Shown here piece by piece: positions 1 to 64,000 of a stretch of DNA of 64,000 bases. The stretch lies in contig NC_045707.1 in assembly GCF_009834535.1 (NCBI RefSeq), positions 17,112,001 to 17,176,000 on the forward strand, given 5' to 3'. The notes under the pieces were generated by a model. That model ran no database searches. It was not told the DNA's origin and saw only the letters and a program-made list of their open reading frames with translations. Both the position numbers and the translations under genes were made by a program. Position 1 is the first letter of the stretch, and the number at the start of each line of letters is the position of its first letter. Origin of the DNA: Camelus ferus (Eukaryota).

Positions 1-430
1 GCCCAGCCAGCATGTCCTTCCACTTCAGCTCCCGCTCCGCCGCCTTCCCGGGGCGCAGCGCCCAGGTGCGCCTGAGCTCAGTGCGCCCCGGCGGCTTCGC
101 TAGCAGCAGCAGCAGCCTCTACGGCCTGGGCGCCTCGCGGCCGCGCGTGGCCGTGCGCTCGTCCTACGGGGGTCCCGTGGGCGCCGGCATCCGCGAGGTC
201 ACCATCAATCAGAGCCTGCTGACCCCGCTGCATGTGGACATCGACCCCTCCATCCAGCAGGTGCGCCAGGAGGAGCGCGAGCAGATCAAGACCCTCAACA
301 ACAAGTTCGCCTCCTTCATCGACAAGGTGAGCTGGCCGGCACTGCCTGGAGACAGGCTCCAGGCTCCAGGCCCCAGGCCCCAGCAGCCGCCTCGCCATGC
401 CGCACGTGGGCCAGGCCCTGGGAGCGCTGG
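1..430. promoter_or_regulatory. CpG-island-like region over KRT7 exon 1
   Basis: Very GC- and CpG-dense sequence by eye. Confidence 0.7.
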
Positions 431-3400
431 TGCCGGCTCTCTTTACGCCGGTATCAGGGACCATAACCACCCCAAGAACCCTATGGCTATTTTGTTCCCC
501 TCAGTCTCCAACCCCTCTCTTCTAGCAAGCTGCCCAAATCGCCCTGCTTTTTCTTCCCGGAATGTGTGTCTGGGTCTGCCTGGCTGCCCTGGTGAGCTGT
601 GTCTCCAGCTGGGGTTCTTGGGCCGTTTTTGTAATTTGAGTCAAGTTGGGCTCTCCAGATGCCAGGGCCAGGACTTCTTATTTGGGCTCCCCTCTCTAGA
701 GAGGGGCTGTGGAGTCAGAGGTGCTCTCCACCCCCCAAGCTACTACCTAGCAGATGCTGGAAATAAAGAGCTGGAAGGAGGGAGGTTCCCAGACTCATCT
801 GCCCCACCTATCTGGTCCTCCAGCCTCCTTTTGGTGGTAGGAAGTGAGATTATACCTGCTCTTGGAGATCTCATCTGGGGGCACTGAGGGGATCCCGGGG
901 AAGGGTCATTTAAGAGATGTTTTCCCTAATTATTTAGGTCCCAAAGGGGTGAGGGATGGAGCTTAGGCGGACAGACTGGTGGAGCTGGACCCAAGAACTA
1001 AGGGCTAGCCCCACTGGGCCCCCCTGTCCAGGGCCTCCTCCTTGGGCATAGAGCAGGCTTTCCCTCTCCTGCCTTTGTTTACCCCTCCGCTTCCCTGGTC
1101 CCCCATATCCTCCTGTCTTTTACCCCTCGGACCGTACACATCCTTCAGATTCTGCTGCAGCCTCTGCAGGAAGCCCCGGGTTCCTCCCCTGCTGCTGAGC
1201 TGCAGCCCTGGGGCCTGCTGCCTGAGTTGCTGGTTTTGAGGAGACTTGCTTCCCACCACCACTCATACTGGGTGCTCCTGGGTGGTTAGGGACACATAAC
1301 CAGGACTCATTTACATTACTTGATTAAAGCGTCCTGTCCTGAGGCTTTGTTGGAGAAAGAGGGAAGGGGAGATATTTAGAGAGGAAGAGATGAGGTCCCT
1401 CCCTGAAGGGAGAGGGGCCGAGTCAGGCTCAGGATGCAGACAGGAAGTGGGCAGCCCTTCAGACGGGGAGATGGAGACCATCACCTGTGATGTGATGGGG
1501 AGCAGAGGAGGGAGGAGATCCTAAAGCACAAGCGTGGGGACACATCAATGACCAGGTCGACCTGAGCCCTGGACACACTCGGAGACACTTGAGACAGAGA
1601 GTCCTGGAGGAGAGGCCTGTTCAGAGTGGGCTTCCTGGAGGAGGAGGTCGATGGCTAGGGGCACAGGTTGAGGGAAGAGCCAGTGGGAACGTGGGCTCTC
1701 CTGGGTGGCTGGAGACCCTCCAAACCCCGCTGTGGGTGGTGAGGTCTGCCCCTCAGCAGTTTTCTCCTCCCTGCCCCTTCTAGGTGCGGTTCCTGGAGCA
1801 GCAGAACAAGCTGCTGGAGACCAAGTGGGCGCTGCTGCAGGAGCAGAAGTCGACCAAGAGCAGCCGCCTCCCGGGCATCTTTGAGGCCCACATTGCCGGC
1901 CTGCGGAAGCAGCTGGAGACACTACAGCTGGATGGGGGCTGCCTGGAGGTGGAGCTTCGGAACACACAGGACGTTGTGGAAGACTTCAAGAATAAGTACT
2001 GCCCCTCCAGTGCGACCTGGGACATCTATGCCCTGGGCCAATGTGCCCCTCTCAGCTGACCCTCTGCAAATCCTCTCTGGGTCGGGGGTCAGAGGGTGGC
2101 AGCTGCTGGGTCTCCTGAAGGGAAGATCTTGACTAGGGAAGAGCTTGACTAACACCTTCCCTGCCTCTCCTCTCTCCTCTCTGTTCCTGGGGGCTATCTT
2201 CAAGTCCTTCTGGTCTTTTCTCCCAACTTTTTTACTCGCAGTGAAAATATCTCAGCCCGGCCTGATCGGCACTGTTTCCTTTGGGTGCCTGACCAAGGCC
2301 CAGGAGAGGGCAGGGCGGAAGGTGTCCTATGACAGATGGGCACAACTCTTAGATTATTCTAGAACAGCTCCATTTTGTTCTGGTGAGGAATGGGAGTCCA
2401 GAGTTTCAGGGGCTTGATCGAGCTCACGTTAGCAGATCACTGGGAGGGCTGGGGCTTGTTTTGTGGCCTCTGACTCCCAGGAGGAGACTTGGAGCCAACT
2501 TGGGATGGAAAGAAGGAGAGAGAATGATTACTGTGAGCTATGGCTGTGGGGGTGGGTCTGGCCTGGGCAGGAACTGGCAAGGAGGCTGTGAGGAGGGGCA
2601 GGGAGTGCAGAGGCTGGGAACACTGGGTTTTGAGGACAGACCTTTGAGGTGCCTGTTCTCATTGGACAAACACCAAAGCCTGAGGCTTGGCTGGGCATCC
2701 CTGCCCAGTGGGCACTCTGGGGGAATGAGTGAGTTCTGTGCTCTGCCTGGGGATGTATGACTAAGCCTGAGCAGGGACACTGGCTCTGCCTGGAGGTAGA
2801 ACAAACAAAGGCCTCGGCAGGGAGTGCCTCCCCCTCCCCCTGGACTTCCCTAGGGCAATAGTCAACAGGATTAATCCTGCAGCAGGTGGAACCAGACAGG
2901 TGCAGGGCTGGGAAGTCCTGGGGCAACTGGTGAGCCCCTGCTGGCAGGTGTGCACGTGTAGGTGTGCATGTGTGCGCGCGCGCGTGTGAACATACAACTT
3001 CCCCCACACAGAGTGCTTTCCTGGGGGGCCAGGCTGAGCTCCAGGCTCAGGCTGAAGGAGGACCTGGAAGGGGATGCAGGGAAGGGTCCTGAGTGCAGCT
3101 ACTGGGGAGCTCCTCTCTGCACACCTCTGGGCCCAGCGGCAAGGCGCCCAGGCAGGACAGACGGCCTCGCGGATGTTTTCACAGCTGTTCTAGAGGACGT
3201 GGGGGAGTGGGACTTTGGGAATCTGGGCTCCTAGAGGGCCTCTGCCTGCCCAAGCATCCTGCTCCCTACCGTGGTTGCCCCACGTTGTGCCTGCTACTAC
3301 TTTAGCAGCTCGTGGGCACTGCTGAGTTCCTGTTCCAGACACCTTTTTTGAGTCATTAAATAAATCCTGGGTCAGGCCCACTGCTCTCTTGCTCTATTCC

Positions 3401-6400
3401 TTGCTTTGCCAAAGTCCTCCTATGGGCAGGCTGGCTCCTTGGGAGGAAGAGGGATGGGGGGTGCGGCTGTGGGAGTGGGGCTGGAGGCTTGGCCACCTAG
3501 TTGGGGCCTGATTCTTCCCCCTTCCTGAATCCACAAGGTTGCTCCTTCAGGCCCCTTCTTCACCCTCAGGGAGTGGGATTTAGTAGTGGTTAAGACGTGG
3601 GCTCAGGAGTCAGACTTCTGGGCTTCAAGTCTGGGCTTAGCAGGTTAGTGACTGGGCAGAGTACGCTGCCCCTCTGTGCCACTGTTCCTTTCCCTGCTGA
3701 GCATGGCACCAATGTTATAGGACTGTTGTGGGGATTAAATGAGCAAATGCATGGGTAACACGTAACAGTGCGGGCTCCGTATGAAGCGGTCCCTAAGCAT
3801 GATTATTATTTGCCATCTCACTGCCAGTATACGCAGCCTTTTCCTTTAATTTGCATGTTCTCTGCTCCCCCACCCTCATCCCGTACCAAGACTCAAAGCC
3901 CTAGAAACAGCCATATGGAAAAGTCAGGGACATTTTGTTTCACAGCTGACACCTGTTTTCTCAGGTGTGTCACTAAGAAGGGGGTGAGGGCGGGGCAGGG
4001 CAGATGTTCACACCTGGATATGGGGGGTGGATGGAGGCAAAACTGCATCCGCACCACACTGCCCTCCTTCACTGCAGGTATGAAGATGAAATTAACCGTC
4101 GCACGGCTGCCGAGAATGAGTTCGTGGTGTTGAAGAAGGTAAGGGGGGCAGACAGGTAGGATGGGGGGGCATTGTTTGAAAACACATGGGACAAGGGACC
4201 ACAGGCCTCTCGCCTGAGCAGCCAGTAGGGTCCTGTGGTCAAGGTCTGGCTGGGGTCTACAAGAAGGGAGTGATGGGCTTGGAGAACGACAGATCTGGGA
4301 GCCAGGCCCTTCTAGTCCAGCCTGCCTCATGTGCGTGTATGTGTGTCCGTGTGTGTGTGTGCATATCTGTGTGTGTATTTGTGTGTGTGTGTGTGTGTGT
4401 CTGGGAAGTCACTAGACTTGTTTCTGGGCTTGGAGGGGTTAGAATTAAGATTATAGGATGGAAATGAGAAAGGGCAATTTCAACCCCGAACAAGGGTATG
4501 TTCTATCATGGTCAGAACATTTAATTGAAAATAAGCATGGCATGTGGTGGGCCTGCAATATTTGCTGAATGAGTAGGGTGGGCTGCCCTGAGGCAGAGTG
4601 AGTTCCCCATCCCTGGAGGTGTGCAAGCTGAGGTTGGAAGGCCTAAGGAATATCTGAGAGAGGCTTGACTTAAGATGCTGATTCAAAGCACACTCACTCT
4701 GTGTTCCAAGCCCACACACAGAAATGTAATCTTCCCCAGAGTGCTGGGTCCTTGGAGATTCAGGGATGAGTGGAAGTGAGCCCTCCTCCCAGGAGCTTAA
4801 CCATGGGGAAGGATGACTAGCAGGGGCCTAGGTGTCACCTGGACCTGAGGTGTTACCTGTGGCCGGCCTGCCTCAGTGTCACCCAAGCAGCAAGCTCCAT
4901 ACTTAGGCTGGAGATTTTCCATCTCTGGGAGCAGTGTCCTCGAGTCTGAATGATTTCATGATCTCCCATTTGGTGAGAATTTGAAGCTCATAAAGTTAAA
5001 GTGATTTGTTCAAGTTCATGTAGCTCGTAGGTGGCAGAGCCAGGTGGGTGTGTAAACCATCAAAGCCTTCAGGAACTGGTGAAGTGCTAGGTTTGGGACT
5101 ATCAGGGCTGAGAAGGCACCTCAGTCCTGGGGATGTGTGGTGATGGTACCTATCTCGCAGCCTGGGGCTTCCAGTGGAGGAAGCTTCCTGCTGTGGGCAC
5201 GTCCCGCAGCCTGGAGGAGCTGTATATTTCTTGGTAGGGCAGTGGTCGGGGCTGGATGATGCTGGCTTGCTCCTGCCCCTGCTAAATGATTTGTGTACCG
5301 AGAACATGGTGACCCTCTACCTCTTCTCACCACCACCCCTCCCAGGATGTAGATGTTGCCTACATGAACAAGGTGGAATTGGAGGCCAAGGTGGACGCCT
5401 TGAATGACGAGATCAACTTCCTCAGGACTCTCTATGAGGAGGTGAGGACCTCAGGGGTGGGAGAGATGCTACGTCCTACATTTCCTAACCAGGGAGCCAT
5501 CTGGTCCACCACTTGCCTCTGGGCCAGTCTGGGTGTGTGTTGGGCAGTTTACCCTGCTCTTTAATCTTTCTAATTCAGGAATCTATAGTGGGCAAGGAGT
5601 TCAGGAGGAGCTGAGGCAGCACAGAAGAGTGGAGTCAGTCAAAACTGGCCTTCTAGAGACGTGGGATGACCATTTGCCAGGGAGGGGGATTGGGAGGGGC
5701 AGAAAGGAACCAGGTGGATGTCAAGGGATCTGGGCAATGACAGGGTTCACAGGTGGCCTGGGTGGGTTGGCAGGGGAGCCTGAGTCAGGAGAAACTGGAG
5801 TGCCTGAGGGTTTACGCCCCCAACTCAGCCATTCTGTCTGTCCACCCCTCCCACCTCCTCTGCTGCTCAGCCTTGCCTTGCCCTCGGCTTCCAGCTCCTT
5901 TCCCTCATGTGGATTTAAAAACCTCTTCATCCCATCAGTGTGAGTCTCTGGCCTTGTGCAGAGGAGAGGGTGGCCGATCATCTGGTTGGTCTGGGACATA
6001 ATTACACTTGAGGCTGATTACAGACTAGTTCTCATTTCTCTTCAGTTGAGTCTTGGCCTGAGCATCCTGCCTCCATTAGCCCTTCTGAGAGAATTTCCAC
6101 ATGTGTTAATTTCAGGGGCTGGCTCCTTGAGTCTGACTTTGGGTTCTCCTAGTCTCAGTGCAAGTCTTCATATGTTATATACGTGTGTGGGGGTGTGTGT
6201 ATTATATACATGTATATGCAATTCTTTTCCTTTGAAAAGAGACATATATACTCATTGCAAAAAATCCAGAACATTAAGTAAAGCAGAAAATTGAAAACAG
6301 GCCTCCTATACCTACTCTTATCATTTTGGTGTCTACCTTTTCAGCCTTTTTCTGTGCATATGTTTACACTGAGACACAGAAATATATATTTTAATGAAAC

Positions 6401-9400
6401 AGAATCAGTTGTTTTTTCATGTGATGATATACCATGCATATATTTCCTTGTCTGTAAATACAGCTGTATCATCAGTTTTAAAGGCTGCAGAGGGTTCCAT
6501 TATAAGGTGGAATATGACATTTTACCCACCACTCATGATCGATCCCCTCACAAGAGACCTCACAGCCAGGAGCCACCACAGTTGACCACACTCTCTCACT
6601 TGTTTGTCTGCTGTGATCCTGCCAGACTCTTATTTGAGAAGTTGCTAACGGGCTCTTCCGGGAGCCAGGGCTGGGCGGAGCCATTTAACAGGTGCCTGGG
6701 CTGTGCCCCTTGCTGCCTGGGTACTCACTCGCACTCCGGCCTCATCTCCCTTTTTCTTGCTCTAGTGTGTGGGGAAGATCCTAGGATGGGAAGTGGGGGG
6801 TCCCAGGGTGGAAAGATCCCAGGGTGGGAACGGGAATGAGTTATGCCCCAGGTCCTGACATTCTGTTCTGTCCCTACAGGAGTTCAAAGAGCTGCAGTCC
6901 GAGATCTCAGACACGTCTGTGGTCCTGTCCATGGACAACAGCCGCTCCCTGGACCTGGACTGGCATCATTGCTGAGGTCAAGGCCCAGTATGAGGAGATC
7001 GCCAACCGCAGCCGGGCCGAGGCCGAGACCATGTACCAGACCAAGGTGTGCTGCCACTGGAGGAATATTTTCTCTTCCTGGCAGGGTCCTCAGTGGTGGC
7101 TTCCCTTACTCCTCACTCAGTCCCAAGCCTTCAGGGCCTGGGTCCCACTGTGCTGACAGGCACCAAGGGTTAAGTCTGTGGTGGTCTCCAGTGTCCTGGG
7201 AAGAAGAGGAGGCGAAGTCCAGGTCCCTGCCCAGGGAGAGTCCAGCCTGATGGGGTAGGGCAGGGCAGAGGAAATGCACATAGATTAATAATTATTGTAA
7301 CTAAAATTTGGCAAGTGTGCACAGTGCTAGGCAGTGTTTCAGATATTTTACCGGCACTGACTCATTTAACCCACACAACAGCCCTATTATGTGGGCACTA
7401 TTATTATCCCCCTTTTACAGATGAGGATACTGAAGCACCTCGAGGTTAAGTTATTTGTCTAACTCCACACAGCTAGTGAATGGAGGAGCAGGGACTGAAT
7501 CCTGGGTCCAAGGGCTCTGGACCAGGCAGGTTTAATCATTACATGCACCGTATGGGAGCAGGGCAGCTGATGGTGCAGGTGCTGGGGGAATGGGCAGCGG
7601 GGTGCTGGGGTAAACCAGTGTCCCGGGGGAGGAAGCCTGAGGGTTTAAAAGCAGCAGCAAAGGAATGTCTCTGCAGAGATAGGAAGTCATCCATGGTGCA
7701 GTGTGAGAACACACGTATGCCAATAAGGATACCCAGGTTTAGACTTTCTGTGTGACCTGCGGGCAGTCCTTTCCCTTCTCTGGGACTCATTCTCCTCATC
7801 TGTGAAATGGGTGGTGCTGATCAAGGGGTGAATAGGTGAGGATCTGAGACATCCAGTGACTCTCCAGCACTGGGACGTCATGGGCATGGGAAGAGCCCCG
7901 GGATCAATGGGGATGGGCCCGGGGAGTCATCCTTGTCCTTGTCGTGGCTGGGAGGAGACTGAAGCCCTGCCTCACCCCAATGTCCAAGAGTCCAGCCTCC
8001 TGGCATCGGGCAAAGCTTGCTAGGAGTCAGAGTGTCCCTCCCTGGGAAGATAAGCTTGGAGGGCTTGTCACTCAGAACCCGGGGCCTTCTTTGGGTGGGG
8101 AGAAGACGAGTCACCTGTAATCATGACCACCCCCGCCATCCTTCTCTGTGTGGCCTCTCCAGTTTGAGACCCTTCAGGCCCAGGCTGGGAAGCACGGGGA
8201 TGAACTTCGGAATACCCGAAATGAGATTGCGGAGATGAACCGGGCCGTCCAGAGGCTGCAGGCGGAGATCGACAGCATCAAGAACCAGGTGGGCCCCAGC
8301 CCTCCTCCCTGAGGCATGTGAAGGGCAGCCAGCTGAGGCCAAGCTCAGGATGAGGAGCCAAAGGCTAGGGGCGAGGGTGTCAGCCCTGTCCCTACGGCCC
8401 TGGAGGCAGAGGCTGGTGCAGCTCAAGTCTCTCTGGCCCACGTGTGAGCTCCCCAGGACAAAACGTTCCTGGCCAGGTCCTGGCTTGACCGAAGGGAGGA
8501 TAGGGGTCCTAGCTGGGCCTACAGCCTATGGAGGAAGCCTCAGGCTGGCTAGCCAGAGCCACCATTTGTTACCACACTGATACTGGGCCCTCTTCATGCA
8601 CCTAGCTCTGGGTGCCATCCAGTGTCCCTAGAAGCGGGGGGCCGGAGGCAGCAGAGTCCCTCACTGTGGCTCGCAAGGCCCTGTCCCATCCACTGACCTC
8701 ACTCCCCACCGCTCCCTCTCCCGCTGTGCTCTTGCTGCTTCCTGTATCTTCCATTTGCCAAGCATCTTCATGCTTCAGGGCCTCGGCACGCGGTGTTCCT
8801 GTCACCTGGAATGTGATTCTCCCAGCTCCGTACGTGGCTACCCTCTTCTCCCCCCTGGGCTTTAGGACAGAAGACCTCTTCTCAGGGATCTCTCTCAGCA
8901 GTCTGTATGAGGTTCCCTGAAACACTCACTACTCTCTGAAATTTTCTGTCTTATTGACTACTGACTTACTAGGTAAGTCTTACTAATTAAGTATAAATAA
9001 GTATTGTCCCCCACCTCCACTGGAATATTAAAAATGCCTTAAGAGCAGGGACCCTGCTTCTGTCTGGTTCACTGCTCCTCCCTGCCCAGCACCTCACTCA
9101 TGGTCGGGGCACAGGTTTCAGATAACAGACTGATGGGAGGATGTGCTGTGAAGCTGGGGTGGGGCACATTGATGAGGAAGGGTCCCCCAAGCCCTGGCCA
9201 AGGCATGGGGGTGGGAGGGCAGCGAAGCCAGAGCAGGGGTCTGCAGCGGGGAGGGAGAGAAGCCGATGGGTGCAGCAGCTTCAGAGGGCTAACTCTCAGG
9301 TGAGCCAGAGCCTGGGAGGTGGGGGTGATCTACCCAGAAGTGTCCTCCCCTTGGAGTCCGGCAGGCCTGTTTACATGAGGGGGAGGGCAGAGGCTGCCTC

Positions 9401-12400
9401 CTGGCATAGATGCAGGGCCATGAATCACCGGTGCAGCGAGCCCAGCGTCCAGGCCAGGAGGGGAGGCACAGAATAATAAATGACCATTTCCCAAATCCCT
9501 TGTCACATCTGGTTCTCCTCTCCCCATGCCAAGGCAGAGCCACACCCTGGAGCTGGGGGAGTCTACCACCATCAAGGGGCTCAGAGGCAGTGGGATGGCC
9601 CTGCCAAGGGGGCAAGAGTGTGACAGGGAAGGGCACCGACCAGTGGATGGGGGCAGAGGGCATCAGCCAGCCTCCTGGGGAGGATTGGGGGTGTTGGCAG
9701 CGAGGCAGAGTGCATGCACTGAGAGGAAAGGATCTGAGGGCAGAGGACAGTCATGAGAAGGAAGGAGGAGGAGCGCTGGGCTTGGGGATGGGGATGGTGG
9801 CCCTCTGAGCTGAACAAGAGGCCACCCAGGACTGGACAGGCTCTTCTAGTGGGGGACGGGCCACAGGAGAGGGAATAGTAAGGCGTGGCAGGAAGCTGCA
9901 GCTGCGGCTCAAGTCCGTTGAGCATCATACCACCCCTGTCCAAACCTGGGGGACTATTGATCTGGGGTGTGACGGTTTCAAGCAGTGTCTCTATGCTCCA
10001 AGTCTCCCTGTTCTGGGCATGTTCCAAACTGGTTCCTGTTTTGAAGGTATTTTTGGTTCCGGTCAGCTACCTGAAATTTGGGGGCTAAATTAGGATCCCA
10101 TAGACTTGGAGCTTCTCCAGCTAGGGGTTAAGGGTAGTGGGCATTTGTAAATCATAATAGCATTTATTTATAACAGTGATCATAATAGTGTTTATTAAAC
10201 ACTTACTGTATGTTAGACACTGTGCGAGGCCTTGTATATTATCTCATTTAATACTTTGCAGTATCCCTGTGAGGTAGAAACTGTGATTACTGCTATTTCA
10301 GAAAAGAGGAGACTGGCTTAGAAGGGTTGATTCTAAGATCACATGGCTTGTAAGTTGCAGAGCCAGAGTTGGAACCTAGGCATTAGATATCAAAACCCAT
10401 GTCTTAAATCCTTAGGATTCCATGGTGCTTGGGGGAGTGGGCTGGTGCCAGTGAAGCCACTGTAAGCAAGTTGCCCACATGCTGACTGCAGGATGGGGAG
10501 GCAGGAAGGCCGTGACTGGCGAGGCCTGCCCCCTAGCTCACAGCTCCACTTCCGCCCACAGCGTGCCAAGTTGGAGGCTGCCATCGCTGAGGCTGAGGAG
10601 CGTGGGGAGCTGGCACTCAAGGATGCACGCGCCAAGCAGAAAGAGCTGGAGGCTGCCCTGCAACAAGCCAAGCAGGACATGGCCCGGCAGCTCCGGGAGT
10701 ACCAGGAGCTGATGAATATCAAGCTGGCCCTGGACATCGAGATCGCCACCTACCGCAAGCTGCTGGAGGGCGAGGAGAGCAGGTGAGGACACAGAAGCTG
10801 GGCAGGGGATCCCTCTGGGGCTCAGTAGGGCCTGGGGCTTAACATCCCTCCATCTGCAAGCATTTCCTGCGTACACTCTTCGGCAGGGCACTGGGAGTGG
10901 GAGGTGTAGGGAGGGAACAGATGATGTTTGCTTATTGCCCTGGATGAGATGACTATTTAGATGGAAAGACCATATGGTGTAAAGCTTGGTGGGCGGGAAA
11001 GTTGAGGGGATAACAGCGCTTTTGGTGTGTGTGGCCATTAGCAGGGTCATCTTATCTGATCCTCAGAACACATTCAGGTGAGCAAGTCAGGTATTCCTGA
11101 GTCCCTAGTTTACAGAAGGAAAACTGGTTAGTTTTATTAATTGAGGGGACAGGGCCAGTGTGCGGTCAAGCTCTGCTGATTCCTGGTTCTAGTGGCGTCA
11201 GGCTGCTTCTCACTACATGACTGAGTGCTAAGTCCCGTGGTATTGCCCTATCCTGGTGGAGAGGTGAATTTCCCCCTGTCCCTAGAGAGATCTGCATATT
11301 CACCTGAAGCCTGAGACAAGGCTGGACTGGGCTAGTCTTACAGGAAATTTTTCATGAGAGCCATGGAACCTCTGAAGTTGGGTCTTCATACTTACTGTGA
11401 TTGGTTGGTTGACTCATTTGGTCAACAGACAAGGGGCCTGGAAGCTTCCTAGCATCCCCATCTCTTGCCCTTAGTTTTTCTCCGCCCCTTTCCTGGACTT
11501 AGGGCTGCTGGAGACAACTGGACTTCCCTCCCTCCCTCTGCTAAATGGAGATCCTCCTTTACCCCTCTGCAGAGTAAACGCATCTGGAAGGTCGAGGGCT
11601 TGGTGTCAATGGGGCTGTGAGTCAAAAAGCAAATGTATCCAGCTGTCTGGAGTGGATTTTTAATTTCCAGTGCAAGACTTGTTTCAGCCCCACAGGCTGC
11701 TGAAAGCCACTCCACCTCCCTCCCCTTCTCTCCTCAGTCCAGGCTGGAGCTGAATTCACTCAATCAACAATTCACTAATTATTTCCACACACATTAAGTA
11801 ATTCCTGTGTGCCAGACCTCATGCTAGGGACTGGAGATGCAGGAATCAATAAGCTACAGCCTACTTTGAGAATTTTATGGTCCAATCAGGGGAGGCAGCC
11901 ATCCACATAAACAATGAAGGTGGCTGCTGTTGACCAACTCCTGAGTGCCAGGGCTTTAGGTAAGTTATGTTATTTAACCATCACAAACAACCCTGTGAGG
12001 TCAGTACTGAGTTAGGTGAGGAAATGGAGGCTCCGAGACACTCCCCAGGTCATGTAGCCAGTAGGCAGGAGGGCCGAAGTGAACCCCCCTCCCTACTCCT
12101 CACTCATTTTGTAACAAGGCTGAAGGAAGGCTGGGCGTGTGGAGACAAAGCAAAGGAGCATCAGTGCTGCCTGAGGCCTGGACAGAGGGGTGTGGGAGTT
12201 CTTCCAGTGCTGAGGCCCTCACAGGTCTTTCCTCTGCCCCCAGGTTGACCGGAGATGGAGTGGGAGCCGTGAACATCTGTAAGTTCTTGGCTGTGGGCCC
12301 GTCCCCTCTGCTGTGCAGACTAGGCTGGGTCTGTAGGATGGCACATTGGCCTGAGGGCCTGGCCTTGTGGCGGCCGGGAGCCTCCTTCCCTTTGACAGTT

Positions 12401-12813
12401 TTCAGTAGGGACCCTTACGCTCCCATCCAGCCAGGCAGGCTCAACAGCCCAGGGGAGCCGTGCAAGAGGGCAGGGTGGGGCTGGGGGCAGCGTGGACCAG
12501 AGGCTCACCACTGTTGGAGGCTCCTTCTGGGCTGGCCCTGGCTGTTGTGGGAAGGGGAGGTGGGTGGGGGGAGGAAGATGGGCAGCTGCGGCAGGAGGGT
12601 GGGGCCTCGGGTGGTGGGCCTCACTCTGATGGAGACCTCCTCCCTTCTCACTCAGCTGTGGTGAATTCCACTGGCGGTGCTGGCAGTCGGCTGACCTTCG
12701 GAGGAACCATGGGCAACAATGCCCTGAGATTCTCCAGTGGCGGAGGGCCCGGGGCCCTCAAGACCTACTCCATTAGGACCACATCTGCTACTGGCAGGAG
12801 CACCCTCAACTGA
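12..12813 (+). CDS. KRT7: Keratin 7, type II simple-epithelial keratin; 9 exons; apparent +1 frameshift in exon 5
   Basis: Exons: 12-326, 1784-1995, 4078-4138, 5346-5441, 6880-7045, 8163-8288, 10562-10782, 12244-12278, 12656-12813, all GT-AG. Head [40 protein letters not shown], helix start [22 protein letters not shown], helix end [15 protein letters not shown] and tail [26 protein letters not shown] match KRT7 as recalled. Exon 5 is 166 nt instead of 165 (extra base near 6961). Confidence 0.95.
3585..3830 (+). mobile_element. MIR SINE
   Basis: gtggttaag..gagtcagac..gtggggattaaatgag core. Confidence 0.6.
4330..4400. repeat. Imperfect (TG)n microsatellite in KRT7 intron 3
   Basis: Directly visible. 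Confidence 0.85.
7288..7510 (-). mobile_element. MIR SINE
   Basis: ctcatttaacccacacaac..ttttacagatgaggatactgaagc..ggttaag core. Confidence 0.7.
8700..9135 (+). mobile_element. LINE-2 3' fragment
   Basis: gttcctgtcacctggaatgtgattctccc..aagagcagggaccctgcttctgtctggttcactgct resembles the L2 3' end. Confidence 0.5.
10160..10385 (-). mobile_element. MIR SINE
   Basis: tttattaaacacttactgtatg..tctcatttaat..ttgcagagccagagttggaacc. Confidence 0.65.
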
Positions 12814-12921
12814 GCCCCGGGAGTGGGAGACCCTTACCCTGACCCCATAGTTACAAGACAAGTCCCATCCCTGGTCCCAAGACTGCAAGGCAGTCTGAAA
12901 AATGATGTCAGAATAGCTTCC

Positions 12922-12927
12922 AATAAA
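12922..12927 (+). terminator. KRT7 polyadenylation signal AATAAA
   Basis: AATAAA about 110 nt after the TGA at 12811-12813. Confidence 0.85.
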
Positions 12928-14332
12928 GCAGCCTCTTTCTGAGGCCTGGGCCAGCCCCAGCTCAGCCCCTTGTATCCTGGCTTCATTAGGCTGGGCAGGG
13001 AAAGTGGTGGGGAGGGAGGGGCTCTAGGGAGCGCATCATCTGTCCTGATTACTGGGCGAGCACATGGGTGACATGGGGGTGCTGCTCTAAGGAGCTTGGC
13101 TTTTATCCAGAGAGAGGCCGTGGCCCACACCCAGGGCCAGGGCTGATTCAGCTCTTTCCTGAAGAAGCCCAGAAACCCCAGAAGTGCTGGCTCTGCCAGG
13201 AAGTGGGCACTGGAGTCCTCCCCTGCGGAGGGGGTGGGAGGGCTGTTTGCACCCCCACTCCCAATACCCTGTGCTGTCAGAGAATGTTGCTTAGTAGTGA
13301 GAAGGCCGCAAATATTTAGCCGTCCAGGCCTGGGTCTCGCGTGGACCAGCCAGCTGGCAGATCAGCCGCCCTCAGCCCTTCCTGGTGCTGGATCTGCCAG
13401 TCCCTGGGGCCCAGGATGGGGTGTGTGTCTGGGGTCCTGGAGGGGGCTCTGGGGGTCTGGGATTCTGTGGGGGTGATAGTGTTGGGAGAAGGTCTGTGTG
13501 TGTTTGGGAGGGGTGCAGGGTGGGGGAGGGGTCCCAGAGTCTAGATGCCTGGTAGGGGGCCCTGGGCCTAGGTCGTGGGCTGAGGGATGGGCTGTGAATC
13601 AACCCCTGGGGGTGGGAGGAGAGGAGGGTATTTGTGTATTGTGTGTGCTTAATGGGGCATCTATATATGTCAGGGTCTCTGAGGGGGGTCTGTGTGTCTG
13701 TGAGTATGTGCATTGTTTTGGGGTCTGTGCTTGGTCATCTCCATCCCTGACGGACAGCAGCACATATGATGGGCACTGGGGGCGAGGTAGGAGGTCTCTA
13801 TGTCTGGGACCCCCCTGGGGGTGATGGTGGTGGTGTGCGTGGGGGGTTGGGGGTACTATCTCAGGAGTGCTGGTTTCTAGGGGGAGGTGAAGTCTGCATA
13901 TTTGATCTCACGGTCAGAACTTTTCGTATCTTGAGGTGGGGGTGGAGTGGAGGAGTGGAGGAAATGGACCACTGGAGTCCCAGCGGCTGCAAGTGATGAG
14001 GTCCACACCAAAGATGTCAGGAAAGCCAGGCCCTTCCCCTTCTGGCTCAGGATCCTCCCTGTGGCCTTTCTCACTTCCCTTCTAGCTCCTCCTCTTGCTT
14101 CTGTTGTGTCTGGGTTTTGGGGGCTGTGGGTCCATGTCCCCCTGCACCACTCAGTGTGGCACCGGGCGGGGGTGCCTTAGAGACACTGTCCCTCAGTCCG
14201 CTGTCCCTCTTTGCTGAGAACATCTCCTCTGTTGCCTCAGAGAGGGGCAAAAACTGAGCCGGAAGGCCACATGTGTAGGCAGAAATAGTGTGTAGGGAGA
14301 TTCTTGGAGCACATTATAAATGACCAAGGAGT

Positions 14333-14338
14333 TTTATT
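14333..14338 (-). terminator. Polyadenylation signal of the KRT87-like gene
   Basis: TTTATT on + (AATAAA on -), about 490 nt past the ancestral-frame stop. Confidence 0.6.
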
Positions 14339-15299
14339 GGAAACTTGGAGACCTTGGCTGAGAGAGGGAGAGAGAGCCAGGCAGCAGCTAAAGTTGTCTC
14401 CTGGGAGACACAACCTCAGTCACCATGGGAGAGTTTAGAAGGCTGGGGAGGCAGCAGCAGGTCCACATCAGAGGGGCTCTGGGACCAATCTGTCCCTTAG
14501 AAGCCACAGGCATCCAAGCCCTTAGAGCAGCCAGAGTCAGGATTTGCCCAGGGCTGGAGGAAACCAGTCATTTAGACTCTGGGGATGGAGGGGAGATGCC
14601 AGACCTGCCGGCAAGGCGCCCGGCCCTCCCTGGAAGAAATGAAGAGAGGAAGCAAGAGAGAGAGATGCAGGTAAAGAAGGCAGCAGTTGGGGCTGATCAT
14701 GCCGGCTGGTTCCCGAAGCCCTTCTGCCCAGCAAGTGCAGGGGCTTTAGGATCTCCGGGACCCGCTGCTGAAGGCAGGGACGCTTGGCTGGTGGAGCCGC
14801 GTATGTACAAAGTGGGAGGAGCTACACAAACCGCACCAGGCGGCCGCCGCCGCTGCTCTGGCCGCAGGGCGCGCACAGGCCGGTGCGCAAGGCCACGTTC
14901 CCGGTGCGGGGGGCGCTGCAGACGCTTCCCGTCACCGGCCGGGCGCTGGACACCCAGAGGTCCCCGCAATAACCCCTCCCCGGGAGCTGCTGACACCTGT
15001 TGGGGAGGACAGGAATTACTACCCGAGGGAGGTGGGCGCCAGCAGCAGCCCCTTGCCTGCTGTCCAGAGTACCCCCGCCTTCCCTTGCTCAGAGCTCCTT
15101 CCCTCTGTTTCTATTCTCCCTTCCCCCTCATACACCCTCACATCTGGGCAGACCTTCCTGCAGTCTAACCTCAAGCATCCTTGAGAAACTTGTTAGCCCA
15201 GGCCCTCCATTTAGGCAGTAATAGCTATTTAAGTTCTCATAATCATTCACTGCCACATCCCCCTCCTTCCTTTCAGGATCTTAATTGTGGCCAGCACTG

Positions 15300-15490
15300 G
15301 CTTCCTGTTTTTGCAAATAAAGTTTTATTAGAACCCAGCCACATCTATTTATAAGTATTGCTTGGTGGTGGTTGCTTTCACATTACAAGGACAAGTTGAG
15401 CAGTTGAGCAGACACTGCCTGACCCACAAGCCTAAAGTATTTACTATCTGGTCCGTTAAGAAAAAGTTTGTTCATCAGGAAACCTGACCC
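15300..15490. mobile_element. MER58-like hAT DNA transposon fossil
   Basis: tttttgcaaataaagttttattagaacccagccac..gcctaaagtatttactatctggtcc..aagaaaaagtttg resembles the recalled MER58A consensus. Confidence 0.7.
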
Positions 15491-15706
15491 CTTATTTCAG
15501 AACCCACAGTATAGATTACTTACAGACATTTACAGCACCAATGCCCTCATACAACCTTGTTGGGAGAGCAAAGAGACAAAAATTAGTTGGGGGGAGCAGA
15601 ACCTGCAAATTTCCTCCTTCAAGTAATGATGCAAATTAGATGCAAATAACACAAAAACATGCTCCTGACTCTAAGAACAGTTTGGAGGATGAAGAGATAT
15701 CCTCCC

Positions 15707-15863
15707 NNNNNNNNNNNNNNNNNNNNNNNNNNNNNNNNNNNNNNNNNNNNNNNNNNNNNNNNNNNNNNNNNNNNNNNNNNNNNNNNNNNNNNNNNNNNNN
15801 NNNNNNNNNNNNNNNNNNNNNNNNNNNNNNNNNNNNNNNNNNNNNNNNNNNNNNNNNNNNNNN
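15707..15863. other. N run (157 nt) over KRT87-like exon 7 and its donor
   Basis: Directly visible. Confidence 0.97.
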
Positions 15864-16617
15864 CGCCAGCTTGCAGCGGGCATCATTAATGGCGGCCTCA
15901 CCCTGCTGCTCAGCCTGGGTCACTGCTGCCTCCAGCTTGGAGTTCTGGGAGCGGGGGAGGGTTATTGAGGTTCCCTGTTCTGCATTCAAGGTCAGAGGCC
16001 AGGTACCCACTAACCATTGATTGTCAGAGGAAGGTGGCGCCTTACTCATTTGTTAGGTCAGAGGTTGCAAATTAGCATTCCCTGGGAATGTTGGCAGTGT
16101 CTTTAATTTTTGAACTTTAATATTAAAATCCAGATTCCTGGCTTCTCTTGAAAAATCAGAGGACCTGGCCACACTGGACTGTAGGGACTGCCTCAGTTGT
16201 CTCTGATCAGCTTTGCCCTTAGTGCTTTCCAGTTTACCACACCCTAGTGCCTCCAGTACAGCCTGCTTCACTCACAACCTCTGGGGACCTCTGAGTGTGC
16301 GATCACTGATCTAGAACAATGGGCCAGAGAGGTGAAATGGCTTCCTCCAAATCACATGGTGAGCTAGTGGCAGGGCTGGTTTGAAACCCCAGGTTTCCTG
16401 TCCCGCAGACCAGTGCTGTTTCCTCTGCCCCATTCTGCCTCTAAGACCATGAAAGCCCCGGTCATTCCATTCCCCCCCAATACCTCTCCCCACTCCACCC
16501 CACATTCAGTGGGAACGGATTGTGTTTCCATGGAGGGGACTTGCTGAAAGTTTGATGTTGCTCCTTTCCCCACACTTTGGCAAGGGGTCTGACTTAAAAT
16601 CCCTCAGCTGCAGGTTA

Positions 16618-16974
<357 letters not shown>

Positions 16975-19900
16975 TCACCTTGCTGCGGTACCAGGACTCG
17001 GCCTCAGCCCGGCCACGGCTGGCAATGTCGTCGTACTGAGCCTTGATCTCTGCCACAATGCTGTCCATGTTCAGGTTCCGGCTGTTGTCCATCTTGACGG
17101 TGACTGAAGTGTCTGAGATGTGGGCTTGGAGGACCTGAAGCTCCTGGAGGTGCAGTATGGGGAAGTGATAAGAGCTTCTTGGACCAGGACCCCACTCCCG
17201 GCAGCCCACCCTCTCCCAGTCCTTCCCTATCCCCTGCTTCTGCTTCCTTCACAGTCTCTGAAGCTTCATCTCCAAGGTGGTCTCCCCACCTCAACCCTGG
17301 AACCTCTCAGTGCTCCTCAGGCCCAGAATCCCGAGGCTGAGAGGAGCCCAGGTCTGAGGCCCATTGCCTGATTTCAGTCATGGCCTCCTGCCTCCATCCT
17401 TTAGGTCTAGGACCAGAATTGAAATTGTGTGGTAATTGCCACCACAGTAACCAGGAACGCAGCTTGTGTGGGCTTGGCCGATGACACACGAAACTATTGT
17501 TCTTCACCTTCTGACAGTAAACCTGCCTTGGGTCCCTCAACTCTGCTCTGCACCCCCCTACCCAGAAGCCAAATGGTGGCAAGTCCTTTCCAGTGTGCCG
17601 CTGCTCTGTGACTTCTCACCTCCCGATACAGCTGCTTCAGGAAGTCTACCTCTTGGATGAGGGCCTCCAAGTTGGCCTCCATGTCCGACTTGTGGAGGTA
17701 GGCACAGTCCACCTCCTAAAGGGAGAGAGCAGCACAGGAGTCTCACTGGGGAGACAACACAGAGCTCTCCCCACCAGGGAGGGGCACCCCATAGGCTGGG
17801 CACACTCCCCGGACCCTCCTTAGCTGTTCATCCTAGAGCTTGGTGTCGAGGGGTTTGGTGAAGTCCTTTATGCAGTTGAAGGTGTCAGGAACAGGTCTGG
17901 GTAAAGGAGGGGGTCCCAAGGTTTCTAGGCACTTCCTCTGGTACCCACTGGGATGGTCTCACTAGAAACCACATCTTGCACTATCATGAAACTTAGGATC
18001 AGGTATAAAATGGCTCAGTTCTAATGATGCCCCACCCCTCTCTGCTCTGGAATCTTATGGAAAGAAATCTAGAGATCTGCCCCCAAGCCAGCGTGACGCA
18101 GGGAAAGACCCTTGACCTCTGTGTCTCAGTTTCCTCCCAGTAATCCTTGCCTTCCTCACATGGAGGTGGCTGGAAGGACCTGATGAGAGTCCACAGAATG
18201 GCACTGGTGCTGAGTCAAGGTTAAGAGGTGAGGAACACGGGCACTGTTCACGCCAGCATTTCCCAGCTGTTGCCAGCCTGAGAATGGAGCTATACCCTAG
18301 CATTCATGTGTTCTTTCATTCACAAAAATATATGGGGTGCCTATTCTCTGCCAGGCACAGGGCAGTAGGAGGTGAGAAGCCATTGCCAGATGGGAATTAC
18401 CTTGGATGGGGGAAGATTGCCCTGCTTGAAGCAGACAGTGTACTTTGATGTCCAGGACGGCCCAGGGAGCACTGGAATATTTGGGGGAGAAACAGGGAGA
18501 GGTTGGGCAGGGTGATTCTGGAGGAGTCGCTCAGCCTTTCTGAATTACAGAGCTCCCTCCTGCCTCTGTCCTTGGTTCTGAGCTGTGGGATGAGTAATCT
18601 GGGATCACTCACCTTCTTCAGGGCCCCAAATTTATTCTCAGTGGTGGTCCTTAGTGTCACCTCCTCCTCATACCTGGGGACACAAAGGGTATAAGTTTCA
18701 GTGGTTAGAGCTTCAATAGGCTGGGATTTGAAGAGAAAAGAAGAGAATGAAGGCCCAGACAAACACATTCCAGAAACTGGATCTTTTGGAGGTGGTCATA
18801 GAATCAAAAAGTGTCCATCCCTTTCATCTGGGCACTCAAACCAACCACATCACACACTACTCTTCCCATTTCAGGGAATCTCATTCCTGATATGGGCTGG
18901 GGTGGGTGCCTTGCACATTTTTGTAGGAAAGTTCTTCTTGTGGTCTAACTCAAATCTATCCTGCTTTGACTTCATCCCATTTCCTTTCTCCATACCCTCC
19001 TCCCCAAGGCACTCACTCACTTCTTCTTGTAGCCCTCCAGCACCTCCTGCACGTGGCTGAGCTCCGAGGCCAGCCTCCCACTGTCAGTCTCCATGCGCTC
19101 AGTCTCCCGCCTCAGTGTCTGGATGTAGCCCTTGAACAGTGGCTCCAGGTTGTTCTCGCGGCACTCTTGGTTCTGGTAGAACTGCAGCTTGGTCTCCAGA
19201 AGTTTGTTCTGCTGCTCCAGGAAGCGCACGTGCCGCCCAGGGTGGGAGAGACTCAGTGGGAGGAGCCAATATCCCCAGCCCTCTGCAGAGTGAGATGGAA
19301 TTATCAGTGAGCCATGCAGAAGCGAGGGGTGGATGGAACGGCCTCAGCTGGGCTCTCGTGGCCTGAGGAGGCACCCCGAGAATCTTTGTTTCATGACTGC
19401 TTGTTCAGGCCTGAGTGAGATTCTGTCCTTGGTGGACAGCTGAGGGCTTGCTGAACAGTTGTCTGAATGGATGGTCAAGGTGGGAGGGGCTTCCCAGCAG
19501 GGAACGTAGTCTCCACCAAGCAGGATGGCTGGGGTCTCAGGTGGGCTAAAGTCCTATGTTGGACACTCAGATGTGTCTGGAGGCCAGGCAGATAATATGA
19601 ACGAGGGAAGGTTTTGGAAAATAGGGAGGGTGGGACTGCAGGGAAGCAAAGCATGCAAGCCTTCACTGCAAGTCATTCAGGCTGGAGAGATGGGACGGCA
19701 CCAGTCACTGCGGAGCCAGAGAGGACACCAGCAAACAAGACGCCAAGTGGAGGACCCCGGCTTCTGGTTTTCCTCTTCGCAGATTTTTTAGCTGGAGTTG
19801 AGACAGTCCCTTGCCTTTTAGCCTTCGTATCCTTTCATCCAACTCAGTGAGTGCAGCTGGGAAATCCCCGGTTGGAACTTCTGGAAATGGGGAATGGGGA

Positions 19901-21199
19901 TGGCTGATATTACATGGGATCACTTTAGGTATCTTAGCTGAAAAGGCTTGAGCTGTGGTGGGGCATCTCATAGCTTTGTCCCCATCTTTCCTTTCACAGT
20001 CATGGCTCAGACTCTGCGCCACGCACAGCTCTGGAGTGGAGAGCTCTGGGTCTGAGAGGAGAAGCCACTGGCCAGCGGCACACAGAGAATCAGTGGAGAA
20101 ACTGAACATGGAGCCCAAGCCTGCTTGTGGGCCAGGACCCTTTCCGCTTCACCCTCTGGCCACCGTTCCTGGATGGGAGCGCTAAAACACTCAGGGTGCA
20201 GTGTCTGCTGAGGAGGACTGACTCCTGCTGGAGGGGACCAAGCTTGGGATCCTCTAGCCCCAGGGACCTGGAGAGCAGAGGAGAGCCCGGGCTTGGAGTT
20301 CTACTCTGCCACCCACTCTCAGTGGCTCTTGGGCAGACCCTGCCCTATATCCCTCCCTCTTTTCCCTTCTGTGTGCGCTGAGACGGCTGCACTGGTGGCA
20401 GTGATTCTCCGGTATGAACCCTTCACAGGCTGACTTCAGGATTTTGCAGTCCCGCTGTACTGTTTTACTTATGATTGATCCATAAATGAATCTGTTTAAC
20501 ATTCACACTTCAATGGGGTTAAAGGGGTAACTGTATTACCACCATAGTTGTAAGACCAATATCACTAGGCATACATAAGGGGAAATCAGAAGGCATTAAA
20601 TTCTAGCTGAAACTGTTGTCCCAGACAGCACTGAAGCTGAGGCTTGCTGCCTTTTATTAGAAGCGTGAAAGGAGGAAGTGTTAGAGAGATATTAAAGACA
20701 TATTAGCATCCAATGAGATTTTCTCCATTTCATCTCAAGGATTGAAACAAACATGAAAAGAGATAAATTTTCTCATCAGGTGTTTCAATGTTATTTAATG
20801 CTTTAATGGACCACCTAAAAATATCACATAAAATAGCAGCAGTCCCCATTCCCCATTTCTAGGAGAGACTGGCCTGGAAATTCTCAGGTCCTTCCAGGAC
20901 TTCCAGGCTCAGGAAGGGTAGGATCAAGAACATGCATCTTGTCTATGGGGATTCTGTCTGTCTGGACAGAGGCTGTATATAATAACAGTGTTCTAAACGG
21001 GATCCCCTCCTTTCTATTCATCTCTCTGTGTCTGTCTGTGTCCTGGATGTATGTCCATCTCCGTCAGACTTGGAGCTCACCAAAACCACATCTCTCCTGC
21101 CCCTGACTCCTGTTTTAGTGCCCACCCAGGAAGGGAAGGTTCAGGAAGGGTGTGATCAAGGACACCCACCTTGTCAATGAAGGCAGCAAACTTGCTGTT

Positions 21200-21850
21200 G
21201 AGGCTTTTGATCTGCTCCTTCTCCTCCTGCTTCACGCACTGCGCGGTAGAGTCAACCTCCAGGTTGAGGGGCGCCAGGAGGCTCTCGTTGACCGACTCGG
21301 TGGTGATGCTGGGAGGGCTGGGTCCACACACGCCCCCTGAGCGGTACCCGAAGCTGCGACCGCAGGAGCCGGCGCGGAAGCCCCCGCAGACGCTGAGGCT
21401 GCTGAAGCCCCCCGGTGAGGCCGCGGTAGCAGCAGATGCCGCGGTAGGGGGCGGCCGTGATGCAGCAGCGGCCGGGCCGGGGCCCGCAGGCGGAGGCGCA
21501 GGTGAAGGCGCGGACCCCGCAGGGGCTGCCGAGGCGCGAGGAGAGACAGGACATGGTGCGGCGGCGGAGGCTGGACCCCGGCACCCGAGCTGCACCCTAT
21601 ATCGCGGCCGTCGGGCCGGAAGAGGGAGCGCGAGGTCAACGCGTTTATAAGCTTGGAAGGCGGGCCTCCGGCCTCTGCTAGCCGGGAATTAAAGCGAGCT
21701 GGGCCTCCTGGCCGCCTCCATAAAACGGCGTTCACCTCCCGCCTGCGCTTCATGGGGCCCGGAAGCACCTGGTGGGCTCGCCGGCGCCTTGCGCTGCGGG
21801 CTCGGGGCAGTCCCCTTCGGCCCCTCGGGCCAGACTCGGCCAGGTAGCTT
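21200..21850. promoter_or_regulatory. CpG-island-like region over KRT87-like exon 1 and promoter
   Basis: High GC and CpG density by eye. Confidence 0.65.
21644..21649 (-). promoter_or_regulatory. TATA box of the KRT87-like gene
   Basis: TATAAA on the minus strand about 90 nt upstream of the ATG at 21554. Confidence 0.7.
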
Positions 21851-21979
21851 GGGTCATTAGCTCTAGACCCAGGCTGCGCACCTGGGCACGCTCTGCCCCC
21901 TCATTTCAGTTCTAGCCCTGCAGGCTGGGAAGCCTGGTCTTAGTTACCTGCGCATCTCCGTATGGTGTAGGGGGCGAGT

Positions 21980-21981
<2 letters not shown>

Positions 21982-22062
<81 letters not shown>
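21982..22062. repeat. (GT)n microsatellite, about 40 units, one interruption near 22031
   Basis: Directly visible. Confidence 0.97.
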
Positions 22063-22063
<1 letters not shown>

Positions 22064-22084
22064 GAAGGGGAGGCGTTTTACAGG

Positions 22085-22270
22085 TCAATCCTGAAGATTC
22101 TTGTCATGACCCTGGACAGGTGAATAACCTTTCTGAGCCTCAGTTCACTCATGTGCAGAATGGCCTGTAGTAGCACCCAGCAGAGAGTTGCTGGGAGGAC
22201 CTAATGGCACAAGGGACAGGAAAGCATTTAAGGCCCTACCTAGCGCTTAATAAGAGCTCCACAAATGTTT
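22085..22270 (+). mobile_element. MIR SINE
   Basis: aataacctttctgagcctcagttcactcatgtgcagaatgg..aaagcattta. Confidence 0.6.
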
Positions 22271-24689
22271 GTTTGTTCTGTTTATTTTACTATTATTATT
22301 TTGCCATTCATCCTGTCTCCCTTGGGGCAAAACCTTTTCTCTCTCTCAGAACTCAGCTCATGGCTCCTCCCCTAGTAAGTGGGATACCCTCTACCCACCA
22401 TATCCTCCACTCTGCTTGGGAGAGGGGAAGGGTATCTTTCATTTTTATTTTTTATATCCCCCTTTTAATTATTTAAAGATTTCTACCCCTCCCCCTCAAG
22501 AAGGGAGTTTGTACTCATGGAGTACCTACAATGTGGGAGGATTTATAGTGTATTATCTCATCTAATCCCCCAGGGCATTCTTCCGAGGTCAGTATTATTG
22601 TGCCCATTTACCTGATTAGGAAGTTGAGCTCAAAGTGGTCCAGTGACTTGTTTAAGGTCAAGCATAGAAGACTCTATAGAGGGGCAGAGTCAGAATCTGA
22701 AGGGAGTCTCCCAGCCCTCCCCAACGCTGGCCCCTCCCAGGGTCTGAGTCTTGGGGACTGAGTAAGAATTCTGTAAGAAGCCCAGATGGCTAGGATTTGG
22801 GGGTCTTAGAGAAATCAGCCTCATCCAAAGCCTTCTCCTCAGCCGATGCTTGTCATGGCCACCAACCCTAGAAGGCTATGATCCACCATAATGAAAGTTA
22901 ATTATGTGTCCAACTATAGGCAGAGGAAACTGGACTGTGAACTCAGCAGCCAGTATTAAAGAGAAACCTGCGAATCACCCTTAGCTTCCTGTGCTTTTAA
23001 ATATGAGTTGTTATTGTGCAAAGGGTAATTAAATCCTGGAATTCCGGAAGTCATCACAGCCAGCCGTACCTAGCTTTGGCTGCCTGGCATCTCCTTTCTA
23101 GGAAGTGCCCCACTGCCCTCTGTGTCATTCTTTCCCAAAGCTCTTGTGGGCCTGAATCCCTTTGGTCCAGCTTTGATTTTGCAGGAGTTTCAGTGCAACC
23201 TTAGTGCCGTCCTCTGTGGAAGATGGAGCCCAGCTCCACAGTGTCTGTGCGTCCACTCCCAGCTCCAGCTGGGGTCATCAGCCACGTGGCTAATGGCTTC
23301 AGGATTATGAATTTCTCCTCCAACTTTCTTATGGAAAGAGTAGTATCGGAGAAGTCTTCCTTTGGCATCTCACTTACAAGAGGAAATGGACTTACCCTGA
23401 AGCATTTAATTTCCTTAATTAAAGAATTCAATTAGACTTATGGAGACACTTTCATGATGCTTGCTTGGACCTCTTCCTGGGTTTTGGTGGGTGGATGGAA
23501 CAGATTTTCTGTGCTATCACAATCAACGAGGAAGTTAATAATCAGCTTTTGTGTGCACTGATAATTAAGTGCATGTAAGGTCCAGAGAGTCCAAAGGGCT
23601 TCAGGCTGAATTGCGCCCTCTGCGAACACAACTGGAAAGGGATGGAGTTGTAAAGGTTTGACACAGCCAGAGCACAGGGGATCCCAAGGGTCAGTGCTAA
23701 TCCCTGGCCCAGCCTCAGGGACGTATACTCCCTGGTGTCACCTTTATTATTCTTGGAACCCAGGAGGGGAAAAATGAACTAAAGCCTGAGAGATTTCAGA
23801 TACAATCAAGGATCGACTTCCCTATAGAGAGATTAGTAGTCACAGGTGCTGGGAAGGGGAGGGCTGCTCCAATCTCAGCCGGATCTTCTAGAAATCATTC
23901 CTTTGCCCCTTTTGTCTCCAGTCCACCAGGCTACTGATGAAAAGCTAATGCTCTGTCTTGGTTTTCATGTCCCTTCCTTACCCTCTTGTGGGCCCCTGGA
24001 GACAATTCAAGACAGGTAGCAAACAGGCACCTGGCAGGAATCAGGCTCAGAGCTCGAAGGAGACTGCAGTCCCCAGGCCGGGCAGCGTGCGTATACAGAC
24101 GGACCTTAATACAAGGCTGCAGGGGGGTCTGCTCTCATGCCGGGACACCATGCCACGGGGACTTGGTGGGAGAGTGAGCCTCCAGTTCAGGGGCTTGGGG
24201 CCAGAGGTCAGGGCAGGGTACTCAGAGGAGGTGACAGATTGATTAAGGCTGAAGAATGGTGAAGAATTGGATGTGCTGAGATGAGGGAGGAGAGGAGGAT
24301 TCAGGCAGAGGGAGTGGCATGAGCAAAGACACAAAGCAAGGGAGGCCAGAGGATGTGGGAGGAACAGCAGGCAGTCCACTGTGGATGAAACATAGGGGAC
24401 GGAAGAGGGCGGGGGAAAGGAGGCAGGCCGGGGGTGGATAGTGGCTATGGTGGCTAGGCAGGGTGGGCTTCAAATGTCAAGATGAGCATGAGAGGTGCTT
24501 GACCTGGAGAGGGTCATATCAGGCATGGTGTGAATGGGACGTGGGGATAGTTGATGGTGGGGGTGTGTGTGTGTGCATGTGTGTGTATGTGTCTACTTTT
24601 GGTAACCTAAGGCACCATTATGAAACATCTTGAACATCAACATGCCCATTTCAGAGACACATTTCTTTTCTTTCTCCATAGTATAGTGG

Positions 24690-24960
24690 TCAATGTGTTT
24701 CTGGAATCAGACATACTTGGGTTCAGGCTTGGGCTCTGCCACTTACAATCTGGGGAAGAAGTTCCATAACCTTTCTGAGCTTCAGTTTCCTTTGTATCTA
24801 GAATGAAGATAATAAAACTTGTCCAGGTACAAAAAGAAGAATCTGGACTAGTGAAAAAAATAAAAAAAACTCGCCCAGGGATGTGGTGAGGATAACGTGA
24901 GGTGTGTATGTAAAGCATTAATATAATGCCTGGTGCAGAATAAGTTGGCAGTAAATATCA
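24690..24960 (+). mobile_element. MIR SINE
   Basis: gaatcagacatacttgggttc..ctctgccacttac..gcttcagtttcctttgtatc..gtaaagcatta..aatgcctggtgcagaataag. Confidence 0.65.
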
Positions 24961-25831
24961 GCTGTTATTATTATTATTGTTGTCGCTGCTTTTTCCCCTC
25001 TGTGGCCCACTGGTCACCCAGGTACCTGCCCTGTAACCCCTCAGCTCCCCCCTCTCCCTTCCCCTACCCCAGGCCAGCCTGCTCTTCTAGGTCTGGAGGT
25101 GGGGCATCCTGCACACTAAATCTCTCCTGCCTGGGACCCCCAGCCCCCACCGCTCAGTCCAAGCTCAGGGCGTATTGGAGAAGCTCTTCTGAAAATGTTC
25201 CAGGAAATAGGGAGCCTTTTTGAAAGAGGCTGGGGAGTGTGGCCTTGCACTCATGGTCTAGTTGAGGGAGAGACTCTGTTCTGTGGGGGTGAAGAAACTT
25301 AAAGGCATATGAAAAGAAATGGAGGTGGGTGGACAGACTGGGGGTTTCAGGAAGTCAGATATTTGGAACCCTCACACCACACTGCTCATACACATCTACC
25401 AACTGCATGGATCCTCCAGCACGAAGTGGTCAAACAAATTATTTTTTGGTTGTGTGATTAACTTTTCCATGTCTTGGTGGGGATGAACCCTGTCCCCCTC
25501 TGGCTATACCATAGGTCAAATGTCACAGGTTGCCTTGAAGATTTGGCTCCTGAGGCCCTACCTGAGAAGTCTCTTCCTCTCAAAGCTGCCTGGATCCACC
25601 TGTCCTTGCCCCCTAGGATGGCCTATCCTTTGTCCCCGGTCTCAGCTCATCTTGTGACCCAAAACGAAAGACAGAGTGATGAGTCCAGCTGACCACCTGA
25701 AAGAAAGCATCCCAACCCGGCGTCCCTTCCTCTCCTCAATTATCTCACAAAGTGCAGAGTCCACAGGCCTTGGCTGACCTTGACTTTGTGGCACCCTCAG
25801 GCCCTCAACTGTGGAAAATATGCTGCCAGGG

Positions 25832-25839
25832 CTTCAAAG
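25832..25839 (-). promoter_or_regulatory. LEF1/TCF-type site (CTTTGAAG) in the promoter of the gene at 26068
   Basis: CTTCAAAG on +; LEF1 sites are an established feature of hair keratin promoters. Short motif, function inferred. Confidence 0.5.
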
Positions 25840-25984
25840 TTGCCTGAGTGTAGGATTTTCCAAAGCCCCATCTAATGATGCTTTCCCAGGAGAGAGGAAA
25901 ATGACTGAGAAATTCCCCAAGCCCATAAAGGTGACAAGAAGGCCACTCCACACAATGAGGCAGGTGGCCCCAGGTGTCTGGGAT

Positions 25985-25990
25985 TATAAA
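25985..25990 (+). promoter_or_regulatory. TATA box of the gene at 26068
   Basis: TATAAAA about 80 nt upstream of the ATG. Confidence 0.8.
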
Positions 25991-26067
25991 AGGGGACGAG
26001 CAGTGAGGGAGAGGCCAGAATCATTCTCTTCTTCCTCTGGCTCCATCTTTTCCAGCCCAGAGTCACC

Positions 26068-31428
<5,361 letters not shown>

Positions 31429-31814
31429 GCTGGCAGGACTGGCGGAAGCACCCAAGCCCCTAGCCCATCTCACCCTCTTCGCGGATCCTGGCTGGCCTGT
31501 CTGCCCAGCTCTACCTTGTGCAGCCTGGTGGTGGGGTGCAATGGCTTGATCTTCTCCGGACCCATCTTCCCTACTGTTCACTTCTCATTTCTTGTTGTGT
31601 GGGAGGCCCCCTCTTTGTCTCCTGCCTCCCTCAGGTTGAAAAATGCCTTTAGGAGGAGTGAAACATGGATGTATTCTGTTTGAAGATTCTGGACTGCTCA
31701 AGCCCATGAAGAGGACAGCACCCCCGGTCCCCATCGCAACCTTCCTTTCCCTTGCATTCTTGTGCTTTCCTTCCTCTCCCAATGATTCTGTTCCTCCTTG
31801 CTGTCTGTGCTTCA

Positions 31815-31820
31815 AATAAA
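31815..31820 (+). terminator. Polyadenylation signal of the gene at 26068-31428
   Basis: AATAAA about 390 nt after the TAA; context ctgtgcttcaAATAAA resembles the KRT81 3' end. Confidence 0.75.
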
Positions 31821-33286
31821 GTCACCTAGTTTGCATCACACATGTGCATTTTTCTGTCTGTGATTTCAGGCCCCAAGGGGGTGGGTGGGATCACAACCGG
31901 GTAGGAACTCATCCTGGCGGGGGCTGCTGCCAGGGCTTTGCCAGCTGTTTATTCAGTTGTGTGCTCAGGGCTGGGGACATTGAGGAGGGCTGCTCTGATG
32001 GCTCAGGGCTCCTGGGGTAATTCTCCAGTGCTGGGAAGTGTCTGGCACAGTGTGGGCTCGTAGCAGACACTGAGCAATGTTAAGAGAATGAATGAATTCA
32101 CCTCTAAGGTCCTAACTGCCCCACAGGGCATCTCCACTTGAATGTTGCAGTGAGATTTGGAGTTCAAAGGCCTTAAAGACACCTCATCACTTCCCCCTCT
32201 ACTGATGCCCGTGCATTAACTTTTCTTCTTTCCATCAGTTCTTCCTACTATCTCCAGCTTAAAACTCTTCAGTACCTAATTTCCTGACCAGTTGAACCAC
32301 CAAACTTGTCAATTTTTTCTTTGAAAAACACCACGAGGAAATTATTTTCTTATAATACGTTAGACTAGGAACTCTGAAAAACCCTTTTGTTATTAAAGTT
32401 CTGGTTAACATTCTTGAAAAATATATTTGAATGCATCACGAGCCAGCAAGAAGGTATAGGAGACAATGAGAGGTGGAAAACAGTACGAAAGCATGCCTCA
32501 GGGAAGTACGTGAATGATGGAGCCAGGTGGCACGGTGGGGGCATTTGTCAGTCGCTGGTGGTGTGGAAAGGAAGCCTGCTGTGGTCAGGGGACAAAGCAT
32601 GAAGCCTAGGTCTGTGAAAGGGAGACTTGGATCCTATGTCCCTAACAGACAACTGGGACGATCCTCAGTGAAAGAGGAAGCAGGAAAAGCACTGCAAAGG
32701 GAAAGGAAGGAAACCTGCAAGCCTTGACCTTGGCTTTGGGTAAAGGGGAAATAAGTTTCCCCTGATAATTTTAAACCCCAAGTTTACCCTCATAAAGTTC
32801 TGGGCTGGAGTTCACATTTTCTTTTTTTCTGTAGCAAAACCCCACAATACCCAATGTGAGAACATAGTTTAAAATCAGCCCAGTTTGGTGATGCTCCCCT
32901 AAATCTGGCAAAAAGCAAATACAAATTCTCTCTAGAAGAATCTCATTAAAACCTAGGCTTCCAGGAATTCTCCCAGAGAGTGTTTCAACAGATGCAAGCT
33001 CACAGTTAAACAAAAATCATGAAATGTGAGCCAAAATGCCACCATAAGTGGAGATGAGCAGAAGTATTCCACACCAGAATCATCCCCAGGAGGACTGCAG
33101 ATGCTGGAATTAACTAGAGTCAGAAAAAAAAAAAAAAGAAAAGAGTATATTTCATATGTTTAAAAAAAGAGGGTACTAAAATGTAACTTAAGAATAAGAG
33201 CTTTTAGAAAATTAATAGACTTATTTGAAAAAGGATCAAATAGATTTATAGAAACGTAAACTGTAACAATTATATTAAAACTTAGT

Positions 33287-33404
33287 GGGGGGAGGGTATA
33301 ACTTAGTGGTAGTGTTGTGCTTAGCATGCTGACGTCCTGGATTCAATCCCCAGTATCTCTATTAAAAAAAAGAAATAAATCTAATTATCTCTCCCCCCCC
33401 AAAA
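33287..33404 (+). mobile_element. tRNA-derived SINE (camelid type)
   Basis: GGGGGGAGGGTATAACTTAGTGG (A box)..GCTTAGCATGC..GGATTCAATCCCCAGTA (B box), A-rich stretch, AATAAATCTAATTATCTC tail. Confidence 0.8.
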
Positions 33405-33667
33405 TCGTTGCTTAGTAAACATTTAAAAAGAGGGGGAAAAAAAAACAATGGATAGTTAAACAGCACACTAGACACAATTAAAGACAAAGTTGGCAGATAA
33501 ATCTATAGAAATTACCTGGAGTGAAAGCAGAGAAAAAACCAGAAAACATGAAAGAGAAATCGACAAAAATGGAGCCCAAGATGGCCCAAATCTTGGATTT
33601 AACAAATGAAGACTTTAAACATAAAGGCCTGATTGAAAACCTAAAGATAAAACATATGAAAACCTAT

Positions 33668-33741
33668 GAGGGTGGGTAAGAGCTCAGTGGTAGAGCACTG
33701 TTTAAAAAACAAAAAAACAAAAAACAAAACAAACAAAAAAA
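33668..33741 (+). mobile_element. Truncated SINE head of the same family plus A-rich tail
   Basis: GAGGGTGGGTAAGAGCTCAGTGGTAGAGCAC followed by (CAAAA)n-like sequence. Confidence 0.6.
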
Positions 33742-33989
33742 CCCCCTAAACCTTAAACCTTACCTAAAACTAAGGCCATGAATTGAAAGTGGAACATATT
33801 AAGGTGATTGATTAGAGGATCAGAGGGCATCATATATAGTTAAAGTGAATAATTTTTCATAAAACTTAGTTTACGTATGTGAATATGTATGTAGGTACTG
33901 ACTTGTGCTGTAAAACATAGTTCTTATTTTGAGTTGTGGTTAAAAAAAAGTTTTACATCTAGTACCCTAAAGAACCTCTTGCCAAAGTA

Positions 33990-34500
33990 CAACAGCAGAT
34001 ATGTACTCAAAAGTTCATAGCAGTGTGGTTTGTTATAACAAAAAAAAGTACACATATGTATACCCCTAGGAGAATGGCTGAATAGGCACACACCTGAATA
34101 TTATACAGCACTGAAAAATAAACAAAGTTGCATGCATCAAAATAGATGAATCTTACTAATAGAATGTTGAGTAGGAAAAAGCAAGTCATTAAAGTGTATA
34201 TGTAATTCTGTTTATAGAATGCTTAAAAGCCAGAAGAACTAAACAATTGCTTAGGAATTCATACACACGTGATACAGTGATAAGGAAAAGCAAGGGAGTG
34301 CTGACACAAAAACCCAGGATAGTGGTTACCTTGGATATTGGATTGGGTCAGAGGGGGAGGATGCTGTAATCAGGAAAGGTCTCATGGGGGATTTGAAGGT
34401 ACTGGTGGGTACCTGAGGATTTGTTTTATTACTGTCACTATTTAAATGATCAAGTGCACATTATATAAACTCTTACATGTATCAGAAATTTATAAAACAA
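33990..34500 (+). mobile_element. Ancient LINE-1 (L1M-type) 3' fragment
   Basis: A-rich L1M 3' UTR-like text (aagttcatagcag..gatgaatcttactaatagaatgttgag..ggatagtggttacc). The AT-rich block 32770-33660 is probably also L1-derived. Confidence 0.6.
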
Positions 34501-36206
34501 AAAGAAATGCTGATCAGCTTGCGTTCTCTGGTCCCTGATACTCCTTCAGTTTAGAGTCTTGTCTTACCCCCAGCTTCCTACCTAGTCTTGGAAGTGGAAC
34601 CCCAGACTCAGTCTCTCTCCCTCCTATCTTCCACACTGCTACCAGACAAGCCTTCCTAAATTGTGTTGTGCACCAGGCTGCTGGCCTGCTCAAGTGCCTT
34701 CTATGGCTCCCTATTGCTCACTCCATAAGCCCAAACTCCTCAGCTCCACATATTTCCCCAACCTAAAAGAGCCTTCCTTCCCCCTCCTCCTATTCCTCTT
34801 TCTTTCAAGGCCTTTTCCAGCCCAGAAACCACCACTTTCCCATCTGGGCTCACAGAATGGCCCCTTCTGCCCCCTCTCAGAACTCTGCAGTTGTAACAAG
34901 GTGAGGTCACAAAGCCCCCAGGAAGGAGAGGCCTTGTCCTCAGAGGTGAGCATTCTGGGAACTTCTTGGGCTGGAGCTGAGCTTCAGTGCTCATGGGAGG
35001 CTTGGAGGAGACGGCAGCTCTGTTCATCATGGTGAGAACTCTCCACATGGTTCACTGGCTCCCATGGGGTGATGGGCCTCGGACTCCACCCAGATCTGTG
35101 GGACCTAGCCAGGACAAGCTTGTCTACTGTGTCTCCAGCTTTCAGGAATGGGAGCAGGAAAGGGTGGGCAGTAGGAATAAAGCAGGGACTGGTGGGAGAT
35201 GATGTTTTGCCATCTCTTTATATTCATCCCTCCACACCCTATCTGCCTTGGAAGGAAATTTGCACTGGGTTGATGAGAACAGTTCTTCTCTGGGTTAATG
35301 CGGGTGTGTGACTATCTGTCCCTCTGGGTATAGAGCCAAGTGCACGGGCTTAAGATGAAGCCTGGCTCGGCCATTGAATGGCAGGGCCACTCATGTCCCT
35401 CTGGATCCCTGCTTCCCTGCACGGTGGATATAATGAGCATCAGGTTGCCCAGTAACATCTCCCTGGTCCGCTTCACAGGTGGTCGTGAGCCTGGGTGAGG
35501 TGGTGGAGGCATAAGACTTTGGTGAGTGAAAGCATCTCTTGCTGTGCTTGGCTGGTTATGTGTCGGTGTGGGCAGAACCGGTGCAGGAAGGGAAAAGGCC
35601 CACTGATTTTGCCCCTTGTGGACAGCACTTCCCAGAGAGCCCTTGGGTTTGGGGAAGGAGCTGGAATCTGGATCTCTTGTCACTGAGAGCATTCATCAAG
35701 TTAGGGAAATTTCTTCATATTCTTAGATTTTTAAAAAGCATTTTTGAAATGAGGAAGTATTATTGAGTTTTATTAAATGCCTTTTGTATTCATTTAAATG
35801 ATTCTATGCAAAGAAGGATGATAATTCATTTCGTAGAGGTAACTACCCCTATTCCTGGGATAAACCCTGGGTGATCTCAGTCCAAAGACTCGACAGATTG
35901 CTACCCTGAATTTTTTCCCTTTGTGCCTGAGTTCACGCTACCTTCAACATCTCCACCTGTGGTGGTGCACCCGCCACTCGGCCAGCCAAGTGCATTTCGT
36001 TCTCTCAATGGCCCTTGGAGACAGGAAAGATGATCATCCCCATCTTACAGATGGAGAAACAGGCCCATAGAAGTTAAATGATCCACCCACAATTGAAACT
36101 GGATGGGTGGGCACTGAACTGTCTCTCTGGCCTCAGTCGAGGACCCTTGCTGCCCTCCTCATCTCCCTGATCCTCCCCCTGGACTCTGCTAACCCTTACT
36201 CCGCAG

Positions 36207-39200
36207 TGTGGTAAGATAAAGGCAACGGTGCAGAAACACATGCAGAGCCAGAGGCGCAGCAAGGAGGAGCTGAACAGGCTTAACCAGGCCATCCGGAGGC
36301 TGACTGTGGAGGTGGGCAGCACCAAGAGTCAGGTGAAGTGTGGGCGTGGGCGCTGCCGAGTGGTGATGGTGGGAGGGGGTCCACTATTTAGAACGACTAG
36401 ACTGGATCTTCCCCCATCCTTTGGAATAGATGGATAGTTTCTCTTTGTGAATGTCTGAGCAAACAGGGGTGTGGCTGTATGTGTACATCATGCTTACATT
36501 TGCCCAGGACTCTCTGTATTTCATGTGCGTAAGTAATTAACATGTAGGTAAATATCTCTGAATATGTACGCCTGTTTGTATACTGTTTTTTATGGGTACG
36601 CACATTTCCATGCTGTAGGTTTTGTTCTACACAACATGAAATTTGAGCCCATCTTCAGAAATGGCAAGATTTTATGTAGCAATCCAGTTTTCTGGGTTCT
36701 GTCCAAAAATGTGCTGACCTGACAATATTAACTTATGATCTGACATGGTAATATTTGGTAAGAGAAGAGAGGCCTCTGTCTTCTCTGTTGTCTCCATATG
36801 GGGACATGCTCCTCTTTTTTTTTTTTTTTTTTTTTTTTGGGACATGCTCCTCTTGTGTGCCACAGTCCCCGACACTCCAAATTGCATCCTTTGACACCAA
36901 GGCAGAGGGTTCTTTGCCATTTACGATCACCTTGGTTAGTACTCTTGTGATCCTTGTAAAAGAGAGATGGTGCTGGGCCTGTGTCTCTATCTAAGGTAGA
37001 GACATACAGGACTGAATACATGAGAGAGGTCCAGGTGATTTCAGGAAAATGAGAACGTGCACCTTTCTTCGTGGAACTGGATACTGTAGATGGCTAGTCC
37101 ACATTTGATCTTTACTTTCTGATGCCTCCAGCCAGACTCTGCAGACATTCGTGTTTGTGACTCGGGCTTTAGGTCTTAGAAGAGGTTCCAGCATGAATGC
37201 TTTCTTTTTCCCGAACTCTCTCCCTCTCAACCTCCTCTCTCTTCTCCCAGCTGCCCTCTCTGTTAAGCCTCCAGACCCACGCTCCATCCTGCAGAGGGAA
37301 GGGGCTCTGTTCTTGTTTTCTGCAGATACCAGTGTCCCGGGCTCTGCGGGATATTCGTGGGGGTTCTCCCTTCTCCAGGAACCCAGGCCTTTGAGGAGGG
37401 ATGAACTGTCCAGGTTCCAGGGGGTGGCAGAGTGAGCGGGTAGGCCCGCTGTGGTTCAGTCTCCCAGCCTCCCCAGCTGCTCTGATTCCTGGACTGGTTT
37501 CCTCAGCAGCAAGCACACCTCACCAAGACAAGCGTTTATCATCATTCTCCCCCAGAGACAGCAAATTCTAGTCTCTTGTGAGGAAAGGATATTCTTCCTG
37601 TTAGTCTCCCTGATGAAACAATAATCCCAGCATGACATGCTGAAAAACATTGGATGCTTCCTGGAAATGTCACCAATACTCTTTGGAAAAGGTTCTCTCT
37701 CAGCCCCCCCAGAGGGCTGGCCCCCAACCTGCAATCTGGGAGAGTGGCAGACACACAAGTGTGTATTTCAGAACAGGCACACTGACTCCTCACAATGGTT
37801 TCTAATCCCTCATTGGCCCCTCAGCCTCTGAGAAAGGTCTGGATCCTTGAGGGGGGCAGGGGGAGGCCAAGGATGTCCTTTTGTCTTTGGTCTTCCCTTC
37901 ACCCCCAGCCCTGCGAACCAGGCAAGGACCCAGTAGCTCTGCAGGAGGAGGGTGCCTCAGGCAGCGCCAAGGGCAAGGTGGCCTGGCTGGAGGCTGCCCT
38001 GCAGCGGGCCAAGCAGGACATGGTGCAGCAGCTGCGGGAGTACCAGGAGCTCATGATTGCCAAGCTGGGCCTGGATTTTGAGATCGCCACCTACCGCAAG
38101 CTGCTGGAGGGCGAGGAGAGCCGGTGAGGGCTGGGCGGTGCTTCAGGTGTTGGTGGTGAGGGAGGCTGGGGCACAGAGAGGGCACCACCTGAGGCCTTGC
38201 CAGCTGGGGAGAGGGGAGGAGGGGTGATCTGGGTATCCAGGGATCTGTTCTTCTGGAGTAAATTTTTTCCCCCACTGTCTTACAGTCCTTTAGACAAAAG
38301 GCCTTAGCTATTAAGCACCTTTGGCACCTGGGATGGGGCAACTTATGAAGTCATTCACTCCTTAGGATCAGAGAGCAGTGGCCAGTTTGTCAGTTGAGAC
38401 AGTTGCAAGGACCAAGGCCCAGCCAGGAGGAGGAAGGTCCCCCAGTGTGGGGTGCCTTCTCCTCAACTCTGCCCCTCTCCACCTGGGAGAGGCCTGGGTG
38501 AGGCAGGGTTTGTGGTAACAGGTAGCTCCTGGTTTTAAACCTTAGACAGCAGTAGGGACCTAGGGGCTGCCAGCTCCAATTGGGCCCACCTGGCTGAGGG
38601 GAAGGAAGGGAAACTCACCATGCAACAGACGTGCTGAATTTATTGCCTCCTCTAAACTCTACAAAACCCTGGGAGGAAGGTGCTATTATTCCCATTTTAC
38701 AGATGAGGAAACTGAGTCTTAGAGAGTAAAGGACTGCCTCAAGGACACACAGGTAGAAAGTGATTGGGTGAGGCTTCAACAATAGGCTTCAGAATAATGT
38801 ACCTAGCTCCTCTGTGATCTCCTTCAAAATGACCCCCTCATGGTCTCTAATTTCAAGATAAGTTTAGACCAAAGACAGTGTAGATGTTCTGTCTTCTCCT
38901 TTCTCCAAGAATCCATCCATAAAAGTGAATTATTTGAATTTAAGGCAGGCAGGATTGAGTTTAAAAGTCCAGAGGTAGTTTTTACTCGAAAGGGCTGAGA
39001 GGACCTGAGACAACCAAGCAGCTTGCAGAATGGAAGGATTTCCTCCTGTCTGGAGAGGGCCAGGAGTGTTTTGTCTTGGAGAATGGAGAATATTCGGCCT
39101 GGTAGGTAGATTCACTCACCTGCTTCCTCCTTCTCCCTGCAGGCTTGGTCTGGGATTTGGAGCAGGGAGCGTCAGTAAGTAAATAATAGTTGTAACTTGG

Positions 39201-39893
39201 GTTAGGAGGGTCAAATCTTATCCCCCGCCCCGCTCTTCCTTTGTGTGTATCCTCTTGGGAAGGGAGAAGGGGTCTGCTTCTTCTGGATGTCTCCCATTTG
39301 TGGGGGAGGCTGTTTCTTCTCTTGGGGGTGATTTTTTGTGTTTGTGTGTATTGTGGGAGGGGGTTCTGTGGTCTGTTCTTTGAAGGGAGGATCTGTTGGT
39401 GTGTCCTGGGGTGTGGGAGGAAGTTCTGCGGGTTTATGCTCATGGAAGAGGCTGTTTCATTCCCTCTTTGGGGAGCATCTGTGTCTAACTTCAGGGAAGG
39501 GGGATTCCTGAGTCTGTTTCTTGGGAGTAGGGGTCTGTGTATCTGTCACTCTGGGGAGTCTGCACGCCTGTCTCCTGGTGGGGAGGAGGGCCTGTGCATC
39601 CGTATGTCTGTCGTCGGAGGCGGCGCGGGCAAATGTGGGGAGAAGCGTTTCCTCCTCCGACAGCCGCTCTCCGCTCAGCCCTGGGCAGCGCTCCCCACTG
39701 CGGGCCGGGCTCCGCCGCGGACCCCGCGGGCCTGCTGCCGCCTGGAGCGGGCCCGGCGCCCTGGAGACGAGCGCCCCTGGCGGCGGCTGCGCGCTCTGCG
39801 GCTCCCCCGGCTGTGTCGGGGGCTTCAGCAGCAGAGGCTGCCGCGGATGCTGAACCTTTCCTCATCTGCTCCGGAGAAGTAAAGGAACCCTAG
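36207..39893 (+). CDS. KRT88: Orphan keratin cassette with only exons 6-9 (coil 2B + tail), tentatively KRT88-like; truncated gene, alternative 3' half or relic
   Basis: Exons: 36207-36332 (126 nt, [42 protein letters not shown]), 37909-38123 (215 nt, ends [15 protein letters not shown]), 39143-39174 (32 nt, [10 protein letters not shown]), 39664-39893. All GT-AG with type II keratin phases. No exons 1-5 found between 31428 and 36207. The name rests on synteny (between KRT87 and KRT81, + strand) and recollection of a short mouse Krt88, unverified. Confidence 0.65.
36801..36854 (-). mobile_element. Poly(A)-only retroinsertion with 16-bp target-site duplication
   Basis: GGGACATGCTCCTCTT at 36801-36816 and 36839-36854 flanking a pure T run. 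Confidence 0.75.
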
Positions 39894-40142
39894 CTTTTGC
39901 CCCAAAGTCTTGGCCCTGTGTCTCAGACGCCCCCTCCCATGGTGCTGGCCCTCTCCTCACCTCTCCCTCTTGCCCTCCGACCCCGGTGCGTGAAGTCTTG
40001 GAATGTAGTTCACCGGACCACGGCGGACCTGCCCCCGGTGCAGAAGCTGTGCGCCTGGGCTTAGCTTACCAGGCTCACCAGGACCCAGCACCCCCACCCT
40101 CTGAATCGCCCCATTCCCTTTTTCCCGGGACTCCTCTATTGC

Positions 40143-40148
40143 AATAAA
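40143..40148 (+). terminator. Polyadenylation signal of the exon 6-9 cassette
   Basis: AATAAA about 250 nt after the stop. Confidence 0.7.
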
Positions 40149-41883
40149 AAGTTCTTCAGTGCACTACACCGTGGGCTGTTTGTGCCTGACTTCCTCGGGC
40201 TACTTATTCCCAAAGCAAAGACAAAGCTGGCCGGATTTGGGGGCAGGTAAAGAAAAGGGGGAACAAGAACAGGAAGCAACCCTCCTCATGTGGTGGGTGG
40301 GTCTGCATGACTTCAGTGTACGGTGGTGTCATAGCACCAGGATCTTCAGGGTTGGAGGGATGTGTGTGTCAGAGGGCCTGGGGTGAGAGGGAAATGAGGG
40401 GGGTTAATTCTTGCAGGGTGTTGGCTTCCTTCCCAGTCTGGGGTCCACAGGCAGCCGTTCTTGGTAGAGTTGCTGAGAACTGCATTTATTCATCGACTCA
40501 CTCGCTCTGCAAACACTTACAGAATGGCCTCTAAGGGTCCGGCATAGTGTTTGGTCGACAGGACACTAGTCCTGGCCCTCTGGAGATGATGGTCTGGCAG
40601 GGAAGCAGTCTGTAAACCAGGAAATGGACCAGAAAGAAGCTCAGATGGGGATGAAGGCGAGCCTCCTTCTACTGCCCTGGCAGGGGCAGTCGGGGACAGG
40701 CCCCGGGGAAGATGGCCCTCGTAGACTGAGGCTGGAGGACGTGAACACAATTGGGTGGCCCAGGTCCGGGTTTTAGTTGAACAAGGGATCTGATGGTGGC
40801 TGGGAAAAACATACTATGGCGGAGGAAAGCATGGGCTTTGGAATCAGAGGAAGTTCCAGCTCTGCTTTGACTTCCAGGTCTATGGTGTAGTTTAGTCTGA
40901 GTTTTCACAAGGCAACTGGACTTTGGTGTCAGAAGGTAGGCCAGCTTAGGGGGTGGGATGGCCAGAGAGAGGCTGGGTTTTTGTGCTCTTTACTTGCCAT
41001 CCAGGCCTGAGAGAAGCCTTGGTTCAGCAAGCTCACTTTCTTTTCTGTTGCACAAAGCATTACATCAGCGAGCCATCTGGGGAACAATAGTCCCTGCTTT
41101 CTATGTCCCTGGGTGGGGCTAAGGTGTGTCATTGGCCAGAGGCACCAGCTTTACCTTTTAAGGTTCGCTAGTGCCAGGGTGTCTGCTGTGTTCTCTTGGA
41201 TCCCTGCCCAGAGAACAGGTGTCCAAAAGGGCCCCTTCCTGGATAAACAGAGCAGTCTCATGCCAGAGGAATGGGACAGAAGCTTGACTGGCAAGCTGCC
41301 ACCTACCTGAGGGGCAGGGGACAGGGCCTTACTGGACTCATGCATCAGCCCCATTCGATCTATTCAGACTGACACTGGTTGCATAAACATTCTTATCAAC
41401 ACCCCCAATGCAAGGCAGCTGCCTAAAAGCAGAGCTGCTTCTCTGCAAGATTTTTCAGACTCCATGCTCCCCGCATTTAGCTAGGAGGTAATGACATTCT
41501 GTGATATTCAAGGTCAGGTTTTTCCAGCTCCTGCTGGGCTGATCATGTCAGTAAAGGAACTCTGTGAGAAGTGCAGAAGCTCCTCCCACCCAGGAGCTGT
41601 AGGCAGGACTGATGGTGAGCAGCCGGCAGCCCGTATCACCGAGCACTGGTTGTTGCCCGCATGTTTCCTTTCCAAATCCCAAATCTGATGTCAGCCAGGG
41701 CGCTCCCAAGGGCCGTGGGATCAGGCTTTAGTCTCTGGCTGGGCCAGGGCCACGTGGGCCATTAGCAAGGTTTGTGGCTTGGGGCCCAATCTTTGGAGTG
41801 GCTCCCCTGGTCCTGGGCCACATTCCAGGCTGGGAAATTTCTGGAGAGTCAGTCACCAGCCCATTTATAAGCTTTGAGAGTCA

Positions 41884-41925
41884 GGTGACTTCTGGAAGTT
41901 CAGTGGTGACTTCTGGAAGTTCAGT
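41884..41925. repeat. Perfect 21-bp tandem duplication GGTGACTTCTGGAAGTTCAGT x2
   Basis: Units at 41884-41904 and 41905-41925. Confidence 0.95.
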
Positions 41926-42180
41926 CATTACTTCCCAGCAGAAGTACTATCATATTTAATAGTAGCGCTTAAATGTGTGAGATGTGACTTCACGTTGTTA
42001 GAGTCTCCGTCTGAGCCCCTCAAGGGCCGTCTCACCCATTCATCCCCAGAGCCTGCCATGGAGCAGGTGTGAATGGGCCAGGGCTCTGTGGTGTCGTTTG
42101 GTCTGCTCGGTCTTTGGGTGAATTGGGCTCTGTTCTTCCACAATTAGCATGTTTATCCCTATGGGCCCCCCATGGCAGGC

Positions 42181-42300
42181 GAGGTAATTACGTTTATTTA
42201 TTTATTTAATTATTATTTTATTTTTACTGGAGGTACTGGGAGTTTCAGGACCTCGTGCATGCTAAGCATGTGCTCTACCACTGAGCTCTACCCTCTTCCC
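42181..42300 (-). mobile_element. tRNA-derived SINE (camelid type)
   Basis: Reverse complement reads GGGAAGAGGGTAGAGCTCAGTGGTAGAGCACATGCTTAGCATGCACGAGGTCCTG..CCCAGTACCTCCA..AATAAATAAACGTAATTACCTC. Confidence 0.82.
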
Positions 42301-44224
42301 TGGGAGTCTCCTGACGCATCTAAATGCAGTCCTTCCTGATGCGATTCCAGCTGCAGTCTATTAACCAGTCCAGCCTGGACTAAGGAAGGAAGGCCCCGGA
42401 TTCTGCTCCCAATCTTGCTATTACTTTGGCCAAACTCATCACCTGTTCATGGGCCTTGGTTCTGCCCACCCCAGATGGAACTGTTGAAGATTCATCTATC
42501 CTTTGGAGTTTTCCTTCCTGCTTAAACTCTCTGTACCACGGTTTATCCGTAAAACAAGACAGTACGTGTCATGGGTTGTTTCAGGATTAAATATATTACT
42601 ATATGTAAAGTACTTAAAACATAGTAAGCTTATATCAAAGTAATTAATATTTTATTTGCTGGAGTTCTTGGAAAGGGTTTTGAGCACCTTTAAAGAAGGC
42701 TCTACAACTTCAAGATCTCCTTCTGCCTGGGCTGGAGCTACAGTGATTGCAGGGCGGGAAGGGTAGGGAGGGGAGCCCAAGGGTTAGAACTAGGGGTCAC
42801 TAGCCAGAGGGCACCTCCCTGGTAGGACACTCAGCAGCACCTGCCCATCGCCACTCCCACCATAGTCCAGTTCTCCATCTGGGACCCCATCTCCCCAGCA
42901 CATGAGCCCACTTGTACATTCACACTGTACTCATACCCACAGGTACCCACAAAACTCTCTTCAGTGCATATCCACAGGTATACACACATTCACACACATC
43001 ATCACCCATATAGGAACCCCCACTGTCACACACACGTTTCCAAACAGATGCCCAGATATGTACATGTACCTAGGTGCAATCATTCTGTTCCACTCCCAGA
43101 CAGCAGCCTAGAGATAGATTGCTGAGCAGGGTAAAGATACAGTCAGTGTGCACACAGCACAGTGCATGGCACCTGGGCACCCAACTTCCCTCTGGCTCCC
43201 CGTCCTGTCCCATGTCTCCTAAAGAATCACAGAGCTTGAACTTAGTCAGGGACCTTAGCATCTAGTCCAGGCATTTTTTCCCCCCACTAGTGAATACATG
43301 GAGGACCAGAGAGGGGAGGTGACTTGCTAAAGGTCACACAGCAAACTGTTTCATTTTCTTTACCATTCCGCATCATGGGCCTTATGTACATGATTCGTTC
43401 ACCCTCGCTCCTCTGCCTGAGCCTGTTCAGAGGTGGACACCTAGAGGAAGGTGAGGATTGTGGAGCTGGAGTAGGAGAGAGGAGAAGGTCAGAGTCAGAG
43501 GGAAGGTGAGAGAGTGAAGTACGACTGGTCACCAAAGCCCAGTGGGGCTGGTGAGACTAGTGAGACAGGGAGGGCAGGATCAGTTGACTGAAGTCCCTCA
43601 GGACTGATGGCTTCTGACCTGGGGAGGAATGGAGGGGTGGAACTGGTGCTGGGGCTTCAGGGCTGGACTCCTGACAGGGCCTGCTCCTGAGCTGTGTGGG
43701 GTCACAGCACAGAGGGCTGGTTAGAACAGTTGTACTCTCTGGACCTCTCCGAGGGCTCTGTCCTCAGAATTCCATGGGGAGTGGGGGGAAGCAAGAGTGG
43801 AGGGGACACATTGGTGGCAGGAGACCTGGGATTGATCCTACCTCTTAAAAGAGCCTGTATCTTTTCAGACCACTCATTTCTGGTCTCTCAATATTCTTAA
43901 TTATTTCTTTTGTCCTTAAAGATGGGGATGGGGACTTACACTTCTTCTACAGTTTCCTGGGCCCAGAATTGGAAGTTTAGAGATTCACTTTGCTGTATAG
44001 ATGTATGTTCAGGGACTCTCCTCGGCCCGTAGTGAAACTGAGGGACCATCTCCTCACTTCCACCAGCACTTGTAAGAGCCTCATCAGTGTCGGGGGGACA
44101 GTTTCCTGCATGAAGGACCTTGATGGTCTGGAAGATGTGCTTACATCTCTAATCACAGATACAAGTGTAATGAGAGGCTGGCCACGGCCCTGATCCCTGG
44201 AGGGATTTCTACTTTACATTCTAC

Positions 44225-44460
44225 AAAAGGATAACGATGAACACATATCGTAATTCTTTTGTGGCAGGCACTGTCTAAGCATTGTACATATATGAATTTC
44301 CTTAATCTTCCCAACAACCCTAGGAGGTAATTTTTTTTTAAATCATTCTGACTTTAGACGTGTGAAGACTGAGACACAGAGAGGGTAAGTAAATTGCCCA
44401 AAATCACTCAGCTAGAAATAGAACCCAGTTTTGGACCCATGCAGTCTGGCCCCAGAGTCT
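44225..44460 (-). mobile_element. MIR SINE
   Basis: ggcaggcactgtctaagc..cttaatcttcccaacaaccctaggagg..gagacacagagagggtaagtaaattgccc. Confidence 0.6.
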
Positions 44461-45104
44461 GTGATCTGCCTCTATGCCACATCACCATCTTGTTACGTGC
44501 TGTTTTCTAGCTTTGAAGCAATTTACCAGCTATGGCAGGTCTCCAAAACCCAAAAGGACTCCACTTAAAAAAAGGTAGCCATATCAAAGGATTTTTGAAA
44601 GTTTAAATCATGTTCATGTATTTACCCTATAAAGAATTCTCATAAATTACTTAGCCATGAGTCTTCCCCACCAAAGCCAGGAGTAATGTTTCCTTAAGCT
44701 TTGAGTGACCGGTGACTCTACCCATAAGTTTACAGATGTGCACAGAGATGTTTTCTGGAAGGCAGCTGTGGTTTAGTGAAATGAATAGTAGACGTGGTTC
44801 AAACCCCAGTTGGGCCACTGAACTCAGTGTGCGGCCCTGCACCCTTACTGTGGGTCTCTGAGCTCCGGTTTCTTCATCACAAGATATATCATGAAGGTGG
44901 TGGGGACAGAATTACAGGGTGTAGGGGTCTAGTGCAGTCTTTGGCTAAATCTAAGATTGCTGTGAACCCAGGGGCAGAGGACCATACTGGAGACTCCAGA
45001 TCTAGAGCTTTCTCTGCTCCTTGAGACTTCGGGGACCCTCCCAAACCCCGATCCCCGAGGAGGATAACAGAAGTGCTGACAACATCCAGCATTGGCTACA
45101 TTGA

Positions 45105-45110
45105 TTTATT
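45105..45110 (-). terminator. KRT81 polyadenylation signal
   Basis: TTTATT on +, about 370 nt past the TAG. Confidence 0.75.
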
Positions 45111-45481
45111 GGAAGCACAGATCAAGAAAGAGATGAACACCGCATAGGAGGAAGAGGAGAAGCTGGGGTAGAGTGGGAGCTCTGGTCATTGACCCCATGG
45201 CAGTCCAGGGTAGGGTCCTGGTCCTGAAACCCCTTGCCCCAGAGGCGCCCTTCTTGTGGGCACTACAGGGACTAGGGTAGCCTTTCCCAGCGCTGGCAGC
45301 AGAGCTCAGAACAAGGGATCACAAATAGACACTAGGCCAGGGGTGAAAAAAGCATCTTTCAAAGTGCCAGAAAAGTAGCCTAGGATTTGCTCTGCCCAGG
45401 GCTGGGCGGGGCTGGGCCACGCAGGGCAGGCCCTGCCAGGCTGGGAGGGAGAGATGCCAGGGCAGGCCTGAGTTGGGGCAC

Positions 45482-50557
<5,076 letters not shown>

Positions 50558-50645
50558 GATGCTTCTGGGGGTTTCGGCTGCAGCGCAAGGGGTGGAGGAC
50601 TGGAGCCTTGTGGAAACTCCAATGTGCTCCTCAAGGAGCCCAGGC

Positions 50646-50653
50646 TTATTTAT
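50646..50653 (-). promoter_or_regulatory. TATA-like element (CATAAATA) of KRT81
   Basis: About 90 nt upstream of the ATG at 50557. Confidence 0.55.
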
Positions 50654-51589
50654 GCTCAGACAGGAAGGGGCTTGGCTATGCAGATGAAGTCGCCTCGATT
50701 TGGGCTTTATGGGCTTGGGTGTCTAGCCAGGTCAAAAGCCTCTCGAGAATGTGCTTTAATAGTGGAGTGGCCCGCCCCATGTCTGTGTAAAGGATGCCAA
50801 CCCCTGGGCTGTCGGGGAACTTGGCATGTTTCATCTCAAATTACCTTGCCAGTAGGGCATGCACTCATCTGAGGATACTGGAGAGAGAACGGCAGGTAGG
50901 GGAGGGGTCGGAGGAATGGGGCCAAGAGAAAGGGAGGAGAAGGGAGGCCAGATGTCGGAGAAGCAGGGGACTTGGGAATATGTAGGGTGTGAGTGGGGGA
51001 CCCAGGAAAGACTGAAGTATTTACATATAACTTTTAGAAGTTTCCATCGCAGTAGTGGTCAAGGTGTTACTATAACATAAATCTGTATTTCCCTCATCTC
51101 CAGATAGTCCAGTTGGCTGCTGAAATATATCTGTCTTTTCTTGTCATGGCAGCAGCCAGCAGATTATGAAATATTTGTGCTTTATGTCTTCTTCCACTTT
51201 TATTATGAGAGTTTTCAAACATACAGAAAACTGGAAAGAGTAGTACCTGTATAACAAACCCCCTGACGTGTTCCACTGGGTACCTGGATTCAACTACCAT
51301 TAACGCTGTGTCATGTTTTCTCTCACTGTTGCTCGCCCCACTATTTGACAGTTACAGAAAGCATGGCATGTCACCCTTAAATACTTGCGCACGCATTTCT
51401 TAAGAATAAGGACAGTACCATGCTCACATGCAAGAAAAAGGACGATAATTCCAAAGAATCATTTACTCTCCATTCCATATTAAAATTTCCCAACTGTCTG
51501 TCCTAAGGCTTTCTAAAACCGGATTTTCTCGGATTTAACTCACAGCTGTATCTCTTGTACTTTCTATAAACTGGAAGTTAACTCAAGCT

Positions 51590-51785
51590 GGGCTGTTTAA
51601 TGTGGTAGCCTATAGACACATATGGCTCTTTATATATGTTAGTTAAAATAAAATAGATTCCAAATCTAGTCCCTCTGTGGCACTAGCCAAGTGCCACACA
51701 TGACTAGTGGCTACTTTATTGGACAGCACGGATACAGAACATTTCCACCATCATACCAGCATCTATTGGATGGTGCTGGTCTAGA
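51590..51785. mobile_element. MER3-like hAT DNA transposon fossil
   Basis: gctgtttaatgtggtagcc..cacatgactagtggctactttattggacagcacggatacagaacatttcc..ctattgga resembles the recalled MER3 consensus. Confidence 0.65.
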
Positions 51786-53359
51786 AGCTTGGTTGGGTTT
51801 AACTGAAACATTTTGGGGCAGAATACATCATAAACAATGCTATATGATGCTTACTGGATCACCCCAGGAAGCACAAAATGGCAGGTTGTCCTGTTATTGG
51901 TGATGCTAAATCAGATCACTTGAATGCATCTTCCCCTTTACAGTTAGAAAGAACTTCTGTAGGGCAACACAGATCCAATTTTCTTTTTATTGGTCACCGA
52001 CTATGTGACCATCATTATATGCCATAAATGAGCTCTAATTCTTGCATCAACCATAAGAAGTGTGTATGGCTATTCCCATTTTACAGATGAGGAAATTGAG
52101 GCTCAGAGAGGATAAATAATCCACCCCAAATCTCCCAGCTAATAACTAGTGGAGCTCAGGAGAAGCAATGCCTTCTCACTGACAGGCAACGTCAACCCCT
52201 GGATTTCTTAATCCCTGGAAACTTTCAAGAGGATGAAGAATGTTGTTTAGGGGAGGATATTTGTGGATGTAAGGTTGGGGAGAGTCAGTTCAAGGAAGAT
52301 GGGTAGAGTCAGAGGTGGTTGGGAGGGTTAGAACAAGGAGGGCCAGTGGGCATGAGCGTGTCACAAGGGCGAGGAGAGCCTGGGGGTCAAGAGATCTGCA
52401 GGACTCTGTGGCTGAGAATTGACTGGAGGGATGGAAAATGGCAGTTTTAGCTATTTGTATACCTCTGGTGTGTTGCAAGTACCTTGATAGATTGTACTGT
52501 ATTCTATGTACCTATGAAGCTCCTCATTCCAACAGAGCAGCTCTAGAAAAATTATCTCATAAACTACAGGAGTATGCATTAAACAGAAGGGAAGAAAAGA
52601 GAAGTGAAATGCTGTGGCTGGCAACCCCTGTAGCTGCTGTGTCGTAGGGGTGCAGGCAGGTAGAGCAGCTTGGGGGGGCAGGGCTGGAGGGAAAAGAGAA
52701 GGAAGGGAATAGTATGTCTGCAAAAATTCAGGAGTGAGGGCTTGTGACAAGATAGACATGGGGTCATGGACTGTATCAGCTGTCTGGTCATCTCAGAGGA
52801 GGGTGTGACACCTGATGTCACTTTATGTGTTTGGGGAGCTGGGCCAGCTCTTCTGAGGTCCTTTATGCCCTCATCTGGCACTCTGGGCACTGCCCACTAT
52901 GGAGCGGCCAGCTGGCCGGGTGTCCCGAGGAGAAGCCCTGTGAGTCAGGGTGTAGCTCACACATGATTTACCTTTTCTACCCATGTAACTCCCTATAAAA
53001 ATGACATGAATAAACACGAGCTAATTACTAATGGCTGGCCCTTGCTAAGCAATTTTAAAGAAGCAAGAAGCAATTTAAAACAAGTTATAAAAAAAATTAA
53101 AATGTGACACTATTTCCTTAAACTTCAGGTATCACCAATCGCTGCTCATTTTGAAGACCTAAAGTGATGTTCAAGCTGTAGGTTTCCTTGGCGTGAAAAA
53201 GGCTGTGGTGGGGGAAGGGGAGAGGGAAGGGAAAGGGCCGGCAGAATCACCACCTACGGGAAGAAACAGGACAGAGTGGAACTTAGGAGTTTCCTCTGAG
53301 CCTCAGTCTCATTGCTCTCCTTTCTTTTGTGGCCCAGGGATGGCCCCACTGCAGGATTT

Positions 53360-53720
53360 TGTAGTGAATCATTCCTTTACTTTTCTTTACAATTTTAGGA
53401 CCAAGGAATGCATCCCTAAACCATTTCCAGTTTTTGAACTTCATGTAAATGGAATCATCCTGTGCATTCCTTTCTTCAGTGTTGCTTCCTGTAGCTGTAT
53501 TGCGTTCATTTTCACTGTGGATCGTACTCATTGCATGAACATGTCAGAGTTTATTTATCTTTTCCCTGGCGTCGTGGTTGTTTCTGGAGTTTGTGTTACG
53601 AACAGAGCTGCCGTGAGCATTCTTTTCCTTGTCTTCTGGTATATTTGCGCAGGAGTTTTTCTAGGGTATGTGGTTACTTAAGAGAAAATTATACAGGTAG
53701 TATATGCTTAGTGGAGAATA
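53360..53720 (-). mobile_element. Ancient LINE-1 (L1M-type) fragment
   Basis: ttttgaacttcatgtaaatggaatcatcctgtgcattcc..cttttccttgtcttctggtatatttg is typical antisense L1M 3' sequence. Similar fragments lie near 6215-6540, 36480-36720 and 51175-51560. Confidence 0.55.
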
Positions 53721-56700
53721 TTTCATGAATATTCTTCTAAACTTGTAAAATAATAACATCCCTTGATACTAGATACTTACATCTCACTTCATACTAGATA
53801 CTATACTAATAGCCAAAATGCATTAATGCATTTAATCTTTACAATCACCCTCTGAGGCAGGTGTTATTATTCTAGCTTTACAGATGAGGACACTGGGGCC
53901 CAGAGGGTTAAGAGGCTGGCTCAGGTGGTGTAGTTAGAGGCAGAGCTGCCACTCAGAGCCTGGTGTTACTGATCTCAGTGGAAGGGGTGAGTTTGTCTCA
54001 TTTCATGCCTATCCATCCGCCATCTAAAAGTATCACATGGTAGATGGTGTTTGTATATAACACATTCACACACACGCTCGCCAGTCCCCTCCCTCCAGCA
54101 CCTCCTCAAGGCCCTTCAGCATGTTGTCATTGTTCAGGACCAGAGGATAGGGGAGAGCTCACCCTTGTTTGTTGTGAGCTTCCAGTCTAAGAGAAAAGCT
54201 GGACATGTACCCAGATCATAAGCAAAACTGCAAACCCTGCAGCATCCCAATGAGTTCCAATGGTTGGTTCATGGATATGTTCCAAGGGCTTGGTACATAG
54301 AAGGTGCTCAATAAATATTTGTTGAGTGAATGAAGTGAATACCAGCTGCATTTTAAGTGCTGAGTAATGGAGCCATCAAAGCTTGATGGTTAATTGGCAA
54401 AGCTTTTTAGTAGGATGGGGTGGGGACCAGATGAAGCAGACCAGAGGGCGGCCATTCCTGGGGGTGGGGGTAGGATGGGGAGAGGTTCCTGCTGGGACCT
54501 GAGGAAGGATGAAGCGAGTAGATGCATCCCTTACCAAAGCGAAGTCCTTGACCTGAGCAATGATGGGGGTGGCAGGGAAAGGTGGCCAACAAGGGCAAGG
54601 ATTCTGAAGGCCATGAGCCAGAGTAGAGATGGGGAAGGATTGGAGAAGGGAAGAGAGAAGTTGATAGAAGATAGATTTCTAGAGAAAAGGAAGGAGAAGA
54701 TGCTTAGTCTTAAATTATTACTCTCCAGGGCCACTTGGAAGAAGGTTAGATACTGGCTTGGGGGGTGAGAAGATTAGGGGAGACAGAAAGGGAGGGGAGG
54801 GGAGTGGAGGAGAGTGGAGGAAAAAGAGGGAGAAGCCTCAGGAGAGAACGGTGGGGGATGCTCTGGGGGCGAAAGAGCAGAGGAGGAGGAGGTTGATGGG
54901 GGAAGGGCAAAGCACTGAGGACAAGGTGCAGACGTGCCCGAAGAGGTGGGCAGCCTTGGCTCCAGCTCTAAGGACGTACACCCTCAAGGAGCAGGGATAT
55001 GGGCTGGGGAAGGCGCCGAGGCTCAGCCTGGTTAGTCAGAACAGATCTCATCAAGGGTGGCGCTCCTGAGTCAAGCTTCACTCCCTGCCAGTCTCTCCAT
55101 GAGGGCCTTTGGCCCTCCCTCCTCTGGTGAATTTTCTCATGGATAATTGGCTGCTGTCCCAAACTGTCTTGGCTGAGGAGGCAGGGGCTCTGATGGGGGC
55201 CTCTCCTCAAATCACCAACCCAAAGGTGCTGCCTGGTGCCTGGACCAGAGGGCAACTCCATCTCTAACAGCCTGCGTGTTGTGCAAACAGCCACCTTCTC
55301 ATCCCTCAATTTCCCTCACTGGAACCTGGCCTGCACCTGCTTTCTGTGAACAGAAAGCATGAGCTGCAAGGTTAGAAAGGGCACAAAAGTGCAAGCCTAG
55401 AGTGCAGTTTTGGTATCTTTCAGATGTAGAGTCCGTAGGCTGATTCCCAGCCTATAGCCATGGAGCAGAATGACATGGGCCCTGCTTCTGAGGTCTCTGT
55501 CTCAACTGGATCTCCACTATCACAGCATCTCAGGATCCCTTCCTCTTCTGCAAGGACCCTCAGGCGTCCCTACCGCCCACTCTCTGAAATACTTCCATGC
55601 AAATCTTTTCACGAACACTGTCCCTCTGGCTGCCTTACTGAAACCTGTCCTCACACTTTCCAGGAAGCCTGTCTGAACTTTCCCATCAGACTAGCTGCAT
55701 TCCACATTGTCCCGGAATGGGTGCTGCCAATAGGCATTCGCATTTTTGATGGTATTGCTCTCTTCAAGTTTCTGGCCTTTCTCATGAATGTGGATCTGTC
55801 TTCCCTGTCAGGTCAGGAGCTCCGGAATCCATGTCTCCTCCTCCTCTTAATGTCTTCCTCCCTCCCTCCAAAATTAAGACAGGGTTCAGCATATTGCAGG
55901 GTCACATCAATCACAGAATCCCTGGATCCTACAATGAGACAAGATTTTATCTTGTCTAATCTATCACCCATCTTGGGGAAATCTTCCTTATAACATCCTC
56001 CACAGGAGGAAGGCAGACTGAAGGGAGCCTTGAACAGGAACTTCCTAATGTTAAAATCACTTGATTTACACCTTCTTTCCAGGCATCCTTTCAAACAAGA
56101 TCTACTTGGGCTAAAAGAAGAGGCTCTGATCTCCAGATCTGAAGGTCTTTTGGTTCACCCTGGCTCCACAAACACGATGGCCACTCCAGAATCAAGAGTG
56201 TTTCTCATTTACGTAAAGCTCCCCTAACTGACAGCCATAATGCAAGCTCCTTAGGAAACCAGGGCTACCTGCTCTCCTTCTGGGAAGCTCTTCCTCAAAC
56301 CCAACTTCTGTCTGTCCAGCTGCATTGAAAACCTAACTTCTTTTGCTCTCTTTGGAGTTCCACTACACTAGGATGGATTATCAGCCGCATATCTCTTACT
56401 CTCAACCCCTGGGCTACTGACTAATCAGCAGTTTTCAGAATCAAGCAAAAAGCAAGATGAATGAGCATGTTAATGGATTTATGGTTGAGAATTTCTACGG
56501 TCTATTAAGACTAAATAAGAAATACCAATTTGTCAATTATTACAGATAACAAACTTTTTGGACTGTCTAAACTTTACTTTTCTTCTAATAGTGTGGTTGC
56601 CTAAGGATTGGTGACATTTTCCCTTTGCCTACGAAGAGAGATTCTCATTGGACCTTCCCTGGGGCAGTTGGGCTAGAGGACAAACATTTGATTATGGATT

Positions 56701-57099
56701 CTTTTCCAGGATAAAGGAAGTAACATTATCAGAGGTCTCTAGTCCCCCCTTTCCCTTGGACTGACCCCCATGGTAGAATAATAGTTGGTAATATTTATCG
56801 AGTACTTGCTATGAGCCAGGTTGTGTTAAGGTTGTGTTAAGCTTATGTTAAGCTTTGTCCATGTCTTATTTAATTTAATCCTTCTGTTCATCCTTTTAGA
56901 TAGGCACCATTAGTGGGAATTTTACATAGATGGTTTAGGAATGTGGGTAGGTATATTCCATCAAGTCTGCTGCTACATTTACAGCAGCAGCATTAACAAC
57001 AACAATACCACATATCCTTACCTCCCAATCAAACCTGCCACTATAGCGATGGCAACAGCAGTGACAACAACTAATACGATTACTAATGTTATTTACTAA

Positions 57100-57330
57100 T
57101 AAAATGCTAATATGATTACATGCCTAGAGTGTGTCAAGTTCTGTTCTGAGTGCTTTACATGGATTGATTCTTTTAATCCTTACAGAACTTTATGAGCTGG
57201 GTACTATTATCCCTATTTTACAAATCATGAAGTGAGGTATGAAAAGATTACGTAATTGCCTGAATTTACACAGCTAGAAAGTGGCAGAATTGGACTTTGA
57301 AACAGGGCAGTTTTGAATCTGAGTCTATGT
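57100..57330 (-). mobile_element. MIR SINE
   Basis: tgagtgctttacatgg..ttaatccttacagaac..tattatccctattttacaaat..cacagctagaaagtggcagaattgg. Further MIR-like pieces near 11940, 38630, 44750, 52040 and 53820. Confidence 0.65.
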
Positions 57331-58669
57331 TCTTAGCTGGTAGGCCATGTATTTAAACCTTTTAGTTACAATTATATTAAGACATAATTTTGCATAGTGA
57401 GTAAGTACACATATCACACACTATTGAAACGAAAGGTCATGGAACACTATTTTTACTACACATGATGCACTCTGATATTTTATAGTCTATCCAGAGACTC
57501 CTGCTTCTTAATGATTATAATAAAACACATCTGCACTCTGTGCTGGAGTCTACTGAGACTGTGCACATCTCTGTAATTCTCCAAGGCAGTACTGGGAAGA
57601 AAAGGCTTAATTCATTTCCCAGAAGAGTGAAGTGCCTTGTCCATAGATCACACAGAGCTAGTCATGGAAGCACCTTTGTTTCTTCCCAGCACTTTAGGGT
57701 TCATGACCCATGCTATCCACACTGGATGGATCACACACACCGATAGGGATCTGTTCTGACATCTTGCAAGGCTACTGACAAACTGCTGTAAAGGGAAGGG
57801 GATTGCAGGGCTGGTATAGCATGGAAAGCAGCTTGGACTCAAGGGGGCGATGGTAGGGGGTGGATGCTCTCCTCATATGGCTCTACCTAGAATTACTCTT
57901 TGGTATTCTGAGCCTAATGCTATACAGGCTCATAACAGTGTTGTCCAAGCCAGTCATTCTGGACCCTGGAGGAAACATGGAGCCTTGAGGTGAAATCCAG
58001 GACATGTTACCCTTGCTTGGGACCTTTTTGGAAATGGTTGGGCATTCTTGAGGCCGTTGAGCAGTGTGTCCCCTTAGATTTCACGGAAGACTCTGAGGGA
58101 GAGAGTGCCTCCCCTCAGCATAGGTTGGCCAAGAAGGCCTAATAAGTTGGCCTAGGGACTGGTCTGTGTGCAAGTAGGGGTAGGTGAGTGTGTACATAAT
58201 CATGTGGGAGTATGTGTGAGATTATGAATGAGAAGATCAGCATATGAGTGCATAGTATATGTGTATATAGGCGTGTGTCTGTAAGAGAGAGAATATGTTG
58301 ATGGGTGTAGGTGAAGGATTTGGGAGCAGGTGTGGTGGTGTTGGGTGTGTGTGCGTGTGATTAAGTGAGAGATTGTGTAAGTGTGGGAATTTGGTGCTGC
58401 AGATATCAGTGTGAGGGAAGTCATCGACACACCTCAGGTTCCACATCATCTGTTTACGTCACACTCCCTCAGGGTTCCAGGGCTGGTGCGATCAGCACCA
58501 CGGACAGCGGCGTGACCGCATCAGATGGGGCGGTACAGGAGGAGCCGTAGCCCCGCCTTTCCCCGCCCTCCCTTCCAACCTGAGTCACTGCTCCAGCATC
58601 ATCCAAACCCTGAGTTTCGCCAATTGTCTATGGGGAAGTTGGGGTGTGTGTGTGGGGGGTGAGTTGGCT

Positions 58670-58678
58670 CTTTGAAGA
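58670..58678 (+). promoter_or_regulatory. HK-1/LEF1 motif CTTTGAAGA in the KRT86 promoter
   Basis: Exact match to the 9-mer known from hair keratin promoters, about 260 nt upstream of the ATG. Confidence 0.65.
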
Positions 58679-58784
58679 CAAAAATTGTGCAGTTTAGGGT
58701 AAAAGGTCATAAACATCTGGTCGCCTTTGGTCTGCATAGCACATTAAAAAGGAGCAACAGCAGCTAAACAACCCAAGCCCATAA

Positions 58785-62881
<4,097 letters not shown>

Positions 62882-64000
62882 NNNNNNNNNNNNNNNNNNN
62901 NTCTATCCCATCCCTCCTTGGGTCTCAGAGTGCCGTGTCCCTCACATTCCTGGTATCACTTGACTTTTGTTTCCAAACCTCCCCATCCTGTAACTGGACA
63001 GGTAATTTGAGTACATGCTTTGGGTATGTTTCTATCCCCATGGGACTCTCTCATTCATCTAGGTGCTGACCTGGGATTGGTCCCTTTAGCAGATGTGTTC
63101 CTCAGAGCATGGAATCAAGGCCATAGTAATCGCTGCTGTGGAAAGCCTGGTCTGGGCTCAGGGCCACCTTCCCTGAAAAGAATTTCTTCCCTTTGGGCCC
63201 TCATTGCACAGCCCTCTCAGGATTTCAGCTCTCTTCTCAAGCCTGGCCCTGACTCCAATTGTTGGAGTTTAGGTTTATCCCCAAATGATAGCTTCAATAA
63301 GGGCTTTTTATCAATATACACATATATATTCTAACTACAGTGAGTGCCCCAAAGTGGTCTTCCATTGCAGCAGGGAGGACTAAGGCTAGACAGCAGTGAC
63401 TGGTCCTTTGAGGCAGCTATGACCTGCTCTGGGCATTTTTGATTGTTGCTTGTTGCTTGTTTTGGGGGAAGGGGGAGGCCCCTTGGTCATTCAGGCTTCC
63501 TGTGGCTAGAGGGCAGCTGAACAGCTCCTGTGAGGACAACAGTTCCAGAATGTTGCCCATTGGCTCTTTCCCCAGGTTAGTCAGGTGCTCACAGTCTGAG
63601 TCTTCCTCTTCTCGTGCACACCAGGCCCCTGGCCCTGGGCAGGGCAGAGTGGAGGGTGAGGATGCAGAGGGAGCATCCTGTGTTTTGGGGAGACGGAATC
63701 AAGGTGATCCCATGGTGAGACTCGCAACAAACTGAAGTAACTGCATTGGAGAGCTCAGAGGCACTGGGGAGTGTCATTAGTGAAGAATTCTGGGGGGAAG
63801 TTTTTTCAAGACTCTGTTTGGACATTGGAGAGGCATGTGGAGATAGCATTAAGAAAGGAGTGGCCCTCCCCTCTGCCACAAAGTGTTCTTAGGGTGAACT
63901 CAGAAACTTTGGTGTGGGTTCCCTAAGAAACCTGGGCATGGGATGGCAGACGGTGGGCTGCAGATTCTCCTTATTTCTGCAGCTGATTTTGACAACCTTT

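Follow-up and report, generated by a model that had tools for sequence, protein, structure and literature searches.

Keratins are obligate filament builders, and to our knowledge all 54 functional human keratins possess a full rod. How is one to read a set of keratin exons that encodes the end of a rod and stands without a 5' half? This question is raised by a cassette in a 64,000-nt stretch of the Camelus ferus genome (the window; assembly GCF_009834535.1, contig NC_045707.1, positions 17,112,001 to 17,176,000), in which all coordinates below are given. On sequence grounds, these orphan exons are the C. ferus ortholog of KRT88 (mouse Krt88). The whole of the evidence is very probably explained by a gene of the type II keratin cluster that has five exons, is transcribed on its own, encodes a 2B-only protein, is under purifying selection and may act as a modulator of assembly.

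The locus is not new, and databases already annotate it. A 181-aa C. ferus protein shows 100% identity to the window's exon 7 homolog, and the 217-aa RefSeq models of C. bactrianus and C. dromedarius could be rebuilt exactly from window coordinates. Rodent proteins named 'Keratin 88' are 76% identical to the camel exon 7 homolog and predicted orthologs across placentals 71-100%, with short orthologs of 110-250 aa predicted across almost all placental orders. An earlier, sequence-only reading of the window had pointed to mouse Krt88 as a similarly short open reading frame, and the mouse entry (NP_079763.1 / UniProt Q9CPR6, 'Keratin 88') is indeed 171 aa long. The camel gene lies on the + strand between KRT7/KRT87-like and KRT81/KRT86, downstream of the KRT87-like gene and upstream of the KRT81 3' end; the corresponding order is 483-aa keratin, mini-gene and KRT81 in the horse, and Krt87-like, mini-gene and Krt81-like in the mouse. 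Mouse Krt88 and its predicted orthologs occupy this same KRT87-like/KRT81 position, have five exons with exon 1 ending in ATG, and share with camel the tryptophan in a LAWLEAAL stretch, the sequence LDFEIATY and a Pro-Cys-Glu linker start. Camel departs from them at three points: an upstream ATG extends the N-terminus by 12 aa, the linker is shorter by 2 aa, and the tail is frame-shifted and lacks the cysteine-rich end. The humpback KRT88 model lacks exon 6, and a 224-aa Physeter match was rejected as KRT88, being a truncated hair keratin of the KRT81/86 type. In our literature search, Krt88/KRT88 was either one name among others in a list of genes or suspected of being mis-annotated, and no description of its conserved truncated nature was found.

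The gene begins with an exon of its own. Directly 5' of the inferred transcription start lies a conserved core-promoter block (34878..34928, + strand), near-invariant in an alignment of eight placentals (camel, horse, cattle, manatee, wolf, bat, hedgehog and mouse); it spans -53 to -3 relative to the dog-derived start site and contains an AGGTCA half-site at 34904. The camel start site, at about 34931, was inferred by mapping the 82-nt, RNA-seq-curated exon 1 of dog (Balmer 2017, S2 table) onto the camel sequence. Exon 1 (about 34931..35031, +) consists of 5'UTR ending in the start codon ATG at 35029-35031, followed by the donor GTGAGA. This ATG/GT junction (the slash marks the exon border) is kept in all eight species; all of them but mouse share the surrounding CATCATG/GT(G or A)AG, and mouse has TACCATG/GTGAGG. 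A camel-specific, in-frame upstream ATG at 34993 is where the camel RefSeq models begin. The sequence-only reading had overlooked this dedicated, ATG-supplying exon and placed the start at an ATG at 36240, giving 189 aa; the open reading frame that it described exists (acceptor 39663/39664, stop TAG at 39891-39893), whereas the conserved start codon is that at 35029-35031.

The remaining exons have keratin-homologous borders and canonical phases, and all camel KRT88 splice sites are intact. Exon 2, the homolog of type II keratin exon 6 (36207..36332, +; 126 nt, phase 0, cag/TGT...CAG/gtgaag), has an alternative in-frame donor after 36311 that yields a 105-nt form. The proximal exon-6 donor (GAG/GTGG) is kept in six of the eight species and is the sole usable one in mouse, so that at least one usable donor is present in every species; the acceptor is canonical in seven, the exception being hedgehog, where an AG located 6 nt further 3' is apparently used. 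Exon 3, the exon 7 homolog (37909..38123, +; 215 nt, cag/CCC...CCG/gtgagg), codes for a linker that contains proline, for the C-terminal helix of 2B and for the helix-termination motif, and both of its splice sites are canonical in each of the eight species. Its length is 221 nt in most species and is reduced in camel by an in-frame 6-nt deletion, which alpaca shares, judging from the alpaca protein. Exon 4, the exon 8 homolog (39143..39174, +; 32 nt, cag/GCT...TCA/gtaagt), is kept as cag/GCTTGG...GTCA/gtaagt in seven species, and the hedgehog exon was seen at L007:8345-8380. Exon 5, the exon 9 homolog (39664..40165, +), has conserved acceptors at 39664 and 39679 and ends with the poly(A) signal AATAAA at 40143-40148 (+), 2020 nt past exon 7 (2021 nt in horse); a single AATAAA lies 1.8-2.4 kb 3' of exon 7 in each of the eight species. 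Much of the original description of the cassette thus stands: GT-AG borders and the canonical sizes of 126 and 32 nt (215 nt, in contrast, is a deletion from the canonical 221), a frame open through the helix-termination motif, a CpG-rich last exon (coding part GC 0.75, CpG o/e 0.90) and its own AATAAA.

No 5' half accompanies these exons. Neither the open reading frames of four neighbouring hair keratins and KRT7 (tblastn, E<0.01) nor a full-length bat hair keratin detected exon 1-5 remnants between 31.8 and 36.2 kb, an interval occupied by AT-rich L1-like sequence and tRNA-derived SINEs, as had been noted from the sequence. Discovery of the cassette's own exons 1-5 had been named as an outcome that would overturn the idea of a truncated keratin; none was found upstream of the mini-gene in any of the eight species.

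The dog gene offers a close structural comparison. Dog KRT88 (LOC608165) has exons of 82, 105, 221, 32 and 431 nt and introns of about 1.56, 1.49, 0.95 and 0.45 kb, and was recovered as a five-exon transcript at low coverage in skin RNA-seq (Balmer 2017, PMC5573215); the camel counterpart has exons of about 101, 105 or 126, 215, 32 and ~500 nt and introns of about 1.18, 1.58, 1.02 and 0.49 kb. The curators of the dog gene suspected a mis-annotation or pseudogene and equated it with a 483-aa, nine-exon horse 'KRT88' (Balmer 2017, PMC5573215). That horse gene is a separate one, immediately 5' of the horse mini-gene, which suggests a nomenclature problem in which horse 'KRT88' and the dog/mouse 'KRT88' mini-gene are adjacent but different loci. 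In mouse ear skin, Krt88 is not expressed (PMC12941220). The human locus is listed among the pseudogenes, under the name KRT88P. Logan contigs from a vole-like rodent were rejected as expression evidence, as they retain introns and are therefore genomic or unspliced. Mouse 1700011A15Rik, with its reports from testis and Leydig cells, may be Krt88.

Conservation of the truncated gene reaches across the deepest placental split sampled, that between Afrotheria and Boreoeutheria, with exons 6-8 open in all eight species. A codon model over exons 6-7 of these species gave an omega of 0.28 (2*dlnL = 78 against omega = 1), and the median of NG86 pairwise estimates was 0.29. Three segments were also significant, at 0.39 for exon 6, 0.38 for the novel linker and 0.15 for the C-terminal helix. 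The truncated architecture is thus present in Boreoeutheria and one afrotherian and is under purifying selection. This bears out the earlier suggestion of a conserved truncated keratin, as distinct from decaying debris, and answers the proposed dN/dS check: omega is far from 1, and the seven other orthologs are not full of stops in exons 6-8. A three-point distance estimate puts omega at about 0.43 on the camel branch versus 0.18 in cattle, which suggests some relaxation in the former. Anthropoid primates carry replacements at residues that are otherwise invariant, and their gene models are altered in the termination motif; together with the human pseudogene classification, these substitutions imply that KRT88 function is dispensable in some lineages.

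The camel lesion lies in the last exon. A 1-nt deletion between 39751 and 39752, found only in camel in the eight-species nucleotide alignment, shifts the tail frame and leaves the ancestral stop TGA (39851-39853) out of frame, so that translation would end at TAG 39891-39893 or TAA 39880-39882. The cysteine-rich C-terminus (Gly-Gly-Gly-Cys-Ala-Leu-Cys ... Cys), conserved from manatee to mouse, is still present in the camel DNA, out of frame. As read from these exons, camelid KRT88 is intact through exon 4 and has lost the conserved cysteine-rich C-terminus through this single-nucleotide deletion. Each of the three reading frames of the last exon runs for more than 80 codons without a stop, and three differing gene models exist for this exon in camel; RefSeq places the acceptor at 39620 and not at the conserved 39664 or 39679. 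Acceptors that would restore the cysteine-rich frame were sought and set aside, the only candidates being weak sites 130-150 nt 5' of the conserved ones. The tail frame of the 189-aa product in the sequence-only reading is the shifted, camelid-specific one and not the ancestral one.

Three other explanations have to be weighed against a functional mini-gene. The cassette might be a non-functional unprocessed pseudogene, to which a partial duplication or deletion reduced a hair keratin by leaving its 3' half, still open because it is GC-rich, young or slowly decaying. The three-frame openness of the last exon, the camelid tail frameshift, the name KRT88P for the human counterpart, the very low dog skin coverage and the termination-motif changes in anthropoid models could all be taken this way. 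However, apart from the tail frameshift, the sole camel lesion, the gene shows none of the marks of such a pseudogene (omega about 1, lesions, splice loss). Selection is evident from the codon model, including in the part unlike any other keratin; exons 6-8 have stayed open on both sides of the Afrotheria-Boreoeutheria split; conservation extends to the promoter block, the first exon with its ATG/GT junction and the poly(A) signal; and mouse is represented by a RefSeq NP entry as well as by a BC-derived protein record. We therefore regard a pseudogene as very unlikely. It is even harder to credit that the cassette supplies the intact upstream hair keratin (26.07-31.82 kb) with a second 3' half, used in place of that gene's own exons 6-9, which would be skipped. 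The two are on the same strand, the cassette is 4.4 kb downstream, the exon 5/6 junction is phase-compatible, and a Saimiri Gnomon model fuses decayed upstream keratin exons with KRT88 exons. Yet the upstream gene has exons 6-9, a stop and an AATAAA (at about 31815) of its own, mouse has no such upstream gene and still keeps Krt88 with its own ATG exon, the ATG/GT first exon and promoter block persist in all eight species, and the curated dog transcript begins at the ATG/GT exon.

A gene functional in most placentals and turning into a pseudogene specifically in camelids deserves somewhat more weight, while still being improbable. It would fit the 1-nt deletion that removes a C-terminus conserved from manatee to mouse, the additional 6-nt linker deletion with several camelid-specific replacements, and the raised omega of the camel branch. 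Nevertheless, that omega is still below 1, and exons 1-4 with all their splice sites are intact. The tail also seems dispensable, as it is shortened in wolf and frame-shifted in hedgehog, and of the 113 residues encoded in the rod and exon 8, only 6 distinguish the camel protein from that of alpaca. A selectively maintained KRT88 with a modified tail remains our preferred interpretation.

Its product is predicted to be a 2B-only keratin of ~170-215 aa, made up of the last ~115 rod residues and a short tail. The layout comprises a helix, a ~24-residue proline/glycine-rich linker and a second helix closing with the helix-termination motif; AlphaFold2 places helices at 4-40 and 65-117, with linker and tail at low confidence. 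The Pfam Filament match is limited to profile positions 199-313 of 313, so the rod falls short of a complete one with coils 1A, 1B and 2 and some 310 residues, and Pfam gave no Keratin_2_head match, the protein beginning one residue ahead of the exon-6 homolog. Residues around the termination motif are invariant in 42 orthologs, and both helices appear to retain heptad cores as well as the motif that drives end-to-end rod contacts. KRT88 shares exon sizes, exon phases and the helix-termination motif with KRT81, KRT86 and KRT7; unlike them, it lacks the head, coil 1A/1B, linker L12 and the initiation motif. Exon 6 protein identity to KRT88 is 50-52% for the hair keratin neighbours and 33% for KRT7. 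Over the last 139 nt of KRT88 exon 7, identity reaches 83-89% with KRT7 and 80-82% with horse KRT81, whereas the first 25 residues of keratin exon 7 are replaced in KRT88 by a proline-containing segment with no predicted helix. Recent gene conversion from KRT7 was considered and rejected, since the 88.9% exon 7 identity is not camel-specific and all orthologs are 83-89% identical to camel KRT7. Hair-keratin exon 7 copies in the window appear to be hidden under runs of N. The K5 2B fragment crystallized with K14 (PDB 3TNU) aligns without gaps over its whole length to horse KRT88 residues 3-114 (E = 7e-27). Unlike this recombinant fragment and K1 2B (4ZRY), KRT88 is a natural gene product, with an interruption in mid-helix.

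This architecture points to a possible mode of action. KRT88 retains the end that bears the termination motif but has no head, coil 1 or initiation motif. It would therefore most likely pair either with filament ends or with a type I keratin at its 2B end, and be unable to elongate. In this way it may modulate or cap keratin assembly as a soluble protein, probably in tissues other than skin. This capping model draws on domain logic and on earlier reports of peptide and deletion experiments. We put forward only tentatively, as a possibility that we consider doubtful, the fuller proposal of a physiological, trans-acting role in regulating intermediate filament assembly. As a natural 'rod-end' protein, KRT88 would bind type I keratins or other intermediate filament proteins at their 2B ends and either cap filaments or dissolve them in one particular cell type, for which testis may be a candidate. 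Placentals would have kept it for ~100 million years, until its loss in the anthropoid or human lineage.

In summary, for the camel genome our analysis corrects the gene model and identifies a tail frameshift specific to the lineage. For the keratin family, it describes a mini-gene that has a conserved promoter and start exon of its own and that selection has maintained in the eight placentals compared. With only the last third of a rod, KRT88 would be a natural counterpart of laboratory dominant-negative fragments, and would suggest either a level of filament regulation that has gone unstudied or a keratin fragment with a role outside filaments.

The orphan keratin cassette at 34.9-40.2 kb (+ strand) is the camel ortholog of Krt88 and is already annotated; it is no new locus. 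A protein search with its exon-7 reading frame returned 593 matches, the best 120 of which were short predicted proteins of 64-198 aa that, where the source was named, came from nearly every placental order, including camelids, perissodactyls, ruminants, pig, carnivores, bats, eulipotyphlans, rodents, rabbit, tree shrew, primates, xenarthrans, and afrotherians. These 120 were 71-100% identical across essentially the entire exon 7, even in its proline-containing first third, which is unlike any ordinary keratin. Several matches carry the name "Keratin 88", the mouse member being the 171-aa NP_079763.1 / Q9CPR6, for which a BC-derived protein record also exists. Splicing 34993-35031, 36207-36311, 37909-38123, 39143-39174, and 39620 onwards reproduced letter for letter the 217-aa RefSeq models of C. 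bactrianus and C. dromedarius, and our assignment follows from this exact reproduction together with the named matches. No marsupial or monotreme names occurred among the best-scoring clusters looked up, which is weak negative evidence.

The sequence-only reading had proposed a conserved, head-less keratin made of homologs of exons 6-9. Its exon borders are all real (exon "6", 36207-36332, 126 nt; exon "7", 37909-38123, 215 nt; exon "8", 39143-39174, 32 nt; last exon entered at 39664, with AATAAA at 40143-40148), as is the CpG richness of the last exon (coding part GC 0.75, CpG o/e 0.90), but a first exon carrying the ATG was overlooked. In most orthologous proteins the exon-6 homolog starts, at its first residue, right after an initial methionine, and the annotated ATG in horse, mouse, and wolf lies 1.2-2.6 kb upstream with a GT immediately after it. 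In the alignment of camel with horse, mouse, cattle, manatee, wolf, one bat, and hedgehog, the ATG|GT(G/A)AG junction is the same in all (camel ATG 35029-35031) and is preceded by a strongly conserved block of ~50 nt (34878-34928, with AGGTCA at 34904). For dog, Balmer et al. (PMC5573215) used RNA-seq to curate an exon 1 of 82 nt; mapped onto camel, it puts the start site near 34931, directly 3' of this block. KRT88 therefore has five exons, of which the first is untranslated except for the ATG and the other four are homologs of keratin exons 6-9; the dog gene (exons 82/105/221/32/431 nt, introns 1559/1494/950/447; PMC5573215) is closely alike in exon and intron sizes. Some 27 nt ahead of the inferred start site, the near-invariant promoter block holds GGTGAGGTCACAAAG, a CRE-like element with a nuclear-receptor half-site inside; this motif might account for expression restricted to certain tissues, possibly the gonads. 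Two in-frame donors, separated by 21 nt, are available to exon 2; mouse retains only the proximal one, while bat and hedgehog have no GT at the proximal site.

A plain pseudogene is poorly supported. Exons 6-8 are open in all seven loci compared with camel, and splice sites are canonical except at hedgehog exon 2, where an AG 6 nt downstream is apparently used. The median pairwise NG86 omega across the eight species was 0.29, and a GY codon model on the species tree gave 0.28 against omega = 1 (lnL -1500.7), with 2*dlnL = 78.1 and 1 df. Exon 6 (omega 0.39, statistic 16.4), the exon-7 half with the novel linker (0.38, 13.1), and the C-terminal helix (0.15, 48.9) were each significant alone. The linker and many exon-6 residues occur only in KRT88, which rules out gene conversion from paralogs as the source of this signal. 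That the cassette serves the upstream keratin as an alternative 3' half is also poorly supported: the neighbor is an intact nine-exon hair keratin (26068-31820, +; exon 6 29325-29444, tail end 31428, AATAAA ~31815), and mouse wholly lacks such a gene. The main point of the earlier reading, a conserved truncated keratin, is supported.

Decay of KRT88 specific to camelids was weighed as a further rival. In its favor, the eight-species alignment of the last exon shows that camel lacks one base between 39751 and 39752. From either conserved acceptor (39664 or 39679), translation then departs from the conserved cysteine-rich end and runs through the ancestral TGA (39851-39853) to a TAG at 39891-39893. 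Because the alpaca model is shifted in the same way, the lesion probably predates the camel-llama split. Camelid database models of 181, 184, and 217 aa use three different frames and acceptors, since all three frames are open for >80 codons within 39500-39900. A three-point distance estimate for the camel branch (dN 0.049 / dS 0.114, about 0.43, against about 0.18 for cattle) points to some relaxation but not to neutral evolution. Since wolf has a shortened tail and hedgehog a shifted one as well, the tail seems the least constrained part of KRT88. At its conserved end, read in the cysteine-rich frame, variable sites number 11, 9, and 18 at codon positions 1, 2, and 3, a pattern not significant alone but consistent with coding in that frame.

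Other lineages vary as well. The protein models of the anthropoid primates Piliocolobus and Saimiri (P0057 and P0137) share replacements at residues invariant or nearly so in 42 other placentals: Cys replaces Arg in LREYQ, Arg replaces Leu in KLGLD, and His replaces Arg in the YRKLL of the termination motif. These changes fit a loosening of constraint that preceded pseudogenization of the human gene. The state of KRT88 in cetaceans, most of whose hair keratins have been lost, would be informative. The Megaptera model (P0031) is KRT88-like without the exon-6 part, and a 224-aa Physeter match (P0141) was rejected as KRT88, being a truncated KRT81/86-type hair keratin.

Similarity searches place the window within the type II keratin cluster, with KRT7 (+; exon 6 at 8172, exon 7 at 10607-10782), a KRT87-like hair keratin (-; exon 6 at 16788-16663), KRT81 (-; exon 6 at 46875-46750), and KRT86 (+; exon 6 at 62283-62408); the mini-gene lies between the upstream + strand hair keratin and KRT81. 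Six N runs of 129-191 nt (15707-15863, 26317-26445, 29792-29959, 46265-46447, 50213-50341, 62711-62901) interrupt the sequence, and several coincide with expected positions of hair-keratin exon 7 copies, which apparently lie beneath them and so are unavailable for paralog comparison within the window. The interval 31.8-36.2 kb holds L1-like AT-rich sequence and tRNA-derived SINEs and, as the earlier reading had it, no detectable remnant of keratin exons 1-5. The SINE copies, at 33285-33375 and 33670-33700 within the L1-like sequence between the two keratin genes, are presumably of the camelid/cetartiodactyl type. MIR-like fragments (36020-36090 and 38650-38750) are found around KRT88 exon 2 and within intron 3, and copies near KRT7 match them too. 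In intron 2 (36795-36860), a run of ~26 T between perfect 16-nt direct repeats (GGGACATGCTCCTCTT) resembles a poly(A)-only retroposition that left a target-site duplication.

Exon 1-5 remnants were found in none of the eight species, which, with the absence of the upstream gene in mouse, makes the truncated structure ancestral to at least Boreoeutheria and one afrotherian. The camel L1/SINE insertions did not cause the truncation. Exon 6 and the cysteine-rich tail resemble those of hair keratins, while in every species checked the 139 nt at the 3' end of exon 7 match KRT7 (83-89%) better than horse KRT81 (80-82%); camel 37986-38123 shares about 88-89% DNA identity with KRT7 exon 7 (10645-10782). 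This combination possibly reflects a chimera or conversion, which would be ancient given its presence in every species, and a camel event is ruled out.

The name KRT88 seems to cover two adjacent, different loci. The horse gene named KRT88 by Balmer et al. (PMC5573215) has nine exons, encodes 483 aa, and ends 6.8 kb upstream of a 193-aa mini-gene. The mini-gene is what they call KRT88 in dog, and it is also mouse Krt88. Camel, like horse, has both loci, its upstream hair keratin matching the position of the horse 483-aa gene (1-3192 of horse locus L001), and in mouse no full-length gene separates Krt88 from the Krt87-like gene. The horse mini-gene may be the five-exon LOC102149928 ("KRT129P"), reported to have no ortholog in dog and human (PMC5573215), and human KRT88P (chr12:52263781-52268497; PMC5573215), by its distance from KRT87P, could correspond to either locus.

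The KRT88 protein is a conserved rod-end fragment. It matches only the last 115 positions of the Pfam Filament model, and horse residues 3-114 align gaplessly to the whole K5 chain of the K5/K14 2B crystal structure 3TNU, as well as to K1 in 4ZRY. AlphaFold2, run with 42 orthologs, predicts a helix at 4-40, a low-confidence linker at 41-64, a very confident helix at 65-117, and a disordered tail. By our reading of the ortholog alignments, the nearly invariant columns include the heptad core residues of the two helices. Compared with ordinary keratins, the C-terminal helix is more hydrophobic through KRT88-specific invariant residues, namely Trp in LAWLEAAL, Phe in LDFEIATY, and Ile for the usual Asn in LMI(V)KL. 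Synthetic rod-end consensus motif peptides and N-terminally deleted keratins reportedly disrupt filaments. KRT88 may zip up with the 2B segment of a type I keratin or attach to filament ends; presumably unable to supply the coil 1A/head contacts that elongation requires, it would modulate or cap filament assembly.

Evidence of expression is thin: coverage of KRT88 in dog skin is low (PMC5573215), and mouse ear skin shows no Krt88 expression (PMC12941220). Krt88 may be the mouse gene 1700011A15Rik, which would give it a possible link to testis. Although annotated, KRT88 is functionally unexplored, an overlooked and testable oddity in a very well-studied family.
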